The notes under the pieces were generated by a model. It did no database searches, had not been told where the DNA came from, and saw only the letters and a program-made list of their open reading frames with translations. The position numbers and the translations under genes were made by a program. A stretch of DNA of 64,000 nucleotides from Candidatus Mycalebacterium zealandia (lineage in GTDB: Bacteria; Desulfobacterota_D; UBA1144; Nemesobacterales; Mycalebacteriaceae): contig CP046180.1 of NCBI GenBank assembly GCA_014075295.1, positions 791,945-855,944 of the forward strand, in the 5' to 3' direction. Below, one piece after another: positions 1 to 64,000 of this stretch (the first letter of the stretch is position 1; the number at the start of each line of letters is the position of its first letter).

Positions 1-62
1 CGGAATCGAACCGGGGTGTAACGGTTTTGCAGACCGTTGCCTTACCTCTTGGCTACGCCGCC
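1..62 (-). tRNA. tRNA-Cys(GCA), 3' end truncated by window edge
   Basis: Reverse complement GGCGGCGTAGCCAAGAGGTAAGGCAACGGTCTGCAAAACCGTTACACCCCGGTTCGATTCCG; anticodon loop CTGCAAA, T-loop GGTTCGA. Confidence 0.95.
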
Positions 63-81
63 GTCTCTAAAAAACCGCATT

Positions 82-110
82 AGTATCTCTTAAAAAGCCC
101 GTATTGTAAA
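82..110 (-). promoter_or_regulatory. Putative sigma70 promoter for tRNA-Cys
   Basis: TTTACA (110-105), 17-nt spacer, GATACT (87-82), about 20 nt upstream of the tRNA 5' end. Confidence 0.5.
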
Positions 111-115
111 AATTA

Positions 116-889
116 TTACAACTTGACATATCCACTCATCACCGCCTTGCCGCCTATTTTAACGCCGCCGCCGGCAACTTCCACGCGCACAATTCCGCCT
201 CTTTGTGAAAGTTGCAGACTTTTCATTTTTTTCTTTCCGGTTTTTTCAGACCAATACGGAGCAAGAGATGAATGAGCGGAGCCGGTAACAGGGTCTTCGT
301 CTATGCCCACGCTTGGAGTAAAAAAACGTAAAACAAAATCGTATCCGTCTCTTGCGGACACGCTTGTAACAATCACACCTCTGCAATCCAGATTTTTCAA
401 TTTTTCAAAGTCAGGACGAACAGCCGCCACATCGTCCTCACCCCGCAACTCAACCAGATAGTCAAAGCGTGTTTTCCCCGTATGGATAATCTCCGTGCCC
501 AAAATTTCCGAAAGCTTTTCAGGTTCAGCGCATTTTTTTGCCGCAACCAGAGGAAATTCCATTGTTATGATATCCGCTTCGGTTTCAGCGCTTAAATCGT
601 AGTTGTTTGAGGCAAACCTGATTGTTTTTCCGGTATATCCGTTTTGCCATATGGCGTGGGCGGCGGCAAGGGTCGCGTGTCCGCACAGGGCTACTTCGGT
701 TTCAGGAGTCCACCATCTTATAAAAAAATCGTCTTTTCGATTTTGCACAAAAGAGGTTTCGGAAGTCCCCACCCGCGCGGCTATCCGGAGCATTTCAGAA
801 TCCGGCGGGAAAGATTCAACAAAATACACGCCCGCGGGATTGCCAAGCAACCGGTCTTCGGCAAACGCGTTTATGACAAGAACTTCTAT
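116..889 (-). CDS. PhzF family (diaminopimelate epimerase-like) isomerase; start proposed at ATA 889 (ORF track uses TTG 850)
   Basis: Motifs GNPAGV, EVALCGHATLAAA, EDPVTGSA; family-like N-terminus (IEVLVINAFAEDRLLGNPA) continues in frame upstream of 850. Confidence 0.9.
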   Translation of the reverse strand: MEVLVINAFAEDRLLGNPAGVYFVESFPPDSEMLRIAARVGTSETSFVQNRKDDFFIRWWTPETEVALCGHATLAAAHAIWQNGYTGKTIRFASNNYDLSAETEADIITMEFPLVAAKKCAEPEKLSEILGTEIIHTGKTRFDYLVELRGEDDVAAVRPDFEKLKNLDCRGVIVTSVSARDGYDFVLRFFTPSVGIDEDPVTGSAHSSLAPYWSEKTGKKKMKSLQLSQRGGIVRVEVAGGGVKIGGKAVMSGYVKL

Positions 890-921
890 TTTGTTTCTCC
901 CCTTTTTTTGAGTTTGCCCGG

Positions 922-2124
922 TTAGTTTGCGGAAGAAGTCACCTTGCTGTCCATAAGAGTTTTGACGGCTCGCGTAATACCGCCTATTGTGAGCGGAAAC
1001 ATTCTTTCGCCCGTGAACTGGCGAAGCATGCCGATTGTCTGGGTTTCACGCCATTCATTTTTGGGAACGGGATTGAGCCAGACCGTAGTCGGATATTTGC
1101 TCTTGATGCGCTCAAGCCATGTAAAACCGGGCTCTTCGTTGTTATGTTCAACGCTTCCGTTCACATACAAAAGCTCATACGGAGACATTGAAGCGTCTCC
1201 GACTATAATCACTTTGTAGTCGCTGTTGTATTTGTTCAGAATGTCAAAAGTGGGAAGGGCCTCCTGCCAGCGACGCTCATTATTTTTCCAGACGGATTCA
1301 TAAATGCAGTTGTGAAAATAATAATACTCAAGGTGTTTAAACTCGTAGCGCGCGGCGGAAAACAATTTTGAACAAAGTTCAATGTGGTCGTCCATTGAGC
1401 CGCCGATGTCAAAAAAGATTAAAATCTTCACGTTGTTTTTTCTGTGCGGAACCATTTCAACATCAAGAAACCCCGCATTGCGCGATGTTTTTTCAATTGT
1501 CTTGTCCACGTCAAGTTCTTCGGACATCCCCTCACGCGTGAGAACGCGAAGTTTGCGAAGCGCCATTTTCATATTGCGGGTTTGCAGTTCCACAGAATCG
1601 TCAAGATCTTTGAATTCTCTCTTGTCCCAAACCTTCACCGCCCTTCTGTGCCGGCTTTCATGCTGTCCGATGCGAATGCCTTCGGGGTTGTATCCGTAAG
1701 CTCCGAACGGTGAAGTTCCACCCGTGCCAATCCATTTGCCGCCGCCCTGATGCCGTTTTTTCTGCTCTTTCATCAACTCTTTGAGCCGTTCAATAAGTTT
1801 GTCCAACCCGCCCATCGCTTTAATTTGCGCTTTCTCCTCTTCTGTCAGGGAATTTTCCATAGTCTTTCGCAACCACTCATCGGGGATGTTCATAAACTCT
1901 TTATCGTCTATGCATTCAAGCCCCTTGAAATACTGCCCGAACAGGCGGTCAAAGCGGTCCAGATTTTGTTCGTGTTTAATTAGCGCGCTACGGCTCAGGT
2001 AATAAAAATCGTCCACGCCGTGCTCAACCATTCCGCTGTCCAGAGCGTCAAGAAGCGTCAAATACTCCTTGATTGAAACCGGAATTCCAGAGTTGCGAAG
2101 ATAGAGGAAGAAGTCTAGAAACAT
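922..2124 (-). CDS. VWA-domain protein (CoxE-like partner of MoxR)
   Basis: 400 aa; MIDAS-like DIGGSMD motif, GGGKWIGTGGTSPFG segment, VIIVGDASMSPYE. Confidence 0.9.
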   Translation of the reverse strand: MFLDFFLYLRNSGIPVSIKEYLTLLDALDSGMVEHGVDDFYYLSRSALIKHEQNLDRFDRLFGQYFKGLECIDDKEFMNIPDEWLRKTMENSLTEEEKAQIKAMGGLDKLIERLKELMKEQKKRHQGGGKWIGTGGTSPFGAYGYNPEGIRIGQHESRHRRAVKVWDKREFKDLDDSVELQTRNMKMALRKLRVLTREGMSEELDVDKTIEKTSRNAGFLDVEMVPHRKNNVKILIFFDIGGSMDDHIELCSKLFSAARYEFKHLEYYYFHNCIYESVWKNNERRWQEALPTFDILNKYNSDYKVIIVGDASMSPYELLYVNGSVEHNNEEPGFTWLERIKSKYPTTVWLNPVPKNEWRETQTIGMLRQFTGERMFPLTIGGITRAVKTLMDSKVTSSAN

Positions 2125-2302
2125 TGCGGGGAAAGTATAACTGAAGCGTAATTATGATTTCCTTGACACAGTAGCATCACAATTGAAATCCGGTTATTTG
2201 CTCAAAACTAATGAATAAAAACCAACTCTTATCAAAACCCTAAAAACTAAAGATTGTATTATTCTGAAAATCAATCTCTGACCTAAATAGCGAATAATCA
2301 CC

Positions 2303-2795
2303 CTAACCCATTCGGGAGTTTTGATATTTGAGATTGGAAGGTATTTTTTGCCCCAAGTAAATTTGCCCCAAGTAAAGGATAAGATAACCGCTTCTACCGC
2401 AAGAACTTCCAAAAGTAAATGTTCCAGTAAAACAAAAGCTGTTTTCAGAAAAATCAATGTCGGGAACTGGCTCAGTCAGAGGCAAAGCACTTGATTTGAT
2501 GGCTTCTCTTTCTTGACCAACTGGTGAAAACGAATACAGCGTATTGTACAAGTCTTTCAATTCATCTTCTTCAATAACACCGTCTTCAAAGATTTCATCA
2601 ATTTTTTCCTTTAACTGTGAAATTAAAGGATTCTCTTCGTAACCTCTTGTTGTATAAAGCCAAGTTTCTACAAATTTTACTTTTTCTTCATCTACAAAGC
2701 CGTTGGCAATAATCCCTTTACACAGACCTATTAACTCACTTTCGTTTGCTTCTGCAATTTTCTTTTTGTTGTAGACAGCACCCTTTTTTTCTCAT
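2303..2795 (-). pseudogene. Frameshifted and truncated BRCT-domain-family protein relic
   Basis: ATG at 2795 is out of frame by one base in an A7 run (2790-2784). The long frame reads ELIGLCKGIIANGFVDEKEVKFVETWL...DGVIEEDELKDL...LPLTEPVPDIDFSENSFCFTGTFTFG and then loses similarity, stopping at 2303. AT-rich. Confidence 0.7.
2347..2376. repeat. Perfect 15-bp tandem duplication
   Basis: TTTGCCCCAAGTAAA at 2347-2361 and 2362-2376. Confidence 0.95.
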
Positions 2796-2806
2796 AAGTC
2801 ACTTCA

Positions 2807-3658
2807 TCACCTCTTCATCCGATACCGCAACACATTCAGCATCTCATAATCCTGTTCATTTTTGATGAGCGCGCCCGCATATGGCGGATCCTCTTCGGCG
2901 AGGTCAAACTTTTCAAGTTCGCTTGAGGCGATTTTTCCGGCGGTAAGGAGTTTTATCCAATCAATCAATTCGGATGTTGACGGCTTTTTCTTCAACCCTT
3001 CTATTTCGCGCAATGAGTAGAAAATCGTGAGCGCATTGTCCAGTAGTTTTTTCTCAAGCCCCGGATGGTGAACGTCAACAATCGCTTTGAGCGTTTCAAT
3101 TTCGGGAAACGTTATGTAGTGGAAAAAACAACGCCGCAGAAAGGCGTCCGGAAGCTCTTTTTCATTGTTGGAAGTGATGATGACAATCGGACGTTTTTTC
3201 GCCTTCACGGTTTTCTGCAACTCGTAGCAATAAAACTCCATTTTGTCCAATTCCAGAAGTAGGTCGTTGGGGAACTCAATATCAGCTTTGTCTATCTCGT
3301 CTATGAGAAGCACGGACTGTTCTTTAGACTCAAACGCGTCCCACAGTTTGCCCTTGTTGATGTAGTTTGAGATGTCTTTGACTTTCTCATCTCCAAGCTG
3401 TGAATCGCGCAAACGGGCGACTGCGTCATACTCATAAAGCCCCTGCTGAGCCGTGGTTGTGGATTTGATGTGCCATGTGATGAGGTCTTTGCCAAGCGCT
3501 TTGGAGACTTCAAACGCGAGCATGGTTTTGCCTGTTCCCGGCTCGCCTTTGATAATAAGCGGACGCTCAAGCGTTATGGAAGCGTTGACGGCAAGAATAA
3601 GGTCTCTTGTCGCAACATACTGTTCCGTTCCCTGAAATTCTTTTTTGTTCTGAGCCAT
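2807..3658 (-). CDS. MoxR-family AAA+ ATPase (CoxD-like)
   Basis: Walker A GEPGTGKT, Walker B LLIDEIDKA, ITSNNEKELPDAFLRRC; start taken at ATG 3658 (MAQNKKEF). Confidence 0.92.
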   Translation of the reverse strand: MAQNKKEFQGTEQYVATRDLILAVNASITLERPLIIKGEPGTGKTMLAFEVSKALGKDLITWHIKSTTTAQQGLYEYDAVARLRDSQLGDEKVKDISNYINKGKLWDAFESKEQSVLLIDEIDKADIEFPNDLLLELDKMEFYCYELQKTVKAKKRPIVIITSNNEKELPDAFLRRCFFHYITFPEIETLKAIVDVHHPGLEKKLLDNALTIFYSLREIEGLKKKPSTSELIDWIKLLTAGKIASSELEKFDLAEEDPPYAGALIKNEQDYEMLNVLRYRMKR

Positions 3659-3701
3659 AAAATAAAAAATACTTGTGCCGGAGCGGGTTATCAACCCGTC
3701 C

Positions 3702-4196
3702 CTACGACCACGGCTCTTTGTAGTAATAGACAAAATTGGCGACTTTCGGCCGCTCCGTCCAGCCCATTTTTTTGTAAAATCCTCTTTTGTAGGACGGTTT
3801 TTCCTTTCCGTTCGTTACCATAAGGCGGAAACAATCCCTTTTTTTGCCTTCTTTCATAACCGCGCTCAAAAGCAAACTTCCCGCTCCCATTCCAGCCGCC
3901 GAAGGGCTTACGAACATATCCGAAACATATCCTTCGGTTCCCGCGAGCATAATGAACGGAACCCAGTGAACATTGACAAAACCCGCGACCTTGCCATTTT
4001 TATTTTCGGCGACCAGAACCGTGTGCCCTTTCGGGTTTTTAAGCGATTCCCTTATGAGTTCCTCCACCGGTTCGGCAATTTCACCGACAGGCAACGCGTT
4101 TCTTTTTTCAGACCAACCGATGTCTTTGAGGATTTGCGCCATTGCTTCAGCATCTTCTGTTTTTGCCTTGCGGACGGCAAGCAGTTTTTCAGTCAT
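3702..4196 (-). CDS. GNAT family N-acetyltransferase
   Basis: Motif A variant MFVSPSAAGMGAGSLLL; 164 aa; ATGA overlap with upstream gene. Confidence 0.85.
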   Translation of the reverse strand: MTEKLLAVRKAKTEDAEAMAQILKDIGWSEKRNALPVGEIAEPVEELIRESLKNPKGHTVLVAENKNGKVAGFVNVHWVPFIMLAGTEGYVSDMFVSPSAAGMGAGSLLLSAVMKEGKKRDCFRLMVTNGKEKPSYKRGFYKKMGWTERPKVANFVYYYKEPWS

Positions 4197-4966
4197 TGCT
4201 TTCTTCCTTTTTTCAAGGTCTCAAGCAGTCCTTCCAACTTTCCAACCGTTTCAGTGGAGGAAAGTTTTCCCGCAAGAGTTTTTGAATCCTCGTCGGCAAA
4301 CGCTTTTTTGATTGCTTCGGATATTTTTCCGTTTCGCGCTTTTTTTCGGTTGGAAAAATCACCCGAATTCAACTTTTGAGCCTCTTCCACCGCTCTTAAA
4401 ATTAATGTCTCGGGCTCCGCCACACAGTTAACAAGTCCATTTTCAAGCGCTTTTTCAACGCTGTGAAGTTTGCCCTCGCCAATAATTTTTCCGCCCTCTT
4501 TCTCTCCCAGAACCCCTTCAACAAGGGCGGTGAGAGAATGCGGCATGGGAAAGCCGATTGAGGTTTCGTTCAAGCCCAAAAGTGTTTTCCCCTTCCCGGC
4601 AATTCGCGTATCGCAACACAGCGCAAGTATGCATCCTCCGGCAATAGAGTGCCCGCCAATTGCCGCCACAACCGGCGCAGGATAGTCAAAAACGGCCAGC
4701 ATCGCGTTCAAAAACTCCTCAAACCAGCGGTCAATTTCGGTTTTGCCTCCTCTTTTAAAAAGAGAAACACAATGTTCAAGATCAAGGCCCGGAGAAAACA
4801 TCTTTCCACCCGAACAAAGAACAACGGGCTTTTCAGGACTGGTTTGTTTCAGTGATAAAAAAGCGGAATTGAGGTCGGCAAAAAAATCGTCGTTCATTGT
4901 CCCGACCGAATTGGAATTCATCGTTACAATCGCCGTGTTTTCTCTGCTTTCAATATCCCAGGACAC
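4193..4966 (-). CDS. Enoyl-CoA hydratase/isomerase (crotonase) family
   Basis: FSPGLDL oxyanion segment, [30 protein letters not shown]; GTG start. Confidence 0.88.
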
Positions 4967-5066
4967 CGCGAGCGGGAAACTAACAGACTGCCGCTACATA
5001 CGCAAGACGGAAATGACACACAGGCAACTGATGGGTATAATCTCAAAACGGTTTTTTTCCGCGCAA

Positions 5067-7292
5067 ATGCCGAAATCCTCAGACAAACCCGAATACCGGA
5101 ACGGACTTGCCGCCGCCCTTGAGCACGGACTTTCAGAACCCGAATACTTGCTTATCAAAGAACAACTCGGCAGAGAGCCAAACACGGTTGAGATTGGTAT
5201 TCTCGGCGCGATGTGGTCCGAGCACTGCTCATACAAACATTCAAAAATTCATCTGCGCAAATTTCCAACAAAAGGGAAAGCGGTTATTCACGGGCCCGGC
5301 GAAAATGCCGGAGTGATGGACATTGGGGATGGCGATTGCGTTGTTTTCAAAATGGAAAGCCATAATCACCCCTCTTTTATTGAGCCATATCAGGGCGCTG
5401 CGACCGGGGTCGGAGGAATTTTGCGAGATGTTTTCACAATGGGAGCGCGCCCCGTTGCTATTCTTAACTCTTTGAGGTTCGGCAATCCGCAATCTGAAAA
5501 AACCAAATTTCTTGTTGAAGGCGTTGTGTCCGGAATAGCGGGATATGGAAACTGCGTTGGCGTGCCGACAGTGGGCGGCGAGGTGGATTTTGATGATTGT
5601 TATAATGGAAATCCCATTGTTAACGTTTTCGCGGTCGGCATAGCAAAAAAAGACGGCATTTTTACCGGACACGCCAGCGGAGTTGGAAACCCCGTTGTTT
5701 ATGTCGGTTCCAAGACCGGCAAGGACGGAATCAAAGGCGCGGTTATGGCTTCCGATGTTTTTGACAATGAGTCCTCCGGTGAGCGCCCCACCGTTCAGAT
5801 AGGAGATCCCTTCACGGAAAAACTTCTTATTGAGAGCTGTCTTGAACTTTTCAAACTGGACGCCGTAATTGGCATACAGGATATGGGCGCGGCGGGGCTG
5901 ACTTCGTCTTCGGCGGAAATGGCAAGCCGTGGCGGAAACGGCATTAAACTTGAATGTGAAAAAATTCCCCTGCGCGAAAAAGCAATGACACCTTATGAAA
6001 TTATGCTTTCGGAATCTCAGGAGCGGATGCTTATGGTGCTTAAAAAAGGAAAGGAAAATCAGGCCCGCAAAGTGTTTGAAAAATGGGGACTTGATTTTTC
6101 CGTCATCGGAGAGGTGAATGGCGAAAAAAACCTCACTCTTATGGAAAACGGGAAAACCGTGGGCGAAATTCCCATTGATTTGATAATCGAACCGCCCGAA
6201 TACGACAGCCCCGTAAAAACTCCCGCTTCCTTCCCCGCTCCGACTCCGCTCCGCAAGGGAGGAGAAAAGGACAGTTTTTTGAAAATTCTCTCCTCACCTT
6301 TCTGCGCAAGCAAACACTGGATTTACCGGCAGTATGATTACATGGTGGGCGCCAATACCGCCGAGGCTCCGGGTTCCGACTGCTCTCTTATTCTGGTGGA
6401 CGGAACTTCAAAAGCGCTCGCCCTTTCCGCCGACTGCAACTCCCGTTATTGCATGCTTAATCCCAGAGAAGGTGCGAAGGCGGCGGTCGCCGAAAGCGCC
6501 AGAAACATAGCGTGCTCCGGCGCAAAACCTCTTGGAATTACGGACTGCCTGAATTTCGGAAACCCCGAAAACCCTGAAATTATGTGGCAATTCAAAGAAG
6601 CCATTGAAGGCATCTCGGAGGCGGCAAAACATTTTTCAACTCCGGTTGTCAGCGGAAATGTGAGCCTTTATAACGAAACGGCGGGTGTTTCAATAAATCC
6701 CACTCCGGTTGTTGGAATGGTCGGGCTGTTGGAGAATGTTTCAAAAGCGGTTGGTCAGTATTTTATGAATGAGGGAGACATGATTTTCATCGCTGGCGAC
6801 ACCTTTGAAGAGATGGGCGGCAGCCTCTATTCCGCTCTTATTCAAGGTAAAACCACCGGAGAGCCGCCTGTGGTCAATCTGGAGTCTGAAAGCCGTCTTG
6901 TATCGGCTTTGATTGAAGCGGCGAACAAGTGTATAATCAATTCCGCTCATGACATTTCCGAGGGAGGATTAGCGGTGGCGCTCGCAGAGAGTTGTTTTTC
7001 TCCGCAGAGTCGAGTGGCGGGTTTCTCCGTCTCTACGGGAATGCTTAACCCCGAAATTCAAAACGGCAACGCGATTCTTTTTTCCGAAACTCAGGCGCGC
7101 GCGATTATTTCCACGAGTCCTGAAAACGAGGAAAAAATCAGCAAAGTTTTCAAATCTCACAAAGTTACTCTGAAAAAAATTGGAAATGTAACTACGAACA
7201 ATGTTATGGAATTTAAAGATGTTTTTAAAACCAGTGCCGATGAGGCTATGAAACTCTGGCTTGAAGGGTTTGAAAAAAACGTGATTTTATAA
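5067..7292 (+). CDS. purL: Phosphoribosylformylglycinamidine synthase subunit PurL (small form)
   Basis: [46 protein letters not shown]; start taken at ATG 5067 (741 aa). Confidence 0.97.
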
Positions 7293-7298
7293 AAAATT

Positions 7299-8723
7299 AT
7301 GATGTCTCAACTGAAAGAAGAATGCGGAGTTTTCGGGATTTTCAATCATGCCGAAGCCTCCAATCTGGCGTATCTCGGTCTGCATTCCCTTCAGCACAGA
7401 GGGCAAGAAAGCGCGGGAATTACCACCTCGGACGGCAAAAGACTTCACAGAAAGCGTGCGATGGGGCTGGTCGCGGATATTTTTGACGAGGAATCGCTCA
7501 AAAAACTTTCTGGCACAACCGCTATTGGACACGTTCGCTATTCAACTTCGGGTTCAAGCACTCTGAACAATATACAGCCGATTGTCATAACGAGAGCCGG
7601 GGCTGAAATGGCAATTGCGCATAACGGCAATCTTACAAACGCGCTGACTCTTCGACACCGGCTTGAAAACGAAGGTGCGATTTTTCAGTCCACTGCTGAC
7701 ACCGAAGTGGTTGTCCACCTAATGGCAAGATCTCCAAAACAGGACCTCGCCGGCAGAATCATCTATGCCCTTTCTTTATGCAAAGGCGCATATTCAATGG
7801 TTTTTCTGGATTCAAACAAACTTGTCGCCGCGAGAGACCCTTACGGATTCAGACCTCTTGTGCTTGGCAAACTGGGTGACGGATGCCATGTTGTCGCGTC
7901 GGAAACCTGCGCCTTTGATTTAATAGAAGCTCAATACGTGAGAGAGATAGAACCCGGTGAAATCGTCATTATTGACGAAGAAGGAATTCAATCACTCAAA
8001 CCGTTCCCGAAAAAACCGCCCGCAACCTGTGTTTTTGAATACATATATTTTTCCCGCCCCGACAGTTCGATGAACGGGCGCAGCACTTATCTGGTGCGAA
8101 AGGAGTTAGGCAAAAGGCTTGCCGTTGAGCACCCCGCCAAGGCGGATATTGTTATCGCCGTTCCCGATTCGGGCGTTCCCGCCGCAATGGGTTACTCCGA
8201 GCAACTCGGCATTCCCCTTGAAATGGGATTTTTGAGAAGCCACTATGTCGGCAGAACATTTATTGAGCCGGAACAATCAATCAGAAATTTCGGCGTAAAA
8301 CTCAAACTCAGCGCCGTTAGAGAGGTGATAAAGAACAAAAGGGTTGTGGTGGTGGATGATTCAATCGTTAGAGGAACCACAAGCAGGAAGATAGTGAAAA
8401 TGCTCAAGGGAGCCAAGGCAAAAGAGGTCCACGTGAGAATATGTGCGCCACCGATGAAGTTTTCTTGTTATTACGGGATAGACACGCCTAACAAGGACAA
8501 ACTGATAGCAAACTCGTTGGATATTGAAGAAATAAAAAAATATATAACCGCGGATTCTCTCGGGTATTTAAGCAGAGACGGGATAGATATAGCAATCCAA
8601 AACTACTCTCCCTTCAATACAAAAAAAGAAGGATATTGCTACGCCTGTTTTACGGGAGATTACAAGGTGGAAATAGACGATTTGAAATTGTCTCCCACGC
8701 AGATGAACCTTTTCCCTGAGTAA
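7299..8723 (+). CDS. purF: Amidophosphoribosyltransferase (Bacillus-type, propeptide and Fe-S cysteines)
   Basis: EECGVFG, LQHRGQE, CVFEYIYF, VVVDDSIVRGTT, CYACFTG. Confidence 0.97.
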   Translation: MMSQLKEECGVFGIFNHAEASNLAYLGLHSLQHRGQESAGITTSDGKRLHRKRAMGLVADIFDEESLKKLSGTTAIGHVRYSTSGSSTLNNIQPIVITRAGAEMAIAHNGNLTNALTLRHRLENEGAIFQSTADTEVVVHLMARSPKQDLAGRIIYALSLCKGAYSMVFLDSNKLVAARDPYGFRPLVLGKLGDGCHVVASETCAFDLIEAQYVREIEPGEIVIIDEEGIQSLKPFPKKPPATCVFEYIYFSRPDSSMNGRSTYLVRKELGKRLAVEHPAKADIVIAVPDSGVPAAMGYSEQLGIPLEMGFLRSHYVGRTFIEPEQSIRNFGVKLKLSAVREVIKNKRVVVVDDSIVRGTTSRKIVKMLKGAKAKEVHVRICAPPMKFSCYYGIDTPNKDKLIANSLDIEEIKKYITADSLGYLSRDGIDIAIQNYSPFNTKKEGYCYACFTGDYKVEIDDLKLSPTQMNLFPE

Positions 8724-8734
8724 TAGTGGATTCT

Positions 8735-11506
8735 TCAACCCTGTTTGAGTTCTGATTCAAAAACCTCTTTGAGACGCGAAAATTCTTCAAGTTTTCCTTT
8801 TTCTTTTTGAATAATCTTTTCCGGAGCCTTGTTTGTGAAATCCGGGTCCGCGAGTTTGCGTTCGCATTGACGGATTTTTTCAGAGAGTTCGTCCAATTTT
8901 TTATGCGTGGTTTCAACGTTATGCGGAAATCTCGTTTGCTCTTTACACTCAGGTTCGATTTTCAGACTGATGTTGAACCGCTCGCCGGTTTGAGTTTGCA
9001 AATCGTCCAAAACCGCAAAGGAAACTGAACCCGCGAGTCCGGGCGCGGAAGAAAACTCATCTTTGTTCGCGCAAAAACTGTGAGAGGAAATTCCCGCAAG
9101 TTTGTTTAAAACTCCCGCTTCGGACTCAATTAACCGCTTTACGCATTCTTCATCTTTGCCGGGTTCTGAAAAGAAGACAACATTAATTTTTTCAGACACT
9201 TTAATGCCTCCTTCCCCTCTTTTTGTGCGGATTTCATCAATCAATCCTTCAAACAAAAAACTTATATCGTTGAAATCCGAGTTGAACTCTTTTTCAATTT
9301 TTTTGTCATGCGCCGGATAGTCCAAATCAAGCAAACCTAAAGTTTGAACTCCAAGCAACGCCTCAACCCTGTTGTTGATCTCTTCGGTAAGGTGGGGACA
9401 GAAAGGGTGCAGTGCGCGCATTGAGGCGGAGAGAATATACAAAAGAACGGCCGTTGTTCTGAGTACGGTTTGCTCATCGGAACTGCGCATTGAAATTTTC
9501 GCGGCTTCAATGTAGCGGTCGCAGAAATTTCTCCAGAAAAAGCGGTAAATCTCCTGGGCGGCTTTTCCGAACTCGTATTCATCCATAAAACCGTCAATTT
9601 TTTTCAAACAACCGTGCAAACTTGCGATTATCCATTTGTCGGTTTTACTCAAACGCGCCTTCCCTTTGGAAGTTTCAATCCGCTTCAAAGCGTCGGGAAT
9701 TTCAGCGTGCCACCGGACAGTTGATTCATCTTCAAGAACAAATCGGGACGCGTTCCATATCTTGTTCATAAAGTTTCTGTAGCCCCGTATGCTTGAAATG
9801 GAAAGGTCTATATCTTTTCCGCCCGAAGAAAGCGCGCAGAGGCAGAAGCGCAGAGTGTCGGCTCCAAACTCATCGGCAACTTCAAGCGGATCAATCACGT
9901 TCCCCTTGGTTTTACTCATCTTTTCACCATTCTCGTCCCTTATCAAGCCGTGAATGCAGATGTCCGCAAAAGGTGGTTTGCCGGTAAATTGAAGCCCCAT
10001 CATCGCCATACGAGCCACCCAGAAAAATATGATGTCAAAACCCGTTATAAGAACCGCTGTGGGATAGTATTTTCGGAAGAGAGAATCATCTTTTGTGCCC
10101 CAGTTCATCGTAACAAACGGCCATAAAGCCGAGGAAAACCAAGTGTCCAGAACATTCGGGTCTCTTTCGAGGAGAACATCTTTCCCGTAATGTCCGCTTG
10201 CGCTTTTGAGGGCTGTTTTTTCATCTTCTTCAACAAACACTTTGCCGTCGGGGCCGTACCAGACGGGTATTTGATGTCCCCACCACAACTGCCTTGATAT
10301 ACACCATGGTTCTACATTGTTCATCCATTGAAAATATGTGCGTTCCCAGAACTTTGGATAGAAAACCATGTCGTCCTTTTCAACCGATTCGACAGCTTTG
10401 ACCGCAAGTTGTTTTACATCCATATACCACTGTTCCATAATACGCGGCTCAACAACTGCGCCGGATCTGTCGCCATAGGGAACCGTATGGGAAACGGATT
10501 CGATTTTTTCAAGGAAACCATCCGCTTCAAGATCAGCAATGAGTTTTTTACGTGCCTCAAATCTTTCGAGCCCCTGATATTTTTTGGGTGCGTTTTCATT
10601 TAGGCACATATCTTCGTCAAGAATATTTACAAGTGGCAAATCGTGCCGCTTGCTGACTTCAAAGTCGTTAAAATCATGAGCGGGAGTTATCTTGACCGCG
10701 CCGCTTCCTTTTTCCGGATCTGAATACTCATCGGCAATTACGGGAATAGACTTCCCCGTGAGAGGCAACCCCACTTCCGAGCCGATGAGGGTTTTATACC
10801 TTTCATCTTCCGGATGGACCGCCACTGCGGTGTCTCCAAACATAGTTTCGGGTCTCGTGGTCGCGACAACTATGTGCCCGTTGCCGTTTTTAAGAGGGTA
10901 TTTGATGTGCCAATAGTTGCCGGGAACCTCTTTCTGCTCCACTTCCAAATCGGAAATAGCGGTTTTCAATCCGGGATCGTAATTGACCAGACGGTTATCG
11001 CGCCGGATCAGGCCTTTTTTGTAAAGCTCAACAAACACGTGTTTAACGGCGTCTGAAAATCCGTCATCCATCGTAAAACGTTGCGCGCTCCAATCGGGAA
11101 TAAATCCCAGTCTGCCTATTTGTTCAGCAATTCTGTCGCCGGATTTTTCCTTAAATTCCCAAATCTTTTCAACAAAACGCTCTTTGCCCAGTTTTTCTTT
11201 TGTAAGCCCCTCTTTTGCAAGTTCGCGCTCAACAATCATTTGGGTCGCGATTCCGGCATGATCCGTTCCCGGAACCCAGAGCACGTCAAACCCCTTCATT
11301 TTTTTATATCGGACAAGAACGTCCTGAAAAGTGTTGTTTAGAGCGTGCCCGATGTGCAGGGAGCCCGTAACATTTGGAGGCGGCATTACTATGGAAAAAC
11401 TTTTCTTCCCCCCTTTTTTCCTGCGTTCCGCCTTGAATTTTTCGTTTTTAAGCCAGAATGCCCGCCATTTTTTTTCAAGGGGAACCGGAGTATAAGTTTT
11501 TTCCAT
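8735..11506 (-). CDS. valS: Valine--tRNA ligase
   Basis: PPPNVTGSLHIGH, WCISRQLWWGH, KMSKTKGN; start taken at ATG 11506. Confidence 0.98.
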   Translation of the reverse strand: MEKTYTPVPLEKKWRAFWLKNEKFKAERRKKGGKKSFSIVMPPPNVTGSLHIGHALNNTFQDVLVRYKKMKGFDVLWVPGTDHAGIATQMIVERELAKEGLTKEKLGKERFVEKIWEFKEKSGDRIAEQIGRLGFIPDWSAQRFTMDDGFSDAVKHVFVELYKKGLIRRDNRLVNYDPGLKTAISDLEVEQKEVPGNYWHIKYPLKNGNGHIVVATTRPETMFGDTAVAVHPEDERYKTLIGSEVGLPLTGKSIPVIADEYSDPEKGSGAVKITPAHDFNDFEVSKRHDLPLVNILDEDMCLNENAPKKYQGLERFEARKKLIADLEADGFLEKIESVSHTVPYGDRSGAVVEPRIMEQWYMDVKQLAVKAVESVEKDDMVFYPKFWERTYFQWMNNVEPWCISRQLWWGHQIPVWYGPDGKVFVEEDEKTALKSASGHYGKDVLLERDPNVLDTWFSSALWPFVTMNWGTKDDSLFRKYYPTAVLITGFDIIFFWVARMAMMGLQFTGKPPFADICIHGLIRDENGEKMSKTKGNVIDPLEVADEFGADTLRFCLCALSSGGKDIDLSISSIRGYRNFMNKIWNASRFVLEDESTVRWHAEIPDALKRIETSKGKARLSKTDKWIIASLHGCLKKIDGFMDEYEFGKAAQEIYRFFWRNFCDRYIEAAKISMRSSDEQTVLRTTAVLLYILSASMRALHPFCPHLTEEINNRVEALLGVQTLGLLDLDYPAHDKKIEKEFNSDFNDISFLFEGLIDEIRTKRGEGGIKVSEKINVVFFSEPGKDEECVKRLIESEAGVLNKLAGISSHSFCANKDEFSSAPGLAGSVSFAVLDDLQTQTGERFNISLKIEPECKEQTRFPHNVETTHKKLDELSEKIRQCERKLADPDFTNKAPEKIIQKEKGKLEEFSRLKEVFESELKQG

Positions 11507-11529
11507 GCCGTCCAAAGCGGGAGGCAAAT

Positions 11530-14500
11530 CTATACTCCCGATTTTTCTTCAAGTTTTTCAGATTTGGCTTCTTCCACAAGAGGCATAGGAACGGTTTGGT
11601 TTTCAGTCTGAATTTTGATGTTTTTATACACATCAAGACCCGTGCCGGCAGGAATGATTTTTCCGATAATAACATTCTCTTTCAGCCCTTTGAGTTTGTC
11701 CTCTTTGCTCTCGCAGGCGGCTTCGGTGAGAATTTTTGTCGTTTCCTGGAAAGACGCCGCAGACAGCCAACTTTCAGTGATGAGAGAAGAGCGCGTTATT
11801 CCGAGCAACAAAGGTTCGGCGGCGGCGGATTTGCCTTCCTGTTGTTCCACTTCAGAGTTCTCTCTATGGAACATGGCTTTCGTTACGGACTCGCCTGGAA
11901 TCATTGTTGTATCTCCGGGGTCTTTAATCTTCACTCTTTTGAGCATTTGTCTGACAATCACCTCAATGTGCTTGTCATTGACCCTGACTCCCTGTAACTC
12001 GTAAACATCCTGAATCTCCTTAACAAGGAATTCGCTGAGCGTCTTTTCCCCTTTAATTTTCAGAATGTCATGCGGGTTCTCGTCTCCGTCCACGATTTTG
12101 TCGCCCGCGACTACAAAATCGCCTTCACTGACAATGATGTGTTTTCCTTTCGGAACAATATATTCCTTCTCCTCTCCGATTTGCGGATTAACCAGAATGC
12201 GCCTTTTGCCCTTCACGTCTTCCCCGAAAGATACGGTGCCGTCAATCTCGCTTACTATCGCGAGGTTTTTATCTTTGGGAACGCGCGCTTCAAATAGTTC
12301 GGCAACTCTGGGCAGTCCGCCGGTTATGTCTTTTGTTATCCTCTTTTTCGGGATTTTTGCAACAATGTCTCCGGGCTCTACTTGGTCGCCACTATTTTTC
12401 TCAATGATCGCGCCCACGGGAAGACCGAATTCCTGTTTGGAATCTTTACCACTCTTGATAATGATAGTCGGGTTCAGCTTCGCAAGTTCCTTGATGCCCG
12501 TCGGAGGAGCGACAACCTCAATTTTGAGAATTCCGGTAATCTCATCCGGTTGCTGGCGGAAGTTTTTGCCCTCTTCCAGATCCTTCCACTGAACTGTTCC
12601 CGTACTCTCGGCGATATACTGGTTTGTATAAGGATCCCACTCTGCAAGGATTTCATTTTCAACCTTTCCATCCTTTTTGTTCTGCTCCCACTTGACCTTC
12701 TGTCCGTCCTTTGCCTTCAGGATGGAGCCCTGCTCAAGTTTGTGTGTTTCCTTCTCGTAGCCCTTTTCATCCACAATGGAAAGACGGCCGTTTCTGTTAA
12801 TAACGCGCCACAGAACACCCTTCTGTAGTTCAACGGTTTCCACATTGGACAGCAACACGGTTCCGGGGTGGTTGTTTTCAAGAGTGGCGACTTCGGCTTT
12901 TGCCTCTCCGCCCACATGAAAAGTTCTCATCGTAAGCTGAGTTCCCGGCTCGCCGATTGACTGAGCCGCCATAATTCCAACCGCCTCGCCTATATCCACG
13001 ATTTTTCCTGTTGAGAGGTTTCTCCCGTAGCAAAGACGGCATATTCCCTCTTCGGTGTCGCAGGTCAGAACCGAGCGGATTTTAACTTCATTGATACTGC
13101 TCAGGTTAATTTTTTCAGCAGCTTCGTTGTCGATTTCATGTCCGTTTTTGACAATGATTTCACCTGTTTCCGGATCCTTCAAGTCGTCCAGAACAACCCT
13201 TCCGAGCACTCTGTCTCCAACCCGTTTTTTAATTTTCCCGCCATCCACTTCATTTGTGTAAACAAGTCCCTCAATGGTTCCGCATTCTTCCTCGCGCACA
13301 ATTATGTCATGCGCAACATCAATGAGCTTTCTCGTGAGATAGCCCGCATTTGCTGTTTTAAGAGCGGTGTCGGCAAGACCTTTACGTGCGCCGTAGGTTG
13401 AAAGAAAGTAGTCCATCACCTTCAACCCTTCACGGAAGTTTGAGGTTATAGGCTTTTCAATAATGGTGTCATCTCCCTTCGCCATCAATCCCCTCATTCC
13501 GGCAAGCTGTCTCATCTGAGACATGCTACCTCGTGCTCCGGAATCAATCATCATGTATATCGGGTTTGAGCTTGTGCTTGTTCTTTCGACGCCTTTGTTG
13601 TCTTTAACGGTCTCAAACTTGATGTTTTCCATAACATTTTCGGCAATTTCATCACTCGCTCTTGTCCAGATGTCCACAACCTTGTTGTAACGCTCTCCGT
13701 CCGTCAGCAACCCTTGAGAATACTGCCCTTGAACTTTGAGTTCCTCTTCGCGCGCCTTTTCAACAATCTTTTCCTTGCTCTCGGGAATTTCCATGTCGTT
13801 AATAGAAATTGAGATGCCGGATTTTGTAGCGTATTTAAATCCAAGAGTCTTTATGCGGTCCGCCATAATAACGGTTTCTTTTCCGCCGTTTTTTCTAAAA
13901 CACATATCCACAAGGTTTTCAACTTCGCCCTTGCTCATAGGTTTGTTGACCAGTTTAAACGGAATGGTTTTCGGAATTGCCTCATCGTATAGAATCGCTC
14001 TGCCAACTGTTGTTTCAACAAGCTCGTCGTTGATTTTGATTTTTATCAGAGTGTGAATCCCGACATGCCCCGAATCGTATGCCATCATGACCTCTTCGGG
14101 CGATGAGAAGTATTTGCCTTCCCCTTTGCTGTAAGCGGAATCCTTGGTCATGTAGTAGATTCCGAGAACAATGTCCTGCGTGGGCAGAATTACGGGCTTG
14201 CCGTGCGCAGGGGAAAGTATGTTGTTTGTGGACATTATAAGCGTGCGGCATTCGGCTTGCGCCTCTATGGACAGAGGCAGGTGGACGGCCATTTGGTCGC
14301 CGTCAAAGTCCGCGTTATAAGCGGGACAGACAAGCGGATGAACCCTGATAGACCTGTCTTCCACAAGCACCGGCTCAAACGCTTGAATACTTAATTTGTG
14401 AAGGGTCGGAGCGCGGTTAAGCATAACCATGTGCTCTTTAATCACGTCATCAAGGGCATCCCATACCACCGGAACACCGGTTTCAACAAATTTCTTTGCT

Positions 14501-16458
14501 ATTTTGATTGTTGGCGCAATGGGGCTGCCGTCTTTGTTTTTGAGTTCCTGCAGTTTCTGATAAATGAACGGCTTGAAAAGCTCAAGCGCCATCTGTTTGG
14601 GAAGTCCGCACTGGTGAAGTTTGAGGTTCGGTCCCACCGTAATAACGGAACGCCCTGAATAATCCACCCTTTTTCCGAGAAGGTTCTGGCGGAATCTGCC
14701 GCTTTTGCCTTTTATGATGTCGGTCAAACTTTTCAACGGACGATGGTTGTGGCCTAGAACAGGTCTTCCCCTTCTGCCGTTTTCAAACAGTGCATCCACC
14801 GCTTCCTGCAACATTCTTTTCTCATTTCTGATGATGATGTCGGGAGCGTCCAGCTCAAGCAACCGTTTCAGGCGGTTATTTCTGTTGATGACCCGTCTGT
14901 AGAGAACATTGAGGTCTGAAGTGGCGAAACGCCCTCCGTGTGGAACAAGCGGACGCAAATCCGGCGGTAGAACGGGAATTGTTTTAAGAACCATCCACTC
15001 AGGGCGGTTTTTTGACTTGCGGAAAGTTTCGCAAATTTTGCGCCTTTTCGCGATCTTTGCCTTTTTGAGCGAAGAACTTGATTCCTGCATCTCCGTTTTC
15101 AACTCCTCGGAAAGTGATTTCAAATCAATGCTTTTGAGCATATCGTAAATGGCTTCGGCGCCCATTCCGTATGTGTAGTCAACCTCAAAACTTTCATCCG
15201 CTTCGGTAAGAGTTTTAATTTCCTTTTCGGTAAAGGTCACTTTTCTTATAATTTTGGCGAAGGCGGTCTGAGATTTTTTCAACCCTTCTCTCGCTTTTAC
15301 GAGTTTTTCATGCGCGTCTTTGAGATGCGGAGGAACTTCCTCTGCATCGGCTTCCACTTTCTTTATGTTTTTCCCGGCTTCCTTATAAAGTTTGCGTAGC
15401 GCGGCGTGCTCTTTTCCGGCATCACCTTTCGTAAGGTTGTCGCAGGAAGCGCCGAGGGCTTCTTTGTCCGCTTTTCCGGTTTCAGAAAGCTGTTTGAAAG
15501 CGTCCCGAATTTTTTTATCGCTTGAGGGAAGTTCTTCAAGTCCGAGGGTTTGGTAGTGTTTCGCGAACTTTTGCTCAAATTCCTTTTTAATGGACTGAAA
15601 ACTGTCCCGCGCCTCTTTGAGTTTTCCTCCGGACTCAAGTTCGCCCGACTCGGACACTTTTGCGTCATATGCGGACTGCTCTTTCTTAAGATCCTTTTTC
15701 GCGTCCAGAAAAGAGTCTATTAAATGCCGGGCTTCCCGCTCGGAAATGCCTGTTTTTCCCGACATAACACTTTGCAGGGAAAATTTAGTGACCAGTTCCG
15801 CGGGCAGAAGGTGTTTATACCAATAGTCTTTGACCAGAGACATGTCTTCTTCGCTAATCAAAAACGCAACGGCGTGGTTTACGTCCTCTTCGGTTTCAAT
15901 ATTAAGGAAAGTGTCTTCTTCCGGACAATTCCTGAGAGAGGCAATCACATATTCCGCCCGCCGCAGTTGCGACAACTCTTCATTCGTGAGTGTCTGCCCC
16001 ATTTTGAGGGGATGAGCGCCTGGATTGATGACCACATGGGATTCATAGTAAAGAACCCTGTCAATGTCCCTGATGCTCATGTCAAGAATCATTCCTATAC
16101 GGCTCGGGGTGCTACGCAAAAACCAGATGTGAACAACGGGCGAGGCAAGGTCTATGTGAGCCATTCTTTCCCGTCTCAATTTTGAGGTCGTAACTTCAAC
16201 GCCGCATTTTTCGCAGACAATCCCTCTGTGTTTTAGCCGTTTGTATTTGCCGCAGGCACATTCGTAATCTTTTACGGGTCCGAAAATTTTGGGGCAGAAC
16301 AAACCGTTCTTTTCCGGTTTGAACGTTCTGTAATTTATGGTTTCGGGCTTCTTAACCTCCCCGTGAGACCATTCCTTGATGGCTTCAGGAGACGCTATTG
16401 ATATTTGAACCCCTGAATAGTTATCCGCTTTGGTCGATACTATGTCTTCAAATTCCAT
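11530..16458 (-). CDS. rpoC: RNA polymerase beta' subunit with large N-terminal-region insertion
   Basis: NADFDGDQM catalytic motif, Zn-finger [25 protein letters not shown]; ATG 16458 preceded by GGAGGT. Confidence 0.99.
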
Positions 16459-16471
16459 TTTTACCTCCCGG

Positions 16472-19400
16472 TTACTGTTTTGCCGCTCCAGACTGCAATT
16501 CTGCCATTTCCTCATCGCTCTCGGAAACCAAATCTATTTGAAGTCCGAGCGATTGAAGTTCTTTCCTGAGAACATTGAAAGATTCCGGAATCCCGGGATC
16601 AAGCGCCATTTTGCCTTCAACGATTGACGCGAACATCTTTGTTCTTCCAATCACATCGTCGGACTTGACCGTCAAAAACTCTTGAAGTGTGTGTGCGGCG
16701 CCGTATGCCTCAAGAGCCCAGACCTCCATCTCACCGAGCCGTTGCCCACCGAAATGCGCCTTTCCGCCGAGCGGTTGCTGCGTGACAAGTGAGTAAGGCC
16801 CTATTGAACGCGCATGAATCTTCTCCTCAACAAGGTGGTGAAGTTTGAGCATATACATAATTCCGACTGTTACTTTCTGGTCAAACGGCTCTCCCGTGCG
16901 GCCATCAAACAGGGTTGTTTTTCCATCATCTGAAAGCCCTGCGAGGCTCATAAAACTTTTTATCTCCTCTTCGGTCGCTCCGTCAAAAACCGGAGATGCG
17001 ACGGGAATACCGTCTTTGATGGCTTTGACAAAATTGTGCGTTTCGTCTTCGTTCATTTTGTCTATAAAAGAAGTGTCCTCGCCCCGGTTTCCATAAGATT
17101 CCTTGAGTTTGGCTTTAAGCGCCGCGGCTCCGTAGTGTTGCTCAATATATTCATTGAGCTGCTCTCCGATTTTCCTGCTTGCCCAGCCCAGATGCGTTTC
17201 CAGAACCTGCCCGACATTCATTCGGGACGGAACTCCCAGAGGGTTGAGCACCATATCAACCGGCGTGCCGTCCTCCATATAAGGCATATCTTCTTGAGGA
17301 AGAATCCGTGAAATCACACCCTTGTTGCCATGCCGTCCCGCCATTTTGTCTCCGACCTGAAGATTCATTTTTACAGCAACATAGACCTTGACGGTTTTGA
17401 GAACACCCGGCGCGAGGTCGTCTTTTTGTTCAAGTTTCTTTTTATTATCCTCATACTTCTCTTTGAGGTTGTCTATCTGTCTTAAAACTGCGTCTACCGC
17501 CACCTTGACTTGTTCGGAAAGAGCCTTCGGCTCAACTTTTATTTCCCTGATATCTTCAAGATCAAGAAGCGTGAGGTTGTCAGCGGTAAAAGAGTCTCCC
17601 TTGGAAATCATCTTTTCGCCTTTACTCTTAATGTCTGAAGACGCCTTCTTGCCTTTCAGCAAAGACGCCATGGTTTCAACCGCGCTCTGTTTCAAAATGC
17701 GCGATACGTATTCCATTTCGCCTTTGATTTTCTCAATGTCATCAATTTCAATATTTTTCGCCCTCGGGTCTTTTTCCGAAACCGCGCGCGAAGTCAGCAC
17801 TTTGACATCTATAACTGTGCCGGGAATGGAGGAATGACTTCTAAGGGAGGTGTCTTTGACATCTCTTGCTTTGTCTCCGAAAATGGCGCGAAGAAGTTTT
17901 TCCTCTTGCGACAGACGCATCTCGCCTTTCGGAGAGATTTTGCCCACAAGGATATCTCCCATATTGACAGTTGAGCCAACCCGGACTATGCCGCTTTCAT
18001 CAAGATTTTTGAGTGCGTCCTCTCCAATATTGGGAATGTCTTGGGTGATTTCCTCGCGCCCCAATTTGGTTTCTCTCGCCTGACATTCAAACTTTTCTAT
18101 GTGAACGGAAGTGAAAACGTTGTCTTTTACAATTCTTTCACTAATAAGTATCGCATCTTCAAAATTGTATCCGCCCCATGGCATAAACGACACCATAATG
18201 TTCTGCCCCAGCGCCAGTTCACCATTTTTGGTTGAGGGACCGTCCGCAATAACCTGCCCTTTAACCACTTTCTGACCCTTGAAAACAATAGGAGTCTGGT
18301 TCCAGCAGGTTCCCTGATTGGATTTCCTGAACTTGATCATTTTGTATATTTCCACGCCGGAATCCAAAGAGTCGGCGGATTTTGCCATCTTGCTGTTTTT
18401 CACAACAATAATCTCGGAATCCGCGTGAATAACTTCACCATCCTCTTTTGCAATAACCGCAACTCCGGAGTCTTTTGCAACTGAAGACTCAAGCCCCGTT
18501 CCCACAAGCGGCGCGACCGCCTTAATTAAAGGAGCCGCCTGCCTCTGCATGTTTGAACCCATAAGAGCCCTGTTCGCGTCATCGTGTTCAAGAAACGGTA
18601 TCAAAGAAGCGGAGATTGAGACAAGCTGGGACGGCGAAACGTCCATATGGGTAACCTTGTCTTTTTCTGCCATTTTAATGTCGCCCTCGGAGCGGCAGGA
18701 AACAAAATCTAGAACAAACCTTCCCTTGTTGTCCAGAGGAGCGTTTGCCTGCGCTATGATGATATTTTTCTCCTCTTCCTCAAGAGCGCTCATCTTTACG
18801 ATGTCATCTGTTACTTTCCCATTTTTAACAACGCGGTAGGGAGTGCGAATAAATCCGTAATCGTCAATTTCAGCGTAAGTGCTGATGCTTGATATAAGAC
18901 CGATGTTTGGTCCCTCGGGCGTTTCAACCGGACAAATCCGCCCGTAATGCGATGAGTGAATGTCCCTGACGGCAAATCCCGCTCTTTCGCGCGTAAGCCC
19001 CTTTGGACCCAGCGCACTGAGACGCCTTTTATGAGTGATTTCCGAAAGCGGGTTGGTCTGATCCATAAACTGCGACAATTGACCCGTTTTGAAAAAGTCC
19101 CTGACTATTGTGTCTACAACCTTCGGCACCACTATCTCTCTGGGCATTTTGTTTTCTATGCTCTGGTATCCAATCCTTTCTTTCACGGAGCGCGAGAACT
19201 TTTCAAGCCCGCTGTAGAAAGTGTCTTCTATCAATTCGCCCACGGTTTTAACCCCGCGGTTGCCGAGATGATCTATGTCATCCACCTGCCTGCGACCGCC
19301 TTTGAGTTCCAAAAGATATTGCAGGGTTTGGATGATGTCTTCGCGCGTAAGCCTGAGAATTTCCTCGTCAACGTTGTGTTTGAGTTTGTAGTTCAGTTTT

Positions 19401-20902
19401 TTCCTTCCAACCTGCGAAAGCCGGTATTTGGAGGGGTTGAAAAACATGTCGGAAAAGAAAACTCTTACCGCCTCCGCGCTTGGCGGATTGGTGGGGCGGA
19501 ATTTTTTGTATATCTCAACAATCGCCCCGTCGCAGAAAACCTCAATCTCGGCGCCAATTTTGGTGAACTTGTTCCGAAGCCCTTCGATTTCGTTCATGGG
19601 AAGATTTTCAAAACACACCGTATTTTCATCTTTGGTTTCACCAAGAAAACCGGACAAATTGCCGGTCAGTTTTGAAAACTCTTCCTTTCCGGCTTTGCCC
19701 TGTTTAACTTTAAGGGCAAAAGTGTTATTGATTAAGTCTCCGTAAACCCTTTTTTCTTCAATCAAAGTGTCGGCAACCGAAAAAGGAACGGAAATATCGT
19801 CCATGTAGTAGAGTGAGATTTTTTCAATTGAATTATCTCTGGCGGCTTGCAGAGTTTCTTCGGTGATTTTTTCTCCAAATCTTGCGATGACTTCACCGTC
19901 TTTTGTGAATATGTCTTCGGCGCATATCTTGTCAAACAGTTCCGATTCACTCTCCAGAGAAACGGCGTCTATTTTCAAACTTTTCAATCTTTCAATATTT
20001 CTTTGAGTGAACTTCTTGCCTTTTTTGATAATAACTTCGTCGCCTTTCTTGATGTCCTCGGAACTTTTCTGATAAATGATTGTTTCCGGATTTATTTCTT
20101 TTGAAAGGCCGCCGTCTTTTCCAAACCGGACAGTTTCCATGCCGTAAAAATGGTTAAGAATCTCTTTCTCCGTATATCCCAGTGCTTTAAGAAAAAGCGT
20201 AACAAGAAACCTTTTTCTGCGGTCAATACGGACGTTAAGAAAGTTTTTTGAGTCAAAATCAAAATCAAGCCATCTGCCGTCCTGAGGAATGATTTTCGCG
20301 ACAAATGACTCAGCTGAAAGCTGGTGCTGATCTCCGAGTTTCGGACCGTCAAAAAGCACGCCGGGGGAACGGTGTATCTGATTAACAATCACCCTTTCCG
20401 CGCCGCCTATAATGAAAGAGCCGCTCTCGGTCATTTTGGGGATTTCGCCCAGATAGACATCCTGTTCGGCAACATCCCGGATTTCGTTTCCGTCTTCCTC
20501 CCACACTATTAAGCGCAGAGTTACATAAAGCGACACCGTGTAGTCATAGTTCTTTAGCCGGCACTCCATCTCGTCAAATTTCGGCTGCCCATCATAAATC
20601 TCATGACCGTTTTTATCTTTGATGGGGTTTCCGTCTTCATCATCAACCCTTTGCCCGAGGCTGTAGTGCACAAAATCAAGAGAAGTTCTCTCCGAGTAGT
20701 TTTCTATCGGAAAAATGGCTTTAAAAACAGCATGGAGACCGTGGTCTTTTCTTTCCACCCGGTTTTCCAGATTTATATCTTCCTGTAAAAACCGCTTGTA
20801 TGACTCGGTCTGAACATTCAAAAGATTAGGAATGTCCTGAATAGGGGGTATTTTAGAAAATGTCTTTCTCAGTTTTGTTTTATCAACCGATTGTGAATTC
20901 AA
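16472..20902 (-). CDS. rpoB: RNA polymerase beta subunit
   Basis: [47 protein letters not shown]; start estimated at TTG 20902 downstream of GGAGG. Confidence 0.99.
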
Positions 20903-20996
20903 TATATCAAAGCCCTCCAAAATCCACACCCGCCCATGGCGTCGTGCGTGCACAAATTAACTAGACTCTCAGTCAAAAAGACTTTCAAGGTAACCG

Positions 20997-21386
20997 TTAG
21001 GCGAGTTCCGCAGTCGCGCCAGATTCCTCAAACTTCTTCTTAAACTCTTCAGCTTCTTCTTTCTTCAGCCCCTCTTTGATAAGTTTGGGAGCACTTTCAA
21101 CAAGATCTTTGGACTCTTTAAGTCCCAAGCCGGCAATTTCTCTGACGACTTTAATGACCTGAATCTTGTTGGATCCCACATCTTTAAGAGTGATACTGAA
21201 TTCCGTTTTCTCAGCGGCTCCGGCGTCTTCCGCCGCCGCGTCCGCCGCAGGAGCCGCAGCCACTGCAACCTGAGGAGCCGCTTTAATGTCAAACTTCTCC
21301 TCAATCTCCTTGATAAGCTCAGAAATCTCCATCATGCTGGCTTTCTCAAGGTAGGTAAGCACCTCTGCTTTTGTTAAATCAGCCAT
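20997..21386 (-). CDS. rplL: 50S ribosomal protein L7/L12
   Basis: Ala-rich hinge, [24 protein letters not shown]. Confidence 0.99.
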
Positions 21387-22158
21387 CGCTGTTTTCCTCC
21401 TTTTTGTTTTTGTCTTCAGAAGATTGTTTTTCCGGCGTGTTTTCGGCCGGAGAACTTCCTTTTTCAGATTCAGATTCTTCTTTTTTTGCCTCGGATGTTT
21501 CCGTTCCTTCGGCTTTCACTTCAGCATTTCCTCCGGAAGCGCTTTCGCCACTGTCCGCTTGCGGAGCGGCCTCTTCTGTTCTTGCATCCGCCGCTTGAGT
21601 TTCTTCAGGTTTGATTTCTGCGGTTTCCTTCGCAGGTTCTTCAGCATCTTTTTTCTGTTTCAAGGATTCAAGGGCGTAGTAAACTCCGGAACGCATGCGG
21701 TCAAGAGCGCCGACGAAGTTCGAAAGCGGAGTCGCGAGAGTGGAAGCGAATATGGATATAAGCGTCTGCCTTGAGGGCAGTTTTGCAATCTCTTCAATCT
21801 CCTCAAAGCCGCAAACTTTGCCGTCAATAAGACCGCCTTTAACAACAATCTGCTCAAACTGCTTGCGCGCCTGAGTGAAAACTTTTGCGGTCGCCGGGAA
21901 TTCTTCGCCACATATGGCAATTGCGGTCGGACCCGCAAAAAGGTCCTTGATTTTCTCAACCTCAGTGCCTTCGCATGCCTTGAGAAGAAATTTATTCTTC
22001 ACAACACGCAGTTCCGCATCCGTATCTTTCACCTGTTCTCTGACAGACTGCATACTATTGACGTTAAGCCCTCTGTATTCAATCACAAAAACTGAAACCG
22101 GATTTTTAAAAACTTCCGACAGTTCTTCTATGATTTGTTTTTTCTCTTCCCTCTGCAT
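21379..22158 (-). CDS. rplJ: 50S ribosomal protein L10 with ~85-aa acidic C-terminal extension
   Basis: [31 protein letters not shown]; position between rplA and rplL. Confidence 0.96.
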
Positions 22159-22883
22159 TAAATTCTTCCCGCAAACGCTTTTATTTCTTCCTTGATACTG
22201 ACGAGATCAACATTGATGGACGGCCCCATTGTGTTTGATATGCTCACCTTTTTGAAAAAATCACCCTTTGAAGAAGCAGGCTTCATCTTGTTGAGCGAGT
22301 AAAGCATAAAAACCAGATTCTCCTTTATCTTGGAGACCTCAAATGAACTTTTCCCGAGCGGAGCATGGACAACGCTGCCTTTGTCATTTTTGAACTCTAT
22401 TCTTCCGCCTTTTGACTGTTTAACCACTGTGGCAATTTCATTTGTTACGGTGCCCATTTTGGGAGCCGGCATCAAACCTCTCGGACCAAGAAACTTTCCG
22501 AGCTTGCCAACTTCCGACATAACATCGGGGGTCGCGATTGCAACATCAAATTCAAGCCAGTTTTCCTTTTCAATTTTTTCCACAAGATCTTCAAAACCGG
22601 CATAGTCCGCGCCCGCCTCTTTCGCTTCGGCGGCTTTTGCGTCTTTGGCAAAAACAAGCACTCTGACATTCTTGCCCGTGCCATGAGGCAGAACAAGGGA
22701 CCCTCTTATCTGCTGGTCCGCGTTTTTAGAGTCAATTCCGAGTTTGACCGCGATGTCCACGGAACCGTCAAACTTCGCCGCGCTTGTTTGAGGAATCAAA
22801 TCAACCGCCTCTTCAACACTGTAAACGGACTGATTACCAATCTTTTCGCGTAACTCCGCGTATCTTTTACCTCTTTTTGCCAT
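22158..22883 (-). CDS. rplA: 50S ribosomal protein L1
   Basis: LPHGTGK, LGPRGLMPAPKMGTV, SNTMGPS. Confidence 0.99.
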   Translation of the reverse strand: MAKRGKRYAELREKIGNQSVYSVEEAVDLIPQTSAAKFDGSVDIAVKLGIDSKNADQQIRGSLVLPHGTGKNVRVLVFAKDAKAAEAKEAGADYAGFEDLVEKIEKENWLEFDVAIATPDVMSEVGKLGKFLGPRGLMPAPKMGTVTNEIATVVKQSKGGRIEFKNDKGSVVHAPLGKSSFEVSKIKENLVFMLYSLNKMKPASSKGDFFKKVSISNTMGPSINVDLVSIKEEIKAFAGRI

Positions 22884-22889
22884 TGCCCC

Positions 22890-23306
22890 CTACTCCACGT
22901 CAATCCCGATGCTTCTCGCACTTCCGAGAATTATGTTTCTCGCCGCCTCAATGTCTTTCGTGTTCAAGTCCTGCATCTTTTTTTCCGCTATTTCATCAAC
23001 CTGCTTCATCGTAACTGTGCCAACTTTCTCCCTTGGGACATTGGCAGAGCCTTTGTCCACATTCGCTGCTTTTTTGAGAAAATACGAAACCGGCGGCGCC
23101 TTAATCTCGAGGGAAAAAGATTTATCCTTGTAAACCGTTATAACAACCGGAAGCAAACCCTCTTTGCCGGCGGTTTGTTCATTAAAAGCCTTACAAAACT
23201 CCATTATGTTAATCCCCTTCTGACCAAGCGCAGGGCTTATCTGCGGGGAAGGAGATGCTTTGCCCGCAGGAACAAGTAATTTAAGATATCCGCCTATTTC
23301 TTTCAT
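22890..23306 (-). CDS. rplK: 50S ribosomal protein L11
   Basis: [35 protein letters not shown]. Confidence 0.98.
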
Positions 23307-23307
23307 T

Positions 23308-23874
23308 TTACATTTGCTCTATTTGATTAAAGTCCAACTCTATCGGGGTTGACCTGCCGAAAATACTTACGGAAATAAGAACCTTGCCTTTTTCCGGATT
23401 GATTTCCCTAATCACTCCCGAGAGGTTGGCAAAGGGACCTTCCACGACTTGAACGGTCTCGCCCTGCTCAAAAGATATGTTGAGTTTCGGCTTGAGAGTA
23501 CCCTCTTGAATCTGGCTTTTCAGTTTTACAATCTCTTCGTCTTCAATGGCTGAAACTAACGCAGGGTCTATTCTGCCACTTTTTATCTCCTCGCCAACAA
23601 AGCCGTTAACCCTCGGAATTTCTTTGATGAAATGCCAAGTCTGCTCTTTCATTTCCATGTTTACAAGCACGTAGCCCGGGAAAAACATCTTCTCTGAAGT
23701 TTTTTCCTTGCTGTCTTTTTTTGACTCAACAAGAGTTTCAATCGGAAGCAGGACCTCACCTATCGGCACACCATCTCCCAAAGCGCGCACTTTTTCCTCG
23801 ATAAAAGACTTCACTTTCTTCTCATATCCAGTGCTCACCTGAACCACATACCACTTTCTTTTTGACGTTTCCAT
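23308..23874 (-). CDS. nusG: Transcription elongation factor NusG
   Basis: [42 protein letters not shown]. Confidence 0.98.
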
Positions 23875-23896
23875 TTTTTTTCAGCTTCCATCCGCA

Positions 23897-24091
23897 TCAA
23901 GACAGTATCAAACCGATCAGTGTTGAGAACAGGTAATCGGCAATCGCAAGAATGACCGTAAACAATACTGAAACGGCAAGCACAATAGCGGTTGCCCTGA
24001 CAGTGCCGGGACGGTCCGGCCACGATATTTTCCAAAACTCAATCTCAACATCTTTCAGATATTGAACAGCCTTTTTCAAGTAATTCTGCAA
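23897..24091 (-). CDS. secE: Preprotein translocase subunit SecE
   Basis: EFWKISWP motif plus one TM helix; located upstream of nusG. Confidence 0.92.
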   Translation of the reverse strand: MQNYLKKAVQYLKDVEIEFWKISWPDRPGTVRATAIVLAVSVLFTVILAIADYLFSTLIGLILS

Positions 24092-24126
24092 CTTTCTTAC
24101 CTACAACCTGACAGACAGCGAAAAAA

Positions 24127-24199
<73 letters not shown>

Positions 24200-24212
24200 T
24201 CCAACCCCTCAG

Positions 24213-25388
24213 CTACTCAATAATTCCAGTAACGACGCCGGCGCCGACAGTTTTGCCTCCCTCCCTTATGGCGAAACGCAACTGCTCCTCCATCGCCACA
24301 GGCGCTATTAACTCAACTTCCACATTTACACTGTCACCCGGCATCACCATCTCAACACCATCGGGCAACTTCACCGAACCCGTTACATCCGTCGTCCGTA
24401 AATAAAACTGAGGCCTGTAACCCGGAAAAAACGGAGTGTGCCTTCCACCCTCCTCCTTCTTCAACACGTACACCTCGGCGGAAAACTTCTTGTGAGGCAT
24501 AATGCTGCCCACTGCCGACAACACCTGCCCTCTCTCAACAGTCTCCTTGTCCACGCCGCGCAACAACACCCCAACGTTGTCACCCGCAACCGCATCGTCC
24601 AGTATCTTGCGGAACATCTCAAGACTCGTCGCAACCGTCTTAACCGTCTCCTTGAATCCCACAATCTCCACCTCGTCACCCGCGTTTATCTTGCCCCTCT
24701 CCACTCTGCCCGTAACAACCGTGCCTCTGCCCGATATAGTGAAAACATCCTCAACAGCCATAATGAACGGCTTGTCAACCTCTCTCACGGGCTCAGGTAC
24801 ATAACTGTCCACCGCACTCATCAACTCTTTAATCTGAGCCGCAGAGTCTCCGTCCCCCTCAAGGGCCTTGAGCGCGCTTACCTTCACTATCGGTATGTCG
24901 TCCCCGGGAAACTTGTACTCATTCAGCAAATCCCGTATCTCAAGCTCAACCAAATCCAAAAGCTCAGGGTCGTCCAGCATGTCAACCTTGTTCAACGCAA
25001 CCACTATCGACGGAACCCCCACCTGACGCGCCAACAGGATGTGCTCCCGCGTCTGAGGCATAGGACCATCCGGCGCGCTTACAACCAGTATCGCACCGTC
25101 CATCTGCGCAGCCCCCGTTATCATGTTCTTCACATAGTCCGCGTGACCGGGACAGTCAACATGCGCGTAGTGCCGTGACTCCGTCTCGTACTCAACATGC
25201 GATATGTTTATCGTTATCCCCCTGTCCTTCTCCTCAGGAGACTTGTCTATGTCCCCAAACTCCACAAACTCCGCCTTGTCCAATACCTTCGTTATCGCAG
25301 CCGTAAGGGTCGTCTTGCCATGATCAACATGACCTATCGTCCCTATATTTAAATGTGGCTTGCCCCTCTCAAACTTCTCTTTAGACAT
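24213..25388 (-). CDS. tuf: Elongation factor Tu
   Basis: [30 protein letters not shown]; 391 aa. Confidence 0.99.
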
Positions 25389-25439
25389 CTCTTCTTACCT
25401 CCTCAAAATGCCTGCAAATCATAAAAGCCCAATTCCTAC

Positions 25440-25512
<73 letters not shown>

Positions 25513-25525
25513 GGGGCAGTTTCTC

Positions 25526-25599
25526 AGCGGGAGACGGGATTCGAACCCGCGACCCTCAGCTTGGAAGGCTGATGCTCTAGCCAACTGAGCTACTCCCGC
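25526..25599 (-). tRNA. tRNA-Gly(TCC)
   Basis: GCGGGAG acceptor stem, anticodon loop CTTCCAA. Confidence 0.97.
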
Positions 25600-25615
25600 A
25601 GATTGCCAAGACGCA

Positions 25616-25698
25616 TGGGGAGGGTAGGATTCGAACCCACGTAGGCTTACGCCGGCAGATTTACAGTCTGCTGCTTTTGGCCACTCAGCCACCTCCCC
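25616..25698 (-). tRNA. tRNA-Tyr(GTA)
   Basis: GGGGAGG/CCTCCCC acceptor stem, anticodon loop CTGTAAA, long variable arm. Confidence 0.97.
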
Positions 25699-25748
25699 TT
25701 TTTTCAAAACAACAGACATAGCAAAACTCCAACCGTAGGCTCTTTGAC

Positions 25749-25821
25749 AGCTGGCGAAGGGATTCGAACCCCCGACCTGCTGATTACAAATCAGCTGCTC
25801 TGCCAACTGAGCTACGCCAGC
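25749..25821 (-). tRNA. tRNA-Thr(TGT)
   Basis: GCTGGCG acceptor stem, anticodon loop TTTGTAA; completes the thrU-tyrU-glyT-thrT-tuf arrangement. Confidence 0.97.
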
Positions 25822-25859
25822 GGTAAAACATATTCACGCAATACTGACCAAGGAAGCCG

Positions 25860-25887
25860 ATTTTATATGGAAAACAAAAAATGTCAA
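25860..25887 (-). promoter_or_regulatory. Putative sigma70 promoter of the tRNA-tuf operon
   Basis: TTGACA (25887-25882, overlapping fabZ stop), 16-nt spacer, TAAAAT (25865-25860), GC-rich discriminator CGGC. Confidence 0.7.
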
Positions 25888-26327
25888 ACAAAAGAAGCCG
25901 TTATAGAGGCGTCCGCAACTTTTTTGCTGTCCGCAAGAGTGGCAAGCCCTTCAAAAATCATAATTCTGCCACGTTTTTTCGCAAGACTAACGGAAAGTGT
26001 TAATTCCTGACCGGGACCCACAGGTGACCTGAAACGGCACTTTTCAAGCCCAATAAGATAAGCGTTGGAAAACCCCTGTTCTTTGATTTCGTCCGCAAAA
26101 GAAGCCCCTATGAGAACCCCTCCCGCCTGCGCAAGCGCCTCGGTAATTATAACGCCCGGAACAATGGGATTTCCGGGGAAATGTCCCTGAAAGAAAAACT
26201 CATCCGCTCCGAAAGTTTTCAAGGCGTCAATAGAAACCCCTTTTTCAATCTTCATCACAGAGTCAAGAAAAAGAAATGGCTCCCTGTGAGGAATGAATTC
26301 TTTTATCTGTTCTTTATCAAAAACCAC
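25884..26327 (-). CDS. fabZ: 3-hydroxyacyl-ACP dehydratase
   Basis: IPHREPFLFLD, FFQGHFPGNPIVPGVIITEALAQ. Confidence 0.95.
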   Translation of the reverse strand: MVFDKEQIKEFIPHREPFLFLDSVMKIEKGVSIDALKTFGADEFFFQGHFPGNPIVPGVIITEALAQAGGVLIGASFADEIKEQGFSNAYLIGLEKCRFRSPVGPGQELTLSVSLAKKRGRIMIFEGLATLADSKKVADASITASFV

Positions 26328-26330
26328 AGG

Positions 26331-26888
26331 TCAGTATTTTCTATCATACAGGTCTATGATTTGCTCGGTAACATCAACATTGCCCGTTTTGAAAAGAACT
26401 CCCGCGTTGCCGTCCGCGAGAATTAGGGAATATTTCTCGGACTTGCCGAATTCGTTAACAACTTCCTGTATTTCCATCAAAATTTTCCTTTTCATCTCTT
26501 CCTGTTTTCTCCGCAGTTCATCTGAAAAGTCTTCGCGCGCACGCAAGAGGTCTTTCTTTCTCTGTTCAATCTCTTTTGCCTTGCGGCTTAATGTTTCTTC
26601 GTTCATAACGGCGATATTTTTCGTAATATCCTTTTCCATTTTTTCGTACTGGCGGCTCTTTTCATCCAGAATTTCCTGCTTCGCTCTGAACTCTTTTTCA
26701 AAAGAATCACGAACTTTTTTTCCCGCTTTTGAGTGAAGAATTACGCGTTGAACATCAATAGTCGCAACGCGAAAATCAGTTTCCCCGCTCTGAGCCCCCG
26801 CCTGATGGAAAGGAATTGCCGGAGAAACCAGCAAAGCGGCGAATAACGCCAAAATTGAAAAACGTAAATAAAAAACCATCTTAATCAT
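26331..26888 (-). CDS. skp: OmpH/Skp periplasmic chaperone
   Basis: Signal peptide, VATIDVQRV, long coiled coil, DVTEQII; follows bamA. Confidence 0.92.
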   Translation of the reverse strand: MIKMVFYLRFSILALFAALLVSPAIPFHQAGAQSGETDFRVATIDVQRVILHSKAGKKVRDSFEKEFRAKQEILDEKSRQYEKMEKDITKNIAVMNEETLSRKAKEIEQRKKDLLRAREDFSDELRRKQEEMKRKILMEIQEVVNEFGKSEKYSLILADGNAGVLFKTGNVDVTEQIIDLYDRKY

Positions 26889-26914
26889 TGTGCTTCCCTC
26901 CTTGGAAGTACGGG

Positions 26915-29212
26915 TCAGAATGAAGTACCTATTGAGAAATTAACTTGCCTCTTCTCTTCTCCGGAAAGTCTGTCAATCGGATACCCGAATTCTATTTTAA
27001 CAAAACCCAAAGGCGAACGCCACCAAAATCCGTAGCCAAAATCTTTTCGCAGGTCTTGGTAGTTTACTGAAAACTGAAACCCTCTTTCAGAATCAAAAAC
27101 ATTTCCTATATCAAAAAACAGAACGCCATATAAACCAAGAGGCTCAAAAAGCGGGACAACGTAATCAGACTTAATATATATCCGCTCCGTTCCGCCGAGC
27201 GTGCTGTTTCCGCCAGCCGCGATTTCCCTGTAATCAAAACCTCTGAGATTTGACGACCCGCCTAGGAAAAGCCGTTCGTCAATTGCGTGAGAGGTGGAAT
27301 TTCCGCGCAGAAAAACTCTATCATAAGCGACTTTCACTGAAAGAAATGAACCCCGGACAATTGGAACCCATGTATTGCTCTCAATAACCAGTTTTCTCAA
27401 ATCCGTTTCTCCGCCGAAGGGTCCTGAATGTTCATACAAAACCGTTGCCTTGTGTCCGCTTCTTGGAAACTGGAAGTTGTCCCGGCTGTCCCAGGTGAGA
27501 TCCGCTCCGACGGCGCTGAGAATTCCGCTTGAACTCATAATGCCCGACTGAATGGCCGCTTGCGACGGATTTCTTATTTCAAGGTCTTCCCATCTGTAAT
27601 AAATATTTCCCCAGAGTTGCCTGTATAAAGACCTTCCAATCCCGATGGTAAAACCGGTGGATTTTCTATCATAGTCAACGTAATCACGCTCCAGACGGAA
27701 AAGCGAGGTGTTGAAACTCCAGTTTGTGTCAAGAAAGTTCCTGTCGCCGTAACGGAATGTATATGTGTCAGTGATGTTTCCGAAGTTCGCGTTCGCTTCC
27801 AAACTTTTCCCGTAACCGAAAAGGTTTGACTCTTTGATTGAGCCGAAAAAGATAAAATCCTCAACAGAACTCACGCCGGCGCCCAAATTGAACTGAGCAG
27901 TTGAACTTTCCTTCACCCTTACCGTAATATCCAACTCATTTGTGGCACCGGTTTCCGCAGGCTGGGTTGAGACCTCAATCTCCTCGGCTCTGAAAAATCC
28001 CGTTCGCCCCACGAACGGCCTTATCAAAGCAATATCGGCGGATTTATACAAATCCCCTTCAATGATGGGAATCTGTCTTCTTATAACCCTGTCAATGGTC
28101 TTGTCATTGCCGATTACATTGATTCTGTTTATATGGAAAACCTGTCCTTTCTCAACCGAGAAACCCACGCGGACCAAAGGATTCCCGTCAACGGGCTCCT
28201 GCTTTTCCACAGACGGACTGACGTTCACATCGGCATAGCCTTTGTTTGTGTAGAATGCCGTAATAAAGTTGATGTCCGAAGTAAGTTTTGTTCTTCCGAA
28301 CGGCTTGCCCTTTTTGAGTTTCAGGTTGTGAAGAAACTTGTCTTTGTTAAACTCGGGCGGCTCTTCCACTCCTTCAAAAAAGATGTCCGAAACAAAATAT
28401 CTGTCACCTTCTTCTATATCAAAAACAATTTCATAGGAATTTTTCTGTTTGTTGTGTGTAAGTTGCGGCTGTAAAACCTGCGCCTCAAGATACCCCTCAT
28501 TCATGTAAGCAAATCTTATGCGCTCGGAGTCTCTCTCAACCTCATCTCTGACGAAAAGCCCCTTCTGGCCCAAACTGTAAAAACGGCGCGGAGAACTGAA
28601 AATGACTTTGTTGAGATTTTTGGTTTTGATGTTTTCATTTCCGGAAATTTTTACCTTTGAGATGGTTTCTCTCGGGCCTTCCTTAATTTTGTATAAAACG
28701 CTGATTCCACCGGCCGCTTCGGGGTCAACACTGTATGAAACCCGGGCATTGCTGTAGCCCTCTCTGGCGTAAAGATCCATAATGGCAAGTGTTTGCGCGT
28801 GTATGTTTACCGTGCCAACTATCGTCCCTTTTTTGATATTCAATATCTCTTCAATATTGTCATCATCAAGGTTTTTATTGCCCTTGAAAGACAGGTCGAC
28901 AAGCACGGGGTTTTCCTGAAGTTTGTATGTCAGTTTCACCCCCTGTGACGACACTTCCTTCTCAACTCTTACATTGTAGAAATTGCCGGTTGAATGAATT
29001 TTCTTTACGTCTCCGGAGATTTCCGATTCTCTATACTCCCGACCGACCCTCTGCGAAATTAGAACTTCCACCGAATCTCTGCCGAACCTCTTCGCTCCCT
29101 CAATCACAATTTCAGACACCACAGCCGCTTGCGCCGGCGGCGCTATACTTCCCGCGATAAAGAGTGAAAGAAAAACAAAAACCAGTTTTCCCGACAGGCT
29201 CAAACTACGCAT
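26915..29212 (-). CDS. bamA: Outer-membrane protein assembly factor BamA
   Basis: POTRA repeats (GNDKTIDRVIRRQ), LFLGGSSNLRGF, C-terminal FSIGTSF; start taken at ATG 29212. Confidence 0.96.
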   Translation of the reverse strand: MRSLSLSGKLVFVFLSLFIAGSIAPPAQAAVVSEIVIEGAKRFGRDSVEVLISQRVGREYRESEISGDVKKIHSTGNFYNVRVEKEVSSQGVKLTYKLQENPVLVDLSFKGNKNLDDDNIEEILNIKKGTIVGTVNIHAQTLAIMDLYAREGYSNARVSYSVDPEAAGGISVLYKIKEGPRETISKVKISGNENIKTKNLNKVIFSSPRRFYSLGQKGLFVRDEVERDSERIRFAYMNEGYLEAQVLQPQLTHNKQKNSYEIVFDIEEGDRYFVSDIFFEGVEEPPEFNKDKFLHNLKLKKGKPFGRTKLTSDINFITAFYTNKGYADVNVSPSVEKQEPVDGNPLVRVGFSVEKGQVFHINRINVIGNDKTIDRVIRRQIPIIEGDLYKSADIALIRPFVGRTGFFRAEEIEVSTQPAETGATNELDITVRVKESSTAQFNLGAGVSSVEDFIFFGSIKESNLFGYGKSLEANANFGNITDTYTFRYGDRNFLDTNWSFNTSLFRLERDYVDYDRKSTGFTIGIGRSLYRQLWGNIYYRWEDLEIRNPSQAAIQSGIMSSSGILSAVGADLTWDSRDNFQFPRSGHKATVLYEHSGPFGGETDLRKLVIESNTWVPIVRGSFLSVKVAYDRVFLRGNSTSHAIDERLFLGGSSNLRGFDYREIAAGGNSTLGGTERIYIKSDYVVPLFEPLGLYGVLFFDIGNVFDSERGFQFSVNYQDLRKDFGYGFWWRSPLGFVKIEFGYPIDRLSGEEKRQVNFSIGTSF

Positions 29213-29879
29213 CAGCGAGCCTCCCTTCGGAAAGCACAACGGACCTGTCAAACATCGCCGCAAACTCGCGACTGTGAGTGGCAATAACAAGCGTCGTGTT
29301 AAATCTGTCTTTGGCGGAAAAAATCATTTCCGCCACCAAACCTGAAGTTTTAGGATCAAGATTACCGGTCGGCTCATCCGCGAAAAGTACTTTGGGCTCC
29401 ATAACAAGCGCACGCGCTATCGCAACCCTCTGCTGCTCTCCCGCGGACAGCTCATCGGGGAAGCAACCGAATTTATCTCCAAGCCCAACTTGCCCAAGAA
29501 GGGTTTCAGCCCTCTCGTATGACTCAGATTTTTTCATTCCGCAAATCAAACAGGGAAAGCTTGCGTTTTCAAGTGCGGTGAAACCTCCGAGCAAATTATG
29601 AGATTGAAAAACAAATCCCATTTCGCGCCTGACATCAAAGCCGACCGCGTCCCGTTCGGCGCAAAGTTTTTCACCTTTGAAAAAGACCTCTCCGCCGCTT
29701 GGCATTTCCAAAGCTCCAAGCATATTAAGAAGGGTTGTTTTTCCGGAACCGGATTTACCACTGATTGAAACAGTTTCAGCCCGCTTGACAGACAAACTAA
29801 TCCCGTCAACCGCCATAACCGTCTGGCTGTCCTGAATATATTCTTTCTTCAGTTCTCTGGCTTCAATCAATGGGTTCAT
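29205..29879 (-). CDS. lolD: Lipoprotein-releasing ABC transporter ATPase LolD
   Basis: GKSGSGKTT, LSAGEQQRVAIARAL, ADEPTGNLD; start ATG 29879 overlaps upstream stop. Confidence 0.9.
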   Translation of the reverse strand: MNPLIEARELKKEYIQDSQTVMAVDGISLSVKRAETVSISGKSGSGKTTLLNMLGALEMPSGGEVFFKGEKLCAERDAVGFDVRREMGFVFQSHNLLGGFTALENASFPCLICGMKKSESYERAETLLGQVGLGDKFGCFPDELSAGEQQRVAIARALVMEPKVLFADEPTGNLDPKTSGLVAEMIFSAKDRFNTTLVIATHSREFAAMFDRSVVLSEGRLADA

Positions 29880-31114
29880 CAAACTTTCAACTTCGCCGCA
29901 AGGTTTCCCGAACGGACGCAATAAGCCGGATACAAAGAAACCAAAACACACAATAACTGGCTTGATACGCCGATAACAAAGAAATATAAGGGTTCTATCA
30001 TAACAGGGAATTTTGATATTCCATAAACATCAGGGTCAAACGGAATTAGCCCCGAAACAGTCGTGTTGTTTGAGAGCAGTTGGCACACGGCAAGAGCGGT
30101 AGCGGTTCCGAAAAAAGTTCCGGCAAAACCCAAAGCCGCCCCGATAATCACAAAGATGTTTCCGACCTGTTTTCGAGACGCTCCGGCGGCGCGCAAAATA
30201 GCGATGTCTCTGCTTTTTTCAATCATAATCATAAGCAGAACGCTCACAACACTAAGCGAAGCGACAAAAACCATAAATCCCAGAAAAATCGTAAGCCCAA
30301 GTTTTTCCAGACGAAGAGCGGAAAACAGTTTGCTGTTGGCTTCCTGCCAGCTTTGAGCGACAAACGGAAATCCCAGCGCGTCTTCAATCTCGCGCGCCAC
30401 GAGCTCCGAACTCATCGGGTCAGCAACCGCGACTTCAAAAGATGAGGGACCCGGTTTTCCGAAAAACGTAAACGCATCCGCCAGTTTTATGTATGAAATG
30501 GTTGAATCGTAGTGAGCCGTTCCGTATTTGAAAACTCCCGCCACTTCAAAAGTTTTCATCTTCGGCCTTTTTTTCAAAGCATCTTTTTTGTCAGGAGATG
30601 ACACAAAGGTTATCTCATCACCCTTCTCAACACCGAGTGAACCCGCAAGCCCGTAGCCAAGAACTATCGGAGGCGCATTAGGATGAAATTTCTCCAGAGC
30701 GGAAACCCCGCCGCGGGATTGTGAAAAAAGAGACGGAAAAGCGCTCCGGTGTCGTGAGGGGTTTATGCCGGTTGAAGCCGTGCCGTGAGAGCCGCTCGCG
30801 GACACAAGCAGCCCGGTTCCGTAAACAACGGGCGAAACTCCGGTTACCCCCGCGACTTTGACAATTTTCTCCGCCGCGAGAGCGTGCTCGGTAATGGAGC
30901 CGTCATAAGCTGAAACAAGAATGTGAGGAGACGCTCCGATAATGGTTTTGCTCAGTTCGGTCTGAAAGCCCAACATCACGGCGAGAACAATGTTAAGGGA
31001 AAAAACCCCGATGCTTATTCCAACAACCGAAATCAAGACTGTTGAAAATATGGCGCGGACTTTTTTTTGTAAGCGTAAAAATCTTGACGCGACAAGAAGC
31101 TCAAACATTTTCAA
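29879..31114 (-). CDS. lolE: Lipoprotein-releasing ABC permease LolC/E family
   Basis: N-terminal TM, periplasmic domain, [17 protein letters not shown]-terminal TMs ending SLYPA. Confidence 0.9.
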
Positions 31115-32625
31115 GGTCTCATATGCGGAAAAAACAGCACTTCCCGTATGGATACCGTATTCGAAAGAAGCATAATAAGGCGGTCTATGCCTATGCCAGC
31201 GCCGGCGGTGGGAGGCATGCCATGCTCAAGAGCGACAAGAAAATCTTCATCGGTCTCGTGCGATTCTTCGTCTCCCTTCTTTTTCATTTCCGCCTGAACG
31301 GAAAACCTTTTCTTCTGTTCTTCCGGGTCGTTCAATTCGGAAAAAGCGTTCGCGATTTCCCATCCGTTTACATACAACTCAAACCTGTCCGCGATTTCGG
31401 GATTTGTATCAGACGCACGGGCAAGTGGCGAAACATCAAGCGGAAAGCCGAAGACAAAGGTGGGATTTTTCAGTTTTGAAGCGATAGTTTCTTCAAAGAT
31501 TCCGGTCAGCGCTTTTCCTTTGATTCCATCGTGCCCGACTCCGAGCCCGTCCGCTTCGTTAAACAGAAAAGAGGCATCGGAAAAAATCTTCTCGCCGTAT
31601 TTTTCCCGCAAAGAGTCGTAAATGCTTATCCTTTTCCACGGACGCGAAAAATCCAGTTCGCTTCCGTCAAACTCCACTTTAGAGCCGTCCGCGACCTGCT
31701 GCGCGCAAGAGGACAGCATCTCCTCAATCAGTTCCATCATATCGCCGTAATCGGCGTATGCCTGATAAAATTCAATCATTGTAAACTCGGGATTGTGGCG
31801 TGTGGAAACGCCTTCATTTCTAAACACTCTGCCTATTTCATAAACACGGTCCAGCCCGCCTATAACAAGCCGTTTTAAATAAAGTTCAGGCGCGATTCTT
31901 AGAAAAAGATCTATGTCAAGTGCGTTGTGGTGGGTCACAAACGGACGCGCCGCCGCACCGCCCGCGATGGGGTGGAGCACCGGAGTTTCAACTTCAAGAA
32001 ACCCCTGCTCGTCAAGAAAACGCCTTATAAAACTTATGCACTCCGAGCGCAGGCGAAAAATCTCTTTGACTGAAGGATTTACAATCAAATCCAGATAGCG
32101 TTTTCTGAATCTCGTCTCAACTTGCTGAAGCCCGTGCCACTTTTCCGGAAGCGGACGCAATGTTTTCGTGAGCAGCGCAATGTTTTCAACCCTGACCGTC
32201 AACTCGCCCGTTTTTGTTTTGAAAAGAACACCCTCAACCCCGGCAAAATCACCCGAATCAAGATACTTGCCGACAACTCTAAAATCTTCCTCGGAAGTCT
32301 CTTTTTTGTTTGCGTAGCACTGAATTTTTGCCGAAGAGTCCGCGACATCAAAAAACACAGCGCTTCCGAAACTACGTTTTGAAACAACTCTTCCCGCGAT
32401 TGAAAAACGCGCCACCGTGCCAAGTTCGTCATCAGACACCCCTTCGGCTTGCGATAAAATCTCCGTAATTGAAGAAGACGGCTTAAAGGTATTTGAATAC
32501 GGATTCAGGCCGCCGTCGCGCAACTGTGAAGCTTTTTCTTTTCTGAGTGTGTATTCGTCGTTTTCATTTTTTTCCGTTTCCGGAGTTTTTTCGCTCATCT
32601 TTGGTCTCCGGCTCAACAGAGCCAT
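31111..32625 (-). CDS. lysS: Lysine--tRNA ligase (class II)
   Basis: [43 protein letters not shown]. Confidence 0.98.
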
Positions 32626-32636
32626 AAATTTTCATT

Positions 32637-33821
32637 CTAACTGATTGCCGCTTTGTCCGTAACTCTTAAAGCAATCATAAACGCGAAAAAGCCCGCGAGC
32701 GCCATGCACGCGAGAAAAATATACATCGTGAGATAGTCAAACTCATTGGCGACAATGCCAGAAACAAAAGTTCCAAGCATTCCGCCGCTTGTGAAAGACG
32801 CATTGCACAGTGCGAACACCTTTGCCTTTGAACGGTTTCCCGACTTTTCCATCGCGAGCAGATAAAGGGACGGATAGGTAAATCCATGCGCTATTCCGAA
32901 AAGAGCGCCCGACACGGAAACGGAAAAAGGAGTGCGGGAAAACGCCAGAACCAAAACGGACGCAAACGCAAGAAATAGAAATGGCGGGCAGATACGGCGG
33001 ATTCCATAGCGGTCCGGTGCCCAACCGAGAAATATGCGGACAAACAAAACCGCCGCCGTGAAGAAGACAAAAAACAGATAAAAATCCTCAATGCCAATGG
33101 AACGGGAAGAGAGCGAAACAAAAGAAAATTGAGACATAAAAACCCAGCCCGAAACAAAAAAAGTTCCGACAGCGAGAGCCAGAGGATGCGAAAATGGCGG
33201 AAGAAAGCGCGAGCCGTTCCCGTTTTTCCCGGTTCCGGAGTCAGTTGCCATGTCTTTTACAAAGAATGACAGCACCGCGCCCAAAAAACATACTATAGAA
33301 ATCACTATAAATAATGCTGTGAAACCACTCAAATCAATAATAATTTTGCCACAATACGGCGCAACCGCGTAACCAAGAATTGTGAACATTCCATACAACC
33401 CCATTGCCTGCACTCTTTTGCCTTCAGGCGTTATTTCCGTTATCAACGCGCCCGTTGCTGTGAAAAAGAGGGAAAATGCGGCACCCTGCAACATTCTGAG
33501 CGCGTAGATTCCCCAGCCGAGATTTTGGAGAAATATAAAACCCGCGCAAGCGAGAAAAAGAGCGAAAAAACCGAGAACAATAAATGGTTTTCTTCCGTAT
33601 TCGTCTGCGAGAACTCCCGACAACGGAGTGAACAAAAGCATCGTAACACCCGAAACACCCATTATAAAACCGATGTCAGAGGGGCTGCCTCCAAGGTCCT
33701 CCACCCTCAACGGAAGAAGCAGAAAAGAGTGAAAAACAAAGAAGAAAAGCGCTCCGGCAAAAGTTGGAACAACAAAATCAGAGGTCAGAAAAAATGACCG
33801 CGCGCGATCCTGAGCGCTCAT
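32637..33821 (-). CDS. Major facilitator superfamily transporter
   Basis: About 12 hydrophobic segments; motif A variants GVLADEYGRK and GWAPDRYGIR. Confidence 0.9.
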   Translation of the reverse strand: MSAQDRARSFFLTSDFVVPTFAGALFFFVFHSFLLLPLRVEDLGGSPSDIGFIMGVSGVTMLLFTPLSGVLADEYGRKPFIVLGFFALFLACAGFIFLQNLGWGIYALRMLQGAAFSLFFTATGALITEITPEGKRVQAMGLYGMFTILGYAVAPYCGKIIIDLSGFTALFIVISIVCFLGAVLSFFVKDMATDSGTGKNGNGSRFLPPFSHPLALAVGTFFVSGWVFMSQFSFVSLSSRSIGIEDFYLFFVFFTAAVLFVRIFLGWAPDRYGIRRICPPFLFLAFASVLVLAFSRTPFSVSVSGALFGIAHGFTYPSLYLLAMEKSGNRSKAKVFALCNASFTSGGMLGTFVSGIVANEFDYLTMYIFLACMALAGFFAFMIALRVTDKAAIS

Positions 33822-33825
33822 AGTC

Positions 33826-35103
33826 TTACCGTTGTGAAAACTTTATCCGCCCGTCAACAATTGTGTGTTTTACAACGCCTTTCATTTTCCAGCCTCCGAA
33901 CGGCGAATTTTTGCTTTTTGAGCGAAAGGCTTTTGTGTCCAGAGTAAACCGCTTGTTCGGGTCAAAGATAACAACATCCGCCGGCGAGCCCATTTTAAGT
34001 GTTCCGCCGCCAGTTTTCAGTAGGGACGCAGGAACGGTTGACATTTTCTCTATCATCTCATCAATCGTCAAAACGCCCTCCTCAACAAGGCGCAACGAAA
34101 GAGGAAGAGCGGTTTCAAGTCCAACGATACCGAACGGCGCTTTGTCAAACTCAACATTTTTTTCGTCCTCAGAGTGAGGCGCGTGGTCGGTCGCGATGGC
34201 ATCCAGAGTTCCGTCCGTGAGCCCCTTCCTGACGGCTTTAACGTCTTTTTCCGAGCGCAGAGGCGGATTCATTTTCGCGTTCGTGTCATAACCTTCAACC
34301 ACTTTGTCTGAAAGAGTGAAATGGTGAGGCGTGGCTTCTGCGGTTACTTTGATGCCGTTCTTCTTCGCCGCTTTTATGACCGCGACCGCACCCGCAGTTG
34401 AAACATGCGCTATGTGAAGCGGCGTGCCCGTAAGGCGGCACAAAATTATATCTCTGGCTATCCCTATCTCTTCCGACTCCGGGGGAATTCCCTTCAACCC
34501 CATAATATTTGAAACATATCCCTCGTTCATAACACCGCCGTCCGAAAGAGAAAGGTCTTCGGAGTGGGAAATAACCGGTATTCCAAAAGGGCGGGCGTAT
34601 TCCATCGCGCGCCTCATGATGCCCGAATCCACAACCGGCATTCCGTCATCTGAAATTGCCACACAACCGGATTCGCTCATCTCCCCAATGTTTGCGATTG
34701 TTTTGCCCTCTTCATTTCTGGTAATCGCCCCGATGGGGAAAACGCGCGCCGCGCCTTCGGTTCGGGCTTTCATCAGTATGTATTCGGTAACAGTGGCGTT
34801 GTCATTGACGGGGTTCGTGTTGGGCATGCACGCGACCGCCGTGAACCCTCCGGCAACCGCGCTTTCCGTGCCGGTCTTAATGGTTTCCTTGTGCTCAAAA
34901 CCCGGTTCGCGCAGATGAACATGCATATCAACAAGCCCCGGAGCCACAATCATTCCGCGCGCGTCTATCTCCTTTGCGCCGGAAGGTTTTTTCGCACGAG
35001 CGGGAAGTTTTGATATTAAGCCGCTTTCAATAAACAGGTCACCTCTTGAGTTTTTCCCTGATGAGGGGTCAATTATTCTTCCACCTTTGATGAGTATCTT
35101 CAT
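33826..35103 (-). CDS. pyrC: Dihydroorotase (type I)
   Basis: DMHVHLREPG, CMPNTNP, KMNPPLR, ATDHAPH; start taken at ATG 35103. Confidence 0.96.
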   Translation of the reverse strand: MKILIKGGRIIDPSSGKNSRGDLFIESGLISKLPARAKKPSGAKEIDARGMIVAPGLVDMHVHLREPGFEHKETIKTGTESAVAGGFTAVACMPNTNPVNDNATVTEYILMKARTEGAARVFPIGAITRNEEGKTIANIGEMSESGCVAISDDGMPVVDSGIMRRAMEYARPFGIPVISHSEDLSLSDGGVMNEGYVSNIMGLKGIPPESEEIGIARDIILCRLTGTPLHIAHVSTAGAVAVIKAAKKNGIKVTAEATPHHFTLSDKVVEGYDTNAKMNPPLRSEKDVKAVRKGLTDGTLDAIATDHAPHSEDEKNVEFDKAPFGIVGLETALPLSLRLVEEGVLTIDEMIEKMSTVPASLLKTGGGTLKMGSPADVVIFDPNKRFTLDTKAFRSKSKNSPFGGWKMKGVVKHTIVDGRIKFSQR

Positions 35104-36041
35104 TCCGGCGCCTCCGTCACTTTTCTTGAGCACAGCAAATACAGTATCGCCATTCTGACCGATATTCCGTTCGCCACCTGATCCAGAACCACCGAGCCGT
35201 CTCCGTAGGCAACTTCAGATGTTATTTCAACTCCTCTGTTGATAGGACCCGGATGCATAACCGTCAATCCCGGAGGCGCAAGTTTGACGCGCTCTTTTGT
35301 GAGTCCGAAAAATTTGAAATACTCCCTCAAAGACGGAAAGTAACGATTGCTGTCTCTTTCCGTCTGCACTCTGAGCATTATGGCAACGTCCGTGCCGGGC
35401 AGAGCATCTTCAATGGAGTTGAAAATCTCAACCCCCATTTCGGCAAAATGCGCGGGAATCATTGAACACGGACCCGCGACCGCGACTTTAGCACCGAGTT
35501 TCAAAAGCGCGTGGATGTTTGACCTGGCAACCCGGCTGTTGAGAACATCTCCGACGATTAGAACCCTGACACCTTTTATGCGCCCCCTCGCCTGTTTGAT
35601 GGTCATAAGGTCAAGAAGAGCCTGACTGGGATGCTCATTGGAACCGTCTCCGGCGTTAACGATTGATATGCCCGTTTGCCGTGCCAGAAGTTGTGGCGCG
35701 CCGGACATCGGGTGCCTGATTATTATCACTTCCGCTCCCATCGCTTCAAGATTTTTCACCGTGTCAAGAAGGTTTTCACCCTTCACAACGCTGCTCTGCG
35801 ACACGGTAAAGTTCAGAACATCGGCGCTGAGCCGTTTTTCAGCGATTTCAAAAGATGCCTTGGTGCGGGTACTGGGTTCAAAAAACAAATTGGCGATTGT
35901 GATTCCCTTCAAAACCGGAACCTTTTTGATTTTTCTCCCCGTGGCTTCTTTCATTGAAAAGGCGGTGTCCAGAATCAGATTGATTTCCGCCGCCGTGAGT
36001 TCCGCGATTCCCGTTAAATCCTTTCTTTCGAACTTTTCCAT
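35100..36041 (-). CDS. pyrB: Aspartate carbamoyltransferase catalytic subunit
   Basis: FFEPSTRT, HPSQALLD, MHPGPINRG. Confidence 0.97.
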   Translation of the reverse strand: MEKFERKDLTGIAELTAAEINLILDTAFSMKEATGRKIKKVPVLKGITIANLFFEPSTRTKASFEIAEKRLSADVLNFTVSQSSVVKGENLLDTVKNLEAMGAEVIIIRHPMSGAPQLLARQTGISIVNAGDGSNEHPSQALLDLMTIKQARGRIKGVRVLIVGDVLNSRVARSNIHALLKLGAKVAVAGPCSMIPAHFAEMGVEIFNSIEDALPGTDVAIMLRVQTERDSNRYFPSLREYFKFFGLTKERVKLAPPGLTVMHPGPINRGVEITSEVAYGDGSVVLDQVANGISVRMAILYLLCSRKVTEAPE

Positions 36042-36044
36042 AAC

Positions 36045-36620
36045 TTACTTTGCCCTCTTCCGAGCCTCTTTGTTTTCACAAATAAAAACGCCGTTCTCAC
36101 CCGATTTGTTGCCGCCAATCATAACGGTTACCCTGCGCTTCTTTCCGGGATTGACCTTAACCGAGCAGTAGTCCGGTTGAATGGGAAACTCCCTGTTCCC
36201 TCTGTCCGCAATAACCGCAAGCCGTATGCGCGAGGGCCTTCCGTAATCTATTACTGACTCTATCGCCGCGCGTGCGGTTCTGCCGGTGGAAATTACGTCA
36301 TCAACAATAATCACATCCATCGCGTCAACGCTGAAAGGCATCTCGTTGGCACGCGCCTGAGGCAGATTGCCCCTTCCAATGTCATCGCGGTAAAGAGTTA
36401 TATCAAGAACGCCCAGAGGCGCGGGTTTGCCGGTTAGTGTGGACAAGAACTCCGCCATTTGCCGCGCGACCGCCTCGCCCATTGTCTTTATACCGACAAC
36501 GCAAAATCCGCCGCGCCCGGAATTTTTCGCAATCTGTCGCGCCATTTCCTCCACGGCGCTGTTAAGCGCTTGTGAATCCAGAACCGTTTCCAGAATTTTG
36601 CCGCCGCGCCGCACCATCAT
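36045..36620 (-). CDS. pyrR: PyrR family regulator/uracil phosphoribosyltransferase (divergent)
   Basis: LDITLYRDD, IVDDVISTGRT, DRGNREFPI; directly upstream of pyrB. Confidence 0.85.
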   Translation of the reverse strand: MMVRRGGKILETVLDSQALNSAVEEMARQIAKNSGRGGFCVVGIKTMGEAVARQMAEFLSTLTGKPAPLGVLDITLYRDDIGRGNLPQARANEMPFSVDAMDVIIVDDVISTGRTARAAIESVIDYGRPSRIRLAVIADRGNREFPIQPDYCSVKVNPGKKRRVTVMIGGNKSGENGVFICENKEARKRAK

Positions 36621-37330
36621 TCAATCTCCGAAAAAATCCTTTCCCATCTGATTTCGGGAATAAATGAGTTTTGAAATTTCCACGACCAGTGAACTGTTAC
36701 CGCTTTGCCAACAATATCTTTTTCGGCAATCGTTCCCCAGAAACGGCTGTCGCGGCTGTTGTCGCGATTGTCTCCCATGAGAAAAACATGCCCGGCGGGC
36801 ACGGTGAACGGATAAATGATGTCACCCTTGTGTGTGGAATAACGCTGTTTTTCGTAGATGACGGTAATGTCCTTGTCTCCGAACTTCTGAATATATTCTT
36901 CCATCGGCGCAACGTCATACCGCCCCACATACGACTGGGGAATCCTCAATTGGTTGATATAAATGTTTCTGCCCTGTATGCGGACAACATCATTGCCCGT
37001 GGCGACAACCCTTTTGATGAAATAAGTCTTTTTTGTTTTGCTCGGACCCTGTGGTTTCTTAAAAACCACAATGTCACCCTTTTTGATTTCACTGCCTTGA
37101 AAAACGGTTTTGTCCGTAAATGGAATCCGTGTTCCGTAAGCAAACTTTTTCACTATGATGTAGTCGCCGACCAGAAGAGTGGGCTCCATTGAAGATGACG
37201 GAATTTTGAAAGGCTGAACAATAAACGCCCTGACACAAAGCGCTAAGAAAATGGCAAGAAAAACTGATTCAAGGTTCTGTCTTAAAACTGACTTGGGAGT
37301 CCCAGATCCGCTGCCGAAAAAGCCGAACAT
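36617..37330 (-). CDS. lepB: Signal peptidase I
   Basis: IPSSSMEPTL (catalytic Ser), FIKRV (Lys), MGDNRDNSRDSRFWG. Confidence 0.96.
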   Translation of the reverse strand: MFGFFGSGSGTPKSVLRQNLESVFLAIFLALCVRAFIVQPFKIPSSSMEPTLLVGDYIIVKKFAYGTRIPFTDKTVFQGSEIKKGDIVVFKKPQGPSKTKKTYFIKRVVATGNDVVRIQGRNIYINQLRIPQSYVGRYDVAPMEEYIQKFGDKDITVIYEKQRYSTHKGDIIYPFTVPAGHVFLMGDNRDNSRDSRFWGTIAEKDIVGKAVTVHWSWKFQNSFIPEIRWERIFSEIE

Positions 37331-37377
37331 ATATAACCGCTTGAAAATCGGCTCATATTATAGACGCGGCGAGAAAA

Positions 37378-39531
37378 CTATTCAAATGCCCTGCCACACC
37401 TTTCCACCGAAACAACCCCTTCAAGCATTGAAAGCGAATCAACAATCTCTTCAAGATGCTTTATGTTTTTCACCTTAAAAAGAAAACTGTATTTTATGCC
37501 CTCTTTGAATCTTCCCGTCTGCTTCACAACTGTTTTGACACCCAAATCGTCTATGGTTTTGTCAACGGAGGAAAGAACTTCATTGTTGTCCTGACAGGTT
37601 AAGAAAATCCCCGTGGTCGCCTTCCCTCTGAAATCTTTGCGCCACTCCACCTCCATGTCAGTTTCACCGGTGCCGTTACACATACCGCATACCGCAGAAT
37701 GAACAACCACACCGCTGCCGCGCGTTACATGGCCGACAATCGGCTCGCCCGGAACCGGAAGGCAGCAGGTTGAAAAGCGCGTCATCACCTTTTCTTTGCC
37801 AACCAGAATCATCTTTCTGCTTTCGGGGTCGGCAACCTTATCAAGAATTCTCTCTATGCGACCCATTTTTTTCGGCGTGATTTCCGAGCCGGGGTCAATA
37901 AGTTTCTGCAAATCAGAAGCCGAAACATGCCCAAAACCAACCATTCGGAAAAAATCATCCGGGTTTGAAAAGCCAAGTTTTTCGAGCGGTTTCAAAATCT
38001 CACCCAGCTTTATCATTGAGTTCAAATTTTTGCCCGCCGCCGCGAGACGCCTTTCGCATATAGCCCTGCCGATATCCAGAGATTTGTCCCTACGCACCGC
38101 GGACAGATGTTTTCGTATCCTGTTTTTAGCCTGCGGCGTAAATACAATGGACAGCCACTTTTCCGACGGACTCGCCTTTGCTGAAACTTTTATTTCAACC
38201 ACGTCTCCGGTTTTAAGACGTGTGTCCAGAGGAACCGATTTCCTGTTGACAACCGCCTTGTCGCATCTATCTCCGATGTTTGTATGAATGCGGTAGGCGA
38301 AATCTATCGGGGTTGAGCCAACCGGAAGCTCAATGAGTTCGGCTTTGGGTGTGTAAACGTAAATCACGCTCGACTCAAGTTCGGCTTTGAGCGAATTCAT
38401 AAACTCCACCGGACGCGCGTCATTGTCGTCTTCTGCAAGGTCGCCGATTCTTGAAAACTGACGCCGGATTTCAGTTGCCTCTCCGGCAGCCTCATTTTCC
38501 TTGTAAATCCAGTGAGCGGCTATTCCCTTTTCTGCAAATTCGTGCATGAGTTGCGTTCGTATCTGAATTTCCATCTTGTCGCCGTCCGATGAAATTACTG
38601 TTGTGTGAATTGACTGATAGCCGTTGCTTTTCGGAAGCGCGATGTAGTCCTTAATTCTTCCGGGAACGGGATTCCACAAGCTGTGAACCTCACCGAGAAC
38701 GGCATAGCAGTCGCTTTTGGACTCCGTTACAACTCTGAAGGCAATGATGTCATAAAGCTCGTTGAACTCCATATTCTGCCACTTCATTTTGCTGTAAATG
38801 CTGTAAAAGTTTTTCACTCTGCCCGACACTTCGCATTTCACTCCCTCTTCGTGCAGACGTTTTTCAAGTTTGGCGGTTGTTTCCTTAATTTTGCGAGCGC
38901 GGCGTTTGCCGCCTTTTTTGAGTTTCTCTTCAATCTTGGCGTATTCACGCGGATTTAAAAACCTGAACGAAAGATCTTCAATCTCCGAAGCGAGCCACCC
39001 TATTCCGAAACGACGAGCGAGCGGAGCGTAAATCTCAAGCGTTTCTTTGGCAATTTTTCTGCGTCTTTCGGTAGGAAGAAACTCAAGAGTCCTCATGTTG
39101 TGAAGACGGTCGGCAAGTTTTATCAGAACCACGCGCACGTCTTTGGCGGTCGCGAGAATGAGTTTTCTGAAATTCTCCGCCTGCCTCTCCTGATCACTTG
39201 AATAGGAAAGTTTGCTGACCTTTGTCGCGCCGTCCACAAGGCCGGAGATTTTATCGCCGAACATGCGGTTGATGTCTTTTGAGGTCGCGAGCGTATCTTC
39301 AACGGTGTCATGCAGAAGCCCGGTCGCGATTGTGTGCGTGTCAAGCCCCAGCTTTGCGAGAATGAGAGAAACCTCAAGCGGATGGCTTAAATACGGCTCG
39401 CCCGAAACCCTTTTTTGTCCCGCGTGAACTTTCGCGGAATACACATACGCCTTTTTTATAAGTCCGACGTCCGATTCGGAAAGTGAACCGGACGCGCCAG
39501 CTTCATCAAGAATATCGTTAAGTCTTATCAT
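37378..39531 (-). CDS. rel: Long RelA/SpoT homolog, bifunctional (p)ppGpp synthetase/hydrolase
   Basis: HD motif LLHDTVED, KLADRLHN, YQSIHT, EIQIRT, TGS (TPIDFAYRIHT), C-terminal ACT. Confidence 0.96.
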   Translation of the reverse strand: MIRLNDILDEAGASGSLSESDVGLIKKAYVYSAKVHAGQKRVSGEPYLSHPLEVSLILAKLGLDTHTIATGLLHDTVEDTLATSKDINRMFGDKISGLVDGATKVSKLSYSSDQERQAENFRKLILATAKDVRVVLIKLADRLHNMRTLEFLPTERRRKIAKETLEIYAPLARRFGIGWLASEIEDLSFRFLNPREYAKIEEKLKKGGKRRARKIKETTAKLEKRLHEEGVKCEVSGRVKNFYSIYSKMKWQNMEFNELYDIIAFRVVTESKSDCYAVLGEVHSLWNPVPGRIKDYIALPKSNGYQSIHTTVISSDGDKMEIQIRTQLMHEFAEKGIAAHWIYKENEAAGEATEIRRQFSRIGDLAEDDNDARPVEFMNSLKAELESSVIYVYTPKAELIELPVGSTPIDFAYRIHTNIGDRCDKAVVNRKSVPLDTRLKTGDVVEIKVSAKASPSEKWLSIVFTPQAKNRIRKHLSAVRRDKSLDIGRAICERRLAAAGKNLNSMIKLGEILKPLEKLGFSNPDDFFRMVGFGHVSASDLQKLIDPGSEITPKKMGRIERILDKVADPESRKMILVGKEKVMTRFSTCCLPVPGEPIVGHVTRGSGVVVHSAVCGMCNGTGETDMEVEWRKDFRGKATTGIFLTCQDNNEVLSSVDKTIDDLGVKTVVKQTGRFKEGIKYSFLFKVKNIKHLEEIVDSLSMLEGVVSVERCGRAFE

Positions 39532-39557
39532 ACCGCGCTCCCTTTAAGACACTCTCC

Positions 39558-40160
39558 CTACTCCAAATAGGCGGCTTTGATATGGTCTATTTTGTCTTTT
39601 CGTGTTCTGAACATCTCTATTGCGGTTTCAATTTCTTTCCGCGCCTCGCTGAGTTTGTTGTTCACAATCACGTAGTCATATTGATGGATGAATGAAAGCT
39701 CGTCTTTAAGAGAAACAAGCCGTTTGTTTATGCTTGTGTCGGTTTCGGTATTTCTTTTTTCAAGACGCTCTCTGAGCACTTCCATGCTCGGCGGAACAAC
39801 AAAAAACAGAACCGCTTCGGGAAATCTTTCCTTGATGTTGCGCGCGCCTTTAACATCCACATCAAGAACCACATCCGTCTCCCCGCCCGCCGTGTCGGAC
39901 GCTTTTTTGATTTGATTCCAAGGAGTTCCGTAGCGGTTGCCGTGAACCTCTTCCCATTCGGCGAAATAGCCGTCTTTTATGCGTTTTTCAAAGGTTTTGT
40001 CGTCAATAAAATCGTAATCCTGAGCATCTGACGCATCTTCGGGTCTGCGCGGACGCGTTGTGCAGGAAATTGAAAAATCAACCTCCGACATAACGTCTCT
40101 TACATGTTTTACCAGAGTCGTTTTGCCGCTCGCGGACGGTCCTGAAATTACAAATATCAT
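39558..40160 (-). CDS. gmk: Guanylate kinase
   Basis: GPSASGKTT, SCTTRPRR, EWEEVHGNRYGT; start taken at ATG 40160. Confidence 0.96.
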   Translation of the reverse strand: MIFVISGPSASGKTTLVKHVRDVMSEVDFSISCTTRPRRPEDASDAQDYDFIDDKTFEKRIKDGYFAEWEEVHGNRYGTPWNQIKKASDTAGGETDVVLDVDVKGARNIKERFPEAVLFFVVPPSMEVLRERLEKRNTETDTSINKRLVSLKDELSFIHQYDYVIVNNKLSEARKEIETAIEMFRTRKDKIDHIKAAYLE

Positions 40161-40193
40161 TGCGCCGAAATTATATCTCAAACAGCGCGAAAC

Positions 40194-40871
40194 TTAAAAA
40201 GAGGCGATTTTCTCCGCGTCAATTTCACGCAGGGAGAGCGTAATTAAATCCGCGCTCAAAAGCGCTTCGGCAGGGTGCGAATTGGTAACCGCCACACATT
40301 TCATTCCCGCCGCTTTTGCCGCTGCGATTCCGTGCGAAGAATCCTCTATGGCAACACACTCCCGCGCAGATGCGGGCGGGGAAAGCGTGCTTGATGAGTT
40401 CAATCCTTTAAGAGCGTAAAGAAAAATTTCGGGGGCGGGTTTGCATTTTTCACAATCTTCGGCGCTCGCGATAAAAGAAAAACAGTCGGCAACACCGCCA
40501 CGGACAAGAACCGACTCAATCTCCTTTCTCAAAGCGCCGGACGCTATGGCGAGAGGAAACCGCGCCTCCGCAAGCGAGTTTATAAGATCAAGAGCGCCTT
40601 CAAAAAAAGCGCAGTTTTCAAGCATTTCCGAGGTAACAAGAGATTTCTTTTTTACAAAATCAGCCACCTTTTCAGCGCCCGCGTCCCTGCCGTTTTCCCG
40701 AAGCAGTGTTGTGAAAAAGTTCTTGTCATCAAGGGCGAGATATTTTTCAAAATAATCAGCCTCCAAAATCTCAACCCCTTCGGGCGCGAGAATCTTTCTG
40801 AAAGCGTCCAGATGGACTTTTTCGGTATCGGCGATAACGCCGTCAAAATCAAATATCACAGCCCTTGCCAT
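40194..40871 (-). CDS. HAD-superfamily phosphatase (beta-PGM/CbbY-like)
   Basis: FDFDGVIADTE, LAIASG, KPAPEIF, IEDSSHG. Confidence 0.9.
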   Translation of the reverse strand: MARAVIFDFDGVIADTEKVHLDAFRKILAPEGVEILEADYFEKYLALDDKNFFTTLLRENGRDAGAEKVADFVKKKSLVTSEMLENCAFFEGALDLINSLAEARFPLAIASGALRKEIESVLVRGGVADCFSFIASAEDCEKCKPAPEIFLYALKGLNSSSTLSPPASARECVAIEDSSHGIAAAKAAGMKCVAVTNSHPAEALLSADLITLSLREIDAEKIASF

Positions 40872-40923
40872 TGCGCACCTCTTGCTGTGATACTATAAAG
40901 GATATTTTAACCGAGAGGTTTCC

Positions 40924-41259
40924 ATGAGTTATTACAAACCCGAAGACTTAAAAAAATTCGCCGAGGTCGGAGATTTCGCGAAAGATTTGATGGACAAATT
41001 TTTTGATTATTACAACGCCGCCACACAAGAAGACGGTTCTTTGACCAAACGCGAAAAAGCGCTCATCGCGCTCGCCGTTGCGCACTCAAAACAGTGTCCA
41101 TATTGCATAGACGCCTACACGAACAGGTGTATTGAAACCGGTGCGGGTCCCGAGGAAATGACCGAAGCGGTTCACGTGGCGGCTTCAATGGACGCGGGAA
41201 TTGATTTAATCCACGCCGTTCAGATGCGGAACACGATGAAGAAAAACGGTGCTCTTTAA
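40924..41259 (+). CDS. AhpD/carboxymuconolactone-decarboxylase family protein (arsenosugar-cluster peroxidase-like, TIGR04169-type)
   Basis: LTKREKALIALAVAHSKQCPYCIDAY; SD GAGGT; directly upstream of arsS. Confidence 0.88.
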   Translation: MSYYKPEDLKKFAEVGDFAKDLMDKFFDYYNAATQEDGSLTKREKALIALAVAHSKQCPYCIDAYTNRCIETGAGPEEMTEAVHVAASMDAGIDLIHAVQMRNTMKKNGAL

Positions 41260-41273
41260 GAAAAACCTCAAAA

Positions 41274-42269
41274 ATGCGTAAAAACACAGTGAAGAAAAAC
41301 TTCGAGAGTTTCATCAAAAAAAGAAATATTGACCTCTCCCCGCTTTCACTGAAAACCTTACAAATCAACATAACAAAACTGTGCAATCAGGCTTGCATTC
41401 ACTGCCACGTTGATGCTTCGCCGAAGAGAACCGAGCAGATGGACCTGAAAACTGTCAACCGCTGTCTTGAAATTCTCGCCGAAAACACGGTGAAAACGCT
41501 TGACATCACGGGCGGAGCGCCCGAACTCAATCCGCATTTTGATTACATTGTTGAGCGTGCGGCGGAGATGAAAAAACGCGTGACTGTGCGCCACAACTTG
41601 ACGGTTACGGTTGACGGAAATCCGGTTACGGGCGAAGGCAAAGATTATCTACCCGATTTTTTTGCGCGGCACGGGGTGGAAGTGATGTCGTCTCTTCCGC
41701 ACTACGAAGAGTATTTGACGGACAAGCAGAGAGGCAGAGGCGTGTTTGAAAAAAGCGTTCAAGCCGCGCTTATGCTCAATGAGCGGGGATACGGAAAAGA
41801 CAAGAGCGGACTTGTTCTTGATTTTGTCTATAATCCGCCCGGCGACTACCTTCCGGCAGACCAGAACGACCTTGAAAAAACCTTCAAAGAAAAACTGCGG
41901 GCAAAACACGGCATAGAATTCAACAACCTCTACTGTATAACGAATATGCCAATTAACAGGTTTCGCCGATATCTAATCAGGGAGAAAAAATACGTTGGCT
42001 ATATGGACAAACTCGTATCCGCGTTCAACCCTGCCGCCGCTGAAGGTGTTATGTGCAGAAACATGATAAGCGTTGACCACGAAGGCGCGCTTTACGATTG
42101 TGACTTCAACCAGATGCTGAAGATGCGCGTTAAGTGCGAAAACGGAGAGAAAGCGACCGTTTTCAACTCATCGCTCAAAGAGATAGCGGCGCGCGGCATA
42201 ATATTCGGAAATCACTGCTTCGGTTGCACTGCCGGAGCGGGAAGCAGTTGCGGAGGGGAAACCGCTTGA
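41274..42269 (+). CDS. arsS: Radical SAM protein ArsS (TIGR04167-type, Cys-rich C-terminus)
   Basis: CNQACIHC radical-SAM motif, LDITGGAPELNP, NMPINRF, DCDFNQM, HCFGCTAGAGSSCGG. Confidence 0.9.
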   Translation: MRKNTVKKNFESFIKKRNIDLSPLSLKTLQINITKLCNQACIHCHVDASPKRTEQMDLKTVNRCLEILAENTVKTLDITGGAPELNPHFDYIVERAAEMKKRVTVRHNLTVTVDGNPVTGEGKDYLPDFFARHGVEVMSSLPHYEEYLTDKQRGRGVFEKSVQAALMLNERGYGKDKSGLVLDFVYNPPGDYLPADQNDLEKTFKEKLRAKHGIEFNNLYCITNMPINRFRRYLIREKKYVGYMDKLVSAFNPAAAEGVMCRNMISVDHEGALYDCDFNQMLKMRVKCENGEKATVFNSSLKEIAARGIIFGNHCFGCTAGAGSSCGGETA

Positions 42270-42887
42270 ATGAACACTGTCGCGGTCTTTCTTAAACACC
42301 CCACTCCGGGAAAAGTAAAAACCCGAATGGCAAAAGACATCGGAAACGAGCGCGCCGCGGAAATTTACGCGTCTATGGTGGAAAGGGTTATGGAAAACAT
42401 CGAGGGAAAACATTCGCTTTGCGTATTTTACGACCCACCGGAAATGAAAAATGAAATCGTCCGCTGGCTCGGCGGATGGACGGCGGATTTCGTCGCGCAA
42501 AGGGGAAAAACACTCGGAGAAAAAATATCAAACGCGATTAATGACCGCGTGTCGGCAGGGAACCTAAAAGTGGTCGTCATTGGAACCGATTGCGTTGAAA
42601 TAACGGCGGAAACAATCACGGACTCATTTGAGCGGCTGAACACGGCGGACACGGTAATCGGTCCCTGCGAAGACGGCGGCTACTACCTCATAGGGCTTAA
42701 AACAAACCGCGCCGAACTCTTCAACGACATAGATTGGAGCACGGACAGGGTTATGGCTCAAACGCTTGAAAAAGCGCAACAACTGCGCCTTAATGTGAGC
42801 GTTATGGAAACCTTGCGCGACATAGATTGCGCGGACGACCTCAATCCACAGGTTTTGGAAAAATTGAACGGGCAGGTGGCAAAATGA
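42270..42887 (+). CDS. TIGR04282/DUF2064 CofC-like nucleotidyl/glycosyltransferase
   Basis: KHPTPGKVKTRM, IGTDC, IGPCEDGGYYLIG, IDWST, DID. Confidence 0.88.
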   Translation: MNTVAVFLKHPTPGKVKTRMAKDIGNERAAEIYASMVERVMENIEGKHSLCVFYDPPEMKNEIVRWLGGWTADFVAQRGKTLGEKISNAINDRVSAGNLKVVVIGTDCVEITAETITDSFERLNTADTVIGPCEDGGYYLIGLKTNRAELFNDIDWSTDRVMAQTLEKAQQLRLNVSVMETLRDIDCADDLNPQVLEKLNGQVAK

Positions 42888-43630
42888 CCGGAGCATCTCC
42901 GCTTGAACCCGCTTTCGCGCTCGCATTTTTGTCGGGAATCGCGTCATTTCTGTCTCCGTGCATTTTCCCACTTGTTCCCGGATACCTGTCCGCGTTGACC
43001 ATGAGAAACGGCGAAACCGAAATGCCGTCCGGAAAGTTTTCACTGCTTGGCCCAACCATTCTTTTTGTCGCAGGTTTCGCGTTTGTTTTTTCGCTTATGG
43101 GAACGTCGGCGTCATTTCTCGGCTCATTCCTGTCTGAAAACAGAACGGTTCTCGCGACCGTGTCAGGCGCGCTGATTATGATTCTGGGGCTGATTACAAT
43201 GGATATTGTAAAAATCCCGGCGCTCCGGCGTGAAAGAACACTGCGCTTGCAAACTCAAAGAGGCGGACCCGTTTATGTGTTTGTGCTTGGTTGCGCTTTC
43301 GCGTTCGGGTGGGTGCCGTGCATAGGACCCATGCTTGCGGCGATTTTATCCTACGCGTCTTCGTATCAAGATCCCGCGCGCGGGTTCGCGCTTCTGCTAG
43401 CCTATTCCTGCGGGCTTGGAGTGCCTTTTGTGGCAGCAGGTCTGCTTTTTTCACGGTGGCGCACCGTGTCATTCATCGGAAAAAAATACTACCCCGTTTA
43501 CAAGTACATCGTGGGCGCGCTTATGGTCGCAGTGGGTTTTCTCATCGCGGCTGACTTTCTGTTCTATGTGAACGTGTATGGGCAGAAACTGTTTGATTTT
43601 CTCGGCATTGACTTCTGGACAAAAATTTAA
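42884..43630 (+). CDS. ccdA: CcdA (DsbD transmembrane-domain) thiol-disulfide transporter
   Basis: SFLSPCIFPLVPGYL, FGWVPCIGPMLAAIL, YSCGLGVPF; start ATG 42884 (ATGA overlap). Confidence 0.93.
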   Translation: MTGASPLEPAFALAFLSGIASFLSPCIFPLVPGYLSALTMRNGETEMPSGKFSLLGPTILFVAGFAFVFSLMGTSASFLGSFLSENRTVLATVSGALIMILGLITMDIVKIPALRRERTLRLQTQRGGPVYVFVLGCAFAFGWVPCIGPMLAAILSYASSYQDPARGFALLLAYSCGLGVPFVAAGLLFSRWRTVSFIGKKYYPVYKYIVGALMVAVGFLIAADFLFYVNVYGQKLFDFLGIDFWTKI

Positions 43631-43708
43631 ACGGCAACCGCGCTTATTTGACTAAGGTCTTTTCTTGCCATAATATTTGAGAAGTTCTCCGCACCGGAGG
43701 TTAGTTTT

Positions 43709-43966
43709 ATGCCTTGTTACGAATACCAGTGCTCAAAATGCGGCGACACTTTTGAGTTTTTACATCTCGGTGGCGACGATGTCGTAAAGTGCGAAAAATG
43801 CGGCACAAAAAAAGTCAAACGTCTTCTTTCCTCGTTTGGTTTCGGATTCAAAGGTTTTGGAACATCCCCCGCGGCTCCGGCTGACCCGATTGACTCTGGA
43901 GGCGCCGATGAAAAAACGGCTTCGGGAGGCGGATGCAGTTGCTCTTGCTCCTGCTCTTGCGGTTGA
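43709..43966 (+). CDS. FmdB family zinc-ribbon protein with Cys-Ser repeat tail
   Basis: MPCYEYQCSKCGDTFE...CEKCG...KRLLS; SD GGAGG; ends CSCSCSCSCG. Confidence 0.9.
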   Translation: MPCYEYQCSKCGDTFEFLHLGGDDVVKCEKCGTKKVKRLLSSFGFGFKGFGTSPAAPADPIDSGGADEKTASGGGCSCSCSCSCG

Positions 43967-43991
43967 AAATTTATTATAAGAGAAAATCAAA

Positions 43992-45281
43992 ATGGCAAAA
44001 GAAAAAGATTTAAAAAAAGCCGCGCTTGAATACCACAAACAGGAAAGGAAAGGAAAACTTGAAGTTGTTCCGTCAAAGCCGTGCGCAACTCAGTGGGACT
44101 TGTCCCTCGCCTATTCTCCCGGTGTGGCTGAGCCGTGCAGAGAGATAGAAAAAAACCCTGACACCGCTTACGAATACACAAACAAAGGAAACCTTGTCGG
44201 CGTGATTTCAAATGGAACCGCTGTTCTTGGGCTCGGAAACATCGGAGCTCTTGCCGGCAAGCCGGTTATGGAAGGCAAAGGCGTTCTTTTCAAAAAATTC
44301 GCGGATATTGACGCTTACGACATTGATGTCAACTGCTCCGATGCCGACCAGTTCATTGAGATTGTTGAAAGTCTTGAGCCGACCTTCGGCGGAATTAACC
44401 TTGAAGACATCAAAGCTCCTGAGTGTTTCAAGATTGAAACCGAACTCAAAAAGCGGATGGACATTCCGGTTTTTCACGATGACCAGCACGGAACGGCGAT
44501 TATTTCGGGCGCGGGTCTTTTGAATGCGTGTGAACTCTCGGGCAAGAAACTTGAAGATTTGACGATGGTTTTTAACGGCGCGGGAGCATCCGCGATTGCG
44601 TGCGCGGAACTGTTCATCTCTCTGGGCGCGAAAAGGGGAAACATCGTAATGTGCGACAGTCGCGGCGTTATATACAAAGGACGCGGCGAGGGTATGAATC
44701 CGCAAAAAGAGATGTTCGCCGTGGACACTAAACACAGAACCGTTGAAGACGCGATGAAGGGAGCGCAGTGCTTTGTGGGGCTTTCAAACGGAGGCGCGGT
44801 CAGTCAGGACATGGTTAGAAGCATGGACAGCAACCCCATAATTTTCGCGATGGCAAATCCTGACCCCGAAATTTCCTACGAAGACGCGACAAGTGCCAGA
44901 AAAGACGATGTGATTATGGCAACGGGAAGATCGGACTACCCCAATCAGGTTAATAACGTTCTGGGATTTCCGTTCATATTCCGCGGCTCGCTTGACGTAA
45001 GAGCGAAGTCAATAAACGAAGAGATGAAAATCGCCGCCGTGCAAGCTCTTGCCGCCCTCGCGAAAGAGCCGGTTCCGAAAAGCGTTATCAAGGCATACGG
45101 CGGAGACCCTATTGAGTTCTCGCCTGATTACATTGTGCCCAAGCCGTTTGACCCTCGCGTTTTGCCGTGGGAATCTGCGGCGGTTGCCGAAGCCGCAATT
45201 AAAACCGGCGTGGCGCGAATTAAAATAGACATCAAAAAATACAAGCAATCGCTTGAAGATAAAATCCAAGACCAACTTTGA
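43992..45281 (+). CDS. maeB: NAD(P)-dependent malic enzyme, MaeB-like catalytic part without PTA-like domain
   Basis: [48 protein letters not shown]; 429 aa. Confidence 0.9.
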
Positions 45282-45925
45282 GTTTCCGCGCTGTCATCTT
45301 TGACATGGACGGGGTGCTGATAGACAGCGAACCCCTCTGGGAAGAGACGGAAATCAAACTTCTAAAATCAATGGGCGCGGAATACGACCCCGCTTTCAGA
45401 GACAATGTTGTGGGTTTGAGTCAGGTTGACTCATCAAAACTGATTATCGCAGAGTTCGGTCTGGACTGTTCGCCCGAAGAGTTGATTGAAAAACGCCTGA
45501 ATCTTCTCTTGCGCGTCTATGATGAAAAACTGACGATGTTTGACGGTGCGAAACCGCTTATTAACGGTTTGAGAGAGCGGGGAATTAAAACCGCGCTCGC
45601 GTCAAGCTCGCCGACGGAGGCGATTTCCTTTGTGCTTGAAAAGTTTTCAATTCGCGATTTGTTTGACGCCGTTATATCGGGTGACTGCATAAAAAATGGC
45701 AAACCCGCGCCGGACATCTATCTGCTCGCGGCGGCGGAAATAGGCGTAAAACCGTCCGAATGCGCGGCGATTGAAGACTCGCCCAAAGGCGCGCAATCCG
45801 CCGCCGCCGCAGGAATGTTCTGCATTGCCATTCCCGATAAACGCCTCAACGCCGAAGAGTTTGAAATCTGCGATGCGATTTGTGAAAACATCTGTGAAGC
45901 CGAAGCGGTAATTCTCCGCGTTTGA
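45278..45925 (+). CDS. HAD-superfamily phosphatase (beta-PGM/CbbY-like)
   Basis: [31 protein letters not shown]; TTG start overlapping maeB stop. Confidence 0.9.
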
Positions 45926-45950
45926 CTTCAACCCCCTGCTTTAATACAAT
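45922..45950 (+). promoter_or_regulatory. Near-consensus sigma70 promoter for structured RNA and methyltransferase-HNH gene
   Basis: TTGACT (45922-45927), 17-nt spacer, TACAAT (45945-45950). Confidence 0.75.
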
Positions 45951-45955
45951 CCGCC

Positions 45956-46077
45956 TGTTCACCTTTTTTATCAGAAACCCGCAAAGTCGGGTCTCTGTGA
46001 ATACAAGACCCTCGCGGGAAATAAACAGAACTTTCAAACCTCTGGTGAAGAAGGTGAACAAGGCCCGGCACCTTGTT
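45956..46077 (+). ncRNA. Candidate structured RNA / cis-regulatory leader, family unassigned
   Basis: 20 uninterrupted pairs 45956-45975 with 46041-46060 (three G-U); inner stems CCCGC/GCGGG and GGGTCT/AGACCC; competing hairpin AACAAGG/CCTTGTT at 46057-46077. Confidence 0.65.
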
Positions 46078-46100
46078 TGCAAGTCGGGCTGTGTGTCAAA

Positions 46101-47537
46101 ATGGGCGTTGAACCTTACACACTGTTCACCGGCGATAACCTGCCGATTATGCGGGGAATGGACGATGAGTCCATTGATCTGATTTATTTAGACCCGCCAT
46201 TTAACAAGAAAAAGATTTTTGAAGCCCCTATTGGAAGCGGAGCGGAAGGTGCAAAGTTTGAAGACACTTGGAAAATGAGCGATGTCAAAAGTGAGGAAAT
46301 TGCAGAGGTGGAAACGGAAAACAAACCGCTTGCCAATTTAATCAATCTTGCCGGAAACATCGGCGGGAACAGTTATAAAGCGTATTTGATATTTATGGCT
46401 TTGCGTCTAATCCAGATGAGACGCATACTGAAAAACACGGGAAGCATCTATCTGCATTGTGACCCCACAATGAGCCATTGGTTGAAGTTGTTAATGGATG
46501 CGGTGTTTGGGGTTAAAAACTTCAGAAGTGAAATTACATGGAAGCGGGCAACTTCAACACAAAAAGGATCTCAACACAAAAACAAAAAATGGGGAGACAA
46601 TGCTGATATCGTTTTGTATTTTGCAAAATCCAATAAAACACCTTTGAACCCATTGAGACAATTAACAGAAGAAGAAATAGAAAAAAAGTTTCCGAAGACT
46701 GATGAAAATGGCAGAGCATACAACACCGCAACGCCATTATTCCGTGCCAAAAGTATGGGAGAGCGTCCTAATCTATGCTATGAGTGGCGGGGTTTTCGCA
46801 ATCCTCACCCTTCAGGGTGGCGGTTGAGCAAAGAAAGACTGGAAGAAGAATACCAAAAAGGCAACATAGTTATTTCTACTAATAAGAAAGGAATGAAGAT
46901 AGAGAGGAGAGCATATGCAGACTATTACAAAGGGGCGACATTCGGCAATATCTGGGACGACATCAAACCGGTTTCAGGTCAAGAACGCACACACTACCCC
47001 ACTCAAAAACCTCTTGCTTTGCTTGACCGCATAATCAAAGCATCCAGCAATGAGGGCGACATGGTATTTGACCCGTTTTGCGGTTGTGCTACCACGCCCA
47101 TTGCGGTAGCAGGGCTTAATCGCAAATGGATAGGAATTGACCTTTCGAAGAAGGCTGTTGAATTGGTTCAAAGCCGAATGAGAAAGGATTTATTTGTGTA
47201 TTGGGAAAAAGGCAAAACGCCAACGGGCTTTAAGCCAATAGTTATTCATCGTGATGATGTTCCCATTCGGTCTGACAGAGTTAAGCAAAGTCCCAATATA
47301 AAACATATGAAATACGGCGAGCAAGAAGGATGTTGTGCTTGCGATGGCAACCATTTTCTTATTCAGAACTTGACCATTGACCATGACATTCCAAGAAGCA
47401 AAGGCGGAACTGATGATGACTCAAATCTCGTTCTGCTTTGCGGACTGTGCAACAGCATAAAGGGCGCAGGCCGAACACTCTCCGAAGCAAAAGCACGCTA
47501 TAAACAGTTGTATCCCAACGAATACAAAGATGTGTAG
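46101..47537 (+). CDS. Beta-class amino (N4/N6) DNA methyltransferase fused to C-terminal HNH endonuclease domain
   Basis: Motif IV DLIYLDPPFN near N-terminus, HYPTQKP, motif I DPFCGCATT; C-terminal CCAC...IDHDIPRSKGGTDDDSNLVLLCGLCNSIKG; start taken at ATG 46101. Confidence 0.9.
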   Translation: MGVEPYTLFTGDNLPIMRGMDDESIDLIYLDPPFNKKKIFEAPIGSGAEGAKFEDTWKMSDVKSEEIAEVETENKPLANLINLAGNIGGNSYKAYLIFMALRLIQMRRILKNTGSIYLHCDPTMSHWLKLLMDAVFGVKNFRSEITWKRATSTQKGSQHKNKKWGDNADIVLYFAKSNKTPLNPLRQLTEEEIEKKFPKTDENGRAYNTATPLFRAKSMGERPNLCYEWRGFRNPHPSGWRLSKERLEEEYQKGNIVISTNKKGMKIERRAYADYYKGATFGNIWDDIKPVSGQERTHYPTQKPLALLDRIIKASSNEGDMVFDPFCGCATTPIAVAGLNRKWIGIDLSKKAVELVQSRMRKDLFVYWEKGKTPTGFKPIVIHRDDVPIRSDRVKQSPNIKHMKYGEQEGCCACDGNHFLIQNLTIDHDIPRSKGGTDDDSNLVLLCGLCNSIKGAGRTLSEAKARYKQLYPNEYKDV

Positions 47538-47550
47538 TTTTTACTTCACC

Positions 47551-48042
47551 CTAGATAGATTTTGGAAAATCAAAATCAATCAACCTTCCCTTTCCGTTTG
47601 CGATATTCGCCCATAAATTGGCGTCCGTTTCAATGTGGACAATTCCGCAAGTGGGAACATTATCAATCGTTTCGCCGGTGAGAAGATTTGCCAAATCGGT
47701 AATGGCAAAGTTGTGGCAGAAAACCGCGACCGTCTGAAAATCCTCGTCTATGACAGATTCAACCGCTTTCAGAAGATCTGTGGAATTGAAAGTGTAAAAT
47801 CTCTCATTCGTCTTGATTTCTTCAGGCGGAAAACCCGCCTTTTCACAAACAAGTTTCGCTGTGGTAAAAGCCCTGTTTGCGGGGCTTGAATAAACGGCGT
47901 CAAAAACTACACCCTTCTCTTTCAAACGCCAGCCCATTTTCGGGACATCCGAAAGTCCGCGTTCATTAAGAGGACGCTCCAAATCCGCGACTTTCTGCCG
48001 GCGGTCTGACTTTGCGTGCCTGATTAGAAACAGGGTTTTCAT
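47551..48042 (-). CDS. sixA: SixA-like histidine phosphatase
   Basis: LIRHAKS, RPLNERG, SSPANRA, FCHN, VPTCGI. Confidence 0.88.
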   Translation of the reverse strand: MKTLFLIRHAKSDRRQKVADLERPLNERGLSDVPKMGWRLKEKGVVFDAVYSSPANRAFTTAKLVCEKAGFPPEEIKTNERFYTFNSTDLLKAVESVIDEDFQTVAVFCHNFAITDLANLLTGETIDNVPTCGIVHIETDANLWANIANGKGRLIDFDFPKSI

Positions 48043-50225
48043 TTAATTTTCGCGAGTTTTTCAATAAATTCCCGCGCGTGCCCGACAGACGGAGAGTAAA
48101 ACTTCGCCTTTGTCATACCGGAACCGATTTTAATTGAATATGCGTCCTCCGGAAGCCCGGAAAACATATCCTCATCCGTCAAATCGTCTCCCATTGCGAT
48201 AACGCAGTCCCACTTGTCCGCGAACCAACGGCGGATTGACGCGCCTTTGTTTATCGCGAAATCCTTAACCTCTATAACTTTGTTACCCTGCATAACCTTA
48301 ACGCCCAGATTTTGAACCGTGTTCGCAAGCGCCTCGTTGAGTTCTCCCGTTCTAACCGCCGCGAGAGACGGGTCCACCTTTCTATAGTGCCACGCCACGG
48401 AATAGTCTTTCTCCTCCACGAATGAACCCGGAGTTCTGTCCGTAAAAATTTCGAAAATCAGCGAAATCTCTTTTTTCCACTCGGTTTCAACGGGCGCCTC
48501 ACGCTCCCATTTGCCGCTGTCTTTTATCCACGCCCCATGCTCGGCAACAATCGCGTCCGCGCAGTTTCCAAGCCATTTCGAAAGGGTTTTTCTGTCTCTG
48601 CCGCTCACAACCACAAGTTTTGAGCGGGGATTTGAAGCTATTGCCCGTAGGTGTGTTTTGATTTCCGCGTCCGGTTTGGCATCTTCGGGATTTTCCGTGA
48701 ACGGAACAAGTGTGCCGTCATAATCGGTAAAGATTATGCGCTTACGGCTCGCGGAGAATTTTTTAACAATCTCGCCGGACACTCTTTTTGAAAGCAGTTT
48801 TGACGACATCGCGGACTGCCGCCGCTTTTGCGCTCCGAGGCGGTCAAGAAAATCGGTTCTCCAGCGCGCGAGGTCATAGCGCGTAAGCCGCGCCCTCATC
48901 GCGTCCATGTTGCGTTTGCGTTCAGCGGCGAGCATTTCAAGCGCGGACAGTAAAGCGTCCGACACTGTTGAAAGGTCATTGGGGTTGACGATAAACGCCT
49001 CGCCGAGTTCACGTGAAGTTCCCGCCATTTCACTCAAGATAAGGGCTCCCCGTCCGTCCGGACGCGATGAAACATACTCTTTGGCGATAAGGTTCATTCC
49101 GTCCCGCGCGGGCGTTATAAAAAGAACATCGGCGAGCGAATATAGTGAAACCATCCCTTGGAAATTGAACGAACGGTAAAGATATTTCACGGGCTCCCAT
49201 TTAAGAGTTCCCCATTTGCCGTTGATTTCGCTGACCATACGCTCAATTTTTGAGCGCAGTTGTTCGTAGAGTTCCACTTCGGTGCGTGAAGGAACAGCAA
49301 CCAGCAAAAGCACCGCCCTGCCACGCCACGAAGGGTTTTTCTTCAAAAAAAGATCGTATGCTTCAAGCCGTTTTTCTATGCCTTTTGTGTAGTCCAGCCT
49401 ATCTATTGAAAGAATAATGCGGCAGTTGCCGGGGAAAAGATTCTTTTTTCTCTTTACCTTATTTTTGACCGCCGCAGAGCGGCACGCAGTGGAAAACTTG
49501 CGCACATCCACACCCATTGGAAACATATCCGCCTTAACAAGACGGTTGCCAACCGGAAAAACACCGAGAGAGTTGTCAATCCTTTTCACCCTTCTCACGG
49601 TTTCGGCAAAATTGCGAACATAGTCAAAAGTGTGGAAACCGATTAAATCCGCGCCAAGCAAGCCGTCAAGAATCTCGGAACAGCCCGGAATAAGACGAAA
49701 AACATCAGACGCAGGAAACGGCGTGTGCAGAAAAAAACCTATCTCCGCGTCCGGAAGATGCTTCCTTATCAGAAGCGGAAGCAGCATTAAATGGTAGTCA
49801 TGAACCCATATGGTGTCGCGCGCGCGCGCGACTGAAACAACTGCGCGGGCAAACTTTTCATTCACTTTGCGATAGGTTTCGTAGTCATGACCGCCGTATT
49901 CGGCGAACTGCGGAAAATAGTGAAAAAGAGGCCAGATTGTAGAGTTGCAAAAGCCGTTGTAATAACCGTCCGTTTCGCCGTCGCTTAAAAAAACCGGAGA
50001 TAAATTTTTTTCCGCGAGAGAGCGCTCCAGCCCGCGTTTGCCTTTCGCGTTCAAAAATGATGAATTGCCGGGCCAGCCGACCCAAACTCCCTGTTTTCCA
50101 AAACCCGCGCCGCCAAGCCCCGTGGCAACGCCTCCGACATTGCGTTTGAGTGAAAATCCGCCCTTCTCCGCCGGATTGACGGAAACCGGAAGACGGTTTG
50201 AAACTGTTATTATCTTTGTGTCCAT
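48039..50225 (-). CDS. Bifunctional trehalose-6-phosphate synthase/phosphatase (OtsA-OtsB fusion)
   Basis: GT20 motifs WVHDYHL, GFFLHTPFP, DRLDYTKG, DGMNLIAKEY; HAD TPP motifs DYDGTL, VVSGR, MGDDLTDED. Confidence 0.95.
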   Translation of the reverse strand: MDTKIITVSNRLPVSVNPAEKGGFSLKRNVGGVATGLGGAGFGKQGVWVGWPGNSSFLNAKGKRGLERSLAEKNLSPVFLSDGETDGYYNGFCNSTIWPLFHYFPQFAEYGGHDYETYRKVNEKFARAVVSVARARDTIWVHDYHLMLLPLLIRKHLPDAEIGFFLHTPFPASDVFRLIPGCSEILDGLLGADLIGFHTFDYVRNFAETVRRVKRIDNSLGVFPVGNRLVKADMFPMGVDVRKFSTACRSAAVKNKVKRKKNLFPGNCRIILSIDRLDYTKGIEKRLEAYDLFLKKNPSWRGRAVLLLVAVPSRTEVELYEQLRSKIERMVSEINGKWGTLKWEPVKYLYRSFNFQGMVSLYSLADVLFITPARDGMNLIAKEYVSSRPDGRGALILSEMAGTSRELGEAFIVNPNDLSTVSDALLSALEMLAAERKRNMDAMRARLTRYDLARWRTDFLDRLGAQKRRQSAMSSKLLSKRVSGEIVKKFSASRKRIIFTDYDGTLVPFTENPEDAKPDAEIKTHLRAIASNPRSKLVVVSGRDRKTLSKWLGNCADAIVAEHGAWIKDSGKWEREAPVETEWKKEISLIFEIFTDRTPGSFVEEKDYSVAWHYRKVDPSLAAVRTGELNEALANTVQNLGVKVMQGNKVIEVKDFAINKGASIRRWFADKWDCVIAMGDDLTDEDMFSGLPEDAYSIKIGSGMTKAKFYSPSVGHAREFIEKLAKIK

Positions 50226-50276
50226 CAAACAGAAACGGAAGAAACTGTTTAAGTATAATACACCTTCGTAACCGCC

Positions 50277-50816
50277 ATGAGAATAATAAAGAGAACACTC
50301 GCCGCCGCTGTTATCGCGATTGTTGCCGTTTTGATTGTCTGGTCTTTCAACAAGCGCTTTTCGCCGGAGCGCGGAAACTGGCCTGAATCGCCGCTTGTCG
50401 GGCGCGCCGCGCCGGCTTTTTCACTCACAACGTTTGACGGAAAAACGCTTGAATTGAGCGACTTTGCCGGAAAGCCCGTGGTATTCAATTTCTGGGCTTC
50501 GTGGTGTCTTCCGTGCGCGGACGAAGTGGGTGACTTGAACAGAGCCGAAAAAAAATACGGTGGCGAGGTTGTTTTCATAGGAATTAACGTGATGGACGAC
50601 ATTAATGACGCGATAGAGTTCGCGGCAAAGCACAACACCACCTATACAAACGCCTATGACCCTGAAAAAACGGTGCATATAGACTATGGAGTGGCGGGCG
50701 TGCCGGAAACTTTCTTTATCAGCCCGGACGGGAAAATATGGAATAAAATCACGGGACCGGCCACTTATCCGGAAATATCAAAAATTCTCGCGTCCATTCC
50801 CGCAAAACAAAATTGA
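50277..50816 (+). CDS. TlpA/ResA family membrane-anchored thioredoxin
   Basis: N-terminal TM, NFWASWCLPC, YGVAGVPETFFI. Confidence 0.93.
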   Translation: MRIIKRTLAAAVIAIVAVLIVWSFNKRFSPERGNWPESPLVGRAAPAFSLTTFDGKTLELSDFAGKPVVFNFWASWCLPCADEVGDLNRAEKKYGGEVVFIGINVMDDINDAIEFAAKHNTTYTNAYDPEKTVHIDYGVAGVPETFFISPDGKIWNKITGPATYPEISKILASIPAKQN

Positions 50817-50863
50817 CATGGCAAGTTTTTCCGTAAAAAATCCTCTCGTCCCTTTCCCTTAAA

Positions 50864-52345
50864 ATGACTTTCAATCAACTGCTTCAAAGCGCGTCGCTGA
50901 CAATTCCCGAACTTATACTTTGTTCTGTCGGGCTTGTACTGATTGTTCTGGGTCCCGCGCTTAAAAAGACCGCCGAAAAACACCTCTACTCAATACCCGT
51001 AAACCTTGTCCGGTTTGCGTGCGTTGCCGCTTTCTACTTCAACCTTGAAAGATTTGACTTCACCGCAAGCGCATTTTCCGGCTCGCTTACGCTTGACACA
51101 TTCGCGGGCTATTTCAACGGTGTGCTTCTGCTGAACGCCATGGCGGCAACCTTTTTCGCCAAGCCGTACATACGCGACCACGAAAAATTGCGCGAGTTTC
51201 TGGCGCTCGCGGTTTTCTGCACGGCGGGAATGATGTTTATGGTTGAATCAGTTGAATTTGTAGCGTTTTTTGTCGCTTTTGAGACAATGTCAATCTGCGT
51301 TTACGCGCTTTCGGGGTTTTCGCGAAACATCTTTTCGTCCGCCGAAGCGGGATTGAAATACCTCATAACCGGAGGTTTTGCTTCGGCGGTTATGTTGCTC
51401 GGCATCGCGCTTCTCTATGGCGCGGCGGGAACACTTTCCTTCGCGGAAATCGGGGCCGCCTTTTCAGACGCGCCTTCAAACCCAATGCTCATAACCGGAA
51501 CCGTGCTTGTTCTCGCGGGATTCATTTTCAAAATCGGAGCCGCGCCGCTTCATCAGTGGATTCCTGATGTGTATCAGGGGGCGCCAATGCCAGCTACCAC
51601 TTTTATGTCAGTGGGCGTGAAGGTTGCGGCTTTTGCCGTTTTTTCCCGCTTCGCCGTTGAAATAGGAAGCTCGGGGCAATGGGGATTTGAGGAAATCATT
51701 ATCGTTGTCGCGGTTATAACAATGGTTGCTGGCAATGTGTCTGCAATCGCGCAGAAGAACATAAAAAGAATGCTTGCCTATTCAAGTGTCGCGCACGCGG
51801 GCTACGCGCTTGTCGGAATCGCCACCTGGCTTTCGGGCGAAAACGCGGACGGATTATCGGGCATTTTCTACTATATGTACGCTTACACAATAATGACTCT
51901 GGGCGCGTTCGGGGTTATTTCACTACTCGGCAGAGACGGCGATGAGCGGCAAACTTTCAGTGATATTTCGGGGCTTTGGAAAACAAACCCCATGCTCGCG
52001 GTCGCGCTCGCGGTCTTTATGTTTTCCCTCGCGGGAATACCTCCCACAATCGGATTTTTTGCCAAGTACAAGGTTTTTGCCGCCGCCGCGTATGAGGGAC
52101 TTCACTGGCTTGTTATAATCGCGCTGGTAAACAGCGTTGTTTCCGCTTATTACTATTTAAAAGTGCTGGCATTTGCTTTTATGAGACCAATATCCAAACA
52201 GCAGACGGGAGAATGGAAACTTGAACCCGAATCGGTTTTTGCCATTGCGTTTCTCTGCGCGGCGGTGTTGCTGATGGGAATTTTTCCCCTCTACCCGACC
52301 GCCGGTTTTATTGATGCCGCTACACAGGCTCTGGTTGGAAAATGA
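50864..52345 (+). CDS. nuoN: NADH-quinone oxidoreductase subunit N
   Basis: EAGLKYL, FKIGAAPLHQWIPDVYQGAP, KRMLAYSSVAHAGY, SLAGIPPTIGF. Confidence 0.95.
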   Translation: MTFNQLLQSASLTIPELILCSVGLVLIVLGPALKKTAEKHLYSIPVNLVRFACVAAFYFNLERFDFTASAFSGSLTLDTFAGYFNGVLLLNAMAATFFAKPYIRDHEKLREFLALAVFCTAGMMFMVESVEFVAFFVAFETMSICVYALSGFSRNIFSSAEAGLKYLITGGFASAVMLLGIALLYGAAGTLSFAEIGAAFSDAPSNPMLITGTVLVLAGFIFKIGAAPLHQWIPDVYQGAPMPATTFMSVGVKVAAFAVFSRFAVEIGSSGQWGFEEIIIVVAVITMVAGNVSAIAQKNIKRMLAYSSVAHAGYALVGIATWLSGENADGLSGIFYYMYAYTIMTLGAFGVISLLGRDGDERQTFSDISGLWKTNPMLAVALAVFMFSLAGIPPTIGFFAKYKVFAAAAYEGLHWLVIIALVNSVVSAYYYLKVLAFAFMRPISKQQTGEWKLEPESVFAIAFLCAAVLLMGIFPLYPTAGFIDAATQALVGK

Positions 52346-54588
52346 CAAAAAACAACGGCGGATTTAGAAACCAGGCGGCGGCAATCACACTTTTCCTCAT
52401 CGGCGCGATTGTCGCCATTAGCCTCGTGATGGGCGGCTCGTTGTCTCCTCTAGGCGGCGGAGCGGTCGGATGGATAGGAAAATTCATATCAAAAATTCTC
52501 GGAACTGTTTTTGGAATCAGTTCATATCTTGTTCCGGCGAGTTGCTTCTATTTCGGAGCGCGTTTCCTGCTGTACAAAGTGGACCGTGTGGACGGCGTGC
52601 AACGCACGGGCGCTTTTGCCGGACTGCTTGTTTCATCCTCTCTGTTCGCGTCTCTGGCTCTTGAAGGAGTTTTTGTGAACCACCTGACCATTGTCGGTGC
52701 GGGAGGAGATTTGGGCGCGCTGGTTCTGAAGTTCACCGATGACGGCATCGGTTCTTTCGGTTCATACATAGTCGCACTTACGGTTATGGCGGGATGCGTG
52801 ATTTTTCTTTCGGGAACAAATCTGGTCGCGGTCGCGGTCGCGTTTTTCAAAGCGGTGAAGCTACTTGGAGCCGGAGTGATTGAAGTTTTGAAATTCTGCG
52901 TTCCGCTACTTATTCGGGCTGTCGGCGCTTCAAAAACCCTGTTTTCTTTCATCGTTAAAACCATAAAAAAACGCAGGGAAAAGGCAAAAACTCCCGCGCG
53001 CGAAAAACCGCGCGCGAAAACCGAGCCCTCTCCGGACCTCTACAAACCGCTGGCGCGCGAGGAAGAAACGAATCAAACTCCGCCGAAAATTGTAATAGAA
53101 GAACAGGAAAAACCGCCTTTGAAAGTCGTGCCTGGCAAAAGCCCTGAGGAGGAGCAGAAACCGCAAAGGAGTTTTAATCTGCCCCCGATTGACCTTCTTG
53201 ATAAACCCGATGGCGTTCAAGCCGACATTGATCAGGAAGCCGCATACGCAAACGCGCGCCTGATTGAGGAAAAACTGCAAGGGTTTGGCATTGAAGGCAA
53301 AGTGACGGAAATCAAACCGGGTCCGGTAATTACCATGTTTGAATACAAACCCGCTCCCAACGTCAGGGTCGGTAAAATCGCATCGCTCAGTAACGATTTG
53401 GCAATGAGCTTGAGCGCTCTCAAAGTGAGAATCATATCTCCCATTCCGGGCAGAGATGTGGTCGGTATTGAGGTTCCAAATCAGGTGAGGGAAACGGTCT
53501 GCCTCAGAGAGTTAATTGAAAATCAGAAATTTTCCAAAAGCGGTCCGCTGGCAATTGCGGTTGGAAAAGACATATCGGGCGCGCCCTATTACGCCGACCT
53601 TGCCACCGCGCCGCACCTGATGATAGCGGGAACAACCGGTTCGGGGAAAAGCGTTCTTATGAACTCCCTGCTCGCAAGCATGTTCTATAAAACCGGTCCG
53701 GACCGTCTGCGTCTTCTTATGATAGACCCTAAAATGCTTGAATTTTCAATATACGAAGGCATACCGCACCTGCTTCACCCGATTGTAACCGAGCCGCGAA
53801 AAGCGTCCGCCGCGCTCAAATGGGCGGTTGGAGAAATGGAAAACAGGTACTCGCTTCTGTCCGAGAAAGGTGTGAGAAGCATAGATTCCTACAACGCGAA
53901 AATAGAAAGTGAGGAAGGCGCGGACTCGGCAAAAATTCTGCCCTACATCGTCATTGTGATAGACGAACTCGGCGATTTGGTAATGTCCGGCACGAACGAC
54001 ACTCAGGGGGCAATAATCAGAATTGCCCAGAAGGCGCGCGCGGCGGGCATTCACCTTGTGGTTGCAACTCAGCGCCCGTCCGCCGATGTGGTTTCGGGGC
54101 TTTTAAAAGCGAACATACCGGCGAGAATCTCCTTTCTCGTTTCCTCAAGGGTGAATTCAAACATAGTGCTTGATGCACCCGGAGCGGAAAGTTTGCTCGG
54201 CAAGGGAGACATGCTTTTCCTCAAGCCCGGAGCCACTTCGCTTGAAAGAATTCAGGGTGCACTGATAACGGACGACGAAAGGGAAAAAATAGTTGAGTTT
54301 TTGAAATCGCAAGGCAATCCCGTGTTTGATGAAAAAATCACCGAAGTCATCAACAAGCCCGAACAGTCGGAAGGAGACGGAGACGGAGAGCGGGACGATA
54401 TGTATGAACAGGCACTTGAAGTGGTCAGAGCAGAAGGACAGGTTTCAATCTCAATGCTTCAACGCCGCCTGAAAATTGGCTACAACCGTGCCGCGACAAT
54501 CGTTGAACAGATGGAAAGAGAGGGAATTATCGGCGAACATCAGGGAGCGGGAAAAGCGAGACAGGTAAATTTGCCTGAGCAAGAGTAA
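52342..54588 (+). CDS. ftsK: DNA translocase FtsK
   Basis: N-terminal TMs, PHLMIAGTTGSGKS, IDPKMLE, RAAGIHLVVATQRPS, gamma domain SISMLQRRLKIGYNRAA. Confidence 0.97.
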   Translation: MTKNNGGFRNQAAAITLFLIGAIVAISLVMGGSLSPLGGGAVGWIGKFISKILGTVFGISSYLVPASCFYFGARFLLYKVDRVDGVQRTGAFAGLLVSSSLFASLALEGVFVNHLTIVGAGGDLGALVLKFTDDGIGSFGSYIVALTVMAGCVIFLSGTNLVAVAVAFFKAVKLLGAGVIEVLKFCVPLLIRAVGASKTLFSFIVKTIKKRREKAKTPAREKPRAKTEPSPDLYKPLAREEETNQTPPKIVIEEQEKPPLKVVPGKSPEEEQKPQRSFNLPPIDLLDKPDGVQADIDQEAAYANARLIEEKLQGFGIEGKVTEIKPGPVITMFEYKPAPNVRVGKIASLSNDLAMSLSALKVRIISPIPGRDVVGIEVPNQVRETVCLRELIENQKFSKSGPLAIAVGKDISGAPYYADLATAPHLMIAGTTGSGKSVLMNSLLASMFYKTGPDRLRLLMIDPKMLEFSIYEGIPHLLHPIVTEPRKASAALKWAVGEMENRYSLLSEKGVRSIDSYNAKIESEEGADSAKILPYIVIVIDELGDLVMSGTNDTQGAIIRIAQKARAAGIHLVVATQRPSADVVSGLLKANIPARISFLVSSRVNSNIVLDAPGAESLLGKGDMLFLKPGATSLERIQGALITDDEREKIVEFLKSQGNPVFDEKITEVINKPEQSEGDGDGERDDMYEQALEVVRAEGQVSISMLQRRLKIGYNRAATIVEQMEREGIIGEHQGAGKARQVNLPEQE

Positions 54589-54592
54589 ACTC

Positions 54593-55801
54593 TCACCTGT
54601 CCACCTCGCCAAGCACAATATCTATACTTCCGAGCGCGGAAACCACATCGCCAAGCATCGCGCCTTCCAGCATAGGACCCAGCGCCTGAAGATTTACAAA
54701 CGAAGGGGGACGGACGCGCATGCGGTACGGCTGTTTAGTGCCGTCGCTCACAAGATGGTATCCGAGCTCGCCTTTGGGGTTTTCAACCGCGTGATATGCC
54801 TCGCCCTGCGGTGGGGAAAAACCATCGTAAACAAGAACAAAATGGCGGATTAGCGATTCCATTTTTGTGTAAACATCCTCTTTTTCGGGAAGAACAATCT
54901 CTGGCAAATCGGCTATGTAACGGCCGTCCGGCAGGTTTTCCACCGCCTGTTTTATAATTCTCACGCTCTGGCGGCACTCCTCCATCCTACAAAGATAACG
55001 AGAATAAGAATCCCCCTCTTCGCCGATTGGAATGTCAAAATCGTAGTTTTCATAGCCGAGATACGGTTTTGATTTGCGCAAATCAAACGCGACTCCGCTG
55101 CCTCTCAAAGTCGGTCCTGAAAGCCCCAGATCAATCGCGTCTTCGGCGCTTATAAAACCAACACCCTTTGTTCTCTGTAACCAAATGGCGTTTTTTGTCA
55201 GAAGTTTGTCAACATCATCCAGAGTTTTCGGAAATTCGGCGGTGAAATTATTCACGGCTTTCTCAAAACCATCCGGCAAATCTTTCGGAAGTCCGCCGAC
55301 TCTCGGATACGAAGTTGTCAATCTCGCGCCGCAAACCATTTCAAGAATGTCGTAAATTTTCTCCCGTTCCTTGAAGCAATACATAAAAACACTGAACGCG
55401 CCCAAATCCAGCGCGCCGGTGCCGATACCTACCATGTGGGACTCTATTCTGCCAAGTTCAAACATAATGACCTCGGCAACTTTTGCCCTTTCGGGAATTT
55501 CGTCCTCAATGCCGAGCAGTTTTTCCACAGTAAGAACAAACCCTATGTTGTTGCAAATCGCCGCGATGTAATCCATTCTGTCGGTATAGGGAAGGCACTG
55601 CTGATAGGTAATATTTTCGCAAAGTTTTTCTATACCCCTGTGTAAATAGCCGATGTGCGGAGTCGCTTTTTTGATGACTTCACCTTCAAGGCTCAGAACA
55701 ATACGCAGAACTCCGTGCGTGGCGGGGTGCTGAGGCCCCATGTTCAAAATCATCTCTTTGTCGTCTGGGTGGTCACCCGAAACAAATTGAACACGCTCCA
55801 T
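54593..55801 (-). CDS. nuoD: NADH-quinone oxidoreductase subunit D
   Basis: NMGPQHPATHGVLR, GYLHRGIEK, ENPKGELG, DIVLGEVDR; start taken at ATG 55801. Confidence 0.97.
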   Translation of the reverse strand: MERVQFVSGDHPDDKEMILNMGPQHPATHGVLRIVLSLEGEVIKKATPHIGYLHRGIEKLCENITYQQCLPYTDRMDYIAAICNNIGFVLTVEKLLGIEDEIPERAKVAEVIMFELGRIESHMVGIGTGALDLGAFSVFMYCFKEREKIYDILEMVCGARLTTSYPRVGGLPKDLPDGFEKAVNNFTAEFPKTLDDVDKLLTKNAIWLQRTKGVGFISAEDAIDLGLSGPTLRGSGVAFDLRKSKPYLGYENYDFDIPIGEEGDSYSRYLCRMEECRQSVRIIKQAVENLPDGRYIADLPEIVLPEKEDVYTKMESLIRHFVLVYDGFSPPQGEAYHAVENPKGELGYHLVSDGTKQPYRMRVRPPSFVNLQALGPMLEGAMLGDVVSALGSIDIVLGEVDR

Positions 55802-55802
55802 T

Positions 55803-56312
55803 TCAGAAGTTGCCTTCCTTAAGCGCTTTTTCAAAAGACCGTTTCGCCGGTTCTCTGTTTCTCACATCAAAATCCTTGCGCAAGGGAAACCCGTCAAAAT
55901 CTTCAGGCAGAAGAATTCTTCGCAGGTCGGGGTGCCCCCCAAATCTTATCCCAAACATGTCAAAAATCTCTCTCTCAAGCCAGTCCGCCGCCTTCCACAC
56001 AGGTGTTACGGACGCAATGACGGGCGGGTCATCAAGGGCGGCTTTGAGGAAAACCCGCGCTTCCTCATTGTATTCGGAGTCAAATTGGACGATGTTGTAA
56101 ATCACCTCAAAGCGCGCTCCCGCCCTCTCTCCGAGCCAGTCCACGGCTGTTATGTCCGACAGATAGACAAACCTCAACTCATTTTTGAGTTTCAGACATG
56201 CCTCTTTGATTGAATCGGAGCGTATGAGAAAAAACGGCTCCCCTCCCTTCATTTCACCCGACGACAGGGAAAAATCCGAAAGCACTTTTTCAACCGAATT
56301 GGCAATGCTCAT
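55803..56312 (-). CDS. nuoC: NADH-quinone oxidoreductase subunit C
   Basis: [31 protein letters not shown]. Confidence 0.95.
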
Positions 56313-56788
56313 TTAAGAGGCGCGCCTTCATTGTTGATTTTTTCCTGTATCTTGATAATCGCATCTATCAGAGCTTCCGGGCGCGGCGGGCATCCGCCCA
56401 CGTAAACATCAACCGGAAGAAACTCGTCTATACCCTGAACCACCGCGTAACTGTCAAAGGGACCGCCGCCGCAAGTGCATGAGCCCATTGCTATCACCCA
56501 TTTCGGCTCCGGCATCTGATCATAAATTTTCCTGCAAACTGAAGCCATTTTGTAAGTGATTGTTCCCGAAACTATCATAAGATCCGCCTGACGCGGAGAG
56601 AACCTCGCAACTTCCGCTCCGAAGCGCGAAACATCATAACGCGAAGCAAAAGCACCCATCATTTCAATCGCGCAACAAGCCGTACCCAAAGGCATGGGCC
56701 ACAAGCTGTTTTTTCTTGACCAGTCCACCAAAGCTGAGACTTTTGTTGAAATAAATCCGTCTCCGCCCAAGAGTTCGCCGCTGTTCAT
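56309..56788 (-). CDS. nuoB: NADH-quinone oxidoreductase subunit B
   Basis: [40 protein letters not shown]. Confidence 0.97.
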
Positions 56789-57141
56789 CGCCAATTGAGA
56801 GCCCCTTTGAACAAAACATAAAAATATCCCGCGACTATAACAAGCAGAAACACGGCCGCCTCAACCGCCGCGACAACTCCAAGATCACGCGCGGCAACTG
56901 CCCACGCGATAAGAAAAACCGCTTCTATGTCAAAAAGAAGAAAAAGCGCGCCGATAATATAGTATTTTACGGGGAACTTTGCGCTTGCTTCGCCAACCGG
57001 GGTTATGCCTGATTCATACGGCGAGGATTTTTCTTTCCCCGGTTTTTTTCTGCCGAGAAAAACTGAAAGAAAAAGCAATACGGCCGCGAGTCCCATTATC
57101 AGCGTCCAAACAATAATTATCGGAGCGTAGCCTTGTTCCAT
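56785..57141 (-). CDS. nuoA: NADH-quinone oxidoreductase subunit A
   Basis: [25 protein letters not shown]; start taken at ATG 57141. Confidence 0.95.
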
Positions 57142-57219
57142 TGCGGCGAAAATGTAAGTTACGAGCAAAGATTGTCAAGAAGCAGTATAATTGTTTATCT
57201 GCGCACGACGCGAAAACAA

Positions 57220-57927
57220 ATGACTTCCCCTCAAACAGAACTCAATATTTTCATAGCCTGTATGCGAGAGGAAGAAAATCTGAAAATCCTTCTGCCGCGT
57301 CTTACAAAAATTCTGGAAGAATACGGAATCACACACAAAATACTTGTTGTGGACACGGTTGTTCCGAAGGACGGAACCCCGGATTTGTGCCGCGAGTTTG
57401 AAAATGTGGTTTATTTGCCGACCGAGGGTGGAACGGACGGATACGGCAGAGCCGTGCGCACGGGAATAAACAACGTGAACTCTCAATACGCGATACTGAT
57501 GGACGGAGACCTTTCCCATCCACCCGAAATAATTCCCACCATGCTTGACCTGCGAAAAACTAACGACATGGTAATCTCTTCGCGCTATACGGAAGGCGGA
57601 CATTCGGACGACTCCACAATCAACCGCACAATGTCGCGCATACTAAACATCGCGTGTTCAGTCATACTGGGAATTGACTGCAAAGACTGGTCAACAAGCT
57701 TCAAACTTTATAAAAGCGCTCAACTCAAAGCCCTTTCCCTGACCTGCGAACACTTTGACATTCTTCAGGAAATTATGTGCAAACTCCATAAAAACCACCC
57801 CGATTTCACCTTCTCGGAAATTCCGATGTCATTTTCAAAACGCGTTCACGGCTCCTCCACACGCAGAATCATCTACGGTTATTCAATCGCAAAAACCATT
57901 CTGAAACTGCGGCTGGGAATTATCTGA
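57220..57927 (+). CDS. Family 2 glycosyltransferase (polyprenol-phosphate mannose synthase-like)
   Basis: EEENLKILL, GYGRAVRTG, MDGDLSHPPE, SSRY, FSKRVHGSS; start taken at ATG 57220. Confidence 0.85.
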   Translation: MTSPQTELNIFIACMREEENLKILLPRLTKILEEYGITHKILVVDTVVPKDGTPDLCREFENVVYLPTEGGTDGYGRAVRTGINNVNSQYAILMDGDLSHPPEIIPTMLDLRKTNDMVISSRYTEGGHSDDSTINRTMSRILNIACSVILGIDCKDWSTSFKLYKSAQLKALSLTCEHFDILQEIMCKLHKNHPDFTFSEIPMSFSKRVHGSSTRRIIYGYSIAKTILKLRLGII

Positions 57928-58867
57928 CAAGGCGGACGGCGGTTTTGACCGCTTCCTGCATACTGCGTGGGTCCGCCACTCCGCTCCACGCTATGTCAAA
58001 CGCGGTTCCGTGGTCGGGAGAAGTTCTGACAATCGGAAGCCCGAGCGTTATGTTCACGCCCCTGTAAAAAGACAGCATCTTGAACGGGGCAAGCCCCTGG
58101 TCGTGATACATCGCGATAACGGCGTCCCATCTGCCCTCAACCGCTCCGTAAAAAACCGAATCCGCAGGAAGCGGTCCGGAAATATCCACCCCCGCAGCGG
58201 ACGCCCTCACCACCGCGGGCGCAATATGCTCAATCTCTTCCGAACCGAACTCGCCGTTTTCCCCGGCGTGGGGGTTGAGCCCGCAAACCACAAACTTCGG
58301 AGATTCTATGCCGAACCTGTCTTCGAGCGCGGAGGCGCAGACGCTTACAGTATTAAAAACGGAATCTTCCGTTACGAGCGAGGGCACGTCTTTGAGCGCG
58401 CAATGAACCGTAACAAGCGCGACCCTGAAATCCCCGCTTTCAAACATCATTACCGCGTTTTCAGCGCCCGTCAGATCTCTGAGCATCTCCGTGTGTCCCG
58501 GATACGGGGAACCGGCAAGCTGAATGGCTTTTTTATTAATTGGAGCCGTAACCACGGCGTCCACACGCCCGGAATTCGCGTATTCAACCGCTTTCTCTAT
58601 CGCCAAGAGCGACTGCCGCCCCGCCTCGGAATCAATTTCGCCGGGGTGTAGATCGTCAAAACTCGGACCTTCACAGTCCACAACTTCAATTCCATTCTTT
58701 CTTGCGGAGACAAGTTCGCACGCCTTTGAAAAAATCTCTTCGCCGCCAAAAACAACCGGTTCGCATATCCGCCTTGTCTCTTCGGAGGAAACAACCTTCG
58801 CGACAATTTCGGGACTAATTCCGCACGGGTCTCCAAGGGTTACGGCTATTTTCGGTTTATCGGACAT
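57920..58867 (-). CDS. pdxA: 4-hydroxythreonine-4-phosphate dehydrogenase
   Basis: TLGDPCGISPE, TAPINK, GHTE, GLNPHAGE, AMYHDQGL, RTSPDHGTAFDIA. Confidence 0.96.
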   Translation of the reverse strand: MSDKPKIAVTLGDPCGISPEIVAKVVSSEETRRICEPVVFGGEEIFSKACELVSARKNGIEVVDCEGPSFDDLHPGEIDSEAGRQSLLAIEKAVEYANSGRVDAVVTAPINKKAIQLAGSPYPGHTEMLRDLTGAENAVMMFESGDFRVALVTVHCALKDVPSLVTEDSVFNTVSVCASALEDRFGIESPKFVVCGLNPHAGENGEFGSEEIEHIAPAVVRASAAGVDISGPLPADSVFYGAVEGRWDAVIAMYHDQGLAPFKMLSFYRGVNITLGLPIVRTSPDHGTAFDIAWSGVADPRSMQEAVKTAVRLVR

Positions 58868-58871
58868 GGAA

Positions 58872-59636
58872 TTAGTTCAGGCGTGGGAAAAGTTCGAGAG
58901 TGTTGCGAAAAAGCAACTGTCGCATCTCTTCGCGCGGAGTCTCTCTGACTTCCGCGAGCGTCTCAAACACATGCTTTACAAAAGCGGGCTCATTGTCCTT
59001 TCCTCTCATCGGAACAGGCGCGAGATACGGGGAATCGGTCTCAATCAGAATCCTGTCGGACGGGATTTTTTTCGCCGCCTCCCTCACTTCGGGCGCATTT
59101 TTGAAAGTCAAAATCCCCGAAAAAGAGATGAAAAAATCCATATCAAGAAATCTCTTTGCGGTTTCGTAGGTTCCGGAAAAGCAGTGTATAACGCCCGGTT
59201 TGTCGCCGCAGTTAGCATTTTTCAAAATCTCCGCAACATCGTCTTCGGAATCCCGCACATGGACAACAAATGGCAACTCCAATCGCCCCGCCATCTCAAC
59301 ATGCGCCTCAAATGATTCAATCTGAATTTCACGCGGTGATTTTATATAGTGATAATCAAGCCCCGTTTCCCCTATGGCGACAACTTTTTTGTTTGAAGCC
59401 ATTTCGGAAAAAGTCTTTATCGTGCCGGACTGAAAAGTTGAAGCCGAATGGGGATGAATTCCCACTCCCGCGTAAACTGAATCAAACTTTTGCGCGATTT
59501 CAACCGTTCGCAACGCAGTCTCGTATTTTGTCGAAACGGAAACAATTTTGCCCACGCCCGCAGATTTGGCGCGCTCAACCGCCTGCGCCGCGCCGTCTCC
59601 CAGCATTTCCAAATGAGCGTGTGTGTCTATCAGCAA
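58872..59636 (-). CDS. tatD: TatD family metal-dependent nuclease
   Basis: IDTHAHL, GIHP, AIGETGLDY, VIHCFSG, IETDSPYL. Confidence 0.95.
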   Translation of the reverse strand: MLIDTHAHLEMLGDGAAQAVERAKSAGVGKIVSVSTKYETALRTVEIAQKFDSVYAGVGIHPHSASTFQSGTIKTFSEMASNKKVVAIGETGLDYHYIKSPREIQIESFEAHVEMAGRLELPFVVHVRDSEDDVAEILKNANCGDKPGVIHCFSGTYETAKRFLDMDFFISFSGILTFKNAPEVREAAKKIPSDRILIETDSPYLAPVPMRGKDNEPAFVKHVFETLAEVRETPREEMRQLLFRNTLELFPRLN

Positions 59637-59639
59637 AGG

Positions 59640-60119
59640 TCAGCCGTCTCCGTCATTTTTTTTGCCCGTGCCACCGCCGGCAATCTCTTTGACCTCGTCA
59701 AGAAACTGATTTATGTCGTCAAAAGATTTATAGACCGAGGCAAAACGCAAATACGCAACCTTGTCCAGAGAGCGTAGGTTTTTCATAATCTGCTCACCAA
59801 TCTGGTGAGCGGGAATTTCACGCTCGCCCTTGCTCGCGAGTTCCCCCTCTATTTTCAACACAAAGTTTTCTATTTCTTCGGGCGCGATGCCGCGATTCAC
59901 GCATGCCTTGTTTACGCCGTCAACAATTTTCCCCCTGCGGAAAGGCTCTTTATGTCCGTCTTTTTTTACAACTGAAATCCGCACTTCCGGACGCTCGTAA
60001 GTGGTAAATCTTTTTCCGCACGACCCGCACTCCCTTCTGCGCCGTATGGACGCCGTTTCTTCATTACTGCGTGAATCCAAAACGCTTGTATTGCCTTCCA
60101 TGCAGAAAACGCACTTCAA
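59640..60119 (-). CDS. nrdR: Transcriptional repressor NrdR
   Basis: [26 protein letters not shown]-cone, AYLRFASVY. Confidence 0.96.
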
Positions 60120-61363
60120 ATCTTCATCCCCTTGTAAACAGGAAATTTACCGCACAGCTCCGCCGACTCCCCCGCTATGGACTTGAGTTTCCCTTCATCG
60201 CCGGAGTTTTGCAAAGCCCTGTCAATCAAGTCAGCGATTGTTTCCATTTCAACTTCTTTCATTCCGCGTGTTGTAACCGCGGGAGAGCCGATTCTTATGC
60301 CGCTCGCAACCGCCGGCGGAAGATTGTCAAAAGGAATCGCGTTTTTGTTGACCGTAAGCCCCGCTTTCTCAAGAGCGTCTTCGGCGTCTTTGCCGGTGAT
60401 GTTTTTGTTCGTGAGGTCAATGAGAATTAGATGGTTGTCCGTTCCTTCTGAAAGCAGTTTGAAACCGCGCGCCATAAGACTCTCCGCCATCGCGCGCGAG
60501 TTCGCGAGTGTCTGCTTCTGATAGTCCTTGAAATCAGGTCTCAAAGCTTCGGCGAAAGCCACCGCCTTGGCGGCAATAACGTGCATAAGCGGTCCGCCCT
60601 GAACTCCGGGAAAAACCCTGCCGTTCATGATTTTTTCATGCTCGCTTTTTGCCATAATTACACCGCCTCTGGGTCCTCTGAGGGTCTTATGTGTGGTAGT
60701 CGTAACAAAATCGCAATAAGGAACGGGGTCGGGATATATTCCGGTCGCCACAAGCCCGGCGGGATGAGCAATATCCGCCATAAGCATTGAGCCCGCCTCG
60801 TCCGCTATCTCGCGGAATTTTTTGAAATCAAGCTGCCTCGGATACGCGCTGAACCCGGCGACAATTAACTTCGGTTTGTGTTTAAGGGCAAGATCTCTGA
60901 CTTCATCATAGTCTATCAGGAAGGTTTCGGGGCTCACGCCGTAGGAAACCGCATTGTAGTACCGCCCTGAAAAATTGACTTTGCTGCCGTGCGTAAGATG
61001 GCCGCCATGCGCCAAATCCATTCCGAGAAAGGTATCGCCGGGGGTCATGCAGGAAAAGAAAACCGCCATGTTCGCCTGCGCGCCCGAATGCGGCTGAACA
61101 TTGGCGCAGTCCGCGCCGAAAAGCTTTTTAATTCTGTCGCGCGCGAGGTTTTCGGCAATGTCAACAAACTCGCATCCGCCGTAATATCTCTTGCCCGGGA
61201 GCCCTTCGGCATATTTGTTTGTCATAACACACCCGAGCGCTTCAAGAACCGCCTCGCTAACATAGTTTTCAGACGCGATAAGCTCAATTTTGACTTCCTG
61301 ACGCTCTAACTCGTATCTGATGGCGTCCGCTATTTCAGGGTCTGTTTTTTCAATAATTGACAA
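60116..61363 (-). CDS. glyA: Serine hydroxymethyltransferase
   Basis: [34 protein letters not shown]. Confidence 0.98.
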
Positions 61364-61482
61364 GGTTTTATGTCTCCTTAAATTCCTACAACGCTAACAA
61401 AATTGAGGGGCTTTCGCAAATGCGTAGTTTTGCAACACGGCAAATTGAAACTTATATTTAATCTACGGAAGCATTAACGGAT

Positions 61483-64000
61483 ATGGCAAAAACTTCAAAA
61501 CCGCCTCTGGTTGTAAAAGGCGCACGGGAAAACAACCTCAAAAACATCAATGTTGAGATTCCTACGGGCAGTTTCACGGTTGTAACGGGACTCAGCGGTT
61601 CAGGCAAATCGTCTCTCGCTGTGGACACAATCCATTCCGAAAGCATGAGGAAATACATTCAATGCCTTTCCACATACACACGGCAGTTTCTTGACCGCGC
61701 CGCCCGTCCCGATGTTGATGCGATTGAAAACCTCCCGCCGTCAATCTCCATAGAGAACAGAAACCGGATTCAGAACAACCGCTCCACGCTCGGCACAACA
61801 ACGGAGATTTATGACTACCTACGCCTGCTGTTCTCAAGCGTTGGCAAAGTGTTCTGCCCCGACTGCGGGGAAGAAGCGAATAAACATTCGCCCGAATCAA
61901 TAGCGAAAACACTTTTGTTATCCGGCAAGGATGAGAACGCACTGATATTTTTCGCGCCTTCCAAAGACGAAACCGCGCAGCGACTTCTTAAACGGGGATT
62001 TTTGAGACTGTTCACGGAAAAGGAAGACGTCTTCAAAATTGATAAAAACACCGAACTTCCACCCGAGTACGGTGTTGTTGTTGACAGAATAAAAATCACA
62101 AAAAAATCGCGGGCGCGAATGATTGAATCTTTGGAAACCGCTTTTAGGGAAAGCGAAACCATTTGCGTTCGCACCGGAAACGGCAAACCTCTTTCCTTCA
62201 CACAGGATCTTTCGTGTGCAAAGTGCGGGCAGGTTTTTTCAAAGCCGTATCCGTCAATGTTTTCATTCAACAGCCCTAATGGCGCATGTGGAAATTGCAA
62301 CGGTTTCGGAAACACTCTGGAAATTGACCGCTCGCTCGTAATTCCGGACGATTCAAAAAGTTTGCGAGGAGGCGCTGTTGAGCCATTTGCGCGTCTTTCT
62401 TTTGGATTTGCGCGCAGAAAACTGGTTGAACTCGCGGAAAAAAACGAAGTTGACCCCGACACTCCTTTTTCAAAACTGAAACAAAAGGAAAAGGATTTGG
62501 TTTTTCAAGGAGACGGCTCGGTTGGAGTCGCGCGCGGCGGAGTTGAGGGGTTTTTCAAAAAAATCGCGCAAAAAATCTACAAGGTACAGAACCGTGTTTT
62601 TCTTTCACGCTACCGCTCGGCAAGGGTTTGCGATGAATGCGGTGGAAAAAGGATACGCCCCTTTGCGGCGGCGGTAAAAATCGGCGGGCACGGAATAAGC
62701 GAGTTGTGCGAAATGCCGGTTGGGGAACTGGTTGAATTTTTCTCGGAAAAATCGCTTTCAAAAATTCTGTCAAAAAATGAAATAAAACTCGCCGCGGACG
62801 CGCTGAAAGAAGTTCAAGACCGCTGCCGTTTTTTGGACGATGTGGGTCTGGAATATCTAACCCTTTCGCGCCTCACGCGCACGCTTTCCGGAGGAGAATC
62901 CCAGAGAGCCGCGCTTGCGTGCCAGATTGGTTCGGGACTTACCGAAACCCTCTACATTCTTGACGAGCCGTCCGTTGGACTGCACCCGCGCGACACACGC
63001 AACATGGTTTCAATAATTAAACGGATAAAAGAAAAGGGAAATACTCTAATAGTCGTTGAGCACGATCCGGACATAATAAAAGAGTCTGATTACATAGTTG
63101 AACTTGGCAGGGAAACTGGGGAAAACGGGGGAAAGATTGTCTATCAGGGCGCGGCGGGAAAACTTGTCTCGTGCGCGCGAGACTCATACACGGGACTTTA
63201 TCTTTCCGGTGAAAAATCCATCAGCGCTCCACGGAGAAACAAAAAGAAAGGCGCAGGGAAAATAACCGTAATCGGCGCCGCTGAAAACAACCTGAAAAAT
63301 ATGGACGTTTCCATCCCTCTGGAAACACTTGTCTGCGTAACCGGAGTTTCCGGGTCGGGCAAAAGTTCTCTTATAAAAGACGTTCTTCACAACAATCTGG
63401 CAAACGCGCTCTATGGAGAAAACTTCACCGCCGGCAAATGCGAAAAAATCATCGGCTCCGAAACCGTCCGCGATGTCGTAATGCTTGACCAGTTGCCTAT
63501 CGGGAAAAATTCCCGTTCGAACCCCGTTACATACATAAAAGCGTATGACTCAATACGCAAACTGATGGCTTCAAGCGCGGGCGCGAAGGAAAACGGCCTT
63601 ACGCAATCGGATTTCTCCTTCAATATCGCGGGCGGCAGATGCGATGCTTGCGAAGGCGAGGGAATTCAGAAAATAGAGATGCTTTTTCTCGCCGATGTTT
63701 CGGTTGTATGCCCAGAATGCGAGGGAAAAAGATTTAAGACAGCAGTTCTGGAAACAAAATTTCGGGATAAAAACATAGATGATGTTCTGAATATGACCGT
63801 AAGCGAAGCGGCGGGGTTCTTTTCGGATTCATCTCCGGTTGTGAAAAAACTTAACGGACTGCTTGATGTCGGTCTGGGTTATCTGCGTCTGGGGCAGCCC
63901 GCGACAACCCTTTCAGGCGGAGAAGCGCAAAGAATAAAAATAGTCCGGGAACTTTCAAGAAAAGACGGGAAAAACATTCTTTACATCCTTGATGAGCCGT
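61483..64000 (+). CDS. uvrA: UvrA-family excinuclease ATPase, runs off window end (absent from ORF track because no stop in window)
   Basis: Hand translation from ATG 61483: [47 protein letters not shown], second Walker [19 protein letters not shown]; 63901 is in the same frame. Confidence 0.95.

Follow-up and report, generated by a model that had tools for sequence, protein, structure and literature searches.

The window analysed here, a 64,000-nucleotide stretch from Candidatus Mycalebacterium zealandia (GCA_014075295.1, CP046180.1:791945-855944), contains the classic gene order tRNA-Thr/Tyr/Gly/Thr, tuf, tRNA-Trp, nusG, rplK, rplA, rplJ, rplL, rpoB and rpoC. The tRNA-Thr/Tyr/Gly/Thr cluster upstream of tuf and the tRNA-Trp downstream of it (window 24127-24199 and 25440-25821, minus strand) are standard, and a 141-codon ORF at 25381-25806 was dismissed as a spurious reading across tRNA genes. 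The position of rplL (20997-21386, minus strand) directly upstream of rpoB agrees with an earlier note on this DNA. The longest rpoB ORF (16472-20953, minus strand; 1493 codons) encodes all Rpb2 Pfam domains. Its start is ambiguous, beginning at a GTG 44 nt past the rplL stop (window 20920-20997) or, in an alternative gene call, 11 codons further in. At the other end, the longest rpoC ORF overlaps rpoB by 44 nt (window 16472-16515, minus strand), and in an alternative call RpoC is 1642 residues long and begins beyond the rpoB stop. The features referred to below are as follows.

16472..20953, minus strand: rpoB (RNA polymerase beta subunit), longest ORF, 1493 codons, uninterrupted

19481..19507, minus strand: beta gate loop KKFRPTNPP, RpoB residues 483-491, equivalent to E. 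coli beta R368-P376

19538..19747, minus strand: clade-specific insertion (VYGDLIN lead-in plus predicted folded module), RpoB residues 403-472

19538..19726, minus strand: predicted folded module of the insertion, RpoB residues 410-472, the part aligned end to end with the L12 C-terminal domain

19796..19945, minus strand: SI1 (beta-i4) BBM2/BEAN repeat 2, RpoB residues 337-386

19949..20086, minus strand: SI1 (beta-i4) BBM2/BEAN repeat 1, RpoB residues 290-335

20997..21386, minus strand: rplL (ribosomal protein bL12), with Ribosomal_L12_N and Ribosomal_L12, directly upstream of rpoB

21000-21206, minus strand: C-terminal-domain coding part of rplL, candidate donor or relative of the insert

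The earlier note had placed an extra module in RpoB at 19538-19726, and the reverse strand of that interval translates exactly to the 63 residues it quoted, RpoB 410-472. The whole insertion is slightly larger, covering approximately RpoB residues 402-475 when the VYGDLIN lead-in is included. By phmmer against all solved RNA polymerases, the alignment splits at RpoB residues ~398-473 and the insert is absent from every one of these structures. The E. coli beta chain resumes at window G476 (E. coli 361) and aligns gap-free to F620 (E. coli 505). The insert stands in for E. coli beta T356-S361, a surface loop of the beta2 lobe, with a net gain of ~69 residues in window RpoB. E. coli beta-i4/SI1 comprises residues 225-343 with a connector to 345 (Opalka 2010, PMC2939025). 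A location at the end of beta SI1, as first described, was therefore near the mark, but the insert starts ~12 residues past SI1 and lies outside it, in the beta2 lobe loop ahead of the gate loop. The gate loop, a contact for the NusG/RfaH N-terminal domain, was removed in NusG/RfaH studies as beta R368-P376 (PMC5100998). Together with the E. coli alignment, these boundaries identify KKFRPTNPP, residues 483-491, as the window gate loop, and the insert ends 8 residues ahead of it. Judged by alignment, the insert loop is situated between the SI1 connector and the gate-loop-bearing helix of the beta2 lobe. Closeness of the insert to where NusG docks adds to the earlier description; how the module is oriented in three dimensions relative to the gate loop and the NusG site we can only infer.

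That the source genome is metagenome-assembled is the one point in favour of the insert being an assembly or annotation artefact, such as a chimeric contig or a frameshifted region. However, the same insert DNA, at 100% identity, occurs in NCBI assembly GCA_012263365.1 and a separately assembled sequencing-run contig, as well as in five sponge metagenome runs with up to 155x depth. Identity across separate assemblies and runs indicates that the insert is not an assembly artefact. It also resides within a single uninterrupted 1493-codon ORF and recurs in-frame in three other diverged genomes. With identical copies in independent runs and in-frame diverged copies, we rejected an artefact, the probability of which is negligible.

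Relatives were revealed solely by a GTDB scan with the conserved RpoB flank, which yielded 31 species genomes. The insert is present in three of them (the window genome, L003 and L004) and in one close variant from runs X6-X8. L003 and L004, labelled Thermodesulfobacteriota, are the two closest relatives of the window organism (85-89% identity in the RpoB flank), and the next relatives (flank 55-67%), including a Candidatus Dadabacteria genome, are without the insert. The X6-X8 variant ('organism A', three 2025 runs) has a locus that matches window 19400-19900 with ~90% nucleotide identity and no indels and supplies a fourth insert sequence, in which 13 of 74 insert residues are changed versus 2 of 38 in the flanks. 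That typical RpoB has only a few residues at this site was borne out, with ~6 in 28 of the 31 GTDB RpoBs and in the closest RpoB fragments of a 5.8-billion-protein collection, where the window has ~75. The insert is clade-restricted and carried by a few uncultured bacteria, the window organism being from marine sponges.

Searches with the insert itself returned no relatives from a word-indexed collection of 5.8 billion proteins (queried with the insert and with a three-sequence alignment), from an exhaustive HMMER search of 1.84 billion representative proteins at E <= 0.001, from a scan of GTDB genomes for peptides of the insert, or from two JGI metagenome scans. The word-indexed search gave no full-length RpoB, not even that of the window, all matches being shorter than 700 residues, and the exhaustive library consists of 50%-identity cluster representatives only; the lack of homologues there thus says less about rarity than it might seem to.

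Between species, the insert is 51-55% identical, compared with 64-73% for SI1 and 88-89% for the RpoB core. Nonsynonymous difference in the insert is 0.29-0.34 and synonymous difference is 0.72-0.84; the latter is saturated, making between-species dN/dS unusable, and raw proportions are given. Retained identity, along with nonsynonymous differences below saturated synonymous ones, indicates a maintained coding segment under relaxed constraint, a mode of evolution typical for lineage-specific RNA polymerase inserts. The insert belongs to the general class of lineage-specific, in-frame surface-loop insertions of the bacterial RNA polymerase beta subunit that are less conserved than the core. It is a genuine insertion domain of one small clade, spliced into the loop corresponding to E. 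coli beta 356-361. That loop is also occupied in other lineages. Two more distant RpoBs (P0015 and P0016) have an unrelated 22-residue LTREEKEHLAQTEPGKLPTQKE-type insert (alignment columns 384-416), and locus L010 has ~5 unrelated extra residues. Short unrelated insertions in other lineages mark the loop before the gate-loop helix as a recurrent, insertion-tolerant site.

Internal duplication of SI1 is the usual route by which beta-subunit insertions grow, and the insert neighbours two BBM2 repeats. It could accordingly be a third, diverged BBM2/BEAN repeat, a reading also favoured by a superficial resemblance ('x-h-T/P-x-x-x-h ... I-x-x-h-x-h') over its C-terminal half and by a 2024 survey in which all previously classified lineage-specific beta inserts were reported as TGD/E-bearing BEAN (BBM2) domains (PMC11515920). 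Comparison by hhalign with BBM2 repeats cut from the 31-genome alignment argues otherwise. The insert matched repeat 1 with P = 0.78 and repeat 2 with P = 0.28, whereas the positive control, repeat 1 versus repeat 2, gave 97.8% probability and P = 9e-13. Moreover, the TGD/E motif is missing from the insert and its predicted topology is unlike the BEAN 'two brackets'. A third repeat was rejected on the hhalign values and is barely credible. Like SI1/beta-i4 BBM2 insertions (PMC2939025, PMC11515920), the insert is a lineage-specific surface insertion of the beta2 lobe that evolves faster than the core. Unlike them, it is non-BBM2/BEAN by profile comparison, sits in a separate loop beside the gate loop, and was found only in the window genome, the X6-X8 variant and two further species-level genomes.

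Resemblance to the C-terminal domain of L12 was what had drawn attention to the segment. The by-eye alignment to the window's own L12, a protein that scores 98 bits against Pfam Ribosomal_L12 (PF00542), was recovered by Smith-Waterman with a score of 50 (z = 4.6-5.3), a value attained by 0.1-0.15% of 2000 shuffles. Because the insert was picked for its L12 look, P-values obtained from the window sequence are inflated, and only homologue-based tests are independent. BLASTP found no match between the insert and this L12, and phmmer of the insert against PDB sequences gave nothing. The Ribosomal_L12 match to the 63-residue segment that might have been hoped for from Pfam did not appear at E <= 10. 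A DUF3283 match to this segment (E = 0.05-0.08) covers 21 residues only and was treated as noise.

Tests with homologues were more informative. A three- or four-sequence insert profile was aligned by hhalign with 29 L12 C-terminal domains from the same loci. The alignment runs end to end over 62 columns (34-43% probability; P = 2.5e-4 to 4.4e-4) and stays in register across five of six secondary-structure elements. Its score of 24.5 lies 6.7 SD above that of 400 column shuffles (mean 10.1, SD 2.1, maximum 19.0), and the reversed alignment scores 13. Likeness to L12 is thus non-random. The insert profile found two matches among 177,635 PDB sequences, of which L7/L12 alone spans the whole domain (T. 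thermophilus; query 12-71 on chain 60-123, E = 1.3); the other, UvrC, consists of two short fragments with individual E = 13 and 380 and was set aside as noise. When the L004 insert alone was compared with 24,736 Pfam families, PF00542 was one of two matches (E = 0.092, profile positions 30-66), with 13.5 bits versus a curated cut-off of 25.9 bits, roughly half the gathering score and under the family threshold. Neither the PDB-wide search nor the Pfam scan named L12 in advance.

An insert HMM scored all 29 L12 domains positively (3.7-18.6 bits), and 12.4 bits or more was reached by 9 of 29 real L12 domains versus 1 of 5800 shuffled L12 sequences. Among 1256 real ORFs from the window and the loci, the best 8 non-self matches were without exception L12 C-terminal domains, each aligned along its whole length. 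The four-sequence insert profile scores L12 at a median of 10.3 bits and single inserts do so at 2.4-6.3 bits. Positions conserved within the insert family are therefore those shared with L12. In sequence terms, such sharpening of the profile is expected under homology, unlike a chance likeness in one sequence. In the reverse direction, an L12 HMM gives the inserts just 4.0-8.4 bits. Across 15,823 real-protein fragments, this HMM ranks the L004 and window inserts second and third among non-L12 proteins, and Lys/Glu-rich helices of L10 and of an RpoC insert score like the inserts. No similarity test reaches library-wide significance (PDB E = 1.3, Pfam E = 0.092, hhalign < 50%). Inserts show no clear preference for the L12 of their own clade, and L12s of the nearest insert-free relatives (L005-L009) score low on the insert profile. 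Comparison of the rplL C-terminal-domain coding region with the insert gave no DNA-level trace of duplication. Shared words are 7-10 nt and attributable to chance, and a detectable DNA-level rplL duplication was rejected.

AlphaFold modelled the insert alone as beta-alpha-beta-beta-alpha-beta, with a pLDDT of 79 for the trimmed segment and 61 when its flanks were included; each model was built from a single sequence, a setting that favours idealised folds. The insert would fold as a small two-layer alpha/beta module with four strands and no second helix, an edge strand being predicted where L12 has its 'GLGLKE.KD...' helix. As seen in these single-sequence models, the topology is also unlike the ClpS-like beta-alpha-alpha-beta-alpha-beta arrangement with its three-stranded sheet. 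Pairing is predicted between the first and last strands of the insert, as would be fitting for an inserted domain. The top 50 Foldseek matches in the PDB were ferredoxin-like (designed ferredoxins, Cas2, HMA and EF-G domains), all with E of at least 0.018 and with query-normalised TM-scores of 0.5-0.66. L12 and ClpS were absent from these 50. Structure prediction, to which the earlier note had looked for support, did not return the L12 fold. Thus, its description of an L12-like module holds for an inserted segment with order-dependent, homologue-shared likeness, but this likeness is sub-threshold and the predicted fold differs.

The fold results are in keeping with a rival reading, a ferredoxin-like domain of unrelated or de novo origin whose likeness to L12 would reflect chance or convergence, since each is a small alpha/beta sandwich rich in Lys and Glu with 'GA.hEh' as its final strand. 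Predicted topology is shared with generic ferredoxin-like domains (Cas2, HMA/Atx1, ACT-like, and EF-G domains III and V), and every Foldseek match is of this generic kind. Sub-threshold L12 statistics point the same way, as do the L10 and RpoC helical fragments that equal the inserts on the L12 HMM, the empty HMMER search of 1.84 billion representatives, and the selection effect of an insert chosen for its resemblance. On the other hand, Foldseek E values for these domains, obtained with a single-sequence model, start at 0.018, and no ferredoxin-like family appeared in any sequence search of the insert. L12 is the sole whole-domain match PDB-wide and recurs in the Pfam-wide scan of an independent homologue. 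In addition, its alignment is full length and largely in register, and more homologues sharpen the match rather than dilute it. A ferredoxin-like domain unrelated to L12 is possible but somewhat less likely than not. In standard fold descriptions, the L12 fold is itself a ferredoxin-like sheet in which strand 2 is replaced by a helix. The two topologies are neighbours, and the predicted fold is therefore compatible with common descent.

Likeness of the insert to the bL12 C-terminal domain extends to length class (63-70 residues), to the register of strand 1, helix A, strand 2, helix C and strand 3, and to a terminal 'GAE[IV]EV' strand; bL12 is both the best and the only whole-domain sequence match, and its gene is immediately upstream of the insert-bearing rpoB. 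Differences are equally plain. The insert scores under family thresholds, the second helix of bL12 (GLGLKEAKDLVE) is missing with a beta strand predicted in its place, and bL12 factor-binding residues are mostly not conserved. Furthermore, the insert is without the Ribosomal_L12_N dimerisation domain, which binds L10 in bL12, and without the hinge, and is a single fixed copy embedded in RpoB at residues ~402-475. When the deviating topology is weighed against the homologues, in which the signal persists and sharpens, and against two library-wide scans that returned the same family, common ancestry with the L12 C-terminal domain, by descent from it or otherwise, comes out evenly balanced. We accordingly give an even chance to a clade-specific insertion domain that is a diverged copy of this domain. 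By this route, the likeliest of the origins considered, a copy made long ago of the stretch of neighbouring rplL that encodes the C-terminal domain would have been captured in frame into rpoB and would have diverged strongly since, with a beta hairpin replacing the second L12 helix. The translation-factor-binding surface of L12 is not retained. It has been proposed that RNA polymerase and stalk proteins share insertion domains under the influence of gene neighbourhood (Alvarez-Carreno 2024, PMC11515920).

Conservation within the insert family bears on function. The family conserves a hydrophobic core and its junctions (TFA..V, K..F.K, FENL and IR..F..IGA..EVFCDG). L12 helices 4 and 5 reportedly make up the factor-binding face. 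The stretch of the insert facing these helices is its least conserved part, contains indels, and is predicted to form a loop and a strand. All three genome-derived inserts have lysines at the positions aligned to two conserved L12 lysines (K65 and K70 in E. coli numbering), but other positions aligned to the factor-binding face vary among the four inserts. The shared 'G..E.KD' motif (L12 GLGLKE.KD), cited earlier as common to both domains, is not kept in homologues. Its window counterpart reads LADTKD in X6-X8, VDIIKNEE in L003, and a longer TYPSVTKGKTKAEEK in L004. With core and junctions conserved and the factor-binding stretch variable, recruitment of translational GTPases, raised previously as speculation, is unsupported.

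A module retaining L12 function would recruit EF-Tu, EF-G, IF2, RF3 or a ClpS-type partner and so link transcription to translation. Sequence likeness to the L12 C-terminal domain and the two invariant lysines are in keeping with such a role, and the adjoining NusG site is suggestive; NusG bridges RNA polymerase and ribosome. However, the helix 4/5 counterpart is poorly conserved, 'GLGLKE.KD' is absent in L003 and L004, and a single fixed copy has neither a flexible hinge nor a multimeric stalk. Retention of L12 function is therefore very unlikely, and there is similarly slender likelihood that the insert is a true L12 paralogue from rplL that binds a translational GTPase or the ribosome from the gate loop/NusG site. 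Were the module to bind a translation component, the clade would have a hard-wired transcription-translation link. Our best inference for its role is that of a structural or protein-contact module at the periphery, close to the gate loop, the NusG site and SI1. Physical association of an L12-type protein with an RNA polymerase has a precedent in human mitochondria, where free MRPL12 reportedly binds the RNA polymerase POLRMT. Unlike the situation here, POLRMT is a single-subunit, phage-type enzyme and MRPL12 is separate and full-length, and no evolutionary link is implied.

Lineage-specific insertions are a route by which bacterial RNA polymerases diversify, and they form a well-known class. 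What is new in this insert is its predicted fold, its candidate origin and its gate-loop-side site, and our literature search found no description of an L12-like domain in bacterial RNA polymerase. Beta-subunit inserts examined in the 2024 survey were of a single domain type, BEAN/BBM2 (PMC11515920). The insert departs from that pattern in being young, clade-restricted, and 8 residues from a gate loop used by NusG-family factors. If rplL-derived, it would offer a concrete and recent case of domain transfer between adjacent genes of the stalk/RNA polymerase operon, so far only speculated for ancient events, and also a natural probe of the extra bulk tolerated at the lobe/gate-loop region. If the likeness to L12 is chance, it is just another small peripheral insert of an uncultured lineage.

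Two further features of the locus deserve mention. RpoC residues ~195-449 (window 15169-15933, minus strand) constitute a ~255-residue Lys/Glu-rich, probably helical insertion between 'YYESHVV' and 'GMGAEAI', a site we take to be that of the Thermus non-conserved domain on the clamp. These motifs stand 290-298 residues apart in the window, L003 and L004, compared with 38-50 in nearly all other genomes and 125 in L014. The beta-prime insertion is thus confined to the three genomes that have the RpoB insert. The two may have arisen together and could act together. The C-terminus of L10 (rplJ; window 21382-21648, minus strand) carries, beyond the usual end of the protein, an 89-residue acidic low-complexity tail that overlaps the rplL start. 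The corresponding tail is 58 residues in L004, with the same 'NKKEENSDG' end, and only 11 in L003; most other relatives have fewer than 25 residues, and L019 and L022 have ~90.

Follow-up and report, generated by a model that had tools for sequence, protein, structure and literature searches.

A methyltransferase–nuclease gene in the stretch of DNA analyzed here (64,000 nucleotides, hereafter the window) is preceded by a region that appears to encode a structured RNA. The locus raises the question of what this RNA is and whether it serves the protein encoded directly downstream. A first-pass annotation had described an RNA-level, promoter-proximal, switch-like element at the 5' end of the transcript, and suggested a new riboswitch or attenuator, an RNA antitoxin, or a scaffold RNA for the protein. 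All of the sequence elements it described were located at the same coordinates, and the general description of a multi-state structured element holds. The more specific proposals fared differently, as set out below.

The gene product has N6_N4_Mtase and HNH domains and an N-terminus that agrees with those of its homologues. The GC content of the gene is 0.41-0.44, as compared with 0.50 in the flanks, which consist of housekeeping genes with no other phage genes nearby. Neither flanking direct repeats nor an attC-like site was found around 45926-47550. The gene is probably horizontally acquired, and its product potentially toxic.

Architecture and class of the upstream RNA

Table 1. Features of the upstream RNA and of the gene that follows it, in window coordinates.
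Feature	Position	Strand	Sequence or remarks
Sigma-70-type promoter	45922-45950	+	TTGACT 45922-27, 17-nt spacer, TACAAT 45945-50; 10/12 matches
Leader arm, 5'-terminal	45956-45975	+	Decoy, like P1 a1b1; pairs with 46041-46060 in the 20-bp long stem
Spacer hairpin	45977-81 / 45988-92 (45977-45992)	+	ACCCG-N6-CGGGT; sequesters P1 5' strand in the long-stem state
P1	45986-93 / 46062-69	+
P2	45995-98 / 46025-28	+
Invariant internal loop	45999-46008 / 46019-24	+	GAAUACAAGA / AAAUAA
P3	46009-11 / 46016-18	+	Loop UCGC
P4	46030-35 / 46050-55	+	14-nt loop at 46036-49
Antisense (specificity) segment	46041-46060	+	3' part of P4 loop, P4 3' strand and J4/1; 3' arm of the long stem
GGTGAACA	46053-60	+	Present in sequence
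J4/1	46056-61	+
AACAAGG/CCTTGTT	46057-63 / 46071-77	+	Present in sequence
Alternative hairpin	46061-46089	+	P1 3' strand GGCCCGGC with downstream repeat of P1 5' strand GUCGGGCU (46082-89)
ACC tail	46070-72	+
Translation-initiation region	46091-46122	+	6-bp hairpin GUGUGU / ACACAC around ATG 46101; A-rich leader
Methyltransferase-HNH gene (cargo)	46101-47537	+	Beta-class N6/N4 DNA methyltransferase fused to a C-terminal HNH nuclease; 478 aa
Putative target (a2-like)	46122-46132	+	CTGTTCACC(GG), codons 8-11

The promoter reported earlier is present, and transcription from it is predicted to start at ~45956-45958, the first bases of the leader arm. Since a promoter scan of the region returned 4 promoter-like sites versus 4.1 expected from shuffles, this match is not significant by itself. 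The long stem annotated earlier is also confirmed, with 17 Watson-Crick and 3 G-U pairs among its 20. The G-U pairs work on the + strand only, and the duplex energy is -28.8 kcal/mol on that strand versus -22.9 kcal/mol on the - strand. The argument for RNA-level selection that had been drawn from these pairs stands for the window but is weak in general, the strand asymmetry of the long stem being slight across the sub-class described below (-29.4 vs -27.8 kcal/mol). The fold of the + strand of 45950-46135 has an energy of -71.3 kcal/mol and a z of -4.8, equalled by 0 of 200 shuffles; z for the - strand is -2.9.

Judged from covariance-model matches, the core of the region (45986-46072, +) is an 87-nt three-way-junction RNA that belongs, as a divergent member, to the sRNA-Xcc1 class (Rfam RF02221). 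An Rfam search, which the first-pass annotation had suggested as a check, matched RF02221 over its full length (35.0 bits, E=3.3e-4 over 901 nt, model positions 1-87/87); this score does not reach the gathering threshold of 53 bits, and the RNA is absent from a gathering-threshold scan. Covariance model R1, made from 12 phage and plasmid members with the window left out (gap-free seed and model-based realignment), has a single match in the 64 kb, at 45987-46072 (34.5 bits, E=3e-6, model positions 1-79/79). Bona fide phage members score 25-95 bits with R1, a range that includes the window RNA, and the sub-class model R2 gives the window RNA 68.4 bits. All 21 listed pairs of the three-way junction are standard pairs in the window, whose RNA aligns in register with 85 distinct class members. 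Across the family, 96.9% of cells in the junction are paired, and compensatory changes are seen in 18 of 20 pairs. On these sequence comparisons we regard class membership as established.

The core that flanks P3, AUACAA-N-A-CCC / GGG-N-AA, occurs in the window as GAAUACAAGACCC-UCGC-GGGAAAUAA. It deviates from the consensus in a P3 loop that is not GNRA and in an A that replaces G after GGG. The inner stems proposed earlier (CCCGC/GCGGG and GGGTCT.TGT/ACAAGACCC) are present in the sequence; they come from minimum-free-energy prediction, are incompatible with P2 and P3, which are conserved and covary, and are probably not biological pairs. Two alignments were set aside: a MAFFT alignment of 55 family members that was out of register, and from which RNAalifold recovered P3 only, and an alignment whose register was shifted by the inclusion of locus L128. 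An nhmmer search with the single window sequence against 80 homologue loci gave no match, the only match that blastn found for the region in phages was 29 nt long and attributable to chance, and no close relatives of the window locus were found.

Two exclusive folds conserved in an environmental and sponge-symbiont sub-class

The nine distinct members of the sub-class to which the window RNA belongs all keep a leader/antisense helix of 15-27 bp despite unrelated arm sequences. The energy of this helix is -29.7 kcal/mol for cognate leaders versus -12.9 +/- 5.5 kcal/mol for non-cognate ones. On comparison of these nine members, the long stem, including that of the window, is conserved through covariation. 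At least six sub-class RNAs, among them those of loci L212 (both copies), L064, L216, and L068, have a -10 box located 4-6 nt before the leader arm. With RF02221, relatives in the sub-class all score below the gathering score (32.7-40.7 bits) or are not found.

The long stem and the three-way junction are mutually exclusive, and both folds are conserved. For the window, the long-stem fold has an energy of -64.1 kcal/mol, as compared with -44.4 kcal/mol when the three-way junction is forced. The spacer hairpin is the first to form in co-transcriptional folds, and other sub-class leaders carry an equivalent CCC(G)/(C)GGG pairing. The alternative hairpin at 46061-89 is possible only while P1 is unformed; an equivalent of different sequence occurs in all other sub-class members. 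The mutually exclusive pairings ACCCG/CGGGT and AACAAGG/CCTTGTT noted earlier do exist, but the terminator-type platform proposed for them does not: a terminator scan found no terminator-like site at 45950-46100, GUGUGUCAAAAUG lies directly 3' of hairpin 46061-89, and a U-run is absent after the alternative hairpins.

The genes preceded by the sub-class encode the methyltransferase-HNH protein, an ankyrin-repeat protein, a HExxH lipoprotein, a LuxR-type regulator, and, in L068, a mini-toxin-like peptide (a 28-aa hydrophobic ORF). The same compact layout of promoter, leader, RNA, and gene recurs with other non-phage cargo. Locus L212 has two copies of the RNA, and their antisense segments differ.

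Relation of the RNA to the downstream gene

In phages and plasmids, the genes located 3' of 46 class members are of the antirepressor type (Bro-N, Rha, KilA-N, P22_AR_N, AntA, ORF6N, and ANT). The RNA invariably shares the orientation of the next gene and lies 25-60 nt in front of it. Over 7-11 nt, its P4 loop complements sequence that borders the Shine-Dalgarno sequence of that gene, 23-45 nt past the RNA, and the mean longest match between P4 loop and downstream sequence is 6.85, versus 5.33 in permuted pairs. Complements of 8 nt or more are found upstream in 59% of members versus 6% of controls. The segment homologous to 46041-60 is complementary, in phages and plasmids, both to the downstream ribosome-binding site and to the upstream copy, and the GenBank record of P1 annotates the identical order (a1 b1 - c4 - a2 b2 - icd - ant). 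In Xanthomonas integrons, sRNA-Xcc1 is located upstream of the toxin gene symE (10.1101/2025.06.18.660453). sRNA-Xcc1-type RNAs usually carry the annotation of trans-acting virulence sRNAs; the comparisons made here indicate that they are leader antisense RNAs of the c4 kind, with a variable segment that matches both the upstream decoy of the same copy and the ribosome-binding site of the gene downstream of it.

Within the sub-class, downstream copies of the arm occur at the start codon or Shine-Dalgarno sequence in L064, L222, L227, and L225; a clear downstream copy was not found for both L212 copies and L216. In the window, the 9-mer CTGTTCACC at 45955-63, in the leader-arm region, recurs within the coding sequence at 46122-30 (codons 8-10), as had been noted; among shuffled sequences, 0.3% show a 9-nt repeat of the arm at most 110 nt downstream (P=0.003). 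The repeat is complementary to GGUGAACA (46053-60) or CUGGUGAA (46041-48); segment 46041-46060 is complementary both to the leader arm and to 46122-46132. The duplex energy of candidate target 46122-32 is not significant: it is matched by 18% of random windows, and the candidate is therefore weak. This sole candidate starts at +22, beyond the region where pairing normally blocks initiation. Complementarity to the antisense segment is absent at the start codon in the window, and the predicted accessibility of the start codon is nearly the same in the two folds. The gene lacks a Shine-Dalgarno sequence; only 8 of the 22 long ORFs in the window have one, so its absence is normal for this genome.

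The locus is best read as an antisense feedback leader, specific to its own copy, on a gene that was acquired horizontally and is possibly toxic. We lean, with some reserve, towards an RNA that stands at the very start of the methyltransferase-HNH transcript and works like the c4 antisense repressor of P1 immI. Transcription from the promoter at 45922-50 would begin at the leader arm, and in the primary transcript this 5'-terminal decoy arm would lock segment 46041-60 in the 20-bp stem, with P1 split between two alternative hairpins. Release of the 87-nt three-way-junction RNA, presumably by processing, or its refolding would free the segment, whose variable sequence (P4 loop, P4 3' strand, and J4/1) would be the specificity determinant. 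The freed segment may pair with its complement in the 5' part of its own or sister messages, here putatively CUGUUCACCGG in codons 8-11. The outcome would be copy-specific negative feedback on synthesis of the methyltransferase-nuclease, assuming that pairing represses and that the protein is toxic. An RNA antitoxin, or restraint on a potentially toxic nuclease, was the earlier suggestion closest to this explanation.

The foremost rival, itself unlikely, is a purely cis-acting 5' leader that governs mRNA stability, RNase III processing, or a fixed translation level without antisense action. Such a leader would agree with a long stem that starts at the predicted 5' end, is thermodynamically dominant, and is the first co-transcriptional fold, and also with the weak downstream target in the window and the lack of an evident one in three relatives. 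It does not explain the strong conservation, with compensatory changes, of a three-way junction that cannot coexist with the long stem, nor why complementarity to the ribosome-binding site covaries in phage and plasmid members. The archetype, moreover, accumulates as a discrete 88-nt RNA in X. campestris (PMC2996969).

We consider it less probable again that the element is a small RNA acting in trans on distant targets in the genome, a role proposed for sRNA-Xcc1 in Xanthomonas and Xylella, and that it is co-carried with the methyltransferase-HNH gene on a small island and only incidentally positioned before it. sRNA-Xcc1 is called trans-acting and HrpG/HrpX-regulated in the title of Chen et al. 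2011, and many targets have been predicted for Xylella homologues (PMC12189769). However, each copy has a variable segment that fits the leader of that copy and, in most members, also the ribosome-binding site downstream of it; the two L212 copies differ in precisely this segment; and the RNA is in every case oriented like the next gene and 25-60 nt before it.

The RNA has no link to the methyltransferase-HNH protein family. Models R1 and R2 found it upstream of methyltransferase-HNH homologues at 0 of 83 loci, and two sub-class copies within these loci sit elsewhere, before other genes. At the loci of the three nearest protein homologues (L081-L083; 58-66% identity), the intergenic regions measure 118, 38, and 490 nt, and none of them contains a match to the RNA. 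The first-pass annotation had named the lack of a covarying structure upstream of homologous genes as grounds for refutation; taken literally, such a structure is indeed missing there, and covariation is found among homologues of the RNA. The association being unique among the 83 loci, and the window having no canonical target at a ribosome-binding site, the RNA could be a functionless leftover of a phage immunity (immI-like) region beside which the methyltransferase-HNH gene landed. We judge this improbable, slightly more so than a trans-acting role, because the four helices, invariant core, decoy stem, alternative hairpin, and a good promoter are all intact, the flanks are housekeeping genes without other phage genes, and the compact layout also occurs before other non-phage cargo.

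Class members precede unrelated genes (antirepressors, symE, and genes for an ankyrin-repeat protein, a LuxR-type regulator, and a HExxH lipoprotein), so the RNA is not a riboswitch or partner RNA specific to methyltransferase-HNH, and the earlier proposal of a new riboswitch gives way to a known class. A metabolite riboswitch (for example, for SAM or SAH) controlling the methyltransferase would suit the highly conserved internal loop between covarying helices and the two alternative folds, but is very improbable: no Rfam riboswitch family matches the window even at E up to 10, the genes after homologous RNAs share no metabolism, methyltransferase-HNH homologues lack the RNA, and its varying and covarying parts are antisense determinants rather than a binding pocket. 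Equally hard to credit is a guide or scaffold RNA for the HNH nuclease, analogous to IscB omega RNA (HEARO), as the first-pass annotation had also envisaged; the adjoining HNH domain does resemble that of IscB/Cas9, weakly and at the domain level (30 bits vs a cut-off of 175), but none of the 83 homologous loci has the RNA upstream of the gene, and the class accompanies unrelated proteins.

Comparison with known systems and implications

sRNA-Xcc1 is an 88-nt RNA of Xanthomonas campestris integron cassettes that also occurs in transposons, plasmids, and prophages. The window RNA shares its three-way junction (P1, P2-P3 arm, and P4), the invariant core AAUACAA-N-A-CCC...GGG-R-AAU, and a CACC-type tail after P1, and likewise sits a short distance before a mobile- or accessory-element gene of the same orientation. 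It differs in its score (35 bits vs the gathering threshold of 53), in a P3 loop of UCGC rather than GNRA or UUCG, and in the 14-nt length of its P4 loop. Its decoy lies at ~-30 as one continuous 20-bp stem at the 5' end, whereas the class copy lies at ~-100. The cargo is methyltransferase-HNH, and the host is apparently environmental or sponge-associated.

The c4 system of P1/P7 (RF01695 and c4-a1b1; immI c4-icd-ant) similarly places promoter, upstream copies a1 b1, RNA, downstream a2 b2 (a putative site in the window), and regulated gene on one transcript. In both, unpaired RNA segments are the specificity determinants and the outer stem is followed by a CCA-like tail, and the equivalent of a1b1 in the window is the 20-bp pairing of 45956-75 with 46041-60. 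Hartmann and colleagues are said to have found in 1995 that c4 RNA is processed by RNase P. Unlike c4, the window has its putative downstream site in codons 8-10 rather than at the ribosome-binding site, and a regulated gene that encodes N6_N4_Mtase and HNH domains instead of an antirepressor (icd/ant). Homology of P1 c4 to the sRNA-Xcc1 class was considered and rejected: R1 gives P1 c4 4.9 bits, and RF01695 does not match the window at E up to 10.

As in the SymR/SymE type I toxin-antitoxin system, a small RNA is adjacent to and specific for a gene with a potentially DNA-damaging product; the Xanthomonas Xcc1 RNA itself lies before symE, and the L068 copy before its 28-aa hydrophobic ORF. In contrast to SymR, the window RNA is a same-strand leader and not a cis-antisense transcript, and the toxicity of the methyltransferase-HNH protein, which carries its own methyltransferase, is putative. 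The controller (C) proteins of restriction-modification systems offer a possible analogy, in that they control the dosage or timing of a nuclease on a mobile R-M-like gene. Control in the window would be by RNA and not by a DNA-binding protein, and because methyltransferase and nuclease form one polypeptide, differential timing as with C proteins is impossible.

The element is accordingly seen as a divergent member of a described RNA class and not an 'unknown riboswitch', and the ideas of a guide RNA and a SAM sensor are set aside. The sub-class scores under the Rfam threshold, and annotation at the gathering threshold therefore misses it. It precedes non-phage accessory genes in environmental and sponge-associated genomes. 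A further possibility, which we regard as doubtful, is that promoter, decoy arm, three-way-junction RNA, and alternative hairpin make up a portable, self-contained cassette that has moved out of phages and presently drives a range of accessory genes in the genomes of environmental bacteria and sponge symbionts, the mature RNA acting in trans on the decoy arms of nascent transcripts and flipping the leader between folds. If true, this would amount to a 'countertranscript' switch on the sense strand, for which neither c4 nor sRNA-Xcc1 offers a described precedent. With its two conserved exclusive folds, the sub-class provides a compact natural system in which to study RNA control of horizontally acquired, possibly harmful genes.

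Assignment to the sRNA-Xcc1 class

At Rfam gathering thresholds, no match was found in positions 45600–46500. A permissive scan of this interval gave a single notable match, to the three-way-junction RNA sRNA-Xcc1 (RF02221; 45986–46077, + strand, E=3.3e-4); the known class was matched over its full length, but at 35.0 bits, where the gathering score is 53 bits. True class members were gathered from plasmids and 120 viral contigs, and a covariance model (R1) was built from 12 gap-free sequences, with the window left out. R1 matched exactly one site in the 64-kb window (45987–46072, + strand; 34.5 bits, E=3e-6), and the window lies in register within the model-based alignment of 92 matches. Junction positions are paired in 96.9% of cells, as compared with 35–57% when the pairing partners are offset by one to three columns, and 18 of the 20 junction pairs have compensatory changes in the class alignment; fitting the alignment to the model biases these counts toward structure. 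The window element very probably belongs to the sRNA-Xcc1 class, whose archetype in X. campestris is an 88-nt RNA on Northern blots (PMC2996969). The internal loop GAAUACAA-N-A / R-AAUAA (45999–46008 / 46019–46024) varies hardly at all among phage, plasmid, and environmental members and lies outside the antisense determinants; candidate roles are a protein or RNase P contact or a tertiary motif.

Features of the RNA and its gene in the window, and cargo of related environmental copies
Feature	Position	Strand	Description
Promoter-like site	45922–50	+	TTGACT-17-TACAAT, 10/12 positions match
Long stem	45956–75 with 46041–60	+	20 pairs: 17 Watson-Crick, 3 G-U
P1		+	UCGGGUC/GGCCCGG (R1-based alignment)
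P2		+	CUGU/ACAG (R1-based alignment)
Invariant core		+	GAAUACAA-G-A-CCC...GGG-AAAUAA (R1-based alignment)
P4		+	ACUUUC/GAAGGU (R1-based alignment)
Tail after junction		+	CACC (R1-based alignment)
Sole candidate target	codons 8–11		CUGUUCACC(GG), complementary to GGUGAACA (46053–60) or CUGGUGAA (46041–48)
Cargo ORF	46101–47537		N6_N4 methyltransferase with C-terminal HNH domain
Cargo, L212			HExxH lipoprotein and ankyrin-repeat protein
Cargo, L064			HExxH signal-peptide protein
Cargo, L216			LuxR-type regulator
Cargo, L068			28-aa hydrophobic ORF
Cargo, remaining members			Unknown proteins; in the window, the methyltransferase-HNH gene

Exclusive folds in an environmental sub-class

Metagenomes scanned for the window-type core (GAATRCAANANCC...GGNAAATAANCAG) yielded 22 contigs. 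Copies confirmed by R1 lie on L212 (two, nearly identical to the window copy over the 5' half), L225, L227, L222, and L216/L228/L231; with L064, L068, and the window these make nine distinct members, and every detectable member of this sub-class scores below the Rfam threshold for RF02221. In all nine, the leader (about -35 to -10) forms a 15–27-bp helix with the segment spanning the P4 loop, P4 3' strand, and J4/1, although the sequences are unrelated. Own leaders gave a mean of -29.7 kcal/mol vs -12.9 ± 5.5 for non-cognate ones in an 8 x 8 test (L068, -27.3 kcal/mol).

All elements listed in the first-pass annotation occur in the sequence where it placed them, after re-indexing, and the three G-U pairs of the long stem are, as it held, restricted to the + strand. 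Positions 45950–46135 fold at -71.3 kcal/mol (z = -4.8) on this strand, and with z = -2.9 on the opposite one. The proposed promoter is present, but shuffles have no fewer such sites; transcription start at the base of the stem is supported by a -10 box 4–6 nt ahead of the arm in the window, both L212 copies, L064, L216, and L068.

The long stem is incompatible with P1/P4. For the transcript 45957–46135, the long-stem fold has -64.1 kcal/mol vs -44.4 with the junction enforced, and the long stem forms first as the chain grows. The excised 87-nt RNA has a junction fold of -21.7, and its minimum-free-energy fold (-26.4) retains P1, P3, and P4. Together with the conserved leader helix, these results indicate that the earlier description 'switch-like' is correct, the mutual exclusion being conserved across the sub-class. 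The proposed ACCCG/CGGGT hairpin likewise recurs throughout as pairing of spacer CCC(G) with CGGG of the P1 5' strand, and each member has a downstream partner segment for the P1 3' strand. The proposed stems CCCGC/GCGGG and GGGUCU.UGU/ACAAGACCC exist as sequences but conflict with P2 and P3, which covary; they are probably energy-minimisation artefacts.

The L068 copy (8843–8965, − strand), from a sponge MAG of the Latescibacterota, is arranged alike, with promoter, decoy arm, and hairpin; next come a strong Shine-Dalgarno and a hydrophobic ORF of 28 codons resembling a type I toxin. In L216, about 250 nt separate the RNA from a tRNA gene (12338–12440 and 12685–12771, both − strand), a site typical of island integration. 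The two L212 genes, each behind an RNA copy, have identical first five codons, ATGAGGACGATTCTG (548–562 and 2335–2349), nearly complementary to CAGAACGUCC of copy 1 and partly to the corresponding CGGAACGUCC of copy 2; these codons may be part of a mobile module or an alternative target site.

Antisense complements and the downstream gene

Antirepressor-type genes follow the RNA in 46 phage and plasmid members (Bro-N 9, Rha 7, KilA-N 7, P22_AR_N 4, AntA 3, ORF6N 3, ANT 2), and a 2025 preprint (10.1101/2025.06.18.660453) places sRNA-Xcc1 of Xanthomonas integrons ahead of, and co-oriented with, the toxin gene symE. Downstream sequence was long enough for comparison in 84 members. In the majority of these, the P4 hairpin has its longest complement (typically 7–8 nt, up to 11) directly against the next gene's Shine-Dalgarno, 23–45 nt past the RNA; the longest match averages 6.85 nt vs 5.33 in permuted RNA/gene pairs. 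J4/1 is often complementary to the stretch just ahead of this site (e.g. L109, L139, and L094). An upstream complementary copy of at least 8 nt, usually about 100 nt ahead of the RNA, occurs in 59% of members vs 6% of controls. Some phage contigs have two or three copies within 1–2 kb (L117 at 7186, 8044, and 9210; L123 at 4351 and 4922; L099, L104, L084, and L127), most with their own P4 loop matching the next ribosome-binding site, which recalls the five tandem copies reported in Xylella.

The order of upstream copy, RNA, and downstream complement at the ribosome-binding site is the same as in phage P1, whose record annotates promoters, a1, b1, c4 RNA, a2, b2 ('repression of icd ant translation'), icd, and ant. 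R1 does not match P1 c4 and the Rfam C4 model has no match in the window; the two RNAs are analogous, not homologous. No paper giving sRNA-Xcc1 a c4-like reading was found in the one library searched.

Within the sub-class, downstream copies of the arm lie over the AUG (L064, 12 nt), at the Shine-Dalgarno (L227, 7 nt), between the two (L225, 6 nt), and at two sites, one on the Shine-Dalgarno (L222). The window has none at the methyltransferase-HNH AUG. This gene has no Shine-Dalgarno, like 14 of the 22 long ATG ORFs in the window; one is recognisable in only eight, and many leaders are A-rich (e.g. tcaaaATG), so initiation without it seems common in this genome. The 9-mer CTGTTCACC (45955–63) does recur at 46122–30 as previously noted, an exact leader-arm repeat within 110 nt downstream being found in 0.3% of shuffles (P=0.003). 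The pairing proposed between 46122–30 and 46053–60 has this complementarity, but its duplex energy is equalled by 18% of random windows and the two folds have similar modelled accessibility of the start codon; pairing with the window target is therefore putative.

On balance we favour, with some reserve, a c4-like, copy-specific antisense feedback leader. The decoy arm would lock the antisense segment within the nascent transcript; the 87-nt RNA, once released or refolded, would expose it to pair either with the mRNA or with decoys on newly made transcripts, and so would limit synthesis of an acquired protein bearing a nuclease domain. A leader acting only in cis on stability or processing we consider unlikely; a trans-acting sRNA with other targets is less likely than that, and a relic slightly less so again.

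The methyltransferase-HNH gene and its setting

The methyltransferase-HNH family is very widespread: its confirmed loci among species-representative genomes number at least 589. The best 80 of these (39–57% identity) are almost all from sponge-associated MAGs of many bacterial phyla, with Nitrosopumilus archaea, a distribution suggesting that a solitary methyltransferase-nuclease gene has spread extensively by horizontal transfer among sponge microbiomes. With R1 and with R2, a sub-class model, 83 loci of homologous genes, the three closest homologues included, gave no copy of the RNA ahead of the gene; the copies in L064 and L068 lie elsewhere in the locus, ahead of other genes. The RNA is not tied to this gene, and a guide RNA for the HNH protein, akin to the scaffold RNA suggested earlier, is very improbable. 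Equally improbable is the new riboswitch proposed earlier, the element being of a known kind.

RNA and gene are flanked by housekeeping genes (malic enzyme and HAD hydrolase upstream; histidine phosphatase and trehalose-phosphate synthase downstream), and GC is 0.41–0.44 in the gene vs about 0.50 around it; together the two therefore resemble a compact module, about 1.6 kb long, that was acquired. Elsewhere the window is core chromosome, with a five-tRNA cluster adjoining a 391-aa ORF (24127–25821), a tRNA gene cut off by the window start (1–62), and two very large ORFs of 1661 and 1493 aa (11530–20953). By size and arrangement only, these ORFs may be tuf and rpoB/rpoC. This setting fits the view of an insertion among housekeeping genes.

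The kind of element is already known as sRNA-Xcc1, with c4 and a1b1 as functional counterpart. The window variant differs in its sub-threshold Rfam score, a decoy fused into one 5'-terminal 20-bp stem, a conserved alternative hairpin, and an unprecedented cargo gene. It is a natural, clean example of a two-state RNA module. It also suggests that the real role of a family widely annotated as a 'virulence sRNA' is antisense control linked in cis.

Follow-up and report, generated by a model that had tools for sequence, protein, structure and literature searches.

A solitary β-class DNA methyltransferase–HNH fusion as a candidate single-polypeptide restriction–modification enzyme

Relation to described restriction–modification enzymes

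Combined Type II restriction–modification (R-M) enzymes of the subtypes IIC, IIG and IIL, e.g., MmeI, Eco57I and BpuSI, carry a nuclease and a methyltransferase (MTase) in one polypeptide, and since the two share one recognition module, the specificity of both activities can change at once. Like some other combined enzymes, MmeI needs no separate methylase. Characterised Type IIC and IIG enzymes comprise about 900–1000 amino acids. A synchronised change of specificity is considered a hallmark of combined R-M enzymes, and their norm is an N-terminal PD-(D/E)xK nuclease joined to a γ-class MTase, with BtgZI as an exception (PMC4081073).

The 64,000-nucleotide stretch of DNA analysed here (the window) holds a gene, MTase-HNH, that likewise places both domains in one chain (46101–47537, coordinates including the stop codon; 478 amino acids); this and every other feature located below lie on the plus strand. 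The listing of open reading frames for the window gives an open frame from TTG at 46077 or ATG at 46101 to 47537, and a start at ATG 46101 is consistent with the N-termini of homologs. A β-class N6/N4 amino-MTase domain covers residues 1–360 (46101–47180), with a Pfam match to N6_N4_Mtase (PF01555) at residues 25–357 (E = 1.4e-40, 140.1 bits against a cut-off of 26.7). Motif IV, DPPF, at residues 31–34 (46191–46202) lies N-terminal to motif I, DPFCGCATT, at residues 324–332 (47070–47096), and the target-recognition domain (TRD, approximately residues 150–295, 46548–46985) is found between the two MTase lobes. By this motif order, i.e., IV-TRD-I, the MTase is assigned to the β class; motifs IV and I are invariant in an alignment of 118 homologs. 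A linker (residues 361–404, 47181–47312) leads to the HNH nuclease domain (residues 405–456, 47313–47468), which is matched by PF01844 at residues 411–456 (E = 6e-10, 39.5 bits against a cut-off of 21.4) and by PF14279 (32.7 bits against 27.5). The linker differs in length between homologs and contains a conserved HR-D-P-R strand at residues 382–390, in which R384, D386, P388 and R390 are retained; its pLDDT is 58–72 at residues 361–380 and 93 at residues 381–390. [quoted passage not shown]

MTase-HNH does not share the typical IIC/IIG build, i.e., an N-terminal PD-(D/E)xK nuclease, a γ-class MTase with NPPY/F/W and a C-terminal or separate specificity module; with its 478 amino acids, it is instead a β-class enzyme with an internal TRD and a predicted C-terminal HNH nuclease. 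BtgZI has the same order, with an N-terminal methylase and a C-terminal nuclease (PMC4081073), however, it combines an α-class MTase with a PD-(D/Q)xK nuclease, whereas MTase-HNH joins a β-class MTase to a C-terminal Cys-rich HNH domain. The domain order had initially been called atypical, and it does differ from that of the characterised combined R-M enzymes, but it is not rare: homologs with this architecture number in the hundreds and form a family that spans at least 14 phyla, archaea included, with many members in sponge-associated MAGs. No experimental characterisation of the fusion was found in a literature survey that included two R-M reviews.

The Mod subunits of Type III systems (EcoP15I, Mbo45V, H. 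pylori) likewise have the β-class motif order and a central variable TRD that is swapped between alleles. Type III Mod sequences match MTase-HNH over residues 6–154 and 9–344; the top Foldseek match of the MTase domain is EcoP15I Mod (4zcf_A, E = 6.6e-19), phmmer returned 4zcf_A, 6k0w_B and 7dsu_A, and M.MboIIA is also among the structural matches. PADLOC matched MTase_II at 1.9e-63 and MTase_III models down to 2.3e-38, and the 25 PADLOC matches listed are all MTase models, neither a nuclease nor a named defence system being included. The nearest relatives are EcoP15I Mod, CcrM, M.MboIIA and M.RsrI, which together with the DPPF motif favours N6-methyladenine (m6A) as the probable product. MTase-HNH is shorter than the Mod chains solved (567–644 amino acids), and the Type III Res subunit (SF2 helicase and PD-(D/E)xK nuclease) is absent both beside the gene and in the family neighbourhoods; a small HNH domain is fused to the MTase instead, and ATP-driven inter-site communication is not expected. 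The same two catalytic chemistries, a β-class m6A methylase and an HNH nuclease, are found in MboII (M.MboIIA and R.MboII), R.MboII being classed as an HNH enzyme in a review of Type II systems (PMC4081073). MboII consists, however, of two proteins that recognise DNA separately, whereas MTase-HNH is one chain with one TRD and a nuclease that lacks a recognition domain.

The Type IV McrA, TagI and wH-fusion endonucleases resemble the family in carrying interchangeable C-terminal HNH, Mrr-cat or GIY-YIG domains on a DNA-recognising N-terminal part (PMC12707154), and the HNH domain of MTase-HNH would be of the same Cys4 type. The HNH module resembles the active Cys4 HNH nucleases Cas9, IscB, Gmet_0936 and McrA, the match to McrA 6ghc being weak, and NCBIfam IscB/Cas9d profiles match the domain. 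Type IV readers bind modified bases and are non-catalytic, whereas the N-terminal part of MTase-HNH is a complete MTase with invariant catalytic motifs, and its expected target is for this reason unmodified DNA.

The HNH domain of the window copy

The HNH signature is complete in the window copy (D427-H428, N442, C447-x-x-C450-N451 and K454-G455). In the family alignment, D427, N442, C447, C450, N451 and K454 are invariant (118/118) and H428 is present in 116 of the 118 members. The second zinc knuckle, C447-x-x-C450, is intact, and the first, which reads CCACD (residues 411–415, 47331–47345), is remodelled: position 415 is Cys in 114 of 118 members and Asp only in the window copy, and C411 and C414 occur in no other member, with the C-x-x-C shifted one residue upstream. 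The suspicion of the initial annotation that this knuckle is shifted or degenerate is in agreement with the 118-member alignment. Because of the remodelling (C415D, with new C411 and C414) the activity of the window nuclease is uncertain, and it may be weakened or dead.

Three substitutions, C415D, Q444V and I429D, are unique to the window copy and fall in columns that are conserved in 114–117 of the 118 members (102 for position 429); at conserved HNH columns no other member of the alignment deviates as much (4 of 22 positions in the window copy, against 11 of 148 in its MTase). In this genome the protein could by now act solely as an orphan DNA methyltransferase, its HNH domain having been disabled by these substitutions and surviving as a structural relic from a formerly active R-M fusion. 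Relatives in which the nuclease end has decayed and the MTase is kept fit this explanation (frameshifts in P0113 and P0034, a truncation in L094 and D427G in L042), as do MTase-only homologs, which are viable on phages and plasmids. We nevertheless consider it unlikely: the catalytic residues D427, H428, N442 and N451 are intact, the new C411 and C414 remake a C-x-x-C one residue upstream in what looks like compensation and not decay, and the gene contains neither frameshift nor stop. Moreover, positions 45600–47900 are identical in four sponge-metagenome assemblies from two studies, an exact agreement which argues that the odd residues are not assembly errors, and the window protein forms a generally divergent branch with P0002, so that its deviation partly reflects lineage divergence.

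Phage and plasmid collections contained no MTase–nuclease fusion, and the homologs found in them are MTase-only and cover the same span (residues 8–361). We conclude from this that the nuclease was added, on chromosomes, to an MTase that already worked as a module.

Target recognition, exchangeable nucleases and the proposed mechanism

The TRD of the window copy cannot be aligned with that of the paralog in G001, although the flanks align, and paralogs in relatives match residues 1–205 and 275–476 and differ in the middle. Across the family, the identity of the TRD is not tied to that of the backbone (r = 0.17), and pairs with 85–90% backbone identity have TRDs that are only 24–35% identical. 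About 13 TRD groups were distinguished among 71 proteins with usable anchors; the grouping is based on global identities, single linkage having merged all proteins, with a slice that still held catalytic-domain motifs. The TRD, judged from these comparisons, diversifies independently of the backbone. Median dN/dS values over 63 pairs, which are rough with dS near saturation, are 0.22 for the HNH domain, 0.21–0.22 for the MTase lobes and 0.45 for the TRD, and by this estimate purifying selection acts on the HNH domain with the same strength as on the MTase core, the TRD evolving at roughly twice the rate. Related genomes, in places even a single genome, combine the same MTase backbone with a C-terminal HNH, Mrr_cat or T5orf172 domain, and for this reason we regard the C-terminal domain as an interchangeable module of nuclease type.

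On balance, we favour with moderate confidence the interpretation that MTase-HNH is a self-contained, single-polypeptide R-M enzyme built on a scaffold like that of Type III Mod. The internal TRD would recognise a short DNA sequence, at which the MTase would, probably by N6-methylation of adenine as suggested by DPPF, mark host DNA as self. A linker of some 45 residues tethers the HNH domain to the C-terminus of the MTase; lacking a recognition domain, the HNH would borrow the TRD and would nick or cut foreign DNA that is unmethylated, either at the recognised site or close to it. Dimers are the working form of β-class MTases and of Mod subunits, and dimeric MTase-HNH would bring together two HNH active sites and could thus produce a double-strand break. 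The enzyme would serve in defence. Its gene was acquired horizontally, as one gene on its own, at a variable spot between two convergent housekeeping genes, and would be expressed from a promoter and a structured leader that the bacterial order uses for many lipoprotein genes. Among the three options that had been offered for this gene at the outset, a one-gene R-M or defence system is the one best supported. Among the considerations that weigh against it are that restriction by any member of the family is a prediction from sequence, and that a fusion cannot delay the nuclease relative to expression of the methylase, which makes the survival of a naive host hard to account for. The monomer/dimer argument put forward in a 2025 review is one answer to the latter.

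Should the family function in this way, the combined R-M enzymes would gain a compact class of fewer than 500 amino acids, in which a β-class MTase with an exchangeable internal TRD is joined to a C-terminal nuclease of interchangeable type. Its members could reveal how two activities share one specificity and how a fused enzyme spares a naive host, and small reagents for sequence-specific nicking or cutting might be drawn from them in many natural specificities. Sponge-associated microbes of many phyla, archaea among them, carry the family in abundance, and it may be a significant and hitherto overlooked factor in that community, either impeding gene flow or mediating it. The window copy is kept in a streamlined, sponge-associated genome, and with its remodelled knuckle it would be a natural experiment on the tolerance of the HNH fold.

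Insertion site, mobility and the 5′ leader

The neighbours of MTase-HNH encode a malic enzyme, a HAD hydrolase, a histidine phosphatase and OtsA-OtsB, with no R-M component among them according to Pfam, and no restriction, specificity, helicase or C gene adjoins it at the window locus. The gene had been described as solitary and without a partner, and this holds: the flanking genes are housekeeping genes, and the lack of a partner is kept across 80 homologous loci. Family members are almost always solitary and stand alone among housekeeping genes. The 149 flanking ORFs of these 80 loci matched 158 Pfam families, of which only the IS1595 transposase (9 ORFs) and other MTases (6 ORFs) recur; no recurrent helicase was found among them.

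The leader and the gene together form an inserted segment of 1.6 kb (45926–47550), including a 175-nt leader, that fills the whole gap between the convergent HAD-hydrolase and histidine-phosphatase genes. Two genomes of the same genus, G003 and G005, have an empty site in which these two genes lie 65–90 bp apart, and their homology to the window ends at about 45882–45900 and restarts at about 47560. GC3 is 0.44 in MTase-HNH, 0.48 in the histidine-phosphatase gene and 0.54–0.57 in the malic-enzyme, HAD and otsAB genes. The gene is judged to have been acquired horizontally, and the intermixing of phyla on the family tree shows that inter-phylum spread of the family is extensive.

These observations bring up the alternative of a mainly selfish mobile gene, in which breaks made by the HNH nuclease promote its own insertion or retention (homing-like, or by killing after disturbance), the role of the MTase is limited to shielding the carrier genome and defence is incidental. 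In its favour, the gene is a bare insertion without recombinase that exactly fills an intergenic gap, with homologs elsewhere that are likewise alone, that have spread extensively between phyla, and whose copies are multiple and decay-prone; an IS1595 transposase adjoins 11 of the 80 homologous loci (about 14%). However, the same site holds ankyrin and PD-(D/E)xK genes in G004 and a helicase–nuclease island with IS elements in G002, and because of this unrelated cargo we take it to be a general integration spot and not an HNH-specific target. Direct or inverted repeats flanking the insert were not convincing, either as a target-site duplication or as terminal repeats, and the visible mobility in the family comes from the IS1595 transposase, not from the HNH domain; at the window locus itself there is no DDE_Tnp_IS1595 or Zn_ribbon_IS1595 transposase. 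Classic post-segregational killing depends on a nuclease that outlasts methylation, whereas a fused methylase and nuclease would decay together, which would make such killing hard to achieve. We regard the selfish explanation as quite improbable.

A repeat that brackets the insert, ACTTCA(A)CCC, was considered as a target-site duplication. The two copies match at 9 of 10 positions with an indel, and the left copy sits in the promoter region, a region conserved also at another locus of G001; the candidate was rejected.

A σ70-like promoter, TTGACT-17-TACAAT (45922–45950), which overlaps the stop codon of the HAD gene and whose function is predicted from 10 of 12 consensus matches in a consensus scan, precedes a structured 5′ leader (45956–46100). 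No RNA-seq run covering the locus was found, and expression of the gene is a prediction. The leader contains a 20-bp outer stem (45956–45975 paired with 46041–46060) around a conserved core and a second hairpin directly before the start codon, and folds with a minimum free energy of −66 kcal/mol (z = −5). Over 17 copies the outer stem covaries, cognate arms pairing at −25.5 kcal/mol against −9.1 kcal/mol for non-cognate arms; it contains 29 G·U pairs and is more stable on the plus strand in 16 of the 17 copies. Equivalent −35 and −10 boxes lie 6–10 nt upstream of the stem in other copies. The leader is multi-copy in this bacterial order and stands mostly ahead of lipoprotein and secreted-protein genes. 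The upstream RNA noticed earlier is thus a real structured leader, but it is a generic one of the order and is not dedicated to this system.

No Rfam family matched near MTase-HNH at gathering thresholds. The leader scores 35 bits against sRNA-Xcc1 (RF02221; gathering threshold 53, E of about 1e-4 in a search of 250–450 nt), which is sub-threshold, and RNAalifold gives a similar helix layout; a distant relationship to sRNA-Xcc1 is possible. Two other identities were rejected. A HEARO/IscB omega-RNA had been suggested by the NCBIfam matches of the HNH domain, and Rfam gave only the sub-threshold sRNA-Xcc1 match. An integron attC site was discarded on informal inspection by eye, as the hairpin arms read GTT...AAC and the element is promoter-proximal and strand-specific at the RNA level; the arm order of attC is R''(..AAC)...R'(GTT..), the reverse of that in the leader hairpin.

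That the leader is common to ordinary cell-envelope genes of the host lineage could mean host regulation, and MTase-HNH might then be a methylase–nickase with a housekeeping or regulatory task (strand marking, repair or replication control) in place of restriction. Each chain has one HNH active site, and enzymes so equipped usually cut only one of the two strands, as established for HNH nickases. Yet presence is patchy even within one genus, G003 having no family member at all, and rapid TRD turnover, interchangeable nuclease types, frequent pseudogenes and inter-phylum transfer are atypical of a housekeeping enzyme, which makes this role highly improbable.

A more far-reaching proposal, which is very doubtful, is that β-class MTases to which an HNH, Mrr or T5orf172 nuclease is attached C-terminally as a plug-in module are a distinct class of miniature autonomous one-gene elements of about 420–490 amino acids. 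A single swappable internal TRD would set the target of methylation and of cleavage alike, the nuclease would aid ORF-precise intergenic insertion across phyla, archaea included, and the element would here have been captured under the sRNA-Xcc1-like, host-wide leader, with restriction co-regulated with cell-envelope genes.

A second copy of MTase-HNH in the same genome as the window is decayed. The host genome of the window copy is that of a streamlined symbiont, 1.16 Mb in size.

Architecture of the fusion protein and its relation to known enzymes

The methyltransferase (MTase)-HNH reading frame on the + strand of the window starts at 46077 (TTG) or 46101 (ATG) and ends at 47537; the ATG at 46101 matches the N-termini of aligned homologs and gives a product of 478 amino acids. 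Residues 25–357 match N6_N4_Mtase (PF01555, E 1.4e-40) and residues 411–456 match HNH (PF01844, E 6e-10; PF14279, E 7e-8; both above curated Pfam cut-offs). Motif IV (DPPF, residues 31–34) is N-terminal to motif I (DPFCGCATT, residues 324–332), which, judged from the sequence, is the beta-class order, and the two MTase lobes are separated by a target-recognition domain (TRD) of ~145 residues. The HNH signature is full (D427-H428, N442, C447-x-x-C450-N451 and K454-G455). The surrounding genes encode a malic enzyme, a HAD hydrolase, a histidine phosphatase and an OtsA-OtsB fusion (Pfam), and no restriction, specificity, helicase or controller gene adjoins the MTase-HNH gene at this locus. [quoted passage not shown] Window positions 45600–47900 are present without differences in four sponge-metagenome assemblies from two studies, so the sequence can be trusted, odd residues included.

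AlphaFold predicts the fold with confidence (pLDDT 89, pTM 0.85). Among PDB structures the prediction is matched best by the Mod subunit of EcoP15I, a Type III enzyme (E 6.6e-19), with further beta-class methylases (m6A and m4C) ranking next. The HNH module alone matches the HNH domains of Cas9 and IscB, a group II intron maturase and the stand-alone HNH protein Gmet_0936 (4h9d), and weakly McrA. Type III Mod offers the closest scaffold, however, the window protein has no Res partner. In mode of working, the closest relatives would be the MmeI-like Type IIC/IIG enzymes, but the predicted build of the window protein fails their typical structural definition: these combined enzymes carry an N-terminal PD-(D/E)xK nuclease and a gamma-class MTase (PMC4081073), and the domain order is indeed atypical for a classical fused restriction-modification enzyme, as had been proposed. 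A beta-class MTase with C-terminal HNH is described neither in that Type II review nor in the 2025 EcoSal Plus review (PMC12707154), and full-text literature searches for the fusion gave no match. The protein belongs to a large family, and as far as we found, the literature holds no experimental test of any member.

Distribution, module exchange and probable function of the family

Among the best 120 of at least 8000 matches in a clustered protein collection, nearly all contain both PF01555 and PF01844, at 447–495 amino acids and 51–66% identity, and at least 585 relatives were recovered when one genome per species was scanned; by this sequence census the fusion is common. Hosts of the best 80 relatives include Poribacteria, Chloroflexota/Dehalococcoidia, Acidobacteriota, Alpha- and Gammaproteobacteria, Cyanobacteria, Spirochaetota, Latescibacterota, Rhodothermota, the archaeon Nitrosopumilus and others, and many are sponge-associated MAGs, judged from record names. 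Placing the 14 phyla on a maximum-likelihood tree takes 29 label changes, where 13 would be the minimum; at least 8 changes each are required for Chloroflexota and Pseudomonadota even if only well-supported branches are counted. The pattern is consistent with frequent horizontal transfer, although paralogy is a possible confounder. In the order to which the window belongs, occurrence is patchy and genomes often have several copies.

When ORFs within three genes of the 80 homologs were clustered, only two kinds of neighbor recurred: an IS1595-family transposase, at 11 loci, and additional methyltransferases, at 5. The 149 ORFs directly flanking the homologs yielded 158 families in a Pfam census, with DDE_Tnp_IS1595 nine times, N6_N4_Mtase six times and otherwise mostly single housekeeping families, e.g., tRNA synthetases, ferrochelatase and DXP synthase. 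There is no recurrent partner, which argues that the MTase-HNH unit is autonomous, and the earlier remark that no companion gene is adjacent is borne out both by the annotated neighbors and across the homologous loci. IS1595 elements carry a minority of the copies, but not the one in the window. A primarily selfish or mobility function seems rather improbable. No MTase-HNH fusion was detected in phage and plasmid collections, which hold MTase-only homologs (residues 8–361, at most 43% identity). These span the whole MTase and TRD, are carried by Streptomyces and Mycobacterium phages (H16–H30) and rhizobial plasmids (H1–H15), and probably act as orphan protective methylases whose recognition module is related.

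Across 118 aligned members, D427, N442, C447, C450, N451 and K454 are invariant, as are MTase motifs IV and I, and H428 is kept in 116. Over 63 gene pairs the HNH domain has a median dN/dS of 0.22, close to that of the two MTase lobes (0.22 and 0.21), and the TRD reaches 0.45; dS is high, which makes the absolute values rough. Given the patchy occurrence of the gene, a nickase in a housekeeping role is the reading to which we give little credence. TRD identity is decoupled from that of the backbone (r = 0.17), falling to just 24–35% in pairs with 85–90% backbone identity, and ~13 TRD groups were distinguished in 71 proteins with usable anchors; the window protein and its paralog in the same-genus genome G001 are 65% identical in the backbone and only 10% in the TRD. 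The nuclease is exchanged as well: on the same MTase backbone, related genomes carry Mrr_cat (L139–L141), T5orf172 (L142, L143) or HNH (L144), and G014 has all three versions. The order relatives with these loci are G007, G040, G014 and G024; T5orf172 occurs at 4 of 80 loci.

On balance, we cautiously favor a one-protein restriction-modification enzyme. This is the most economical reading because a complete, selected nuclease without a recognition domain of its own is tethered to a methylase that diversifies in specificity, because the nuclease type is interchangeable, and because partner genes are absent. Such an enzyme would methylate adenine, its HNH domain would cleave unmethylated DNA, and the protein would presumably dimerise.

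The window copy and its insertion site

The HNH domain of the window copy is the most deviant in the set, and the protein forms an overall divergent branch with P0002. In 114 of 118 members a Cys occupies position 415, as the second Cys of the first zinc knuckle; only the window copy has Asp there, and its unique C411 and C414 recreate C-x-x-C one residue upstream; Q444V and I429D are likewise unique. Of 22 highly conserved HNH columns, 4 are off-consensus, compared with 11 of 148 MTase columns. The knuckle had been suspected of being shifted or degenerate: its C-x-x-C is shifted by one residue, and the paired gain of two Cys looks compensatory rather than degenerative. Nuclease activity of this copy nevertheless cannot be assumed. 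Decay elsewhere in the family is often confined to the nuclease end (P0113, P0034, L094, L042 with D427G, and L073), and an orphan MTase with a disabled HNH domain is an unlikely, though not negligible, description of the window copy. A second copy in the same genome (G000:C1:558177-559154; L018 5178-6176), outside the window, is a pseudogene in two pieces, 198 aa from the MTase N-terminus and 90 aa of HNH, with motif I missing; its TRD type is that of the G001 paralog, not that of the window.

The host genome is a 1.16-Mb single contig. The malic-enzyme and otsAB flanks were located in five same-genus genomes and the regions aligned. In G003 and G005 the HAD and histidine-phosphatase genes are 65–90 bp apart, an empty site, whereas in the window ~1.6 kb (45926–47550) is inserted between them and homology is lost across ~1.68 kb (45883–47559); on this comparison the MTase-HNH gene is evidently an insertion. 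At 0.44, its GC3 is lower than in the histidine phosphatase (0.48) and in malic enzyme, HAD and otsAB (0.54–0.57). No convincing target-site duplication or terminal repeats surround the insert; one bracketing repeat, ACTTCA(A)CCC (9/10), was rejected, its left copy lying in the promoter region and being conserved also at a different G001 locus.

The same gap holds 2.5 kb in G004, with an ankyrin-repeat gene and a small PD-(D/E)xK-like gene, and 10.9 kb in G002, with a gene for a 2024-aa DUF4011/helicase/MTES_1575 protein and two IS transposases; G001 lacks the histidine-phosphatase gene itself. These differing contents mark the spot as a general hotspot for foreign DNA. The G002 protein (L022 3161-9235) combines DUF4011, AAA_11/AAA_12 helicase, MTES_1575 REase-like, DUF3320 and GreA/GreB-like C-terminal domains, is flanked by two DDE_Tnp_1 genes and may be a large defence nuclease-helicase. 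The G004 segment (L021 2019-4340) encodes a 161-aa PDDEXK_4/NucS-like nuclease, a 295-aa ankyrin-repeat protein and an 85-aa ORF that is HicB-like by eye and has no Pfam match. Ankyrin-repeat proteins are common in sponge symbionts.

The structured 5' leader and other features of the window

A strong promoter-like site (TTGACT-17-TACAAT, 45922–45950, +) starts a 175-nt leader with a minimum free energy of -66 kcal/mol (z = -5), in which a 20-bp outer stem (45956–45975/46041–46060, +) encloses a conserved core. This element is present in 22 of 101 genomes of the order, at up to 5 copies per genome, always oriented with a start codon 0–45 nt downstream. Most of the genes behind it encode lipoproteins, secreted proteins or outer-membrane-like proteins, and only two are MTase-HNH genes. 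The initial interpretation is supported in part: a one-protein restriction-modification enzyme is among the options that it offered, but the upstream RNA that it mentions also precedes many other genes.

In the outer stem, cognate arms pair at -25.5 kcal/mol, against -9.1 ± 4.8 kcal/mol for non-cognate arms, even though arm identity between copies is just 35%; in 16 of 17 copies the sense strand gives the more stable stem, and there are 29 G.U pairs. These features show that selection maintains the structure as RNA. RNAalifold returned a conserved helix, GUCGGGUCU:AGGCCCGGC, and an AAUACAA/CCC-GGG hairpin, which fit the layout of Rfam sRNA-Xcc1, a model to which the leader gives a sub-threshold score (35 bits vs 53). 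In Xanthomonas, sRNA-Xcc1 is found upstream of the toxin gene symE inside an integron cassette (bioRxiv 10.1101/2025.06.18.660453). Identity to the G001 paralog is 88–97% over the leader and the initial ~100 nt of the coding sequence but 55–70% over the rest of the gene, and the TRD is unalignable, which points to recombination at the 5' end.

Across copies (window 45922–46100; order relatives L111–L138), the multi-copy element of ~100–125 nt joins a promoter to a structured 5' leader, with a hypervariable but covarying outer stem of 15–20 bp and a highly conserved core (CCCGC..GTCGGGTCTCTGTGAATACAAGACCC..GGGAAATAA.CAGAAC..CAAGGCCCGGCACC). The element could represent an undescribed family of cis-regulatory RNAs, or else a promoter module that is mobile.

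Elsewhere in the window, a five-tRNA cluster lies at 24127–25821 (-), with a sixth tRNA cut by the window start (Rfam), and a small zinc-ribbon protein encoded at 43709–43966 (+) has a CxxC...CxxC N-terminus and an alternating Cys-Ser tail (...GGGCSCSCSCSCG).
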